Origin: Psilocybe cubensis
Lineage: Eukaryota
Length of the DNA: 64,000 nucleotides
Assembly: GCA_017499595.2 (NCBI GenBank)
Contig: CM039004.1
Coordinates: forward strand, 1,674,001-1,738,000
Direction of reading: 5' to 3'
Both the position numbers and the translations under genes were made by a program. A model generated the notes under the pieces. That model saw only the letters and a program-made list of their open reading frames with translations, ran no database searches and was not told the DNA's origin. This document shows, piece after piece, positions 1-64,000 of the stretch (position 1 is its first letter; each line of letters opens with the position of its first letter).

Positions 1-438
1 GCCTGACATATTACTTTGCACTATATATCTTACCGTCATTTTATTAGACTTTTGTATTGATATTTATTTTGGGTTACATCCTCAATTTTGCATGGCAAGT
101 TGCTTACTGTGAATTTACTGAGCGAAATTGATGAGTGACGGAGCGATATTGGCTTCGGACAACTTGCATATTAATGTTTGTCTAATAGGCATACACAGCA
201 CATCCATATGTACATGGTTTATTGCGATGCACCACAGAAGGCTCTCGCAAAACTGTCGAAGTACAAATTGTGTTGAATACAGCGGTCTGATGACATAATC
301 ATGTGCGTGACTCAATAAATGTTACCACTGTGACAAACCCAATTTCTTTGCACGTGGTGTAGTAAGTAGGTCCCAAAAGCTTCTCGACAACGGGCACGCC
401 GACACCCTCCGCCAACCTCAAGAAGATTTCAGCACAGT

Positions 439-1553
439 ATGGTCCGTATATTCCTTCCCAAAGGCCCCATAGAGCTCGTCCTGCTGGTTATTTGGGTGAA
501 ATTGCGATTAGAATCGATGGATGCGTTATGATTGTGGTGGATGACCTTTCGACGAGCTCTTGGAGGAACGCTTGGATTTCTGCACAATGATACTCATCCA
601 TATTCTATAGGCCCGTGGACCCAAAAAGCACTTGAAGCGCTTGAGCGCTCCCTCGTCATGGATGTTGGACAAGTTGAGCGGAACTTATGTGCGTTGCAAA
701 TATTGTTCATCCTCAATAAAATCTGAACATTCTACTTCGATACTGTCAGGCCCCTCGCCCCTCCCCTGGACCCCACAAGCTCCGCGAATCCCTTCCCCTC
801 ACCATTTTCCTCCGCAATAGGCTAAAGTACGCCTTGACTGGCCGTGAAGTTACATCAATTGTCAAGCAACGCTTGATCAAAATCGATGGAAAGGTCCGCA
901 CCGATCCTACTTACCCTGCTGGATTCATGGGTATGCTTGACTTGGAACATCTGCGGAATGGCCTTTTAATGTTGATAACTTAGATGTTATTTCCATTGAG
1001 AAATCTGGTGAACACTTCCGTCTCCTCTATGATGTCAAGGGCCGTTTCACCATCCACCGTATCACCCCCGAGGAAGCTACCTACAAGCTCCTTAAAGTCC
1101 GTCGCGTTGCCCTCGGTAATGGTGGTGTTCCCCACGTTGTAACTCACGACGGACGCACCATTCGCTACCCCGACCCTCATATCCGTGCCAACGATACCGT
1201 CAAGTATGATATCGCTCAAGGAAAAATCACAGACTACGTCAAGTTCGACACTGGCAACATCGTCATGATCACTGGCGGACGTAACATGGGCAGAGCTGGT
1301 GTCATTGTGCACAGGGAAAAGCACATTGGAGGATTCGATATTGTCCACGTCAAGGACTCCCTTGACAGGACTTTCGCAACTCGGTGCGTATACCTTCGTT
1401 TTCCAATGATTTTAATGTTAACCCAAATCTAGTGTCACTAACATTTTTGTCATTGGTGAGGGTATCAAGCCCTGGATATCGCTGCCGAAGGGCAAGGGTA
1501 CCAAGCTTACCATCTCTGAGGAGCGTGATGTCAGGAGGAAGCGCGCCGAGTAA
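439..1553 (+). CDS. RPS4: 40S ribosomal protein S4 (eS4), 5 coding exons
   Basis: ATG-only exon 439-441, then intron 442-610, then [22 protein letters not shown]...[17 protein letters not shown]...[18 protein letters not shown]...[12 protein letters not shown]...GGRNMGRAG...[15 protein letters not shown], stop TAA 1551-1553. This matches the eS4 sequence. Other introns are at about 689-749, 931-983 and 1384-1432. Confidence 0.97.
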
Positions 1554-1697
1554 ATTTGAGTTGCACTACTACTCTGTTTTTTCCTCCTCATCTATGCTTT
1601 GTATGCCACTCCATGACACAAAACTTCATACGAACCATGGTTATATTCTGGTTGAGATTTTGACTGGCAAAGTTGTGTGTGATTATATGAGCGCCTA

Positions 1698-4333
1698 TCA
1701 CCAGTAATCTGGGTTTGTATAAGGGACTATTGTATCCTTTCCTCGCTTCTTTCTTTCTGTCTCCCATCTATCTACCCATTTTGCCATTCTTCCCCTACTT
1801 GCCTCAGTGCCCACGTTTACAGTCGCAATCATTTTTACCCAAGTGAATGACATCGCAAAGCAAGTCAGTTCATAGAAAGAGGAGTGCTCCGAATATGGAA
1901 CAGGATACAACGATAAGTTCGGTGTCGACTTCGGAGATACTTGCAGGTTTGCGTATGTAAATGACTGGCCTGCTGATGCAGCAAGAATAGATTGAATGGA
2001 AGGAGATTGATTGGTACCTGCAGCCTGAGTGTATCTGGATGTAATTGTCAGACATCTTCCCGTTTGGCCAATTATTCTAACTTCAAGCTTAACTCACGTC
2101 CAGCCTGTGGGTCTAAACCCGATGATTCTATCATAAACGTCTTTGAACCGGTCCAGATACAGTTTGAGTTGATCTGATGTGATAGATCCTAACGGCACGA
2201 GATGGACAAAACCCTTTGTTGGATCGGAAGTCAGCATAGAATGTAACTCTGGGTCATCCTGACACCTCAATATTGCGGCTTTTCGAGCATCGCAATAAAT
2301 CTTCGTGTCTAATGCACGAGCAATAGCTAAAGAAAGGAGCAATGCCTCAGCATTAATCGAATCTGGGGATTCTGATTAGAGTAAGGGCTTGTACCTTTGG
2401 CAATGCGCTCCTTGCCGATAGAATATGTCCTGTGAACAAGCATTAGCATTCATCTATGGATGCAAAGGGTTCAACAAACCCGATGACAATTAGTGGCTTA
2501 GAGATCTCTTTTACCTTGCCCTTGCCAATCTCCGATGAAGACATCCATGTAAGCACAGTTGAAGTACTTTGCTTGTTAGATTCTCCAGACACTAGTCTCT
2601 TGGCCAAATTAGCACAGGCAGAGATGACCAGAGGTTGGGGAGGGAAAGTGTACTACGTCATAGTTATATCAGGAACAGGTGTTTTGAAATATCAAAAATT
2701 ACCGACTTTGGGGTCGAGATATGTTGTATCTAGATAGACATGGTCGATAACTTTTCCTTTGACGGAGGGATGAAGGACATGACGCGGAGAGGCTCGAAAG
2801 TCACCGCAATGGAGGTATCGAAATGTTCTGGATGAACCAACGTAGCAAGACTTGAACGGACTATCCCCGGCATTGACAGTTTGGCATCCTTCAAAGAAAA
2901 AAAGACAAGATCCTGGGCAATGGTTCGCTTCGATGAGAGTGACGAATACGCCATTGGTGTCCGGTATTACAGTAGGAGTATCCATAGGTAAAGGGTGAAC
3001 CCATTTCTTTTCAACGGAAAGCTTGTGCACAATGAGATTTGCTGTACTTTGAGAACAATAAATTGGACCGTGTTTCCAGGTCGAGGATAGGTTGGTATAG
3101 TGATCTGAATGAGCATGTCTATCATGGTCACGTCAATATGGATCGAGCAAATAATTATGAATCAAATACGAACGTTAGAAAGTAGGCTGTGACACCTGGG
3201 ATGGCACCGTATTTGAACGCATCGACAGCAATAGGCATACCCTGAAGGACTTTATAAAATGGTGCTTTTTGCCGGCCACCTTTCACACTCTGGGTTCGTT
3301 GATAGTATCTGTCTTTCGCAATTGTTGCTTCTTTCCAGATCTCGTTCTCTTTCAGTGAAGACATCAGGAAAGAAAATGCATTATTTCTAATACCCTGTTG
3401 CCTAACAGTGGCAAAGTTTTTGCCTTTATCTTCAGTTATGGTTTTCACTGGGAACGACACAGTGTTCCCAGCAGGTCGGGTAGATAAACATCGATTTTTG
3501 CCATTTTTGCTTTGCTGGAGGATGAGTTAAGTATTACGCAGCACTTCCCGAAACCAACTTCAACTTACATCTGGCAAAAGATCATCAGATAGAAAAAGGG
3601 CGTCCGACCTCATGGTCTCCTCAGAGTTAATTGTGATGGATGATCCCCATTGCATTACTTGGTCTTCAATGGCTGGTTCAGAGTTTATTTCGTCATCACC
3701 GTCGTTCCAATCGTCCATAGTTAAATCAATATCGACGGTGGATTCTGTTGTGGGGTCCAATGTAGTTTTGGAGCTAGAAGCTAAAGGTGTAGCAGATGTA
3801 TGCACTGAACTCTTTTCCAGTGACGCAGAAGTCAATAGAAAGGGCTCTCCGAATAATGGAAGATAATCCTTTGGTAAAACATTCGATTTCGGTTGATTTA
3901 ATAGGAAAGGAATCCCAAATGACATGGTGGTATCTGCACCTTCTCTTGAGCTCTGGGTCGGTGTGACAGAAGGAGAGATTGTAATGTTCTCTTCGTGCTT
4001 CCCCTCAGTTACCAGATCCTCCGCCTTGGTCGAACTTGATACCGAAGACTTATTATCATTTTTGGGACTAAGCTTTCGACGCTTCGAAGTGATAGTTTGA
4101 ACTATTTCCACTTCGCTTTCACTGTCAGAGTCAATCACAATGATTTCCGGTTGTTTTGTAGCCTTCGTTTTCGAATCCACTGAAAGGGTACTTGCAACAG
4201 GGTGAGTCTTCAAGTTCGCTTTCACACTGGCAGACTCTTGGGGCGCATTGCTAGTGTTAGATGCGAAGAAATGATATAATGTTTGGTCAGAAACAGAATG
4301 CTCTCTTTTCTTCTTTTTGGGAGGCGGTGCCAT
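1698..4333 (-). CDS. PSO2: DNA interstrand cross-link repair nuclease Pso2/Snm1 (metallo-beta-lactamase/beta-CASP)
   Basis: Spliced exons give [16 protein letters not shown] (near 3120), [41 protein letters not shown] and [12 protein letters not shown]. The N-terminus carries the NLS-like [10 protein letters not shown]. Confidence 0.92.
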
Positions 4334-4849
4334 AACGGATGAGGATTTGAGAATTGATGGCGAGTGTTAGGTACAACTTGTGTTCAAAGAGGGATCATGG
4401 CTTTAAAGAGCTGTTGCCGGCTGACATAATCGCCACGTTCTGTTTTGACGGAAGGTGGGCTTCCTCAATCCGCGGAGTCCCTTCAGCTTATCTTAATTAC
4501 ATATTCTATCTGATTTTCTTTTAGACTCCTTGCCTAGCCAGCATCGGAGATCTCAGGTATAAACGGTGCATAACCTGACCTTACGAGAGTTCTCGGCCAA
4601 CGAACGCTAACTGAGCCGTATGAAGGCGCACAGTTCATTTTAAATTTTGCCTGGGACTCACTGCTGCTTCTCCAGTCTTTATGTCACAATCGGATTGTAA
4701 GCGAAGGCCATTCTAGCATTGCGGGGTCAGGAGCTCATCCGAAATCGATCATGCTTATCGCGCAATGATCAAAGGGCGATATAAATAATATTCTCTTCGA
4801 CTTGACCCCCAACTTTCTCTCTCAAAAGGACTCTCGGAGACGAAACCAA

Positions 4850-6873
4850 ATGGCTCCTGCTTTAGAAATCAACCCATCTGTACCTTCCACTACCGCCGAT
4901 TCTCTCAAAGTGGCTAGCGAAGCTGCGAAGAAAACCAGCATCCTCCATAGGACACCCTGGCAGCCTCCTGTCGCTGTTGGCGCAGAGGGGATTTATCTTG
5001 ATCTTGAGGATGGGACTAGGGTAATTGATGGTGTGGGAGGTGCTGCCGTCTCCTGTCTTGGAAACAGCCACCCAGCGGTCCAACAGGCCATCAAAGATCA
5101 AGTGGACAAGGTTTCGTGTTAGTCACTGATTTCATAGGTCTTCCGCCGTCATTGATCCATGAACACAGATGTTTACAACATGCAGCTATCAAACGAACCG
5201 GCCGAAGCACTTGCCAAAAAGCTTGTTGATACAAGCGACGGTGCCTTTGAATTGTGCGGTTTTGCCTCTGGAGGTATAGATCTTCCAATTATTACTACTC
5301 CAATATCCCATTTAATTGTCTCGTACAGGATCTGAAGCTATGGAGAGTGTTATGAAACTAGCAAGACAGGTAATTTGAAATAAATACAGTGTTCACACGT
5401 CTCATCTTCTTTTCTCAGTATTTTTTCGAGATTGGCCAAATCCAACGTACAAATTTCATTGCGAGACAGCTATCTTTCCATGGTAACACACTCGGAACAC
5501 TATCTTTGGCTTTTCACCCGACCAGACGTGCCCCATATGCCGGTATACTCGACGATAAGCACTTTCACCATGTTTCCCCAGCATATGCAAAGCGCTTCCA
5601 GAAGCCTGAAGAAACTGAGGAACAATATGTTGAACGTCTACGGCAAGAATTAGAAAACAAATTTATCGAACTCGGACCCGAAACAGTTATTGGATGTTAG
5701 TATGTATATCTGTCGGAATGGGGCAACTTATTGACATGTCTCCAACTCGTTTAGTTGTCGCGGAAACTGTGGTGGGAGCGACGACAGGTGTGGTTCCTGC
5801 CCCTAAAGGTTATTTCAGAGGTAAATGCCATTTATATATCAACACAATCGCTGTTCATATAACACTATGTAGCCATGAAATCTGTGTGCGATAAATATGG
5901 TGCTTTGTTTATCCTTGATGAAGTGCGTGCATGCGTAGCTCTCTGCTGGTATATTTGACGTCAATACTCATACTCCAACTGTAAGGTTATGAGCGGTATG
6001 GGACGTATGTATCTATCCCTTACCTCATTTTTCGATGCTGACAATGTAATAGGTATGGGTACTTTGCATGGATGGCAATCTTTCGGAGATGGTGTAGCAG
6101 TATGTTTCCCCAGTTTTATTTTCGACGTTTCTCTGTGAACACGTATCATAGCCTGATATTCAAGCAGTTGCAAAGGGCCTAGGAGGAGGGTAAGGGTCAT
6201 TTACAGTGTGGTACCGCGAGCTTTCTATTAATTTTTCAAAAGCTATGCATCCATCGGCGCTATCTTGATGTCGCCAAAGATTGCCAGTGGCATTCGAGAT
6301 AATGCAGGTTTATGGAAACATGGGCATACTTATCAGGCAAGCCAACATGGTTTTATTTCTTCACCGTCAATTAAACATTATATAGGCACACCCCTTAGCA
6401 TGTGCTGCAGCTTTGGCTGTTCAAAATGTTATCGAGAAGGAGAACTTATTGGAAAACATTCGTACTCAAGGCACCTATCTATGTAAGTAGTTTTAGCGTG
6501 TTCAAGTATCCGGGTCTCTTAATTTACTGTTACATTAGATGAGCTGCTGAAAGATGGGCTTATTGGCCCAAATGCCTTGGCTGCTCCGTATGTATTCGAT
6601 ATTCGGGGGGGTGGCGGTTTTTGGGCAGTCGAATTCGATTTCAAGGATACCTATTTCAAGACTTCCTCGTTTGCAATGCTTGTACAGGCCAAATCATTAC
6701 AAAATGGCTTAATTGTGATGGGCATGGTCGGCGGTGCAAACCTGGAAGGTACCAAAGGTGAACACATCATATTCGCACCTGCATATAATATCACAAAAGA
6801 AGAGGTAGAAAAGATTGCTAGCATCTTTATCAGAAGTGTGGAAGATGTGCTGAAGGAACACATACCACAATAG
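4850..6873 (+). CDS. PLP-dependent class-III (omega-amino acid) aminotransferase
   Basis: Motifs DGVGGAAVSCLG, SGGSEA, SFHGNTLG, VAETVVGAT, FILDEVMSGMGR, PDIQAVAKGLGGG (PLP lysine), HGHTYQAHP and DIRGGG occur across many short exons. The substrate cannot be assigned from sequence. Confidence 0.9.
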
Positions 6874-7181
6874 GTATTAAAAGCAATGTAGATATAATCA
6901 AACGCAATTACTTGAACATATCCTGTAGTAGTACAGAGCACTCCTGCAGATCTCATTACTGATATCCAACTGGAGCAAGATGAGAGACGAGTGGTTAAAT
7001 ATTATGACTTGGATCGCTGATTTCACGCCACCTGCTTATATAAGTGGCTCAACGATTGCTTTAGGGCGTTTCGCGGTCTGACCTGCTCTTGCTTTCCTAC
7101 ATACACTCGTCACATTTTCTGTGTTTCCAACCTTGTTATATACGCTCAGAATCCGGATCGATGGCTGGGGGCATGTACTAA

Positions 7182-10100
7182 ATGGATTTACGACCAATCC
7201 AACATCAAGAAGCCACAAGCAGCTCTAGTGCATCTACCACCCATCCTAGCCACAACCAAGACTCATTTTCAAACACGAACTCAGAAAGCAAACCAGTACG
7301 CTCTAGCGCAAGAGTGAAAGCTGCAAAGAACAAAGCTCAAATATCAGCCCAGACCAAAGAGTTTACTTCTATTTCCGAGCAAGGCCCCAGAGCATCTTCA
7401 TCTATCCCCTCTGAAACCATCTCTACACGCAACACACGCGCAAGTCCTGCCAAACCGAATCGTTCCCGTGAAAGCAACTCCAGTAAAGGAAAGGGAAAGG
7501 AGGTTTCTCAAGAATCATCTTCTCGCAGCACTAAACGGTAAGCGCTTTCTACACTTCGTTTACAATATGACACGGCGGTCTGATATTTAATCACTTGGTT
7601 AGTCATCGTCGGAACCCCACATCTACGACAGCGCCTCTTACCATCAACGAACCAATTCGCGATACAAAGGGAAAGAAACGTGCTGCGCCTGAAACTGACG
7701 ACGAAGATTTAACTGCTCCTTCTACCAAACGCATCCGAACATCAGGATATTCTCTCAGATCAAACACATCTTCTGCCAATCCCGCTGATATGCCACGGAA
7801 AGCGCGGTTTGTTATATATCACGTCAACCTTTTGTCTAGCTGCTGACGCTACCTTAGAACATCCACCTCCAAAGGGAAAGCTGCATTGAAATCAAAGATG
7901 GCAGTTGCAAGCTCGTCTCGCCTCGAAACCGAAGATGTTGAAATGCTAGATCCAGATTATACCAACAGCAAGCATGGAGACTCATCGGATCTCGATGAAT
8001 CGATGGAAGAGAAGCACGACATTGAAGGCCAACACGCTGAAGGCGACCAGGATGTAGGCATTGAGGAAGCTAAAGATGATGACGAGGATGAGGACGAGGA
8101 TGAGGACGAGGATGGCGAAGGTGGACACGATGACGAAGCCAGGGTGTCTTCTAGTGACGCAGGTCCCATTCCAGGTGGAATGGATGAAGCAACAGCTTTG
8201 GCCATTTTTGGTGATTACCGCCAATTTGGGTCCTACATGATGTCTCTGTCATCGCGTTTGAAGACCATGCTGAATAACATCAAGCCCACTGCGGATCCTA
8301 CTACCAGGCTTGTTACTCTTCAAGAGTTGAGCGAACTCCTGAGCATCAGTACTGAAGATACCTTGGCCGGATCTTTCCAGGTTGAACAATTTGTTAGGGA
8401 ATTGGTCAAAATTTTAGGAGGTCGCGGTGCGGATGAAGATGAAGAAGAGGACGAGGATCCTCCAGAACGCGACGAAGACGCTGCTCTTGCAGCAGCGCTC
8501 GCTATGAGCTCAGGAGGCACATATCAAGGCGACGATAACCTTGAGGCACAACTTCTTGCTTGCAGGTGCTTGGCAAACCTCATGGAGGCTCTGCCGGGTG
8601 TGGCCCACACCGTCGTTTACCATGGCGCCATCCCTGTTCTTTGCAGCAAACTCATTGAGATTGATTATATTGACCTGGCAGAGCAGACTTTGAGTGTAAG
8701 CGATTTTATTCTTGTTGGTATATGCAAAAATCTCTTATCTACATATATCATGTAGACTTTGGAAAAAATTTCGGAAGAATTCCCAAGTTCCATTGTACGG
8801 GAGGGTGGCTTAGCTGCTTTACTTACCTATGTGGACTTTTTCCCCATAGCATCACAAAGGACAGCTTTGCAGGCTGCATCTAATTGTTGCCGGAATGTGT
8901 CATCGGAACATTTCCCTATGATTCGTGGTGTTTGGCCAAACATTCGTAACTGTCTTGCATATTCCGACCAGCGCCTAGTAGAATATGCTTGCCTTTGCGT
9001 CATCCGAATTGTCGACTCTTATCACCGTTCATCCGTGGAAAATCTGGAATCTTTGATTGATTCAGAACTCATTCGAGCAGTAAATCAACTTCTCCTCCCG
9101 GCTGGGGGGTCGCCTTTGATTGCTTCAAATACGTACACCCTTTTGCTGCGAGCATTAGCGACATCTGCAAAGGCTAGCGCTAAGATAACAGTCGCATTGC
9201 TTGAAGCAGATATAGTTGATACTTTATACCAGATTTTGACCGGAGTTTTGCCATCAGCCTCTCTAAACCATCTTGACCAAGGAGGCGCAGCAGGTGGACA
9301 AGGATTAGGAGGTGGATTGGCCGATATGACGGTCATGGAGAATTTGGCTCATAGACCGAAAGAACAGGTGGAAGAAGCTCTTAGTCTCATCTCTGAGCTA
9401 TTACCCCCTTTACCAAAAGGTAAGCTTTATTCTCCATAAAATACAAAATTCATGCGCTGATCATTAAGCAGACGGTGTCTTCGATCACAAAGCATATACT
9501 GAGAAATCCCTTGCGAAACTTGTGAAGGCGAAAGCCAAGGCAGAGAGAGCAGCAGCCCGCCTCGTAACCCAAGCTCAAACGCCCACAGGTGCCCCCGCAA
9601 CACTTTCATCCACACCTGGTTCCGCCGTACCTACAGATGATGCTTCTCCTGTACCAGGTTCTTCTGAAGTCCCTGTACAAGAGCCCGAAGAAAATAGAGA
9701 GACTTCAGCTGCTCTACCCGGCATAGATGTTGCTCCAGATCGAACAGACATGTTGCGGAGCAAACCTGCAGTAGTTGGCAGATTTATGCAGCTCCTTGTC
9801 CCGATCTTAGTTGACGTCTATGCTGCAAGCGTGATCACACCAGTTAGGATTAAAACATTGACCGGATTACTCAAGGCCGTCAGCTTCCTTGATGCAGATG
9901 GCTTAAAACCTGTTTTAATGGCAAGTTGCAATTTTTATTATTTTGATCATACTGTTGATTTTTTTATAGTTTGTTCCTGTGGCTAGTTTTGCATCCTCCA
10001 TTTTGTCCTCCAAAGACCACCCTTCCCTTGTTATTGGAGCTCTTCAGCTCGTTGACCTATTGTTGGGAAAGCTGCCTTCGCTTTATAAGCCAACATTTCA

Positions 10101-13100
10101 CAGGGAAGGTGTTTTTCACGAAATTGAGACTTTGGCCGAGCGTACCCTTACAACGTCTAAAGCAAAAGCAAAGGATGCTCCGGAATCTGGTGACGATGCA
10201 GCTAGTTCATCCAATGCTCCACCGGCGAGTATCCCTGGATTCAAAAAGTTGTCGTCAACGTCCTTAGATCCAGAAGATGCTATCACTCTAAGAGCCAGGG
10301 TTATCCAATTCAAGTATCTGGCTGATAAGCAAGACATTGATGAGGACGGGGCATTTCAAAGTTTGCGTAACGTCGTTGTTAGGCTTTCTGCTCCCAATTC
10401 ATCGGATCAAGAATATTCTGAAGCCCTTTGGGAACTTGCTGATCTGTTTGCATCCCCCCATACATCTGTCTCAAGTTTTGAGCTACTTCAGAGCGGAGTT
10501 GTCGATGGCCTTTTGCTTTTTGCTACGGATGAAAATCGTTCTGGTATGCACTACTTTTACATGACCTTGTTCTTTTCTAATCGTATATCATCTGCACCAG
10601 TGAGTTTGCAACGGCGGAGGGAGATCCTGCTAGATGCGTTCTCAAGTCGGAAAGTCAAGAATCTCACCGCCAACCAAACACCATTTGCAACCTTAGTCAA
10701 GAAATTACAAGAAAGCTTCACCAGGATGGAATCGTTTGAAGTCATTACTGTAGCACAAAATAGTGATGGTGAGCTACCTATTTTACTTCAATTAACATCC
10801 AACCTGACTAGTTCACTAGATTCCAAACGAAGCTCGCCATCCTTGCTCGCCAGGCAACTTCGATTACGACTGGTAGCAGGAGATGAATCCGATATCCCTA
10901 AGAGTCTACACAACATTGTCGTCTCCATTCATGCTATTGCCACTTTCCAGGCCTTGCATGACTACCTTCGGCCCCGCGTGGCAGGCCATCCTACTGGCGT
11001 TTCCGCAATGTTATCAGCGCTTGCCGCATCAGGATATACTGGGATACCCAAGCTTCCGGGAGATGATAAACCAGTCCTTAGTGCAGCTGCAGAATCGAGT
11101 TCTGCTACTGTGCCATCTACCTCGGGTGTTCAGCGTCGTCGCAGCCAACGCTTGGCCAAGCAGGGTACAAACTCGGCGCCTTCAGACAATGCCATTTCTG
11201 GACCTGAAGAGGGCGTTGCTGCCACAACAGAAAATGCTGTATCAACACTTTCGGAGATCAAGTCTCCTGTCACGGATCCTACATCTTCATCCCTTCCAGT
11301 TGACCCTGCGCCCAGTGAGACGGTCGTCGAATCGGAGCAACTTCATGCAGAATTTACAGATGACGAAGATGAAATTGATGCAGATGTCTTTGAAGATGAA
11401 GTCGATTCCGAAAACCCCATGTCAGAGAAGACCATCACTTTGTCTGTGGTTGAAGGTATGGCATTGATCTGACCTTTTGTCCCAATTCTAATACAACTAC
11501 ACAGAGGGTGGTAAAGTAGAGGCCCAAACGCCAGAAGGTACAAGAGTTGCAACTCCTAATGCCGCCAAAGAAAGTCTATCGGGGATGACTAGGAATAGTA
11601 TCTCAACTCGAGGTTCATACGCCGCTGCCCTGAAAGCCAAACCTACCGACTGGCACCTGGAATTCTCCATGGATGACCACATCTTGCCTTTGGATTTGAC
11701 CATTTATGGAGCGATCCATCAACACGAAATGAGAAAGAAAACAGGAGCAACTCCCCTCAATATGATTTGGCAAGGGGTATATACAATTAAGTTTAAGAAA
11801 GTCTCTGGTCCCGCTCCAACTCCTGAAGGTAGGTTCACCCATAAAAAGCTTCTTTTTCTTCTATTTCTCACTGACTGATGCGTGTAGCTCGTGCAGAAAA
11901 CCCAGACTTCGCAAACAAGAATCGGTCATCTTCGAGCCCTAGTCTTTCTTCTCTCCCCGAAGATGCACCACACACGAAAATTCTCAGACTCCTACGCATG
12001 CTTTGTCACCTAAATACTATCGAGGCTGAGCGGGCGACATTCCCCGCAGACAAGCGAAACCTCCCTGATTCTTCATTTGTCAACAACAAGCTGACAGCCA
12101 AACTTACACGGCAATTAGAGGAGCCAATGATTGTTGCCAGGTTTGTTTTGCATCTATTTTCATTTTGATTCACCCTGACACGTTTTTACTAGTTCCTGTC
12201 TTCCTGATTGGGCTTTGGATTTGCCTCAGCATTTCCCTTTCTTGTTCCCATTCGCCACTCGCTACAACTTCCTTCAATCTACATCATTTGGCTATGCTCG
12301 CTTAATCCTGAAATGGCAGAGTCAACAAAACCGAGGTCAGGATTCATCGAGAAGAGATGATGGGATAGGTTTCCTAGGACGTTTGCAACGTCAAAAAGTC
12401 CGCATATCTCGAAAACATATCCTCGAATCCGCGGTAAAGGTCTTTGAGTTGTATGGGTCCTCTTCATCTATACTCGAAGTTGAATATTTTGAAGAAGTTG
12501 GAACTGGTCTGGGACCGACCCTCGAATTTTACTCTCTGGTATCAAAGGAGTTTGCTCGGAAGGATTTGAAGCTCTGGAGAGACGCAGATAGCTTTGGATC
12601 CGGCGTCTACGTTGTTCATCCAAATGGTCTTTATCCTGCGCCCTTGAGCCGTGAAGACATACTTAACGATGGTGGACAGTGAGTGCTTTTGATTGGACCT
12701 ATGTTTAACTGATCCAATCCAATGAATTTTTAGAAAACGAACTCATATCCTGCGAGTGATTGGCCAGTTTGTTGCCAAAGCAATGTTGGACTCTCGAATA
12801 ATCGATCTGTCGTTCAATAAAGTATTTTTGAAACTTGTATTGGGTGAAGAGGTTCCACTCACCATCGCGACACTCAAAGTAAGCTCTTGATGTCATATTC
12901 ACAGATGCTTTACTTATCGCTTACCTCAGCTTGTCGATCCTGACCTTGCTAACTCGCTTGCCAAAGTGCAAAGCCTGGCTGCTGAAAGCAATGCCATGAA
13001 AGGCAAAGTGAGTATAAATTTAAGGTAGATAATAGTTCTTACTGACATAATTTTCAGCTTGCGCAAAAAGTGGCACAAATTGAGCAAGTAACCGTGGAAG

Positions 13101-13866
13101 ATCTGGCTTTGGACTTCACTATGCCTGGTTATGATATTGAATTGAGGGTGAGACCTTACTTTTAGATGTGGGGAACCAAGCCTAATCAACTCTTAAAAGC
13201 CGGGTGGTCGCAATATACTGGTAACATCTGAAAACGTCAGCGAATATGTCGCGGAGGTTCTCGATGCCATACTCGGGAAGGGTGCTGCTATTCAAGCGAA
13301 AGCTTTCAGGGATGGTTTTTCCAAGGTTTTCCCAATTACCGACCTTCGCGCATTTTCTGCAGATGAGCTCGTTATGCTTTTTGGTAATTCCGAAGAGGAT
13401 TGGAGTGTAGAAAGTATGTTTGGTTTCGCTCAACCTTTTCATCGCATACTCATAAATTCATTTAATCAGCACTTTCCGAGGCCTTGAAAGCTGACCACGG
13501 CTTCAATGTAGACAGCCGCGCCATCCGCGACCTTGTGGAAATCATGTCGGAATATGATCCCAGCACACGGCGTGCTTATCTTCAGTTCATCACTGGAAGC
13601 CCCAAACTTCCGATTGGCGGTGCGTGTTGATACTATACCTATTCCTTCTAGTTGACCAATCCGATCCAGGTTTCCGAGGCCTAAACCCACCGCTTACTGT
13701 GGTTCGCAAACCTCATGAAGCTCCGCTGACTGCAGACGATTATTTGCCCAGTGTCATGACCTGCGTGAACTACCTGAAGCTACCGGAGTATAGCACCAAG
13801 TCGGTCATGAAGGAGAAACTCAAGACAGCAATGTTGGAAGGAGTAGGAAGCTTCCATCTTTCTTAA
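7182..13866 (+). CDS. UFD4: HECT E3 ubiquitin ligase, Ufd4/TRIP12 family
   Basis: The ARM region reads [14 protein letters not shown]...[16 protein letters not shown]. Later exons give [29 protein letters not shown] and [20 protein letters not shown]. The C-terminus is [17 protein letters not shown]...GSFHLS, with the catalytic Cys. Confidence 0.95.
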
Positions 13867-14162
13867 CTCTATACGTAAGACCCACACCCCCATTCAAGCT
13901 TTGTGTATTTCTTGTCGTTAGTTCATTTTTGAATGTAGAACACATCACTCACTCGTACTTAGCCTATAACACTTTCTGCATCACACAATCTCTAAACAAT
14001 TGTAAATTTTTAATATCTGGTATCCGGGTCTGATATGCCCAGTCCCTTATAAGGATGACATAATAAATTGCTCTGTCATGCACCTCCGACTCGGAATTCC
14101 ACCACTCGAGTTGGCCAGCTCTATTCATTTGCTTGTTCTTCCCAAGACCCTCGTAAAATTCC

Positions 14163-14784
14163 ATGTCGAAGCACCATCCAGGTATATTGTGTTACCTTTT
14201 GCAATGAGATTGAACTTTCATTTTCCTAGATTTGATAATGTGCCGTAGGCAACCTGGCGTTGGTGGGTGTACAGCAATAAGTTAACCTGGTTTGCATATA
14301 TCTAATTCTCTCAAACCGCAGCGATAGGGCGTCTTTGTGAAAAGGACGACGGCAAATGGTACGTTAACCTTGGACAGTAACGTGTTAAGGTTGTCACTGA
14401 TTTTCGCCCTGCAAGTCCTGTATGCGACTCATATGTTAGACCAGAGACTCTGGTCCGCATATGCGATGAATGCAATTTTGGTACTTATGGAGGGCGGTGT
14501 ATCATCTGCGGCGGGCCTGGCAAGATCTATAACCATCTATACTCTGTTCACTGGTCACTGAGTATTTTTGGCTCACAGGTATCTCGGACGCATACTATTG
14601 TGCTGAATGCACAAGGTTAGAAAAGGATAGAGATGGCTGTCCCAAAATCGTAAATTTAGGGGCCAGTCGTACGGATCTGTTCTACGAGCGACGTCGACTT
14701 GGAACCAGTGCGTACTGGGTCCTTCTAATCTAATACGTTTTCATTTATCTTTACTGACACTCATTAGATTTTAAGAAAGGTTAG
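14163..14784 (+). CDS. RDS3: SF3b spliceosome subunit Rds3/PHF5A, copy A (C26D variant)
   Basis: Six exons splice to [112 protein letters not shown]. This needs one GC-AG intron at 14520-14578. Confidence 0.9.
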
Positions 14785-15210
14785 GGACTTGGTCATCTGG
14801 CCTAGAAAGGACCAGGGTTTTGAAGGACTGAGAACATTTCTTTCAATCTATGTCACTGGACTAGAAGGATTTCATCATTTCATGCGCACTATCCCTTTGT
14901 CCGCGAGTGTAGTTTGCAAATTCGACGTGGTAACGATATCACAGCGTTAGCTCAGGAAGATAACAGAATGTTTTCGCACTTTTATGTTGTTTGTGCTTGA
15001 GAGTTTTTTATTCAATTCTTGTCAGTATCTTGATTTCTTTTCCTTTTACCCCCTTTTTCCTACGTGTGGTTGACGTCACTGTTTGGTGAGTAAAAACTCT
15101 TGGCGGTATCACCAAATATAGCAAAGGCGCGTTGATGACAAAGACAAAATAGTAATTGAACCAAGTTGTGATCTATCAACTACTTTTGTCGTCTTTCCAC
15201 ATCCTTCACA

Positions 15211-15806
15211 ATGTCGAAACACCATCCCGGTACGTCTTACTATAGTTATAAAATGAATGCAACTGTTGACACTGGAATCTACTGTAGATTTGATAATGTG
15301 CCGCAGGCAGCCAGGAATTGGTGGGTGGATATGTGCTGTTCATATGCCAGTAAGCTAATTTCTCATGTAGCTATTGGTCGTCTTTGTGAAAAGTGTGATG
15401 GGAAATGGTGAGTAGATACTGATTAAATACCATCAAATATTCTTAAGTATATTTGATAGCCCTGTATGTGATTCATATGTTCGGCCAGAGACTTTGGTAC
15501 GAATTTGTGATGAATGCAATTTCGGTACATACGGAGGGCGCTGCATCATCTGCGGCTCACCAGGTACGCCAACAGTACAAACCCCTCTGAACTACGATGA
15601 TGATGATTTTTCTTAGGTATTTCGGATGCGTACTACTGTGCCGAATGTACGAGACTGGAAAAGGATCGTGATGGATGTCCCAAAATCGTGAATCTAGGAG
15701 CAAGTCGGACAGATCTGTTCTATGAGCGGCGTAGATTAGGTGCGTCCTTTCTCGATATTGATCGAAAAACATAGCTCATGTTTTTCCAGGGTTCAAGAAA
15801 GGGTAG
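15211..15806 (+). CDS. RDS3: SF3b spliceosome subunit Rds3/PHF5A, copy B (canonical)
   Basis: Six exons splice to [110 protein letters not shown]. Confidence 0.95.
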
Positions 15807-15939
15807 ATACGTTACGCAAACTCATTGCTCAAAGCATCTCTGCCAATTTGTGCTCCGTATCATATCATTATATTCATACAGCAACTTCTCGCTCTCCGTG
15901 AAGGATACATGAAATGAAGGTACATATTACATAGATATA

Positions 15940-18900
15940 TCATCGATATACGGGATGCGCAAGGACAGGCGGGCTTCCTTCTTGACTGTCAAGATTGGCG
16001 AAGTTCCTGTTCAAGTAACAGTCAGCGGATATAGTAGCCCAGGCAAATTCAATGCTTACTTGAACAACGCCATGTCAACCTACGCACAAGATGAGCGGTT
16101 AAATAAGGAAAGCAATTCAAAAGATATATACTCACGGGAGCCTTCAGAACAAGGAAAACGTGGGTATCATCGTGGGTATCCACCCCTTCGCAGTTGTCGC
16201 ACAGATCGCGAGCGCAATATGCGCAACGGAACCACTCCCCTTCGATACAGGTCATGCAGCGATCACAAATCGCAGAGGGATGTACCAAAGATGCAAGATA
16301 AGCTATCAAGTGCGAACCAAAGTTCAGCAAGGTATAAAATTAAGGTGTAAGTGCGAACGAACCTCTTGGGTCATTAGTTTTAGGTATGTTTGGTGGTGGT
16401 CCCGCTGGCATCTTGTATCTGAAAGAAATACATGTATATCAACCTTGATGATTTTTTTACGGACGTAGAACTTACAGTGGAGGTAGCATTGGAAAAGCGG
16501 ATTGAATAGGGCGAAGAACTGGTCTGGGTAGTTTAAAGAAGATGTGCATCGGGTCATGTATGATATAGGAACGTTTTTCACATTCGGAGCACTGCGCATC
16601 CATTAACTTTAGCTGAATAGAACACAATAAAACACCTTACGAGACTGTACGGCGACGTTAGTGATGGGCAGTGTGCGCATTGGTACCGTACACCAACGAT
16701 CAGCTGAAACCCAATATGTGAGTTAACATAACGCTCGAATAAGGTGAATACTTACATGACCGCAGCCGTTGCAGAACAAACGGTGGTCGTTATGCGAGGA
16801 TTCCCGTGACCCAGAACCGATCATTGTATGTGCATAAGAAGAGATTTCTGATTCTGCTTTAGATCCTGGGAAAGACTGGCCGACATTTGGCCCGTCTCTT
16901 CTCCATAGGTGTAATGCTCTACGGCTAGCATTCTGCAGCTATAAGTACACCAATTATTAGAAACACTGATCATGAATTTCGCATTCTTTCCCTCACCTCA
17001 GCCGTTTCCAGCGGATAAGGTATCTACAACATTTCCTCTGAGATGAGTAAATGGTGGCTTCAAAGACTTGATGAGAGCATCACCTTGATTAAAATATGTG
17101 AAGAATTATGGCCTCCATCTGCAGAGTCTAAATTGCCAGGCAGACCAGCTGATTCGCAATTGGAGCAAATATCTATAGAATCACATATTGCACAATGGAA
17201 CCGTGCTCCGACGATATCAAGCAGGCAGCTGGTAATTGTGAGATATCGCAAAGTACATGAAGCAATTTAACTCACTGTGCACATTTGACACCAGGGTGGG
17301 TTAGAGCTAAGTGAATGAACAATAACCGATCGTAAGAAAACCTAGACACTAGAAGGAGGATACTCACATAGTTCCTCATGAGAATCAGGTAATTCAATTG
17401 AAGGGAAATCAGACCCATCCAGATTTTCCAAAGGCTTGTCGGGCACGATTAGGAAAGCGTGTGACGGGTGTAATTCGTGAACTTGGCTGAGAAAGTCACT
17501 CTGATTCAATCACGGCGTTTTGGGTAATTGAAGGGCTGCGAAAACTGACCTATAACATGCCCGGCATAGGTGCATCTTCGTACAGGAGGCACATTTATAC
17601 CTCTTGTGCTCCGTGACGGCATTACAAGTCGAGCACTCCGACACTTGCGCCTCATCCAGAACTTCAAAACAACATACTGAGACTAACTTTAGAGTGAATT
17701 AACCAGATCAGACATACCAACGTCTTCCCATCCAAGATGACCCCAAACTTTTTCCTGGAACGCATGGCGTAGCTGTCCCTTTTTCGGTGCCGCTCTCCTC
17801 CATTGTGATGCTCTCTGTGCATCATCATGCGACGGTGACATATTACTGACGACGGGAGATGACCCAGGGGCGGCCAGCCCGGATTCAACGGCGTGATAGA
17901 TACCCACCGATTCAAGACAGGCCGAGCATAACTCATATCCGGGCGAACTGACCGCCGTGGGCGACGTCGGCGGGACATTCAGGCGCGTCCTGTCCGTATA
18001 CACGGACGACGCCGGGGGGATCGAAGGCAGGGGTTTGTATCGCTGGGTATCATAGTCCGAGCTGCCCACGTAGGTCTGCGACGAACTCGAATTGGGACTC
18101 GAGAAGAGGGGGTGTGTCGGCTGCACGGGCGGGTATGTGTACATAGTAATCGGAGATGATTCTGTCGCCCTGTCTTTGCCTTTCTCAGAGGTACTTTCAC
18201 CCACCGCAGTTTTTGGGCCGCAAGTCGAGCAGACGTATCTGATGGCGTCCAAGATCGACCCGCAGTTCGAGCAGTCGGTGAGTATGTCTGGTGACGGACC
18301 AGCAATGGGTAAGAAAGGCAAAAGTTCCTTGTCTATGGTGTGGGGGAACCCATTTGTCGCTTCAAGCTCTTCGGCTATAGACATGGGATGTCGCTCGCCA
18401 CGACTTAGTTTCTTGGTTGTATCGACCCTTTGCGAAGCAAGCCAATTGAGTTGCATCGAGGTAGGTCTGTTGTCACGCATGACGCTTCGCACATATGCAT
18501 CCCCTTCGTTGCCGTTCTGAGCGTCGTCGTCGGCGCCAGAGCCTTGGAATTGTGAAGACGATCCAGATGTATAAGTGTAGTAATATTTGCCGCTGGGATC
18601 CCGTTGTAGTGCTAGATCTCCTCCCAATGAATCTTCCTCTTCCTCCGGTTGTGAGCCACCTAGTGAGAACGAGAAGTCATCGGACACAGAAGGTTCTGGG
18701 AGGGCCCCCAACATGGAGCGTATCACCCTTTCATTCTGGTCTCGCAACCACGCAGCCCCTCGTTCGCTTGCACCCAACGAGTCGTAGTTTACACTGGAAG
18801 CATCGTCTTCAGCAAGCTTGAGGCGCTCGAATACTGCAGATGGATCCAATGGATACCGCTCCTCTGCTGCCTCCAACTGAATGTCTTGTGTCAACGAGCT

Positions 18901-19610
18901 CTCAGTACGATTCAATGTCGATGGAATTCGCGAGGAGCCGGATTGACCATTTACTGGGCGATCACCTCCCTTCACCGATGTATGCGGATTATCGGAACCC
19001 ATGAAGCTCTTTTGTTTTGGAATTTGTGGAAGGGCTCGAGAAGGCGCCCCTGACCTCCCTGAGCGCGCTGAAGACGTCCCTGGATCCCTTGAGCTAACAG
19101 TAACCGAGTCATCGTCTAGATCAATAGTCGGTGTGCCAAATGAGAACGATTGTTGACTCGCATTCTTCCCCTTGAACTCCTCCAAACTTGCCAAGGACGA
19201 TGTATCAGAAAGACTGGGTCCATCATACTCCACAGTAATAGTGACCCTCAAAGTGATCTTGCGTGCTCCAAAGCTTCTACCAGATAGTATAGAGGCGGCG
19301 GATGACATCGGTGCGTCGTCCCCAGCTTGGAAGAACTGGATGGCCTCCAAAAGATCTTCATCCGTTGTGATAGATGTGATTTCTCCATCGTCGTCTTTCC
19401 AAGAGACAAGGTACGACGTCGCGTAAAGCGAGAAACATTGTTCTACCTTTAATCGATTGTCAATAGCTTTCTACTGGGTAATGTAATGGAACGCACCTTT
19501 CTTCGAAGTAGATCATATGAGCAATTACGCGCAGAGCTAAAAGTAATCCGTTTATGCCATTTGTCGAATGTGCATTTGACGATAAGCGGTCTGTCAGGGG
19601 GATGGTACAT
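15940..19610 (-). CDS. PB1 domain + multiple ZZ-type zinc finger protein (NBR1/p62-like architecture)
   Basis: The N-terminus MYHPPDRPLIVKCTF...KRITF...VSWKDDDGEITSITTDEDLLEA is PB1-like with an OPCA acidic motif. The C-terminal half has repeated CxxC...RY/FxCxxC...LCxxC...H...H units. Stop TGA at 15940-15942. Confidence 0.85.
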
Positions 19611-19889
19611 GTGTTAGCGTAAGATCACAAAGAAGTAGGGGGTCGAAGGAGGTCAATAAGCTTGTACAACAGCGCGGAACATGTTACTAATAGGAAACCT
19701 GGGCTGTGAACACTTCATGGATCCTCCGCAGCAATATGTGATCGATCGGTCAGCGAATCAAATTCTACCTCTAATTCCTTCAACACGTGGCTCTTCACAG
19801 GACACTTGACTCTCGACCTTGACTCTGAAAACGGGTTAACAGTACTAGTGTTCGCTCGAAACAAACTTACTTTCGCTGTGTTCTATGAT

Positions 19890-21060
19890 ATGCCCCCTGA
19901 AATGATTGACATCGATTGTCCCTCTGCTCGCCGCGCAAAATTATACATCGACCTTCTTCAATCGGTGGCTTTAGAAGATTCCTCAAGTTTGCAGGTAACC
20001 GTTCGAATGAGCCGCGTTTTCTGACTATTGACAACATCCTAGGACGTCATCTCCAATATCTCACTTGGCTCTGTCATGAACCTTGAACTTCACGACTCTG
20101 AATCTACTATGCTGCCTGCAGTTGTTGACTCTCATGGGACCACCAATATTTTGACCAAAGAAGACATGCTTAGATATGGATCCCCATCGCGTCATTTGGT
20201 ATTACCCTATCACCCTCACTCTAACACGATGTCCTCACTGTTGACACTTGTCGCCTGCTCAGCTGAACGGAACAACCCAACAATTATTACTAACCGAACT
20301 TCGTAGAATCCTAATGTCGATAACGGACCTCTTTTACCTAGGTTCTAGGGAATATTCTTTGAAATGCTTGTATCTGATCAGCAAAGTGTGAACAGATACT
20401 GATGAAGGCCGCCCGCCCAGTGACACAGTGATGGCTATGGCCCAATCTCTTCCTGAAGCCATCAGGCTAACGAAGGATCAAATAGAATCCTTGAACCAAG
20501 AAGTCAAGGTCCTATCCTATGACTTGATAAACCTGATGGCTGAGGCTGCCGATGTCAGTTTTTCTGTGCGTTCAAACAGTACTGATTCAGATGATCTCCT
20601 ATAGAAGAGCAAGGAGCTCGATAATGAATTGTGTAGGGCAACATCCTTAGTTTTTCCTCATTACCACGCGGCTCGAACGGCATCTATCGACTTGCTTGCG
20701 GCTGGGATAGAGGCCTCTCTTATCAAATTGTCTTTAACGAAAGAACGTTCGGAACGCTCAATCTACAATTACCAGTCAGGTCCGAACAGGACCGCAGAAA
20801 GAAACACTGTAACACATGCGATTGAAAGGGCTTTTCGTGCACTCAAAGATGATGAAAATGAAATGGATGCAGAAATACGCTCCTTGGACAGCCAACTAGC
20901 AGAATATGAGACTTTGCTGAATCTTGTAGACGGCGGGCACGGTGGATATCAACAAGTCATAGATGATTGGACGAAAATAAAGCAAGACACGGACGAGTGT
21001 TTGAAGGACCTTAGGCGCCTCGGTTGGACTGAAGATACCTGTATCACATTCTCCAAGTGA
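19890..21060 (+). CDS. Coiled-coil hypothetical protein, possibly augmin subunit HAUS4-like
   Basis: Five exons join in frame through GT-AG introns. The last exon is LIKLSLTKERSERSIY...LDSQLAEYETL...GGYQQVIDDWTKIKQDTDECLKDLRRL. The family call is by-eye resemblance only. Confidence 0.7.
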
Positions 21061-24000
21061 TTGTTCACACCATGCACTGGAACTTTAAACTTTTCTGAAT
21101 TCCGATTAATGTATTTTGCAAGTTCATTTTCCCTTTTTCCGGCCAAAATATGGAAAATCAGGCGGTACATGGTTTGAAATGAAACCACTGTCATGGATTG
21201 AATAAAATTCAATAGTACCGTCAAATACAAACCAGTGACTGTCATCTTCTATCGTCGTATCTCATAACTCTATATTTACTCCGTATTGCTCAATGATGTC
21301 GAATTCAAAAATTTTTGTCGACGATTTGTAGCGCACCAATCGGTGGTGCTAATTCTACATGTGGCCAATTGCTTTATGTATCACTACTAATTTACAGTCA
21401 TAAATGCGACTCACCAGACACCTAACCTATTTGACTCTGTTAGCACACTAATTGGTATAACCCAACTTGAAGGAGCAACGGTGTTTCCCAATTACCACAA
21501 TGGAACGTGCGCTTAAAGTATTTAAGCGCTCATAGACAAATGTTGTCTGTCACGGCGCCTCCTGTCTTAAAAGTACAGTACATTTCTTCATAGTAAAATT
21601 TCATCTATGAGAGAGAGCAAACTAAGATTAAGGTTTGTATGGAATAATTTTACATTTCCACCTTTGCGAAATGACGATGTTCAAGCGGTTTGTGGCGTAT
21701 GAACCTATATGCAAGTATGAAGAGAATGTTTTACACCGAATTTCCCAATTCATATACTGTCGTTAAGCGTAATAAATTCTGGAAAAGCTGTCAGACTCAG
21801 ATTACATCGGTTCTTCATTCGTATTTAAACTAGGACTAGTTAAATTAAAAGGTTGTCGAACCGACGCATTTAGGATGCCATAAGTTCTGAGTCCTACAAA
21901 TTGGAATTATAAAACATCAGGTGAGTTTAATATATGAATCATGAGCGGTACCAACTCTTATCACGCTGTGAATGGACGTCCTCCTTGTCTAAGGATGAAT
22001 CAGTCCATACCTTGCACTTCGGGGACAAGAATGCCGGCATACATATTTTGATCCGTATTTCCAAATAAAGCAATCCTTTGATGATCAACAACTTCCCCTT
22101 ATTCCAAACCGCGTCACGCGTTCTGCACAGCTCACCACCTAACCACACCCTTCCTGACTGTCTTTTTCACCAACGACATCATGCCTACTTGCATTTTCTT
22201 CTGACACGTGGACACGGCTATTTGCAGTAAAGAACTTGTCTAGCCCGAGGTACAGGAACAACGACAGACTTGAAGGTGGACCACTGGCAAGTGTAGACAG
22301 CGGCGACTAAACGACATGACACTAGTTGGAAGCTGCGTTGTAGTATCTAGGGCGAGCCAGCATTATCTCAACGACCCTGGATTGCGATTCATGCGGGTGA
22401 GGAAAGTTAAATTTAGTCGTTTTTTGCGGTTATAATGAGTAAGTATTAGCTGTTGAACATTTAAATTTGCAGGTCCATTCTACCGCGAGAAAATTTGTTC
22501 ACGAAACACCGGCAACCATATATTCATAGGTCATAGATGGCCGGTGAAAGATGTCTCTCCATTGTGGCTGTTGGTTGCGCCCCAGCGAAGTTGTTTATTG
22601 GTCGGTATTGCTAGAACCCTTGTCATCCTTTGGCTTTCTGGATATCTGCAGGCAAAGGCGAGAGCGTTCTGGGTATCATGGGATAAAGTCTTCGACATGC
22701 ATGTCAGACGCTGCAGCGCCCAGTAACCTTGTCAATCATCATCCGGTGAATAGATCACAGTTCATGACCATGTTTTTTTTTGGGTCTGGGGTCTGGCTGT
22801 CTGCTGCTTTTTGAGTTTGTTCCTAGGAACGGTACCGACTCTGTCCAACTCTGCGCCTCTAATAGCTCTTGAACATCTTGCTTGTTGCCTGTATCTCGCC
22901 CACCTCTTAATTCACTGGCCCTGTGGCGTAGCATTTGCGCTCTACATTCCCTTGATTTTGTCAAAGCACCGCTGTCAGCCCTGAGGTCGTGACAATGATG
23001 GCATTTCCGAATCTCAATTCTGTGGCCCAAACTATCATTTCCGAAGTTCTAGGACTAGTTTTTGACCTTGTTGCAATGGATCTTAATGGCTTCTTCTCGA
23101 CGGATATTTCTGGCATGTTACTGTGAGTTTGTATATGTGTCTCGTTGCACCACTGATTGGAGCTATTTCCTCGAACGGATCTTGCATTGACTGGAAAGAA
23201 TTTTATCATACCCCACGAACATTGCTCTAAGCTTCCAGGTGCCGACCCTTGTATGATGCCTTATCTCTGTGTCCGACGTCGTATGATTAACATCTGACGT
23301 TCGCTGGCAGCCGACCTTCCGCTCCTTGCCTCGTGCGATCGAGAATGTAAAATAGAGCGGTTCAACACATCGTTATCCTGGGTGATTGGACGTCGGAATA
23401 GTCCACACAACGAGCTGCCGTGGTGCGCCCAATCCCTTATGGGTGAATTTGTTATGGAAATAAACTTGCTCTACGGCACCAGCCTGCGCTAACCGCGGGA
23501 CGCTGCCTTTGATTATGCTCAATGTTATTGTGCAGTTTGCTCGATTATCTGTTTTATCTTGGGTTGGTTTTCCCCGTGTGGCAAAAACCATTGGAAGAGC
23601 TTGTCGGCGAATGCAAGATTTAGAAAGTAGCAGAATGCAATTTCAATGATGCTAGTTACCAGCATAAAATTGTATCAGAAAAGTACGAAATTTCAAATAA
23701 AAATCCGAGGTGATTGTATCCTCGAAGGTGTCGGCGAATGTACACCTATGGACGCATTTTTCGAGCCGTGTCGCATCTTATCATATCATATTGGTTGAGT
23801 GCCGGTGAATACCAATGGGCCAAATGTGATCGCGCTGATTTATGACAGAACCCCACACATATCAATTGAGTCTTGACTGGTATCGTAGCACCACACAACC
23901 CCACTAATAAAATAGCCTTTTTAGCGATCGGGTACTACTTGTGATCAAGGAGCCAAGGTAAAAATTAGATTATACATATATTACGGAGCAAAGGGCGGCC

Positions 24001-27000
24001 CTGCGAGTTGAGGTGAGCAAGCAATATTTGAAGAAGTCGGGTGCGCCGCACTGCGCAGCCGCTGTACACAAATGGGCACTGGCAGGGCAGGGGCCCACGC
24101 GCACCTCCGTTGGATACATCATTCCAGTTGCTCAGTCGTCACTATGCATTCAGATGGGTCTTACCTTTAAGAATAGCCAGCACGCACTGCACAGAGTCCA
24201 AAACTCGTATTGGCATCGACTATCAAACCCGACTCTACCGAGAGACCCATGAGAAGCAAGGCGTCGTCGGTGGCCCGGGACTTGTTTGAGAGCCTGGGGG
24301 TGACGCTTAACCTGCGCTTAACCACTCGAAGAAGCCAATCAGCGCAACCCGCTGATCCCGCTCGATGACTGATTGGACGACGCCCCAATATTATTCAATC
24401 CAGGCGGGTTTTCTCTTGGAAAATCCCGGCGGAGAGTGTATGGAATGAAAATAGCGTGCCAAGGACGCCTCTGCTCTGTCATTTACCTCGAGTACTGTCA
24501 GTGCCTTCGCTAGGAGAATACAGCGAAGACCAAGTTACCAGACATGACCCATGACGCCGCCAGCGAAGAACTTGAGAAGAGAAGAGTAGTACTTACTACT
24601 TGGGCATGTTCGTGAAACGGGTACTGTTCTTCCGCATTCGGGTGTTATGTACATAACCAGGCCCGTTAATGATGCTTCCCGTATTCAGACGCGCGTGACC
24701 TTTTTCTTAGGCGCGCGTTGGTAACTGGTTGGGTATGTATGACTCGGAAGCGCCGTTTCCAGTGTCCACCGACGCAGTGCCGCCCTACGTTTTGATATTA
24801 TCGGAAAATGTTGTTTTATAAAGACAACAAATATTTCTGAACCCATTGCACATTTTTTCATCTGCGCGAGGGCTGCGAGTATACTAGTAGTATTGGCAGT
24901 GGCTCCAACTCGAACGCGAACAGCCCAAAAAATTCAAAACTCGTTCCACCCGAATAGTCTAAGTCAGAGAAAGCATCACTGGCAATCCCGGTGTTTTACA
25001 TTACATTACACGTACCGTTAATTGTGCGTGTGTGCGATTTAAAAATATATTCAATTTTCAGGGTAGAGTAAATTGTAAAATCACTAAAATAAAAATGCAG
25101 AAATGCGGACATGCGCCCTTGTGCCCTTGCGTTTATGCGCTTATGCAGCGGCGGTGCTCCGACCAGCGAGGAACGTGGAGAACCCTGATTCCGAGCTCGA
25201 GAGCAGTATGTATGTATCATGAATCGTTTGCACGGGTACGCACCTATGTACAGCCGGGGCAGCGTAGTCTGTGCATAGTTATGTATAATTATAATGAATT
25301 GGCTTTTGACAGTGTTGCTGCCCCTGCGCCGCCGTCTGCGGGTCCTGTCCGCACTCGAGAACGTAGAACTCGAGGTCGAGAGCAGAGAGCACCAATTACG
25401 GCTTTCATAAAATGATGGAGTCGAAAAAGATTTAACAAAACATTGAATGATGATGATGGAAATAAAGTATAGATTCATCATGATATATGCACAATAAAGT
25501 TGACAATAAGGACTGAACTTCTCCAGTTCAGACAGACAATGGACTCACAATTGAACAATGAAGTTTGAACATATATTGTAGATCGAGAGAAGTTAGAACC
25601 GCAGTCATGCCATTGCGAATCATCGAGTAATAATGATAATGTTCCGTGGGCTGCGCGTTGTCATGGTAGCACGCATACACAAAGAGAGAAAGGAAAACGG
25701 AAAACGGTTAACAATTGCGCTTGGAGCCTTTTGTAAGTGTAACGTCAACCGTCAACGTTTCAATTTTTTCAACGGCGGCGGCGGCAATATACCTTATATT
25801 AATAAGCCTGCAGAGCGTGGGAGAATGGGAGTGCGCATTGTCCCATGTACTCTTCCCACGCACGCGATCGGAGTCACCGCGACTCAAGACTCGAGACAGA
25901 CAGACGCGCGCCGTGCCGTAAGATCGCAAAGCCTCGAGGCGCGTGTAAAAAAGGGAAGAGAACGTGTCTGTGACTCTGTATGTATGTTTGTATATTCTTG
26001 GCTTTGTTTCCACTCGATTCTCAAGAGAACCGCCGGAACGCGTGGTGCCAATGCGAGCGCGTCCTCGAGGCTCGAGGCGAGGTCGCTTCCGCAGGTGTCA
26101 TGGTTTCAGTCTTTCAAACCTCAGGCCTCAGAACGTGTGCGTTATGATTATTCCTGGCTCATCACTTTCACAAATTATCAATGTCAGTGAATATGTTTTT
26201 TTCTTCTTCTGTGATTTCCGTCGGTTTTACGCCTCGAGGAGGCCTGCCACCGATGGACCAGCTGGCGCCTGCAGGCTAATGCTGCTGCTGCTGCCCGATT
26301 GACCTGAGTCGATCACTGTTGCCATTGCTCATTGCTTGTTGCTCAGAGTCACAGTGAAACTCAATATCATACGAAGTTCGCGAGTCGCCGCTGGAGCCTG
26401 CCAGCGATATTACACCAGCTCGCTGGCTAGAAAAAAATAGGTTGAACTAATCCAAAGACCTTCCTGATCATGAATCCCCACACGAATCGAAATCGAAGGC
26501 CGGATAAACAAGCACCCACTCTATCCGGGAACCCTCAACTCTGGATGACCAGAATATATATATAAATTATAATTATAATATATGTATACCGAACGCCACC
26601 CAATCGTACTGTCTACACAGATGATGAGCGATCGCACCGCGTCAAAACTTTACCTTTAATCACGGTTTCGCTGTTGTGGAACCGAACACTCGCGTTCTCG
26701 TTCTTGAGTCTGGAGAGAGGAGGTTCTAGCGCGTTTACGCAATCTCGGAGAAAGTAGGGAAAAGCTACTGTTGTATTTATGGTGCTCAACACTAGGAACT
26801 CTAGAGTCCAAGTAACTAAAGCGCCTTTTGAAAAGCGAAAGAGGTCTAGACTGGAAAATTACGAATGGTAGAATTGTAAATTTATATTGTAGACTTGGGC
26901 TGTGGAGGTGGAGAGTTTGAGTCGGGAGGGGTTTGCTGTCATTGTATATAATTGTATGTATAGGTGTACGTTACAGTGATGGTGACACTATCAAGGGATT

Positions 27001-28355
27001 GTGGGCTCCCCCTGCTCTTAGGTTCAGAGACAACTGGCCAGGGGGCGATCCGGTGATTTATATGTGTTGGCTGGCTCGATCATGATTTTTACGGTTGTGG
27101 TTTACGGAAATGGTTTATGTCCGTCGTTCTCGTTGGGTCTTTATTCTGCAGACCGCTCGAACCGCTCGTTGGAATAAAAAATGAATTTCGAGCAATTTAT
27201 CAGCGGTGAAATGACCGACCGGTGAATATTGAGGGGAGGGGAGGTAGGATGAGTTTTAGTTATGAATGTTGCACACCATCAAAAACTCCCGGTGTGGGCG
27301 ATTATAATTTACATTTTCGTTTCGCTTCACTCGTCGGAAATATTAAATAATATCCAAGCTCATTTATTGCAAGTAGTAATTTGAAAAGGAGCGACGCAGA
27401 GTTCCACCTCCACACGCAACTGCGTGTGTATGCAGTCAACGCGTGCGGAGCATTAAAATGGACGGAGGAAGGGTATTTGGAGTATTGGGAGTCGTCGTGG
27501 TCGCGGCGACATGATTGCACGGAGATGTGATATATGATGGTCCGTAGGATAGTGGACTTGGTAGGAATAATCGGACCGTACATTCCTGTGAAATTTGCGC
27601 TCTGGCGATCGTATTTGATTGACACGGACACGAAGAGGCCACGCCTTTGCTGGCTGCGTCGCTGCGGTCCGCGGGGCATGACTGTGTGTGACGCGAAAAA
27701 AAGAGATGGCAGACGTGTCGCGCGTAGCTAGGCAGACGGCGGGGGCACATTGTGTCATTTGGCAAACACGAACGCGATCACGCAGGCGAGGGCGTATTGT
27801 GAGGGAGGATGAGTCGGGGCGACGGATGAGTCAAGGCGCCGGGCATGGGTCGGGGCAAGGTATAAAAGGTTATATCATGTATGATTCATGATGGTGTATT
27901 GTCAGGAAGAGAGTTAATGAAGGCGAGTTGCGCGATGTTTGAATACCGGAGGCATTGAGTATGACGCGCTGGATGGTAGCGTCCCAGTTTAGTGGGAGGA
28001 GACAGATAGGCAATAAATCTGAGTGGAATTAATTAGATTGCAAGGGTGATGGACGTTGAACTTGTACGGTGGATGGAGGCCCGAGGTGCCAAAAAAGCAG
28101 AAGGAAATGCCCAAGCAAAGGTGATCTGCGAGCTGGAGCAAAGAAGATGCAGCAAAGAGGCGTGTGATAGCAGGCAACAGGATGAGGATCGCGTAGAATA
28201 GGAGGGCGGATCTGTTCTGTGGAGATTAGCTGGCAGGGGCTTGACGACAGAGCGCCCTCTTGGATCTGAGATCGGGATCTCGCCAGAAAAGGCAAGAGCA
28301 GAATTGTGGATATTATAAGTTGCGCTCGAATGTTGATTGTTCTCTGCCCATAGTC

Positions 28356-29426
28356 ATGTTCCGCACACACTCGCCCTACTCGCCCTTCTTCACCTCCGGT
28401 CTGCTCTCCTCCTCCAGACCCTCTTCTCCGGATGTGCCCCTCAGCCCCACCCGCCGCGGCAGTCTGCCCACCGACTCCCCCCGCGTCCAAGAGCTGCCCT
28501 CTGCCTTCTACTTTACTCTCCAGCCCCAGCGCGACGAGGACGAGTTCAGGTCCTATCTCTCGCTAGATCTCGCAGAGTCCCAGTCAATGCGCTCTGCCAG
28601 TCTCAAGCGCACCGCCGCCTCGACGACAAAGCCCTTTGTATTCCCGTGCGTTTCCTTTTGGGGTTTTCTGCTAAATTAGTGCTCATTCTGCTCTAGTCCC
28701 ATTCCAGAGACACCTGCGCTCTCTCTCAGAATGCGCCGCTCTCGTGACTCTCTCCGCACCATTCCCTCTCCAAAGCCCGCGCCCTCCATCACCCTCCCAG
28801 ATCTCCCAAAGCAATCCCCGCCCCGTCTGCCATCTCTCCACCCTCTTCCTGCCCTCGAGATTTCCATCCCCACCCGCGTCTCTGTCCCCCGCACCGCTCC
28901 TCTCACCCTCAACCGCATGTCCGTCGCTACCACTTCCACCGTCTCCACCCGTGCACGCAGGCAGAACCGCTCAGAAGCTCTTGCACGCTTGGAAGGCCGC
29001 TCGGGCATCCGCACTGCGCCTCTTGCCTATCCAAAGCGCAATTTCATGAGCATGAGCGACGACGAAGACGACGACGAGCAGGATCACGCAGACGATGAGA
29101 ACGACGACAGCGAGCCAGACAGCGATCTCGAGAGTCTCCATTTCCCAGACCTCAAGTCCCTCCACAATCCCCTTCTCGAGCCGGAAGACATGGTTCTGCC
29201 CTTGCCTACCCCCGACTTTCTCCAAGCTCCCCGCTCTGCGCCTCTCCCTCCCCGATCTCCCACCTTTGTAGGCGGTCTCCGCAGGCAGCGCACAAAGAAC
29301 CGTGCCACCAAGGATTGGTTCCCCCTCAAGAGCTTCATTGATCTGCGGAACGACGACGATCGCATGAGCACCACCAGCTCTTCCTGGGCATGGCGCAGCT
29401 TTATCCAAGTCGCAAACGTTTCATGA
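28356..29426 (+). CDS. Ser/Pro/Arg-rich hypothetical protein (2 exons)
   Basis: MFRTHSPYSPFFTSGLL..., then intron 28646-28696 (GTGCGT...TAG), then a long open exon with strong C-ending codon bias, an acidic tract and a terminal ...WAWRSFIQVANVS*. Confidence 0.8.
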
Positions 29427-30939
29427 TCGGCCCACGTTTTTTTTTTTTTTTGCCTGTTGCTTCGCTGCGAGCTTTCTTTTTTCAACGCTCGCTAGCCACA
29501 CCAACCCACACTTTTTTTGTTGGGTCTTTATGGTCTGCGGCCACCGCCGGGCCCCTCAGCGCCCCACGCATCCCGCCGCCAGCACCCCTCGATGGCTTTC
29601 CACGATCCCCATCCGCCTATGCCTCTCCTCATGTCCACAAATGTCTATTGATCCTTCTTGTGCCACTAGTACCATACCATCTCCTCTAATCCTTAATTCC
29701 CATCATCAACTCCCTGTGTTCAACTAGCATTTTTTTCATTCTATTTTCGTTTGTCCTCTTTTTTCTTGGTCTCTGATCCCATCCACCCAACATCTTGTAC
29801 CATCCCCCTCATCATCAATTTATCTCTCTCTTTTTTTTCCAATTATCAGCATCGACATCATCATCAGCAACAATATCAGAATCAGCATCATCAACGTCTG
29901 CCTCTTTTTCTCTTCTTTCTTTACTTTTCTCTTTTCTTGTCAAACTGTTCCCGGCTCCGGCTCCCTCCCTCTTTTCTTGAAAATCAACCTTGTACAAACA
30001 TACAACAGCCAAAGCTCTCCCTCCCAATCCGCCCCGCCTCTCGTCCATGCATGCTATGCTATCTTATCTATCGCCGTACTCTTGTCGCTGTACGATGCTT
30101 TCCAAAGTTTTTTATCCCAGTCTCGCTTTGTACCACCACCAGATCGTCAACCAACCAAACAATAAACAGACGACCACTCCGCTTTTCCCAAACTCAAAAG
30201 TCGCGCATATATGTGCTTTTTCATTCACTTGCACTATAATCGTTATTCGTATCATAACCACTCTCTTTATTTGCTCCCGTCATCCACGTACACCCGGCGC
30301 CTCGTCGCATTTCACATTCTTTCAGTTTCTCTCAGTTTGCGTAGATCGTAGAAACGTCACATCACATTCTTTAGTATACATTTGTTCTTGTTTGAATTTT
30401 AGTACCGTAGTTAGTACTTTTGCTGCAACCACCATCCGAGAAAAAAATGTTATATTTTTTTTTTTGAAAATTTTGTGTGGGTGTGACTCTTGACGATTTT
30501 TTGAGTGTGTGTTGTTGGACAATGTACAATTACATGATATGTAATTTCAGATGCTTTCGAGGTCGAAGGCTCCAACTCCAAGGTACTTGTGTATCGTAGA
30601 AGCGTAAAATTCAAATGAACTGCAAAGTTCTCCATCGGCATCAGTAACAGTGAACACAAAAACGTGAGGGCGAAAAGCGCGTGTTTATTCGAGTTGAGTT
30701 GAGATGAGTAAAATGAACTTGATAATTAAATTTCGTAATTCGTAATTGCACGCGCTACGTAGGGCAGCGCCGTAAAAAGCCCGTAACGCGATGGACTTCA
30801 AAGTTGTAATTGGTCAGCGGTATTCAGCGGTTCCCAAAAACCTAGAGATCTTAAGAATTTCTATTTTTTTTTTTTAAAGGTTGAGTAAGACGAGGTAAGA
30901 TGACGTCGGAGATGAGCAGTAAGCTTAACTAAATTCAAT

Positions 30940-32890
30940 TGTCAAGCTCAAGAATCAAGAGTCAAGAGTCAAGACGTTTAGGACTTGTAGGACTTTCAAG
31001 ACCAAGACCGCAATTTGAATTTTCAAACATGGAATCAGGACCCGGGGGCGCTCGGGAGTCGGGGAGTCGGGATGGATGTAGCCAGATCAGAGCCCAAGAA
31101 CAACGACGCGAGCGCGAGCGCGACGCGTCGCGGCTGCGTGCCATTATGATATACATATGTCGAACGTGTGTGCACTCTGCGCGCTCGGCTAGCAAGGTTC
31201 AATGATGTCCAGTGCCCAGTGTCCATAACACTTCCATAACATCGCGCATGAAGCATGAAGCATGAATGTTTGGTGCATTTCTCCGCATCAGTCTATAGCT
31301 ATAGACTAAGATCAATGGGTGAAGTCGCCGGTGCCGGGCAGTGCGTTCTTGAACATTCACGTTCACCGTGATGTTCAGCGTTAACGTTCAGCGTAACGTT
31401 TGAACGTTGACCCGCACGGCAGCCTCTAGACTCCCGACGCCTCGCCGTCTCGAAAGTCGAGAGTTAACAGAGCACAGAGCGCGTCTACATACTACCACAA
31501 TTAGGAGCGCCTCATCGTTCAGACGCGCAAGGCGGCCGCGCGGCACACCGTCGTCTGCGTCTGTAATGCGTCTGTAATGCAGAGACCCGGAAACTGCACT
31601 AAATCGCGAAATCTTGAAATCGCGAAATCTCTAAATCTCGAAAGTCGAGGAAAATCAAAAAAAAAAATGGAGAATGAGAATGAGAATCGCGACAGACAGG
31701 GGTTTCAGCTGTTCAGGATGACAGACAGACACAGTAGTAACTAATCTAATCTATTCCGGCCCCTTCAACCGTTCAACCAAATCTGCTACTGAAAAAATTA
31801 GCAAAAATCTAATGCTAATACAACTAGTAGTAGTAGTAGTATAGCGATAGTGCCAGTACGTCGTTGATCTTACACGACACGCCTGATTCTGCTTCTGATT
31901 CTGGTGTACCCAACACGACGGCGTACATACGCGCGCTTCCGCGATGCCTGCCCCCAACAAGTTACCTTGCTCGGGTGCGTTCAAATCTCCAAATCTCAAA
32001 AAAAATCTAGCAATAGTAATAGCGGTAATAAATCACTTTTACTCAATAATACCTATCTATCAACATCAACGCTTCGCTTCTGTAAATCTGACTTCTCTTC
32101 AACTTACAACTGCACTAGTCTAGTAGTAGCGCAGCGCATGAACGCACGCACATCATCGACATCAGATCCGAATCATTTGACCGCTATTAAAGGCAATAGT
32201 CGCTCTTCTTCTATATGACTAAAGGCTAACAGACAATGGGTGGGGGTGGGGGGTTCACGGTTCTGGCAGGTAAAAGACAGCAAGCCTGATCTACGAATAT
32301 CCAAAGTAAGGATTAAGGACCGGGCGTGTAATAGGAGTACGGCGGATCGCTGCGTGATGCAAGTGCTGAATATTGAGTAACTGATGCGCCGCAGTTGACA
32401 ATGACAGTCTAAGTCCAAGTCCAAGTCCATTCATTCACAAAGTTGAACACGACTCGATCTCGCGGGGGCACGGGTACGGGCACGGGCACGTCGATTTCAT
32501 ATACGACATCCTATACAACACCTAATTCCCATACCCACTCCCTCAATACACTCGATAAACTCTTGGAGACGAAGAACCACGACGCGTGACGCATGACGCT
32601 CGACGCTGAAATATACCTTCGTCCATTAAGTTGAAACTTGCATAGAGGGTGATATGGGGGTGCTATTATGCTATGCTATCTTTAGGTAGTAGCGCTTCCC
32701 CCTTTTGAAACGGTTGGTTGGTGCGTTGGTTGGTACAGGAACAACGCACTTACGAAGGAATAGAAGAGAAGAGAATAGAAGTTTTGGCCCGTTTGAGGTC
32801 ATTCAAGGTTAGACAGGCAGAAGCCCTCTGTGCATGTATCGAAGAAGAAGCCGAAGACGACAGAAGACAGAAGACAGAAGACAGAGAAGC
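30940..32890. repeat. Cluster of microsatellites and short tandem repeats
   Basis: (TCAAGAG)n near 30950-30975, (CATGAAG)3 near 31247, (TGCGTCTGTAA)2 near 31556, AAATCGCG/AAATCTyG units near 31601-31645, (GAGAAT)3 near 31670, (TAG)5 near 31825, (AAGTCC)3 near 32411 and (GACAGAA)3-4 near 32859-32885. Confidence 0.8.
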
Positions 32891-35800
32891 ATTGGACCAG
32901 GTTGTCAGTTGAGGTAACCGCCAGATTCTGTTCCCCTTTTTTTTTGTTTTCTGGTGGGTCCTATTCTTGGGATTGGCGTGGGCCCGTGGAGGGGTTTCAA
33001 GGCGTGTCCGAGCCTATACTTTTGTTACCGGCTCATAACAACCCGCAGAGTCTCCGCCATCCTTTCCGCGACTTGTCGCTCATGTCACCATGAAGGACGA
33101 CTCGGACGCGACGATTCCAAGTATAACAATAATAATGCGCTGGGAATGTTGAAGGATGTTTGACAATGAGCCAGCGCAGCACTTGGTCGATTTTTGGCAA
33201 GACTAGTTAGTAGCAGTTAATGTGTTGTCCTCACAGTGGCGAAGATGCGGCTTGCTACTGTCGCCAGTACCGCGGCCAACAGCGCGCACCGACGGTGGTG
33301 ATTAATGGCCCTGATGATATGCACTGTTGGGTAAACTTTGCTTAGTGAACAATGACAATATGGGGTACATAGGGTGACCCCAAACCGCAACCGGGTGCGT
33401 ACGATGTGCTCGGACGCCGGACCCGACCTTTTCGACCTATCGTAATTCATTCATTCATACTATTGACAGCGGGATCATCATCACCACCACCACTTGGCCG
33501 GGCACTGATATCCTGGCGCGAGAAGCCTGAGAAGTCTGGCTTTTTTTTTTCAACCAACGTCGTTTCATTTTCGGGGCACTGTCCAAAGAACTTTAAACAA
33601 GGGTTAAGTATAGAGCACAACTGATGCGTTTATAAACATAGTACTAGACCTTTTGGAATATATGAGCGCCCCCGCTATCCCCCACTGTTGGCGATGATGA
33701 TGCTAAGATAGCTGTTGATGGTGTCGGTGCAAAGAGTGTGGGCATCAGATGGACGAGTGTAGATCGCCTTTCATTGCCTGTTGCAGCAATTGACCGTTAT
33801 ACAGGTGACCAATGCAACCATGGATAGTGCTTCTATTCGTATTCTGTCTGTGAAAAGTTTATGATACCTGTCATTGTCAAGCATCAACTCAAAAAAGAGA
33901 AAAGATTGAGAAGACCATAGACTCCGTGAAGCGATGCCCAAACTCGTTCGTTATCACCTCCGGTGGGTATGTTGGTCTTGAACGAGTAGCTTCATACATG
34001 TAGCGCTTGCTAACCTTGATGATATAAGATTGTACTTTGATGATGATAATCAACCAAAAGCCGGATATCCAGCCAATACAACCTGGGTTTATTGTTATTG
34101 AGAACTATGAGTATTTCCATTCAACAAAATTTGAAACAATAAATGATAAAGTAGAGTGATCAGTAAAATATACGCACAGGGTTTATGCTGACTGAAGAAA
34201 ACAAGGCCCATGGGGACGGGAAAGGACCGGTGAAAAATATTCCTTTCAAAACAGAGTAAAGAAAGAAATGATGAGTAGCATATTTCGAGGCAAGCGATTC
34301 ATATCACTCGGATTATCGGCGACATTCCAAATGCTGCAGTTTTCGATAATCGACAATCTTGTATGATGTAGTGCATGAGGACTGTGGACAACCGGCAAAA
34401 GCACATATTAACCGACGATGAGATGAAAATTTATCGGATTTTTTGCCATGAGAACTTGAGAGAAAGCACTTGCAAAGTATGGCGTAAGACCTGCACCCGT
34501 CCTGGGAATAGATGGGTACAAGAGCCAAAAACAGGACGTTCATGAAACTGCGTTTTGGTAGGTCATCTTGCGTTCTTGTGCTCCTTGAAGTAAAAGAGCA
34601 GTACCCAGAGCAAACGGTCCATCTGGTTCATAGTTAACGCCATCCACACCGGTGTCAGCGGGCAAGCACGGTGTACAGAATCCGACGGCACGCAAAGCAT
34701 TACACGCACTCTTGTCGCGGTAAAATGGCGTTTTCTGCTCACACCAGAGATCAGGACCTCGGGCCGTGAAATCAGACATGCAAATTTGCACACAAGAAAC
34801 CAGAGCCTGCCCAACACCAACACGTCACGTTGATGACTAGACAGTGGGCGTCGTATTCCAAGATAGGGCATCGGACACAGCAACTTGAAAATTGCCTGAT
34901 TCGAAAAATGAACCAACGTTTGGAAGAATAGACTAGACGTAATAAGGAAAGATTAACAAAGTAAAAAGAAACAAGAACTTACAACAATGTTCAGCAGTTT
35001 CAATGTCGTTTCATTGACGCGCCCGCAGTTTCGGTCGCAGAGCACATAACCTGCCAAAGATCGACAGCCAACGCCTCGTTGATTCTTTGAGAAACTTCAT
35101 GCCTCGTTGCTATTAAGAATAAACACAAAGCACAGGTCAATGTCACCAGTGACATCTCGGACCACATCCAATGAGCCGCCGCGTTATAAGGGTGAGAGTC
35201 CCAAGAGAGTTCACCAGCTCTGCGAACAAAGTTGTCATCAGTGTCAACAAAAAGTGTCAAACCCAATCAGAAAACTAGAAGTAGAACCTCCAAGATTAGA
35301 CCTCTGAGAAATGAAAGTGTACGGTTAGAGATTGCGTTACCTTTGTCATTTAACTGTCAACAGTAGTTCAACTTGATATAAGTATTTCATGCCAAACGAC
35401 ACGTACAGGGTACACTACCTTGAACCCCGACTTCTCAATTTGGGCCGCCGGAGGCCTTCATCGAATGTTCTACGAGAAAAACAACCCATGAAACCCAATA
35501 ATACAAGGAATATGATAGATAAACTTTAAACCTTGGTATACTTCCTATGGCCTTGAAGGGCAATAAATGGGTTGAAAGAACCATATTAACCAAATTCAAC
35601 ACTAACAAATTAAGGACACGTTCCATTCAAACTCCGTTTAGATTCTATACTTCAGCTGAAGCCTGAAGTGATGATGAGCAGGAAGTCATGTTGCTCAAGT
35701 CAACCGTGGATTGTAACAGCTTTTATCACCACTGTATAGGGGGCCATGAGAACCTTTGCCATTCTTCGAAAGCCCGAGGTAGACTTTGTTCTGCATGCAC

Positions 35801-36149
35801 GTTCAGAAACTCATGGAAAGGGTCAAGACCACATGGAGAGAAATAAGAAACTTGATCAGCAAAGATACCATTATAGGTGAGGATGAATCATTGGTTATTT
35901 GATTATGTATGCGTGATATTGGAACATTTTTGAAGGAATTGAAAAAGAAGGAAAGCATCAGATGCAAATAGATTGAAGCACTGATTGCGCGATACTGCCG
36001 TCCAACAAGTAAGCTGTGAAATTGCGTCAATAATACGGTTAAGAAATAGCAAACTGTAATAAATTATCCGTAAACACAAAATAGTCCGTCATTCTGCGTA
36101 GAATTTTCAGAAGTATGATACGCATTACATGTCTTGCGAACCAAAAGGT

Positions 36150-38132
36150 TCAACGTCGATGTGTTAACAACTTGTCCATGAGCCCATGAACCACGGATGT
36201 CGTGGAAGATTGCTTTGGCCCTGATTGTGAACCTGAATGCTGGGAAGCAGGTACCGGCTGTGGCTGATGAATGTAGGGCGCGGGTGACCAACTGACGGGT
36301 GGGAAGCTTGAAGTTGATCCCAAGTTAGGAGGTCCTCCAGAGTACGATGTAGAGGGACCATGGGAGCTGGAGGAGGGTCCTGCGCCTCCATAAGGTTGGG
36401 GAAATGAAGGGGCTGGGGGTCTTGACGCTTGTGAATTTGTCGGACGTGCAGAGGAATTTGGAGGCGGTGGAGGCGGTGCGGAGTAAATAGAAGGATTGTT
36501 GATTTGCGAAGGCGATGGGGATGGCTGGTTAGGGTGAACTTGATGTGCGTGTACATGCTGGTTAGGTGATGAAGCTTTTCTTGGCCGATATAATTTATTA
36601 CCAGAAGGTTTGCTAGGTGGGGGTCCAGGAGCAGTCAAAGTAGGCGCAGGTGGTGCAGATCTTGCAGGTTTGATAGTAGATGATCCTACGTGGTTTCATA
36701 GAAGGAGGAAACATAAAGTATCGATTAATCATGATGAAGTCGTGGAGTCGAAGGGGTATCACCACCAACCCTGTTTATCCTCTTTCCTCCGCGTATCCTT
36801 GCTTGGTTTATCCTTTGTGTGCCCTTTAGGCTGGAGTTCGGGCATAGATATCTTACTCAGATGGACGGTAAGATTCTTGGGAGGGGCATATTTGTTTTTG
36901 GGTTCGTCATCGAGGTTGATGCGTCTAGGACCTTTCCTCTGTTCCTCTGTATCGTAAAGAACATATTGATGCAATTCTTCTTCTTCCGATAATCCTAGAT
37001 TGTGTAGGCAATGAGTATGATGTGTTAGAAAAGTATGCAGCCACCAACCCGCTTTGTGTCGTATTCGCTTGGTCTCTTCAACAACCTGGAGAACCTTGGG
37101 AACATACTCAGCTTCGGAGGATTTTACGGTAATAAATAACATCGCATCGTCCTAGAAATTCATTTCAATCATTGCTAGTCGAGGGTGCTTCCTGGAAGAG
37201 CACAGTACCTGAAGCAAAGTATTACAATATTCAGCATAGTCTTGTAAAGTGCCTTCTTCGCTTATGATGATCTCATTATATTCGCCTTTCATTGCCTGTA
37301 TCTCTGCAATTCTATCTATACCTGTTTTTGGTGCAGGCTTAGGAGGCGGGGGTGGGGGAGGTGCAGCTCCCGATGGAACATTGGAACCCGTGGACTGAGT
37401 AGATCTAGGCGACAAGTTGTTTGAGGCGGTCGATACGTTGCCCTCTGGGTTATGTATCGCCTCATTGGAATCATGGAAGGTCATCAACGCAGTCAGGATA
37501 ACAATTTCGAGGCCTTTACGGTCGTTGATATCAAATCTAGAGAAGCATGAAGAGTTTGGCGATATAACATATTGCGTATCAGGAGATAACTCACCGATTC
37601 AAGTTATAGTCTAATATCTGGACAGATGTCGTTTTGAGCCTGCCGGCAGGTTCTTTCGTCACTGCAACTATCACTGGTGGATCAGGTTTACGAATCATGT
37701 AACATTCTTCTCGTTTCCACTCGTATTCGTGGCTATAGTCAATATCAGCCCTGACCAATACGGTCGACAATGTGATTTGGTGCTCACTCTTCCCATTGAA
37801 ATCCCCAACGAAACGATAACGTTCCGGTATATTTTAGCTCCACCACCGATGTAGGGTTACACAATTCCAATGTTTTGACCTTACTTGTAGGCGAAGGTGC
37901 ACTAGCTGTTGCAAGTAAGGATTCGGACATGGGATCTATATTCATTGACTGAGTAAGAATAATTAACAACGCGAGCATAGGTCGCACCGTACACCTCGAT
38001 CTTGTATTCCGAGCCTGGTACCCGCTGTTTGCGATAGTGAATTGTTCCTGATGGATCTATGAGGTCAATGACAGTCGCATTATCCTTGTGTTGAGTGAAA
38101 TTGAGTGTGAAAAGATTTTTATCCAAGCTCAT
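36150..38132 (-). CDS. Hypothetical protein with a globular N-terminal domain and a Pro/Ser-rich C-terminus
   Basis: Exons MSLDKNLFTL..., FRWGFQWEE|HEYEWKREECYMIRKPDPPV..., DRKGLEIVILTALMTF and LFITVKS...LTVHLSKISMPEL are linked by GT-AG introns and end in a long Pro-rich exon. Confidence 0.8.
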
Positions 38133-39019
38133 GGTATGTTATGGTGGGGTATATGAGGTAGAATATTGGTGCGGACAAGTTGTGGACGGTGTGTAAGTTA
38201 TATTGTGCATAGCCCTGGCCGCAGCCTGGGCGTCAACTTCAAAATTCGTTTGTGACATGAACGTGATCATTGAACTCTGCCGCGGTCCACCACAGCCGCC
38301 ACTGCCACCACCACAGCCTCTTGAGTCGTATCGGTGCCTTCAGCATTAGCGACTTTAAGCGCATCTTGATTTTACACACTCTAAAAAACGGTGACCTTCA
38401 GGTCGATAGCGAAGATTTCTGGATTTCCTGTCGTATTTGATTTAGAGCGACAAACCCACCAACTTCGGCAAAATGATTGTTGCATCCGATACAGATCCAA
38501 CCTTACTGGTAAACGAATGAAATTGTTACAGAATATGGATACTACTTTCGTACATGTGAATCCAAAGGTGCTTTTGTATTCCCGAATGATTTTCGAGCAG
38601 ATGATGTGCAACGACAGACGTAGAGGATTGTGCAAATAACACGACTCCTGGATGGATTCACCTTGTGCTCATTGTATAATTCTGCTTGAGGCGTTGTCGA
38701 CATAGTTGAGACGACCCGACAACATTTAATTTTGTGTCAAGTATATAAACCTACCGGCCGTCAATGAGCGATTCTTGGAAACGCAACAACTAAATAACAA
38801 GCACATAAGAGGATTAATTATATTTTGGGAACAGTAAATCAGAGAGGGAGGTAACAGATAATCTATAAAGTCTGTGTTAGAAGTAACATAGTAAAACAGT
38901 GTTTCCCAGTGCGCATGTCTATTGCAAGTGTCAGGGATCCTTGAAAGTCAAACTGAGATGCAAACACTCACAACATTAAATATTTGGGGTAATCCCGTCA
39001 TTTCATCATCATTAACCGC

Positions 39020-40122
39020 TTACTTTCCTCCAGTGGTACCCATGCCCATGGAGGCCTTGAAGGAATCATAAATCCACCATTGGAAGCCAGTGAGTGTACC
39101 GATCATAATAACACGAGTACCCAGGCCCTGTGTAGCGAGTTTGACGAATCCGACCTCATTGGCAATCTGTCCAAGTGATTTTCCCTTGTTGGCAGCCTTG
39201 CCGAGCTGTGAAACAAGAGAGTCCGCAGGGTGAGAGACGACGGCACAGACGACACCAGCAAGGTATCCAGATGCGAATGTAATGCCCAGCTGGGTTCCTT
39301 TGTTGTATGTTTCCTTGGGTTCAGTGAACACATGCGTATAGAAAAGCTGGACAATCTTTTCAAAGCAGAAAAACTTGGCCATGGTATATGGAATCTGTGT
39401 GTACATGAATGTGTTAATACTCAACTTGATTGTTGATGAACAAAATTAATTTACCTGACGAGACCAAAGAGGAACAAGAGAACCGAATGGGTATCGGGTT
39501 TCAAGCTTGGTACGTTGCATTTCTCTCAAGGCGGCAACAAAAGGGATAGGAAAGGTACCAGTTGGGCTGGTCTGAATTTTGACTTTGGTCATCTCGAGTG
39601 GGCACAGGGCGATATCAGCGAAGACTTCTGCGGAAGCAGAACCCACTAGCCAAATAGCGGGTTTATATTTCTCGGAAAGCTCCTCTCCGGCCAGATTCAT
39701 GTAGAAATCTTTGAAGATTTCATAAAGACCATATTTGAACATTCCTTGGAGCGAATACCCGACCAAAGTGGGTCCAAAACCCTTCAAAACACCTTTGGAA
39801 CCTTCTTCGGCCACGAGAGTCCTCAGAGATGGGACAAGGCCGTTGTATTTTTTAGGGTCCACCTATTACAGCCAATTGTATACGACAAGATAGAAAACTG
39901 AATGAGATTCATAATTTACCTGCATGTTACATTTGGCAACATCAAGAGGAGTGATGGCTGCATGTGTGATACCACAGGCCAAGGCACCTCCTAACAAGGC
40001 TTTTGCGTAGTAAGAGGAATCATGGGGGACAGGGCCAGCGAATCTGCAGCAGAACGTTGGAAAAGATCGGGAGAAACAGGACTGCACTTCATTTACCTGG
40101 CATCCCATTTCGTAGCAGACAT
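39020..40122 (-). CDS. PIC2: Mitochondrial phosphate carrier (SLC25A3/Pic2-type), copy A
   Basis: MSATKWDAR start, carrier motifs TPLDVAKC, CPLEMTKVK and HPADSLVS, plus GYSLQGMFKYGLYE, LWSRQIPYTMAKF and MIGTLTGFQWWIYDSFK. The C-terminus is closer to Pic2 than to Mir1. Confidence 0.9.
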
Positions 40123-40733
40123 GGCAAGCAGACAGGCAATCTAACAAGTCTATGCACTGAAATGAAAATTGAAGTTAACAGTAGGTCCTATGGGACCAAG
40201 TTTTGGGAGCCTCGAGTAGGTAGGGAAATGTAGGGAAGAAGGATGGATGCCAGATGTACGATGCGAGGTCAAAGCTCGGGGTTGGTTCGGAACGCTGACT
40301 AATGACATTGGTGAGATTTCCGGCCCTGACCATCCCAGCGATGACATGAACAAAAATGCGAATGACACGGTCATGCTCAAAGGGGACACTGCGTGCTTAC
40401 GATGACGTCGATTAATAGTTCACGTACGCAAGACAGATGAGAAGCAGAAAGAGATTATCGTTTAACAGAGCGATCATGCCGGGGCCACCATGGAAGTTGA
40501 ACACTCAGCTCAAGGAATCTTTTTGATTATAAGATTGAGGATATCGTAGAGGGACATGCAATTCTATATGATAGATGGTAAGATAAAACCCAGTAATAGA
40601 AGGCAATAAGTAAGTCTAGAGTCCCTTCATCACGATGAGCATTTATCTACTCCCAGACTTATTCGATGCATAAGCAATAAGCAGACAAGACAGTAAGATA
40701 GATACTCACATCATTGGGTAACAAAAGTTCCGT

Positions 40734-41839
40734 TTACTTTCCACCAGTGGTGCCCATACCCATGGCAGCCTTGAATGAATCATAGATCCACCATTGGAAG
40801 CCAGTGAGAGTACCAATCATGATAACACGAGTACCGAGACCCTTTGTGGCGAGACCAACGTAGCCAACCTCTCCGACGATCTGACCAATAGACTTGCCCT
40901 TGTTGCTGGCCTTTCCGAGTTGAGAGACGAGGGAATCAGCGGGGTGGGAGACGATAGCGCAAACAACACCGGCGAGGTAACCAGAAGCGAATGTGACTCC
41001 GAGCTGAGTGCCCTTGTTATAGGTTTCCTTGGGCTCGGTGAAGACATGAGTGTAGAAGAGCTGGACGATCTTTTCGAAGAAGAAGAACTTGGCCATGGTG
41101 TAAGGAATCTAGAAGAAGCAGAAAAAAGTTAGCAACTGTCGATGACCGCAAATTGGGAACGCATACTTGACGGGACCAAAGAGGAACGAGGGAGCCGAAG
41201 GGGAAGCGGGTCTCGAGCTTGGTGCGGTTCATCTCCTTGATAGCGGCGCCGAACGAGGTGGGGAAAGTACCGTTAGCACTGGTCTGAATCTTGACCTTGG
41301 CCATCTCAAGAGGGCAGAGAGCGATATCAGCGAAGACTTCAGCAGAGGCGGAACCAGCCAACCAGATAGCGGGTTTGTACTTGTTAGAAAGCTCCTCGCC
41401 GGCCAAGTTCATGTAGTAATCCTTGAAGACTTCGTAGAGACCATACTTGAACATTCCCTGGAGAGAGTAGCCGACGAAAGTAGGACCGAAACCCTTCCAG
41501 ATTCCTTTGGAACCTTCCTCGGCGACGAGGGTCTTGAGGGAAGGAATAAGACCGTTGTATTTTTGGGGGTTGACCTGGTGAAGAGAAACTTGAGAACGGG
41601 GCCCAAAAATGTGTGTTGATAGATGGATTACCTGCATGTTGCACTTGGCAACATCAAGAGGGGTGATGCCGGCGTGTGTCACACCGCAGGCGAGGACACC
41701 ACCAAGCATACACTTGGAGTAGTAGGCAAGGTCGTGGGGCACAGGCCCGAGATTTCTGGTTCACGGGTGGTTAGAAGGAGAAGAGGAAGACTGTACTAGG
41801 AAAAAGGAAATACCTAGCGTCCCACTTGACTGCAGACAT
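40734..41839 (-). CDS. PIC2: Mitochondrial phosphate carrier (SLC25A3/Pic2-type), copy B
   Basis: MSAVKWDAR start, with the same motifs and the same three intron positions as copy A. Codon usage is strongly C/G-ending. Confidence 0.92.
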
Positions 41840-42134
41840 GGTATAATGGACCGATAGACAAGTCTAGGAAAGTCTATGGGATGGAGCCTGTCCTTAGGAT
41901 GGAGGAAGGAGGAGAAAAGGAATAAAGTGTGCCAGCACTGATTTGCGAAAACTTGTTCAAGCCGGCTCTTCCCGGGCTGGGCCGAGCCAATCAGAAGCGA
42001 TCCGAGCGGAGGAAGGAGCTCTTGTAATATTTCTATGAGCAAAGTCAATTTCAAGTCGCTCTGTCACGGATTTTGTATTCTCTTATAAATAAGCTCCCAC
42101 CAGAATGCATCCTTCACATCTCACCAGCATCCCA

Positions 42135-43063
42135 ATGGCTCCTGTCGCCCTCTCTCCTCCCCACAAATCCACCTCTACTAATGGAATCCACAAGCCATCT
42201 CTGCCATGGCGTCCTACAGAGGTGGTCGACCCTCCAAAACGCTCGTCTTTCGCTTTCGACTCCATGGACTCGGCCCTAGCCGCTTTCGCTGCAGGTGAAT
42301 TCCTGGTGGTCATGGACGACGAAAACCGCGAGAACGAGGGCGATCTCATCATATCTGCTGCCCAGTGCACTACAGAGAAGATGGCCTGGATGATCAAACA
42401 TACAAGGTCTGTACTTGCCTAACTCCGCGCCCCCAGTCGGAGCACTCCAACTCGGCGTCTACAATCTTTCCATTACCAAGTTCCGGCTAACACGTGAAAT
42501 CACGTCCCCCCTTTTTTGCGCGTAGTGGTTACATCTGTATAGCTCTGCCTGGAGAGCGCCTCGAGGCCCTGGATATCCCAATGATGGTCCCCGACAACCA
42601 GGACAGACATCGGACAGCCTACACAGTCACTGTCGACTATAAGCATGGTGAGAAATTTATTAGCATTTGCCTCTCATACTGTTTATTCTTATCCCTTCCT
42701 TTTCCAGGTACTACCACCGGCATCTCCGCTCATGACCGCAGCCTGACTGCCCGCGCACTTGCCTCTCCATCTTCGCTTCCCAGTGACTTCAGCCGACCAG
42801 GCCACATGGTACCACTACGGGCTCGAGAAGGCGGCGTTCTGACACGCAAAGGACACACGGAAAGCAGCGTGGATCTTTGCCTTCTAACAGGTCAACCACC
42901 TGCAGGTGTTCTCTGTGAACTCGTGAACGATGATGCGCAAGGAACGATGGCTAGGCGCGACGACTGCCGTGCTTTTGCTGATCGGTGGGGCCTCAAAATG
43001 ATCAGTGTCGAAATGTTGGCCCAGTATAAAAGACTGCATCCACCATCAAGTGGACAGGCATAA
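42135..43063 (+). CDS. RIB3: 3,4-dihydroxy-2-butanone 4-phosphate synthase (riboflavin biosynthesis)
   Basis: [51 protein letters not shown] and GVLCELVND. Introns at 42407-42525 and about 42647-42708. Confidence 0.96.
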
Positions 43064-43213
43064 TCAATCGCTTTGTACATTAGATCCTCTCGACGAGGTA
43101 TGTTTAAAGGACAGTTTGGATGGTCGTATATAGGTTATTTTACAGGTATTTAAGGTTGGAAGTGGGTGTATGATATATCAAAATATCATTATTGTAATTT
43201 GCCATTCTACTCA

Positions 43214-44863
43214 TCAAGCTCGGACAGTTTTGCCAATCGAATATCCGACCTAGTATTGGCAGCGAGTTAGAAGAGGTGACGCCACATTATTAAGAAACTT
43301 TACCTTGACCAGAGTCTCAATAGGTTTCTGAGAGTTAGACACCAGATCTTCATCAAACCTAGCAGGATTTAGTATGGGACTTATACAACCTTAGAAACCG
43401 GAACATACTCGACAATTTCTTTGGGGAAAACGATAACAATTGTGCTTCCGCCATAAGCAAAGTATCTAAGAATTAGACCACATCAGTACGACATTAAAAG
43501 AAATTTGTTAGAACAAATACCCAAGTTCGTCTCCTCTTTTCAAAACGGCCCCCTTTTCTTTGCCGCCCGTCCACTGAATGCTGCCAACGAGAAGAGCACC
43601 CACGGCAACGTACGCGACCAATTGACCCGTCGGAATATGCTTCAGATACAAGATGGAACGGGTATTAGCCGTTAAAACATCGAAACCAGGTTCATTGATA
43701 GCTTGAGGATTGACTAAGAGATACAAAAAATAATCAAAGTCACTTGTGAAGATTTTCAAGTTTTAAAGCAAGATTTTACCTGTATAGAAATGACCTGGAA
43801 CGTTCTCAATGTCCCCAACCTCACAGTCAATGGGGCAGTGGAACCGATGGTAATCCGCAGGGGCGAGACGGAAAATAGCGATACTGGCGTTCTGGAAAGA
43901 CTCGGCTTTAGGTGAGTCGGGTGGCAGGTTAAGCAGATTAGGGACGTTAAAGTTCTGCCCTTTGACCCTGCAGTACGAAGCATTTAGCTGAATGTCCGGG
44001 TATTTGAGCTATCAGCTGAAATCCTACCAAAAGGCTTTAGCAAGGTCAATAGAAGTGAAAACTGTTAAACGGCAATCTGCGGCTGATACGATGACGCTTT
44101 TGTCGTCTTCGTTCTGAACCGGACGAGCATCCGGTTTCAATTTTCTGTAATCCAAGTTTCCGTGAGGCATTAAAAAATGAAAATGGAAAAAAAGTATCGA
44201 ACCTGTAAAAGAACTCGTTGAAATTCTTATACTTGGTGATATCGGGCTCGAGTAATTCATCAATCTGTATGGAATATGTCTCAATAAAAGAATGAATAGA
44301 TGCTGCAGATTTTGGATCGTCATAGATTTGTCCTTGCTATAGAGCAGAAATGCATATACAATAGATCAGAAAGAATCAATAAAGGATATCACTGCAGGAT
44401 ATGACCTTAATCGATTGTTGGCGAAGTAGCTGGTCTACTTTGTGCGTTCCAAGCACAACGATTTGTTCTTTTCCGTAGAATAAAAGATGCATTCCAAGTC
44501 TGTAGATATTTAGCCAACGTCTCAAGTGACGTCATGGTTTCGATAGGAAACGAACGCCTCTCACCTGGCGTATAAAGGCATAGTCTCAAAGAATGGTTCA
44601 GTGCTCCCTCTAACAATCACGTAGTTCCCGCAATGGTAGTCAACAGCCAATTTCTCTATGCCAGGTATCAAGGATTTGATCCAGTGAGAATTGATGAGAG
44701 AGCGAATTGGCGTATGGATGTGGTGGGTCACATTGGGTGCCTCTGCGGAGTGGTCCACAATGGCAGAAAGACCGTTTGCGATGTCTTCATGTGAGGCGTC
44801 TGGCAAGGTATCAGGTGTTACAGGATCGATAGGCTTGTCAATGTTGGACGCATGGAGGGACAT
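43214..44863 (-). CDS. Phosphatidylserine decarboxylase (Psd2-like catalytic domain, no C2 domain)
   Basis: FNEFFYRKLKPDARP, SAADCRL, WVKG, IFRLAPADYHRFHCP, VGALLVGSI and KRGDELGY-FAYGGST (pyruvoyl self-cleavage motif), ending VKVGYSIG. Confidence 0.92.
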
Positions 44864-45265
44864 TTTGGAGTACAGTGAATATCACGATGTAGAGAAGCAA
44901 CTGGTAATTAGAAACCAAAATAAATGCCGCAGAGAGCTCCAAAACAGCATGTTTAAGAATAGATGGATGACAAGGCGGGAACAACCCTTTTCAGGTATAC
45001 AAGGTCATTCTTCTATTTGAGCAAGAAAGGAGCCAAACGATTCCGACCAACAACAATATGTCTGCATTGACAAGTCAATATACAGTGGATAGATTATACG
45101 GCTTGCCGTGTGTTGTACAATTTCCCTTTGCCGGATTATGCCTCACACAGGTATATCCTCTACCATCCGGCCTATCATCCTTCAACCTTCTTCCAACAAA
45201 GCGCTTCGCATGCGTGGTATACGGCCTTCAGATATCTCTAATGTAGCGCGCATAATTTGTGTTGC

Positions 45266-45532
45266 CTATCTCTCCTTCGTCAATCTCTTCAACGCGGATC
45301 GTACTCTCGGTTCGACCTCCTTGAATTGGACCTTCTTTAACTGAGGTTCAAGTCGAAGATTGGCAGGCCATGCATCCCCTGCGTCCGCCTTCCTTTGCAT
45401 GAGCAGATCCATGAAGGTAGGTTTTTGGAGATCCTCGAATTGAGGACTTGGTCGGTTGAAAATTTTATGCTCGGGGATGTTGAGCGCCTTTCGGGGGACC
45501 ACACGAACAAGTCTTCTTGCTGTGGGACGCAT
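45266..45532 (-). CDS. Small basic 88-aa protein, probably mitochondrial
   Basis: Single ORF MRPTARRLVRVVPRKAL... with an Arg-rich, acid-free N-terminus. A canonical intron (GTAAGT...CGTAG, about 45533-45582) ends immediately before the ATG. Confidence 0.7.
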   Translation of the reverse strand: MRPTARRLVRVVPRKALNIPEHKIFNRPSPQFEDLQKPTFMDLLMQRKADAGDAWPANLRLEPQLKKVQFKEVEPRVRSALKRLTKER

Positions 45533-45717
45533 CTACGGTCATTTATAAGAGAAAGCTTTTGAAATGCAATATCAGGACTTACATTGAATGTTCCCCACGC
45601 GTAACAATTTCAAACGCAACGTCGTTGGAGAACTAAACGCGTCCACGCCCGGCTATTAGTGAATTGAGTAATAAACACAGCAAAACAAACCCCAATGAGG
45701 GTGTGAAAAATTAAATT

Positions 45718-45802
45718 CTCTCTGTCTGGGAGTCGAACCCAGCTTTCGCGCGCGCCGAACTATTATGACAGGCGCGTGTACTAACCGATATACTAACAGA
45801 GA
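45718..45802 (-). tRNA. tRNA-Asp(GTC) with 13-nt intron
   Basis: The minus strand reads TCTCTGTTAGTATATCGGTTAGTACACGCGCCTGTCA[TAATAGTTCGGCG]CGCGCGAAAGCTGGGTTCGACTCCCAGACAGAGAG. It has a 7-bp acceptor stem, a CGCGC/GCGCG anticodon stem, a GGTTCGA T-loop and a downstream T-run terminator. Confidence 0.95.
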
Positions 45803-46029
45803 CATGTATTAAACACTATATAACGTATATATCCAGCTTTAACAAACGAGACCATGGGCCGACAGATGACAGATGCTTGAAAAAGAGTGGCACAACGACA
45901 CAAACAAAACATCATTAACAAAGAATCCAGCTATATACATCTAGAATTATAATTTACAAATCATCTACAGCAGGTATGTATATAGTATGTAGATGTTAAC
46001 TCCTCAAGTGAGTGTACAACGTTGTGAGG

Positions 46030-48970
46030 TCACAATGGTGGTAAAGGCCGACGGCACTGTGGGCATATATTCTGTCAAGCATTCCAACTATTAGAGAAAA
46101 GACGGATAGTATGACGAGTCGTGTAACAGTACCTTGATAGCGAGCCACTAGACCATTGAAAGACAGGTCATAAAACGTTTACATTTTTTGAGAACTAGCT
46201 GAACGACTTACTCTCTCCAAACATTCAGTGTGCTAATTAGAATCAGCACGAGTGAGATTCTAGGAATTGAACCATAACTTACAAATAGATGTGAGCAGGG
46301 TGCGAGACTATAATTTTTCCTAGCTTTGTTTGCCCCGACACCCCTTCGAATAAAGCTAAATACACTCCCTGACGCGGATTCTTCCGTCGAGTCCGATTCA
46401 CTGTGTCTCCCGTCTAGGTATTTGGGACGCTTGGGCGGAGTAGCAGCAATAATAATGGAATCCATACAAATTGCACAATCACCGAGAGATTTTTCTGGAG
46501 ATTCCGAGTCTGGAAGAGGAATATACGGGTGGTAGTCGTGGATTTTCGCATTCGCATACTATAATCCATGAGTATTGCTGGGAGTTCCAAGACGATGGAA
46601 TGTACCGTACTTTTTGTGACAAGAAGAATGTTGGGCCAAAGGTGTCTTGTAAAATAACAACAGTAGCTTGAAGGACGACAAACACAGCAAGGGGCCATAT
46701 CCAAGCTGAAGAAAAGAATTAGAAAAAATAGCAAGCGCAACACAAATAACCCTCACATCTCGTTTCTACCTCTAAAACGTTTTTAGGACACCCAAGGAAG
46801 TCTGGAGAAGAGAGAAAGCATTAGACCAGCAATCCGCTTATGGATAGTTACCTTACAGAGTGCGAGGTAAAGACGGCAGGCAGTGGTGCCAAGAATGTAC
46901 TCTTTAGAAAGCCCGCTACTACGCCCACGACTGGCAGATCTCCAAATCTGAGCCATCCATATAGTCGAATATGTCAATACAAGGAATATTTTTGAAAGTG
47001 TAGGAGATAGGATGACTCTGACGATGACCGCCCAACATATAAACGACATAAGCCCTGCAATGTCTAATTAGCGAGAGGCGAAGAGGTGATATGTATATCA
47101 TACATATTTTAGTTTGTGTATCTGTTCTCACATGATTAACAAAGAAGGCCAGAAAGGAAGCGGGCCGATTGTTTTGTGTCTGTCCAGCCGGAGCTGGACT
47201 GAAAAATGCAGCAACGGCAGCTGGAATAAATGGCGGTCGAACATAATCTTCAGGACGTTGTATCGAATGAACGAGTATTGCGAATTGCTGCCACCTAGTT
47301 AGTGACAAGAGTAGAGAAATAAAGAGGACAGAAAACATACGGCTTCGTAAATGCTTACAACTAAAGCAAGGAATGCAGGGGCAATAAGAGAAAAGGACGA
47401 TCGACCCTCCGACAAGATGGCAAATGTAATATGGCCAGCGAATGAAATCAAGTCCATGAGGGGTTGAATTTCAAACGCATAACATGATACGCGAGATATT
47501 CCAGACGGTGTGCTACTTTGGTCAGCTTGACGAGAGAACAGTATTAACATAATCAAATATGCAATAGCTGTCGTTCCTGCATCTATTAACAGTCAGGTCT
47601 GAGAAAATATACTTAATATAATATAATGATGAATAAAAAACCAACAAGTTGTGACTTTACGGAAGAAAGTCCGAGACCTTTACACCTTAGGTGAGTAAGG
47701 TAATAGAAGAACGATGAACACGCGCTATACCTGAGTCCTTCGGTATTCGTAATTTCATACAAAACTCCACATTCTTTACTCAACAACAACCCTTTTAACC
47801 ATAATTTTGGAGCAGATACAGTCGTAATTCCAGTCGGGTTTTGCAGTTCATCCTCAAGATCTCGCATAAGGTGTTCTGGAACTTGAGTTGGTTGGATTTG
47901 GGCATAGAAAATAAACGGACACGCAGTCCTTGGTGCATCATCTTCTGGGTATTAGATTCAACTGAACGAAGAAATGAATTGATTTATACCGTTTGAAGAA
48001 TCCGTATCCAGTACACCGTCGTCGATGAGCTTTTTAAGCTTGTCAATTCTGGCTTGCAGTTCTGGTTCAATGACTTGTGCAGTTTGATTTATGAAACCTT
48101 CAGGGACAAGAGAAGGTAGCAGTCGTATGTCTATGTGTCGTCTGAATCGTATTCAGTGCAAGAGGATTGATAGTTGTATTCCAACCCACCCAGGAGGTTC
48201 AGCGAACCCATATATTGACCCATTCGATACGAAATGAACTCCTTCAAACTCGAGCCGCAAATTATCCTCCTCAGATGGATCCGTCAATTCAATTCTTCCC
48301 TACCGACAATAATGAGTTTGTAACACAGACAACCAAAGTTGGACGCACATGTACAAGAGCAATAGAACTCGTCAGTTCTTTAGTGACCGCGGATTCGGCA
48401 GGCTTCTTTTCCACCACACTAAGTGCAACTTTGGTTGTTGTATTCCAGCCCCAGCTCCCAAGTTTCTCTGTCATGTTTGTAGTATTGGCTCCAGTCATAA
48501 CGTCCTGAGCAAGATGTCTCCAGGGTAATGTTTCGTTTAGCGCAAGAGATGGAAGAGAAATGTTGGTAAATTGTGCATCTCCATGCACAAATCCGGTTAT
48601 ATTGCGATAATAGGATTCTATGCGTGGGTCCAACAGACTCCCCTTGACATGAAATGTCTCCATCAGGGGTGGTAACGATGGATCTGTTTCTGGCTAGAAT
48701 GGCCGCTATGAAGAAGAACTTGTCCATGGAGCAATGCGTACTTACTAAGGTAAAATTTGAAGCTGTTCCATTCAGCCATAATGTGTAGTTCGATAGCTGA
48801 TAATTGAGTGATTGGAGAGCTTCCTGGTACTGATGTCGAGCGAGGAAAACATCGCCATTGTGATTGGTAAACATGTAGATTAAGAAACCAAGGAAGAGAA
48901 TCATGGAAACAAAGCGAGTGCGACGGTCATGAACATAACGCGGCTCTCCATTGCGAGCAGGTGAATCCAT
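46030..48970 (-). CDS. TUL1: Transmembrane RING E3 ligase Tul1/Dsc1
   Basis: An N-terminal TM segment, a lumenal YYRNITGFVHG region, STPSGISRVS and several TM exons. The RING-H2 is split: CAICMDSI...YSLAPCSHLFH..CL.WLAIK.ICPQCRRPLPPL*. Confidence 0.9.
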
Positions 48971-49033
48971 TGAGAATAAATGGATCAAAGCTTGCCAATC
49001 CCAATGCCTACCAGTCACAACCCTCAACTACGT

Positions 49034-49120
49034 TTGCCGCGGCTGTAAATCTTGCCGCGGGAACATTTGGTGTTCTGGTCACAGATCACCCTTTCACGAA
49101 AACGCGTGACTTCGCGCGTT
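49034..49120. promoter_or_regulatory. SCB/MCB-like cell-cycle elements in the TUL1-NNF1 bidirectional promoter
   Basis: CACGAAA (49095-49101) directly abuts ACGCGT (49102-49107), followed by CGCGCGTT. TTGCCGCGG occurs twice just upstream. Confidence 0.45.
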
Positions 49121-49189
49121 CGAGTTGTATCCAGCTTCTAAATTGCAGCGTAATCTGGTTCCTTTACACCCACATTAATACTGCCTTCC

Positions 49190-50010
49190 ATGCTCAGCAG
49201 CCAGTCTGGAAGTAGACGCTGGACGCATTTTCACTCGGCGCTTATCCTTGCCGTTCAGCGATCAGCACACAAATGGACGTGAGTGCCCCTGTTTATCATC
49301 ACCACCGCGTTTCATGACTGTTGCTTTCCCAGGTTTGAGGACTTTGCGGAATGCTTCCCTCTTTTTGTAGAGTCAGATAGAAACGGCTCCTCTGCGACAT
49401 ATAATAGTATCTCGGAATACATAGAAACCCAGAATTTGGTGAGCTGCAAATCCCTGGTGCAGTTATGGATGTTTACTGTGGTATTCTACGTAGCGAGACC
49501 TGGATAAACTATTCACAGACTACAACGTCAAAGAAAAAATCGACGTGCTTCATAAAGTTGTTATCGAGGCCAAAGATAGGAAAGAAAAGGGTGACCTGGG
49601 GAAAGATATCTGGAAAGAAGATCTCGATCCAAGGGTTGCAGTGTGCGCCCGGACCGTGCCAGTCTTGAAATCTGAAGCTGCAAGGCTTCGAAAGCTTATC
49701 GCCGAGGTATGCTTTATGTTGCGCCTTTTATCCACTGCCTATTTATATATTTTTTTCGAAGATTGAGGAGGAGAATCGCGAGTTGGAGGCGGAATTGCAG
49801 GAAAAAGTGAAAGCGACTGATGATGCTAATGAACAAGTGTTAAAAACCTTGGATAAACTCGATCTAGTAAGACTTGCTTTAATACCAAAGGCATGGTTGT
49901 CTTATTCATATGTCAAGATTTTACAAGAGTGGAAATCACTACCCCAAGAAGAAATTGAAGCATGGACCGCACAGACTGTCGAATCCTTGAGCCCTAAACT
50001 ACGCTCATAA
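49190..50010 (+). CDS. NNF1: Kinetochore MIND/Mis12 complex subunit Nnf1 (PMF1)
   Basis: RRWTHFHSAL...WTFEDFAECFP...LFTDYNVKEKIDVLHKVVIEAKDR...LDPRVAV...LKSEAARL followed by a coiled coil. This fits the Nnf1 pattern and size (about 200 aa). Confidence 0.75.
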
Positions 50011-50555
50011 TCATATTTCATCTCCTGCTTTTGTGTGTAATCGCCCGTCAGATTGTATTTAAGTACCATAATTGTATATTTATGTAAGTATTCGATTGAT
50101 ATACACGACCTGCTTTTTGCCATTATCTGAAGATACATTACAATGCATCGTCAATTTTACTGGGGTTTCCAGACACTCGCCGAGGGATCGAACCAATATT
50201 TAAATCGCAAGGTTTTCGTAACAGTCTCATTATGTGGTTGAAGACGGCAACGACTGTTTAGCTCATAGATTAAGGGCAAGTAATATGCCGGAAGGACAGT
50301 GGATTTTCTCGAGTCCTATTGATAGCGCGTCTAGTGTTAGTTACTAATGATGGGTTGAGCATTATTAACGAACAAGGAGTGGTGCCCTTCAGACAAAACT
50401 GACCGCTTCACTCTGCTATTTCTAACGAAGCAGAAAGCCTACGATGACTCAAGAAGATGCCAAGAACGGATGGTGGTGAAATGTCTGGCAGGCTCTTTAA
50501 GACCGGATACGTTAATAATGAAACGAACTAATGTAATAGAAGCCAAACGCACTTG

Positions 50556-51324
50556 TCACAATTCTTCTGACTGAAAGAGCTGTTTGTAAAATTCGCGATT
50601 AGACAGCTCCTGCGATTGGGGTAAAGCTGATCTGATGCGAGTAAAAAGTGCCTTTCGTTTCATCATTTCGATATAGCACGGTGGGCGGTTCGACACCAAG
50701 CTTTGCGAAAAAACTTCCCTGTCATAGAAGTGGCCCGAACGCATTTCCATATGCGTATGGATGAAAAGATACATGCGCTGCTTCATGCTTTTGAAATCAT
50801 GGCTATCGATGTGGTCGGGATATCCGATATCACGCAGGAAGTCGGCTTCTGCATGCTGCAACTCAGCTGGAGAAAATCTTTCCCCCAATACGGAAAGCCA
50901 GAATGGCAAATGGTCCGCGTCGGCAGACTTAGCCAAAAGACGGTGCGATGCCATATATGCCCCAACAAAATAGCAAAGATATATGCGGTGAGGATAACTT
51001 GGCGGGCGGGCAACAGTATTTCGGAACCGCTCGAGGAGCGTAAGAGCACCTATTGCAACGGAATCGTCGAGTCGAGTTGACGCTAGGAATTGATCGATAA
51101 AGGAGTATAGACGGGATTGCCACCCGTCATACCTATCGAAGGTGTAGATCATGCAATCCTTAGCGAACAACCTGGTGATGTAGTTCGAGAAAAATAAGGC
51201 GATGTCACCATAATAGCTTCGAGGATAGTACAATGCCTGTTTGAGATTTTCCAATAAAGTTTAGTACTAGCGTTGCGTGAACAATATGAATAGGAAAACA
51301 CGAACTAACCTCTGATTCGTTCAT
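50556..51324 (-). CDS. Divergent cyclin-box protein (Pcl/Clg1-like fold)
   Basis: A short MNESE exon, an intron (GTTAGT...AACAG), then a long exon with LYSFIDQFLASTRLDDSVAIGALTLLERF...FVGAYMASHRLL...FW...FSPAELQHAEADFLRDIGY. The helix spacing resembles a cyclin box. The start codon is uncertain. Confidence 0.65.
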
Positions 51325-52879
51325 GACCGCGTATCAGGAGAAGAATGTGATGATTCACTATCATGTTGGTCTCCCAATGACTTTATACTGAGAACATACC
51401 TCGAGTGTGAGTAATGATCAGCCGTCAGATCGAAAGCAAACTTTCTACAATATTTGCGGCGTATATTAAACCCTGTCGAGAGTCCCTGAGAGTCTCGAGA
51501 ATGCAACATGGTTAAGAAGAAGTTTTTGATAGTTTATAGGAAATTGATCACTCTCCTTAATAACAGTGAACCATTGTGCATTCAACCCCAGAAAAGTTGA
51601 AGTACAATGCAAGGATGGTCAAGGATGGTCATGATTCAAACGTTGTGCGCATTGAGTAGCTTTGAGCCTTGACATCGCGATACAAACAAGTACAAGCAAG
51701 TCTCACTACGTATGACGTCATTTCTATTAGTATTACATACCATGGGCGGCTGGGACATGAGTCAGGCACTTCGGTCTACTGTTTGTGCATTTTTTGGTCG
51801 GGACCTCTTTTTCCAACTTTCATTTCCTGGCATCTTTTTTGAATCTCTTTATTATTGTGCAACAAGAAATCGCAGCTCTATCTACTATATATTACTATTA
51901 GTCGTTGGTGTGTATATCTAGTGGATCATCTGTAGGTACAGTGTCTTGTTGTTGCATCGGAGGAAATTCTCATTTAGACCAAATTTAGACCCACCAGAAC
52001 ACTGGCCAACTGCCCAAGCCAGTGAATGATGTAGTAAAGACTGTACTGCCCTAGTAGCACTACGACTTGCTACAATGCTCTTCAATGACTGGAAGTCAAA
52101 AATTAAACCCTATAGATTAAAGTCGACCAGAATCATAATAATTGTGTCTTTCGGAAAACTAGATCGTTCAATGTCATATTAAAATTCGCAGAAGATGCTA
52201 AGAAGATGGTATGTAAGGGTATGTAGTTGATTTTTTTTTACTTTAGAGCTTACTATATTACATTCCTCTTGGATTCCGAAGCTTGATCGAGACGAGCAGC
52301 TTTGCAGTCCAATTCCGACGTTTCGGCGGCATAGCTTCTGAATAAATTCAGAACTTGAATAGCTGTGAAAGCTGATGAAATGGGAACTGGAGAAAGGTCA
52401 AATCAGCGTGGATATCGCTGCTATCAATGGCCCCACATTATTCCGAAGAATGAATCATATACACCACGATTGCAAGTCACTACCTGGAAGGCCCATAGAG
52501 TCCATTGCTGTGCCATGGCAACTTTCTCGTTCATTTCAAACCTTCGAACTGACGATCGTAAAACGAATTTTATTCATCATTCTGAATTATTGATATCCTC
52601 ACCAGGGTGCGACATTGATATGAAAGCTTCGTGTCTAGAAAAAGTGTAAAACAAATAGAACAAAAAATACGGAACAGTTGGCTGGTGTTTATAAAGGGTA
52701 TCGGATTAATGTACCAGGGGAGCTTGAAACAGAGCATTAACTATTGCTACAAAGTTTGGTATTCAGTAAAGTGTACCTATTTGGTCAAAAATAATTCAAG
52801 AGGAAAGAAGAAAAAAATTAATTGTAACATGAAAAATGGAAAAGATAGATGAGAATCAGTAAGGCCGCCTGTAGTCTGT

Positions 52880-54274
52880 TCATGATAGTTGCGAGAATGA
52901 TATAGTGGACGGGGATGAATTTGATGCGGTCATCGGTGTAGGGGGCATCTGTGGTACAGACAGACTGTGACTTTGCCCATGGCCATGGCCATTGCCATAA
53001 CGTTGCTGGCGAAGAGGGCGTACAAGCCTCAGATGGGGCTGCCAGCTACCCAATGAAACATGGTGGATGCTGACAAGAATGAGATCCTCTAATTTGATAT
53101 CGTCAGGACCATCACCAATTTTCCATCGATGGTCCGATTCTTCTTCCATGGGGAGGTGTTTGCGATCTTGCATGAAACGTTGGACACACTTTGCAACGTT
53201 CTTTGCCAATTTTGCGAGAGTGATTGGCTGAGGCGGGCTTCGGAAATCCTTGGTGGGAATTTGTCTGCTCCACTGCCTATATCCAGGCCACTGAGGAAAG
53301 AATGACTTAAGACACATAATAGTTTAACCACGATAGAAGACACTGACCTCGAGTCGAATAGAGACACTAGGTCCGCGACCTTCAAATACAACCATATCAC
53401 GGTCGCGCAGCTTTTTCGTACGAGAGTGAAGCGCATCTTTGAGGGAGATGCCGTATTGCTCTGGATGTTCAGAGATGAAGAACATAGGGGCTTCTAGCAT
53501 GACCTCTTCGACGTAGCGCTTGCGGTCGCTGGTTGTGTGAGGTTTGTACATGGGCTGAGGAACAAATGGCCCAGCTCCAGGCATCGGAAGAGATAAAGCT
53601 TCCCTAAACTTCAAAAGCTGTTCACGATGTGTGTAACAAAGTTTGGGGTCGGACTAGATAATGTGATTAGAACTGGCATGATACTTGGTATGAAAATGGC
53701 TCACACTGCCAATGGTACTCTGATCAATCATTACTAAATGGTTAATGTCTGTTAGTGTCGGAGATGGCATGAAACTGCTGTTGGGGGTTGAGGGGGATAG
53801 GTGGGGAGAGGACGAATACAAAGGAGATAACGTTGGATCTGACCCGGTAGGAGAAATATGGGGGCTCCTAGAGTGGACGCCGTAGGGACCCAAAGCGCTA
53901 TCAGGCGAGTAGTTGTTTAATAGAAAAGTGGGGGAGTTCGATGACTGTTCATTTTGACTATTGTAACTGTTGTACTCCGGTGATTGCCAGTGCTCAGAGT
54001 ACCCTGGAGATGGGGATGCACGAGCGAGTCTTCCGCCAGTCTGAATATTTAACGGCATACTGAATGGCGAACCAGTGTGAGGCCAAATGTAATCATCATT
54101 CGGGCCATGGGTGGTGAAAGTATATTCCAAGTCATCGACACGCGGATTCGAATGTGACTAGGCAGAGACGCGTAAGTAATTAAAGAGACGCGACTGCGGA
54201 CGTCAAACAACACGTACATATGACTCATTATCATTATCATGGGTGTTGTTGTTGTTGGTGCTGGTGGCGGACAT
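52880..54274 (-). CDS. Hypothetical protein (DUF6741-like C-terminal domain, from recall) with a Ser/Pro-rich N-terminus
   Basis: Spliced exons give FVPQPMYKPHT.SDRKRYVEEV, VSIRLE|WPGYRQWSRQIPT, ITLAKLAKNVAKCVQRF and HHVSLGSWQPHL. Confidence 0.78.
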
Positions 54275-55325
54275 TGTCCTTGGGGTTTCGTGTTGGGTAG
54301 ATCGATGTGCCTGTTGTTGACTCAACCAGTGGTCCAGATGGTTCGGTGAAGACAATGCGCGTGCTCTGGGGAAAGGGACCTCTGGCTTAGAAAAAGGGCC
54401 CGTATATAACTCTTTAATGACTCACTGTTTTGGAGCTATTGATTCGTTGTTGCATATAGAGATCATGTCTGGAGAAAAGAGTAGAGAGGCAGCCATGGGC
54501 AAGATAGAGGTGAGGATATTCACAGCTTTGCCGCGCAATACTTATACGCTGATACTAGGAATAATTTCCGGACTCCAGATGGGGGGTTTCCATTTTGGAT
54601 AGACGAAAATGAAGTCTATCGTGGATGCCGCCGTAGTGTTGAACACATCGGGAGGACATGTTTGCTCAGCCTCAGTGTTGAGAAAAGGCAAATGGAAGTA
54701 TTCGACCGTATTGGGTGAACTGAACTGGCGTGTTGAGGTCGCATGTCAATCCCATTATGGCAAGGGCAAGAAACCTTGCAGTCCATATCACAACTGAAAG
54801 AAATGCGCTGCCGGGACGAGGTGGGAGGTATGGCATGAGTCAGTTGTTGTATCTGTATTTCGAAGAGGTTATGCACAGGAAAGCTGCGCATAAACTTCCA
54901 GAAGGGGCGGCAGCCGCCCTGATTGCACAGCATCGCCCAGTGCCGTGCGACATAAACGCGAGCATTTGACCAAGGGAAAAACCAAAAAAAAGCGCGTTAA
55001 CTTGTTCAAAAAAAAGAAAAGAAACTTGGAGACAGATAGAGATAGTGGCAGACATTGATGACATATTGGATTTTATCTTTGAACACGATTGAAATATATC
55101 CTGGAGGTGGATTGGGCCAAAATGGGAGCTGAAGATGAGCTGTGTTTCGGCTGTGCCCCATGTCTTTCAAAGTCAGCGCGCTCATGTGGTTATTTCCCCA
55201 TTTGGCAACAATATCCCTCACGTGTATTCCGTTCAGAAATTCGACCATTTCTCCTCAGCAACACTCGCTCCAGCGCCTCTTGAAATACACCCTTTAACGC
55301 CCGTACTTGCATAGCTTCCAGGGAA

Positions 55326-57065
55326 ATGTCAAGCCTTGCCGGTGCACTGGACGAATATCCACAATCCCACCACCTCAAAGAGGCACCTACCCGAACATAT
55401 TACTCCGACGACATCGAAATGAACAATTCCGCCCATGCAATCAACAAAGATGATTCCGAAGACGAGGATGAACAGCAGGACGAACACATGTCGGACCTTT
55501 TTGGAAATGACAACGATGTAGAAGTGCAGAGACATGCCAGGTTGGTATAGCTATGTTTCTCCATACTATTCCCAAATTGCACTGTCTTATCGTTCACCAG
55601 GGCCCCAGCATCGCCCACTGCATCCGGTCCCGATTCTGAGCAGCTGCCATCACCAGAGCGCGAACACAGACACGCTCTAGAGTACGATGAAGAGGACGAA
55701 GCACCTCCGGAAGCGGTCGTGGAAGTGAAAGAGGCTGAAGTTTCGTTTCCGAACCTTCCTGTTCCCAAGTCTTCAGATGGACATGTAGGAGTTACACGCT
55801 TTATGTCGGAATCTAAGATGCTAAACGCGCGTTCCGTTGACAGAACTGGGTTATTCGAATGCCGAATTTCGTTAAAGTCGATACTAAACCCTTCCATCCC
55901 GATACATATGTCGGTCCTGACGAGGAGGAGGCACTTGTAGGCGCCGCTGCTCGGGAGAAAGCAAATACCATAAAATTGAAAGTCGGAAACATGCTTCGTT
56001 GGCGCTGGACTAAAGACGCGACTGGCGAAGATGTGAGTGAAAAAACATGGTTATATGCGCGTTCATTGACAAAGTCGATCTTAGCGGAAAGAATCCAATA
56101 GCCGTATTATTCGTTGGTCTGACGGTTCTCTAAGTTTGCGCCTCGGCAAAGAACTTTTCGACATAGACCAATCTATCGACAACTCAGGTTCTGTTGTTCG
56201 TCAATCTGTGGGATCTCAGCAACCGTCTCAATCTCAAACTCAAACAACAAGTCAGCCGACGCCTGGCACAGGCAAGACTGAGGGACTAACGTATCTAGTG
56301 GCACAACATAAGCGTTCTCAGGTGCTACAATCAGAAGCTATCATCACAGGCTACATGAGTCTTCGCCCAACTGGCATGTCCTCCGAGGTTCACCGTATGC
56401 TTGTACGCGCCGTTGAGCAGAAGCACAAACAAGTCGCGCGTCTGAAAATGGTAAACGACCCTTCCATAGACCCCGAAAAAGAAAAGATGGAGATGATGAA
56501 GCAAAGCGCAAGAAAGTCGAGAAAGAGGACAGACGACAACGATGGTCTCGGCTCTGGAAAACGAAGACGCAATTATCGTAGGAGCACTGACCACGACGTC
56601 ATGTGGAGTGACGATGATGAGGATCCTGCTGGAATGTATGGTGGTGGCTCTGAAGAAGATGAAGACGGTATAGGTGCTAGTGGGTCGCCACGCAAAGCGA
56701 AACGAAAGTCTGGAGAAGGAAAGGGAGAAGAAGATTACCAAGCCGATGACTTTGTTGTACCGGATGATTCAGAGGACGATGCTGATGCTGGTCCTAGTCG
56801 GAAGCGCCAGAAAGAGGATAGCGATGCAGAGGACGATCTTGAAAGAATGGAAGCTAATCTAGAGAAGCAGGCCGCAGCAGAGAAAAAGAACCGCGGAGGC
56901 GACACCAAGAAATCAAAAAGGAGAAACGATGACGATGACAACGATACAGAAGACGATGGAGCAGGCGCTATGGAAGTTGAGAGCGAAGAGGAAGAGGACG
57001 AAGACTTCAAGGTGCGGCGCGTCACGAGCAAACGCGCCATCGCTTTCGACGACGACGACGAATAG
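55326..57065 (+). CDS. LEO1: Paf1 complex subunit Leo1
   Basis: RMPNFVKVDTKPFHPDTY, NMLRWRW and ESNSRIIRWSDGSLSLRLGKELFD, with acidic N- and C-terminal tails. Confidence 0.93.
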
Positions 57066-57285
57066 AATACCATCTATTTTTCATTGCCATGCAAGTACAC
57101 ATACCTTCATGTAATTCTATTCAGCAGTTCAAAACGCAGGAGGTTCTCCTCATCTAGATAACCTCGCATGTAATATTAATATTCATGTTGATGTACATAA
57201 TGAAGAATCATAAAGATAATGTTCAATGTTATAAGTATATACTTCATATAAATGCTTACTTGGGAAGGGAAAGACAGCAGGGTGG

Positions 57286-59597
57286 TTACTTGCGTGTAGC
57301 CCCGACCCTGGTTTTCAGGGTGCCATCTTCTGCCCATTCCTGTGAAGGTTTTACACTGTCGACGAATTTTTGATTTTCGTGGTTGCCCTTCAATAAATTG
57401 TGTAAAGTAAAAATAGCGTGTTCTCGTAGATCTGACACAGCAACGATCAGTCGCAATTAATCAAGTATATTGTCAACATCATTCAGAAGACTCACATGGA
57501 TTTCGTTCATCGACAACGCACAGGTTCATAACCACCGCAAGACCACCGGCCTCGCGCGTGCGGTCCTGTACTGACTTGGCACCATGAGACAAAACCCCCA
57601 ACAATCGAACTAAATCGCGTTTCAAGTACGAGAAACCTGAACTGTCGCCGACACCTGGCTGCGAGGTTGAGAGTGGCGTCCCGTCTACACTAACGGGTTT
57701 GCCGAAATTAATGCGAGGAAGGAAGATATCCAAGATATGCAAAAGTTCTGAAATAAGATAGTCAAAGCAATATCCCTTGTATCGATAAAGATTTTGATAC
57801 CTATCATATTTTCGACGATACCCACGTCATGGTGTTTTTTCTGAATGAAATAATTCTTTAGATTGGTAAATGTCACAACCGTCGATATCCCTTCTTCCAC
57901 ACGCGCTTGCTGTTCTTCAGCTTCAAGACAGATGGTGATGATGCACTGAGTAACAAGAACGAGAGCTTCGCATACTTTTGGGAGCATCACATCAAGTTCC
58001 TGGGGAAAGTCGGCCGGAGTCATGGGAGATGGGGAGGAAACTGCAGATGTCGCCGATGAAGAAGAGGAATCTGACGAACTCCTTTCTCTGTTCACTTCTT
58101 CAATATCCGCAACTTTGCTTGATGCTGGGGGGACCATTCCAAGTGATCGGTGGATGGCCTTCTGTGCATAATTCGACAAGGTGAAAAATCGCTTTGCCAA
58201 GAATGATGCAAGCGACTCGTGTGTGCGAAGTACGTCAGGAAGCTGAATCGCTGTTGCATTCAGCTGAGTAGATTGAAGATATGAATCAACCAGTTTCAAG
58301 AGTGTCGTTTGGTGCGGTGTTACTATTTCATTGGTTCTGCATGGGAGTTAAATTTCCATACGGCTATCTCTAGCTTAAACACTGACAGTTGAAATCTCTT
58401 GTACAGATCGGGGACCAGTCCGCCTTCAATAAGTTGGGTGAAGATAGCATACCTGGACACTATGTCAACAAGGTTGCCTCATGATATAATCAATGACTAA
58501 CCCAACGTCAAAAGCTTTAGCCCCGTCACTTCCTTCTTTAGCTTCATGCAGGCGAACCATATTATCCACCAAACCTATGCATATCCGAACGCCGACATTC
58601 GACATTGTCAATAGCTGCCTAAAGCAACAACTGCGTTGTCAGATAAACAGTTTCAGATAGAAATTTGAACGGCGTACGATCGTTTTTTGCTCCCATGTAT
58701 ACAGTTGAGGATAAAGATCAAAGTTGTCAGTAGGGTGCGCTCGTCTGGAGATCCCAACAATCGACTGTTTTGGCAGCTGTAAATAAAGTACTATGTAATC
58801 AATGGCGATGGAAGTTGCACGCACATAAGGACGACCTGGTCCTCCGGTAGATTCATGTATGACTCCCACAAACTGGCTACGAGTGTGTCATTTGCGGTAA
58901 CCGTGTTGGAAAGGGCCTGCGTAAGAACGCGAGCCGTAGCAACAGCTATGACACACAAAATGAGTATTGAACAGTCCCGAATAAGAAGAACCGTGAGTAA
59001 CTCACATTCACTATCCTCCATAGCAGACCAGGAAGTGTAGAAGTGAAGGAGGCGTCGCATATCCGGCTCATTTTCACTGTTAGGGGAGGTGTCGTGATTA
59101 GTTATTTCTCCGTCTCCATTAGTGCAAGGGGCAAGGCCCTAGCGGGAAGACAAGAGATCAGATTGAAATACGCACTAAGCTCGAGATTGATTTGCAGGCA
59201 CTCCGGCCACCAAGTTCCTTGTGAATTTAGCCAGGCTCATGCAGACTTGACGAAGACTGTCCTCTTGGCTGGTGACTCTATTTGCCTCGGATTCATCGTC
59301 TGAATCGTCGTTGTCCCAGAAGGAGAGCTGCATTCGAGTGAGGTCCCGCCATAGCTTTCGCAGATCGGCCCAGAGTTTAAGATCGGCGCCTGCTTGCGAA
59401 CTTGGAAAACGGTAAGGGCAGAAATATCAAGCCATGTATCGGGTAGCATACCGCACTGTATCACTCTGCGCAAGGGCCTGGGAGGCTGAATCGAGGACAG
59501 CAACCAAATTCTGTACTCTGCGCCTGTCTTTAAAGTTGCAATCTGCACAAGCCTTGCGAAACTGTGCGGCGACGACGGCGCCCTGGGCATAATCCAT
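57286..59597 (-). CDS. CTR86: Ataxin-10 / Ctr86 homolog
   Basis: ARM-like exons FTRNLVAGVP.NQ and QALSNTVT.N. The C-terminal ataxin-10 domain reads LKRDLVRLLGVL...VQDR.RE.GGLAVVMNLCVVDERNPYLREHAIFTLHNLLKGNHENQKFV. Confidence 0.88.
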
Positions 59598-59710
59598 GAT
59601 GGCGAAAGGGAAGAGGGGGGCAGCTGTTTATGTGCCGAGTGTCTAAGCTTACATATAGTAGACGGACCAACATGGCAGTTTGCGATTGACCGTCAATTGA
59701 GCCATCTGTC

Positions 59711-60485
59711 ATGGGTAAGAAAACTAAAAACAGCCCAGTTTCATCTGTGGACACAATGGGCAACTCTACCACCGACATCAACGTCTCTCTCGAGCCTCAT
59801 CTCATCGCCTCTCTGCAAGTTGTATATCCCCTCCTGCCTCACCAACTCGCTCAAGAACTCTGTCCGTTTCTCTCAGATCCACCCCCCGCAATCATTCCAT
59901 ACAATGTCTTGTATGCACTCTCTCAATGGGCCCGCACAGAGCAGTCCCAGACAACACTCAGGTCCAAAGGTCTTGAGCCCCATGCTTTCTCTATGATATC
60001 TCTCCTAGCTGGCACCATCACCTCTCCAGAACGCAAATTCGGCGACTATGTTCCTCCCAAGGAGCCAGAAGACATCGCCGCTGAACGCATACGAGAAAGA
60101 AAGGCTATCACCGTTTTGCTCAATGCCCTCCTCAGCATCGCAGGCGTAGCTTTCGCTGCTTGGTGGGCGGCCGATAAAACTGGATGGGCGAACGAATGGG
60201 TGTGTTACACAGTACATCACTTCTAGCCGACGTCAAGTGTTTCTAACCACCTTGTAGCGAGTGCTTTTCGCCCTCTTTGCTGCCATCGTTGTTGCATTAG
60301 CCGAGGCCGTCCTCTACATAATCTGGCAGTCACGCCAATCTAAATCCCCCAAGGCAAGGAGGCGGTTGGCGAGGCACAAGAAAGTGGACCAACCACCTGA
60401 ATCCAATTCCACGGAACATTCGCAACGGACATCCGAGTCCGAGTCCGTACATGAAAAGTCCACCTTGCGGCAGAGGCGGCCATGA
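59711..60485 (+). CDS. VMA12: ER V-ATPase assembly factor Vma12/TMEM199-like
   Basis: IPYNVL..LSQW, SLLAGT and ERKAITVLLNALLSIAGVAFAAW, then a second TM segment RVLFALFAAIVVALAEAVLY. One intron at about 60200-60257. An alternative ATG lies at 59756. Confidence 0.78.
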
Positions 60486-60515
60486 CGTCTCATTTTCGTA
60501 TAGAGACTATCGCTC

Positions 60516-61489
60516 TCATGACTTTCTATCAATATATTCTATCTTTAATGCTTTCATTAATAATGAAAGGTACCACCCTGTTAATCCCCAGACCTCTATA
60601 CGACCGCCAACGCCAGGCCCGACTTCGTCTTTGACATCCTCCTCCGCTGTTTTGGTCGTGACAGTTTCCGACCCCAATAATGGCTTGACGATGTCCGTGA
60701 CGTCAATTGTCCAATATGGCTCGGCTGCCCTGAACATAGACCGTCGCACTTGACGAGATGAGACAAATCTCTTTAGCGGAAGATGAATGGCAGTTGCAAC
60801 CTCTGCCGGAGACGCTTGCCGACGAAGGGCATCCAGGTCCAAAGAGGGGAATGGTTCGTCTTCGTTGATTTCCTCCTCGTTGGAAGAGTGGACAAATCCC
60901 TTCAGGTAGGCTTCAGCGTCGTATATCCGCGCACAATTCAATTGTGGATAATACTCACGACAAAGGGCCATACTCTCATATCACCACGCAAGTTGAGCTC
61001 AGGTGGGCCAATTGCTCCGAGTACGTCAATACGACTTGGATCTATACCTAATTCTTCCTTTGTCTCTCGTAAAGCCCCGTACACCAATGATTCGTCTGTC
61101 TGAACGGACTTTCTTCAGACGCTTGCCGACGTAAACTTGTGGAACCACCTACTTCGTCTACACGGCCGCCAGGGAAACTGATTCGACAACAAGAATCAGA
61201 GCATAGCATTTGTTGATGAGTTTCAAGCCCACCTGATTTCTCCGGAATGGGATCTTAATGCTTTTGCTCTGACTTCGAGTAATATTCCGGGTTCACCATC
61301 AACGTTGCAGAACGGTATGAGAACAGCGGCATTCCGTGACTTAGGGGCTATTCCGGTAGTGGGCCAGTTTACTGTGCTAGAATTAAAATTTAAAACATCT
61401 CTAAGGATTTTCAGCGTATTGGGTGTTATTGGCTTTGTGAGAGAGATAAGACTAGTGGATGCCAAAGGGTGGGATGGACGAAAGGCCAT
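60516..61489 (-). CDS. Nudix hydrolase, CoA diphosphatase type (Pcd1/NUDT7/NUDT8)
   Basis: AAVLIP, LLEVRAKALRSHSGEISFPGGRVDETD...ALRETKEELG (CoA motif plus Nudix box) and C-terminal VWGLTG. Confidence 0.9.
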
Positions 61490-61681
61490 GAAAATTGAAA
61501 GCTTCCAGACATGCGGACTGATGTCATTCCAATAATATCTTGTTTACCAGTTCCTTTTACATCAAATAACCCTCACCAGCCGTTCATTGACGCCGCTTGT
61601 ACAGCCACAAATGACATCGCTGACTTGCCCCGGAACCGTCGTCCTGCCTTTAGACTCAAAATGCAATCTTGATTCTTTCAA

Positions 61682-63758
61682 ATGCGTCGCGGTTATCACA
61701 TTCGGATCTCGCTGGACCCAGAGCCTAAAACCTTAAGGACGAACCTCCCCGACTTGTTTATTCCAGCTACATTATTTCAACCACTTCCAAGTCATTCTGC
61801 TAAATCGACTGTGAGGCGAAATACACTGTCTCGACCCATTCAGAAGAAGAAAGATTATAGATTTGGACCAATAGCTATTGACTGGGTCGATTTCGACCAT
61901 ATGCGACCTATGATGCTCTCTGCAAAAGAACGACCCCGGTCCAGAGGTATGATAATCTGTGCAGTTGTATTCGCTCTCTGTTTCTTGCTTATGAGGTTCA
62001 TTGCTGTAAATAGGTCCAGCCGAAGCGACATTTGTGCCACATACCCGTAGCAAATCTGGGACCACAAACCTCCCTGAAGGAACTGTACATATATTTCGGG
62101 ATGGCTCCAGCAAACCTACAACCGAAGAGCTTGAAGCGAAAGTTTCGAAAATGGCACTAACAGACCCCGCTGCAGATTCAGACGGGATTATGTTGGGTGT
62201 ACTTGCAGTTCCATCGTGGATGACTCCTTCTGACTTCTTGGAATTTGTCGCTCCAGCGGTAGATGGTATCGCACACCTTCGGATTATTCGGTATACACGC
62301 CTTCGTGGCTTTGAATTGGTAATTTGATTCTGACACCTTTTCAGAGACTTTGCTCCCAATCGTTCTATGGTCGTCATTAAGTTCCCCAACCCAGCAGATG
62401 CTGCCGAATTTTCTGAGGCCTATAACGGCAAGCCTTTCAACTCGATGCAAGTATGTGGCAATATTTCTCTTCACGTCCGTAATCTCAATGTCGAGTGCAG
62501 CCAGAAATCTGCCATGTAGTGCACGTTTTATCCGTTACCATAGACGTGGAAGATGTTGTTTCTCAGACAATATCTCGCATTGAGCATGCTCAAGGAAATG
62601 TGTATGAATTACCAACATGTCCGGTTTGCCTCGAACGAATGGACTCCGCCGTTACAGGCCTAATAACTGTCCCTTGCTCGCACACTTTTCATTGCGCATG
62701 TCTAAGCAAATGGGGAGACAGTCGGTGCGTTTCCACGCCGATTTTGCATGTTTGCATTCCTGAAAGTCTCTCCCAGCTGTCCAGTTTGCCGCTACTCCCA
62801 AACACTGTTATCCTCTCATCCTACCTCTTCAACATCTACAAGGACCATACCGTTTGCTGATCCATTGGCTCAGAATCAATCGTCTTGTACATCCTGCGCT
62901 TCGAGGAGCAATTTGTGGATATGCCTAATTTGCGGAAATGTCGGATGTGGTCGTTATGGTCAGGCACATGCACAGGCCCATTATCAAGCAACAACACATC
63001 TTTACGCATTGGAGCTCGAGACGCAGCGCGTGTGGGATTACGCGGGCGATGGCTACGTACATCGTTTGATACAAAACAAGGCCGATGGAAAGCTGGTGGA
63101 GCTCCCAAGCGCTGCCTCATCTGTGGCTGCAACACCACGAGAAGGGGGACTCGGACCCAGCCAAGCAGACGCACTGAGTGCGGAGAAAATTGAAGCAATT
63201 GGGATTGAATATTCATATCTCCTTACGTCGCAGCTCGATTCTCAGCGTTCATTTTACGAAGAACAATCACAAGAACTCAAATCCCAAGTAGATGAGCTCA
63301 AAACTCTCGTGGAAAAGCTGAGCGTTGAATTCAAAAAGGAAAAAGAACGAAATAGGGAAGAAGAAGTGCGCCTCCGCAAGGCAGAAGAAGAACGTATAGC
63401 TCAACTCTTGAAGGATAAAGCCAAAGCCGAAAACCGAGCAGAGAAGGTCGCGGAGCTAGCCAGACGACTAGAGAAAGAGCTTAGAGAGGAACGTGCTGTT
63501 AGCGAGGGTTTGATGAAGAATTTGAGCAAGATGCGAGAAAGGGCCGAATTGGCTGATAAAGATAGGGATGCTGCCATAGCCGAGGTCAAGGATCTCAAAG
63601 AACAATTGCGGGATGTGTTCTTCTCTCTGGAAGCTCAGAAAGCGATCGAGCAAGGTGGTGGGATTGAATCAGAGGCGGCCGGTGGGTCGATAGCTATCCC
63701 TTTACCCGAGTCGACGTCGACTACGGATGCAAAAAAGAAGAAGGCTAGAAAGAGATAA
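61682..63758 (+). CDS. ETP1: BRAP2/Etp1 RING + ZnF-UBP E3 ligase
   Basis: BRAP2 domain (VLAVPSWMTPSDFL...YNGKPFNSM.PEICHVV), RING CPVCLERMD...CSHTFHCACL...CPVC, ZnF-UBP WICLICGNVGCGRY..AHA..HY...RVWDYAGDGYVHRL, and a C-terminal coiled coil. Confidence 0.95.
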
Positions 63759-64000
63759 ATGACATGGATTCAATTTTCCCATTGATCACGCAGGCTTTCG
63801 ATATTCTAAACATGGGTGTTTTCGATCTGACTTCGAGATCATACTTTGTGCCTCTCACTTGCTCTGAGTCAGAATCGGTGGACTGTCTCCGCGATATCTG
63901 TGTGAAATGGATGGATTCAGACTGGCCGAGCCAAGTATATAAGCTGTGTGGGTTTCTATGCGGACCCACAAGTATAGCGCCAGTCCTATATTTGCTCCAA

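Follow-up and report, generated by a model that had tools for sequence, protein, structure and literature searches.

An aspartate-bearing tandem paralogue of PHF5A/Rds3 in Psilocybe cubensis as a candidate SF3b subunit without the cysteine alkylated by covalent inhibitors

PHF5A is among the most conserved proteins of the spliceosome, and its Cys26 is the covalent anchor of a class of drugs for cancer and bioherbicide use. Cys26 is described as one of four cysteines in a PHF5A zinc cluster (Cretu et al. 2021, PMC8302644). According to the same account, a thioether forms between the epoxide carbon of spliceostatin A or sudemycin D6 and PHF5A Cys26, zinc stays bound after the adduct has formed, and water fills the freed position (PMC8302644). 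In that work, the substitution PHF5A-C26H in the SF3B core caused a dramatic loss of binding for spliceostatin A and sudemycin D6, and HCT116 cells overexpressing C26H showed no sensitivity to spliceostatin A across several orders of magnitude and responded normally to pladienolide B (PMC8302644). In the literature covered, PHF5A C26H is found in just two papers. A preprint characterizes the Zn-Cys26 bond as distorted, elongated, and exchangeable and assigns K29 and D34 of PHF5A the function of a proton relay for the covalent reaction (10.1101/2025.09.17.676740). As for which residues a structural zinc site accepts, a zinc finger review names Cys, His, and, occasionally, Asp only (PMC7614390). 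Resistance can also be conferred in the presence of the wild-type protein; rice overexpressing PHF5A-Y36C beside its wild-type genes is tolerant to the SF3b inhibitor GEX1A (PMC8100303). Inhibitor sensitivity additionally needs a permissive SF3B1 pocket, and wild-type baker's yeast is described as insensitive for that reason (PMC10798247). The producers of spliceostatin-type compounds are soil Burkholderia (PMC10589681, PMC8472923), and one such compound, spliceostatin C, is toxic to plants (IC50 on Arabidopsis, 2.2 uM; PMC9878571). Our literature search, in the excerpts that it returned, yielded no report of spliceostatin action on fungi. It also yielded no report of PHF5A C26D in the literature covered, although ortholog alignments in supplements could show natural variants.

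Here, we describe a pair of PHF5A/Rds3 genes, copy A and copy B, in a 64-kb window of the P. cubensis genome (the window being the whole stretch of 64,000 nucleotides that was analysed). Both genes are intact, lie on the + strand, and have six exons each (Table 1). The coding sequence of copy A (339 nt) is an open frame for 112 amino acids and that of copy B (333 nt) an open frame for 110 amino acids. The introns are 48 to 60 nt long, and the five introns of the two copies cut identical codons with the sole exception of the fifth donor of copy A (GTGCGT), which is displaced in the 3' direction by 6 nt relative to its counterpart in copy B. Because of this shift, Thr-Asn is inserted before the C-terminal FKKG in copy A. 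An earlier, sequence-only reading had described two intact genes about 430 bp apart with shared intron positions and a gain of TN before FKKG through a shifted donor; all of this is borne out, with 426 bp between the genes, the same codons cut, and a donor displaced by 6 nt. The GAC and TGT codons for residue 26 likewise lie exactly where that reading had placed them. It had mentioned neither the GC donor of intron 4 of copy A nor the I17V and S63G changes, nor that Cys26 is the alkylated residue.

Table 1. Coordinates of the PHF5A gene pair and its features, counted from the first letter of the window
Feature	Position	Strand	Remarks
Copy A, transcribed span	14066..14930	+	5' end 14066 in X2, 14084 in X1; 3' end 14930
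Copy A, coding region	14163..14784	+	six exons, PHF5A/Rds3 paralogue with Asp26
Copy A, exons 1-3	14163-14181, 14230-14262, 14322-14358	+	
Copy A, exons 4-6	14416-14519, 14579-14707, 14768-14784	+	
Copy A, Val17 codon	14259..14261	+	GTT; canonical = Ile
Copy A, Asp26 codon	14345..14347	+	GAC; replaces zinc-ligand Cys26
Copy A, Gly63 codon	14513..14515	+	GGG; canonical agaricomycete = Ser
Copy A, intron 4	14520..14578	+	GC-AG type, donor gcaaga (GC, not GT)
Copy A, end of exon 5	14704..14707	+	ACC (Thr) and first base of Asn codon gained
Intergenic spacer, copy A stop to copy B ATG	14785..15210	.	426 bp
Copy B, coding region	15211..15806	+	six exons, canonical agaricomycete PHF5A
Copy B, exons 1-3	15211-15229, 15288-15320, 15371-15407	+	
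Copy B, exons 4-6	15460-15563, 15617-15739, 15790-15806	+	
Copy B, Cys26 codon	15394..15396	+	TGT

Copy A belongs to the PHF5A/Rds3 family on three counts, namely, its score against the family profile, its pattern of zinc ligands, and the residues of its pocket. Exons 4 and 5 score 47.0 and 60.5 bits against Pfam PF03660 (PHF5) in copy A and 47.5 and 60.7 bits in copy B, at a cut-off of 26.7 bits. The ligand positions of the three zinc sites are 11, 23, 26, 30, 33, 46, 49, 58, 61, 72, 75, and 85. Copy B has Cys at 12/12 of these positions, and copy A, as read from its translation, has a residue able to ligate metal at 12/12, namely, 11 Cys and Asp26. Human PHF5A chains (PDB) align gap-free over residues 1 to 110, so that position 26 in the window corresponds to human Cys26; this agrees with the assignment of residue 26 as a zinc ligand in the sequence-only reading, which PMC8302644 also supports. 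K29, D34, Y36, and R38, which form the pocket for the branch-site adenosine and for inhibitors, are kept in both copies.

The two copies differ in 53 of 110 aligned codons, and only three residues are altered, i.e., 17 V/I, 26 D/C, and 63 G/S (copy A/copy B). By the Nei-Gojobori method, 54 differences fall on 74 synonymous sites (pS 0.73, saturated) and 7 on 256 nonsynonymous sites (pN 0.027), giving a dN/dS of about 0.01. An alignment of both loci shows only scattered identity in the introns and flanks. The earlier description of unrelated introns and many synonymous changes between nearly identical proteins thus holds. Given the saturated synonymous sites, the duplication is old, as had been proposed, and the dN/dS, which had been put forward as a check for selection on copy A, is far from that of a decaying gene and indicates strong purifying selection. 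The copy B protein is identical with P0211 in the alignment and at zero distance from the cluster representative P0078 (Taiwanofungus camphoratus), and the best named matches are all from Agaricomycetes. Since the copy B protein is thus shared unchanged with other agaricomycetes, all protein changes fall on the branch of copy A. GC3 is alike in the two genes (0.44 in copy A, 0.42 in copy B), and copy A therefore bears no mark of foreign origin.

Transcript evidence comes from assembled contigs of two runs of one study (X1 and X2), whose RNA label is a guess. The introns kept in two DNA runs (X3 and X5) of another study of the same organism are missing from these contigs, and on this basis we regard X1 and X2 as transcript assemblies. 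Copy A is represented by one short contig each in X1 and X2, in which all five introns are gone at the predicted borders. The GC-AG intron is removed (joint 14518>14578, which also fits two places further on), and the shifted fifth donor is confirmed (joint 14707>14768, GT..AG). For copy B, all five joints are present in X1 and three in X2. X3 and X5 run through the stretch without a break and retain the introns, and part of the spacer (14955-15108) is uncovered in X1 and X2 and fully covered in the DNA runs. The Asp26 codon of copy A is the same in all four runs, with no variant, and among the 7 differences between runs and window none lies inside either coding sequence. Both genes are thus expressed, with splicing as predicted by the models; the sequence-only reading had regarded a lack of spliced copy A transcripts as a sign of decay, and such transcripts are found in X1 and X2. 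Copy A is an old, expressed, and constrained paralogue, and we are confident that it is also functional and kept by selection.

To place Asp26 in a wider context, we searched 1.84 billion cluster representatives with a canonical protein by phmmer and obtained 1399 matches at E <= 0.001. Position 26 was counted over 149 PHF5 domains in 148 of the best 150 of these matches, two unspliced fragments being left out. In the 147 domains covering the position, residue 26 is Cys in 135, Asp in 12, and any other residue in 0; the searched set consists of representatives at 90% identity, and Asp26 copies that are 95 to 99% identical to Cys26 proteins are hidden within clusters. Among the other 11 ligand cysteines in the best 150 of the 1399 matches, nine are invariant, C61D occurs twice, and C11F occurs once. 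We take C61 to belong to the same zinc site as C26 in the human PHF5A structure. The substitution from Cys (TGY) to Asp (GAY) takes two base changes and passes through Gly or Tyr. Since none of these one-step residues is seen at position 26, Asp is seen repeatedly, and His is seen once (in a natural protein of Leucoagaricus sp. SymC.cos, named '5B' by NCBI), we conclude that the site must keep a metal ligand.

Metagenomes were scanned with a degenerate pattern written for 10 residues plus TG, which finds Asp only and gives no frequency. All matches (15/15 loci) are real PHF5 genes with Asp26. Ten of the 15 share one identical coding sequence, which is intronless and of plant type; the remaining loci are three of a two-intron type, one partial gene (L002), and one of basidiomycete type (L004). 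The last has five intron positions as in the window pair and an open frame; besides Asp26, it has Gly63 and other changes, Y36S among them. Exon 5 of L004, used as a protein query against the cluster representatives, has one exact relative, P0204. A separate exon-5 search led to fused gene models from two plants, Dovyalis caffra (P0001) and Escallonia herrerae (P0002). Each model has two PHF5 units, with EKDDGK in the leading and EKCDGK in the trailing unit. Thus, in 3/3 visible neighbourhoods (the window, Dovyalis, and Escallonia), the Asp copy adjoins a Cys copy and lies directly upstream of it. Several further Asp26 sequences are plant-like and nearly identical to named plant proteins. P0254 is animal-like and differs from human PHF5A in 3/110 residues; P0258 groups, without strong support, with named relatives from smut fungi; and P0195, P0270, and P0355 are more distant and fungus-like. 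An Asp26 copy in Hydnum rufescens looks degenerate (C30Y, C85R). Y36 is changed in some Asp26 genes (Y36S in L004, Y36L in four plant-like sequences). The counts are 5/17 for Asp26 genes versus 7/73; as the rows of this comparison are not independent, we draw no conclusion from it. P0170, which shares the intron-derived letters FRPASP, had suggested itself as an agaricomycete orthologue of copy A; we rejected it because, in exon 4, its match is with P0258, the smut-like Asp26 protein.

Lineage-typical residues place Asp26 forms within groups that are plant-like, animal-like, and, in at least two cases, basidiomycete-like, and several independent origins are therefore likely. Their number is uncertain, because the tree (85 sequences, column 26 masked) is nearly unresolved, with 1/80 inner branches starred; on this tree, Cys and Asp interchange 12 times, and the well-supported branches force only 2 of these changes. 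For copy A and L004, pS is 0.99 compared with 0.73 for copies A and B, with the sites saturated in both comparisons; this disfavours a shared ancient Asp copy behind copy A and L004 and argues weakly for separate origins. The sequence-only reading had held that Asp26, if it were a common neutral variant among single-copy fungal orthologs, would refute its inference of a selected variant copy. One side of this stands, in that Asp26 recurs widely; on the other side, Asp is the sole replacement except for one His and stands beside a Cys copy in every visible case.

The gene pair in the window is solidly real and selected, and a role of copy A in resistance is what we infer. Our tentative explanation, to which we give somewhat less than an even chance, is that copy A encodes a zinc-retaining PHF5A isoform without the reactive thiolate, which tolerates covalent SF3b inhibitors. 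According to this model, copy A and the canonical copy B would both be working genes for the SF3b subunit PHF5A/Rds3. The one radical change in copy A is the loss of the Cys thiol at position 26, and with Asp in its place and the pocket residues kept, the nucleophile is gone and the rest of the site untouched. Asp26 would still ligate the structural zinc while offering no thiolate, and the protein would enter SF3b and work normally, as expected from the unchanged K29, D34, Y36, and R38. SF3b containing copy A would then not be trapped by Cys26-directed electrophiles, i.e., epoxides of the FR901464/spliceostatin type. Resistant PHF5A is dominant over coexpressed wild-type protein, in human cells with C26H as well as in rice with Y36C, so that one additional gene should suffice for tolerance, and because Y36 is kept, copy A should affect the covalent inhibitor class only. 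That selection maintains copy A for its lack of the reactive thiolate appears possible to us, on slightly weaker terms than the model as a whole. For copy A itself, the data establish an intact, expressed, correctly spliced, and constrained gene whose Asp26 recurs elsewhere; we infer that its protein holds zinc, becomes part of SF3b, and confers tolerance.

The link to inhibitors that the sequence-only reading had drawn therefore survives in part; position 26 matters for the covalent FR901464/spliceostatin/sudemycin class, but not for the pladienolide class, as cells with C26H stay sensitive to pladienolide B (PMC8302644). Its suggestion of an altered branch-point choice finds no footing in the sequence, as copy A has the canonical K29, D34, Y36, and R38. 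A natural and constrained C26D paralogue would test whether the spliceosome works with Asp at this zinc site. If the model is correct, a gene of the copy A type would be a likely natural resistance allele, relevant to herbicides of the spliceostatin type and to therapy resistance, and Asp26 would mark, in sequence, organisms that have lived with such toxins. We also considered, as a rather unlikely extension, that PHF5A with Asp26 or His26 represents convergent natural target-site resistance to covalent spliceosome poisons from soil bacteria. If true, such resistance would have arisen repeatedly, mostly through an additional gene, among fungi, plants, and animals of the soil; the poisons would be those of the spliceostatin/FR901464/thailanstatin family of Burkholderia; and evolution would have hit many times on the very residue that crystallography revealed to chemists. 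Several points speak against a resistance reading. Reports of spliceostatin action on fungi are absent from the literature covered, and sensitivity also depends on the SF3B1 pocket. Asp26 also occurs in a near-human protein and in many lineages, and the Hydnum rufescens copy is decaying, so that Asp26 copies can be lost. It may simply be that position 26 is the only ligand able to tolerate an exchange.

The main rival takes up this last point and is a serious, if not a probable, alternative. It holds that Cys26 is the weakest zinc ligand, that one of two redundant duplicates drifted to Asp by a nearly neutral exchange of ligands, and that both copies were retained for dosage or for different expression, with inhibitors being irrelevant. 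Positions 26 and 61 vary to other metal ligands only, as pure structural constraint predicts, and the elongated, exchangeable Zn-Cys26 bond described in the preprint (10.1101/2025.09.17.676740) fits a weak ligand. Asp26 is found in very different lineages, including the animal-like protein, and rice PHF5A duplicates persist with identical proteins (PMC8100303). On the other hand, neither Gly nor Tyr nor any other one-step residue accompanies the 12 Asp at position 26 in the 147 domains, and the nine other ligand cysteines are invariant in the same sample. The presence of Asp without intermediates is more easily explained if Asp is favoured once the change has started.

A thiolate-free isoform might also be robust to oxidation or to endogenous electrophiles generally, for instance, in oxidative wood or litter decay, and we consider this improbable. 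Cys26 is described as the activated and most nucleophilic sulfur of the site (PMC8302644, 10.1101/2025.09.17.676740), and K29 acetylation under stress is placed at the same reactive centre (10.1101/2025.09.17.676740). However, we found no data on in vivo oxidation of the Cys26 site in the literature, and the mechanism overlaps with that of the inhibitor-tolerant, thiolate-free isoform, from which it differs in the selective agent alone.

It is very unlikely that copy A is decaying or nonfunctional or has been recruited outside the spliceosome. The noncanonical GC donor and the two-residue insertion of copy A as well as the degenerate Asp26 copy in Hydnum would fit such a fate, but the open reading frame is intact, all introns, including the GC-AG intron, are removed in transcripts, just 3 substitutions in copy A stand against saturated synonymous change, and all pocket residues are present.

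The surroundings of the pair were scanned with Pfam over 300/302 stop-to-stop ORFs of >= 70 amino acids in the 64-kb window, the two omitted ORFs lying in the last 253 bases. Polyketide synthases, nonribosomal peptide synthetases, terpene cyclases, and P450s gave no match among these ORFs at E <= 1e-5, and the neighbours of the pair are housekeeping genes, among them those for Leo1, mitochondrial carriers, ribosomal protein S4e, and a TRIP12-like HECT ligase. The HECT gene lies upstream of the pair, and a PB1/Cys-rich gene lies downstream. In fungi, a resistant duplicate of a target gene is known to accompany some biosynthetic clusters, a pattern which a self-resistance copy of PHF5A adjoining the genes for an SF3b-directed metabolite of the fungus itself would fit, but with no core biosynthetic gene found by Pfam among these ORFs and housekeeping genes as neighbours, this explanation is very unlikely and the least credible.

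Returning to the tentatively preferred reading of copy A as an inhibitor-tolerant, thiolate-free isoform, the locus can be set against the systems described so far. With canonical PHF5A (human), Rds3 (S. cerevisiae), and Ini1 (S. pombe), the SF3b subunit, copy A has PF03660 in common and keeps 11/12 ligand cysteines together with K29, D34, Y36, and R38; it differs in having Asp for Cys26 and Thr-Asn before the C-terminal FKKG and in being a second gene next to a canonical one. Like the engineered PHF5A-C26H (PMC8302644), copy A has the Cys26 thiol replaced by another metal-ligating side chain; in contrast to it, the side chain is Asp rather than His and the replacement is natural, while insensitivity is known for C26H in human cells. 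PHF5A-Y36C (Teng et al. 2017, PMC5458519; in rice, PMC8100303) is a resistant allele that acts beside the wild-type protein, as we propose for copy A. However, Y36C is a pocket change with an effect on spliceostatin as well as on pladienolide and herboxidiene, whereas copy A keeps Y36. Finally, rice OsPHF5A1 and OsPHF5A2 are, like the window pair, two PHF5A genes retained in one genome (PMC8100303); the two rice proteins are identical, whereas those of the window pair are unlike at a zinc ligand.

Copy A, the PHF5A/Rds3 paralogue with Asp26, starts ~300 bp downstream of the end of a large gene for a TRIP12-like HECT ubiquitin ligase, which would serve as a useful synteny anchor. Intron 4 of copy A is of the GC-AG type, and the intron at the matching position in copy B, the canonical Cys26 gene, has a GT donor. 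On the other side of the pair, a minus-strand gene is convergent with the 3' end of copy B (window 15806-16340). Because an intron of this gene is spliced in the same contig as copy B, either the two transcripts overlap or they were merged by the assembler. Elsewhere in the window, two neighbouring ORF sets for mitochondrial carriers may represent another tandem gene pair.

Features of the window around and beyond the two PHF5A/Rds3 copies
Feature	Coordinates	Strand	Remarks
TRIP12-like HECT ubiquitin ligase gene	7847-13866	+	Pfam PF25579 and PF00632
Copy A intron 4, GC-AG type	14520-14578	+	donor gcaaga; removal seen in RNA-like contigs
Convergent gene, intron	16006-16058	-	CT..AC read on + strand; spliced in same contig as copy B
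Convergent gene, Cys-rich ORF	16052-16339	-	no Pfam match
Convergent gene, weak PB1 match further along	17692-19470	-	E 6e-4
Mitochondrial carrier family ORF set, first	39023-40174	-	PF00153
Mitochondrial carrier family ORF set, second	40737-41760	-	PF00153

Several Asp26 sequences also differ at position 36, a known PHF5A resistance site (Y36) for pladienolide/herboxidiene (PMC5458519). Y36 is replaced by Leu in a group of plant-like representatives (P0001, P0280, P0295, and P0310), of which all except P0001 additionally carry R38H, and by Ser in L004, a metagenomic basidiomycete-type gene. In Hydnum rufescens, one of the three PHF5 proteins (P0173, P0191, and P0118) is canonical and two are partial and degenerate; Asp26 occurs in one of the degenerate copies, in which ligands are also lost (C30Y and C85R).

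Among 149 PHF5 domains (in 148 of the best 150 of 1399 matches), Asp was found at no ligand position other than 26 and 61. The Cys61-to-Asp change occurs in two animal-like representatives (P0264 and P0267), and C61 is a ligand of the zinc site that also holds Cys26. Finally, the 'PHD finger-like domain-containing protein 5B' of Leucoagaricus sp. SymC.cos (P0184) has His26 together with K29C and S35V; this natural His26 is identical to the change engineered in drug-resistant PHF5A C26H.
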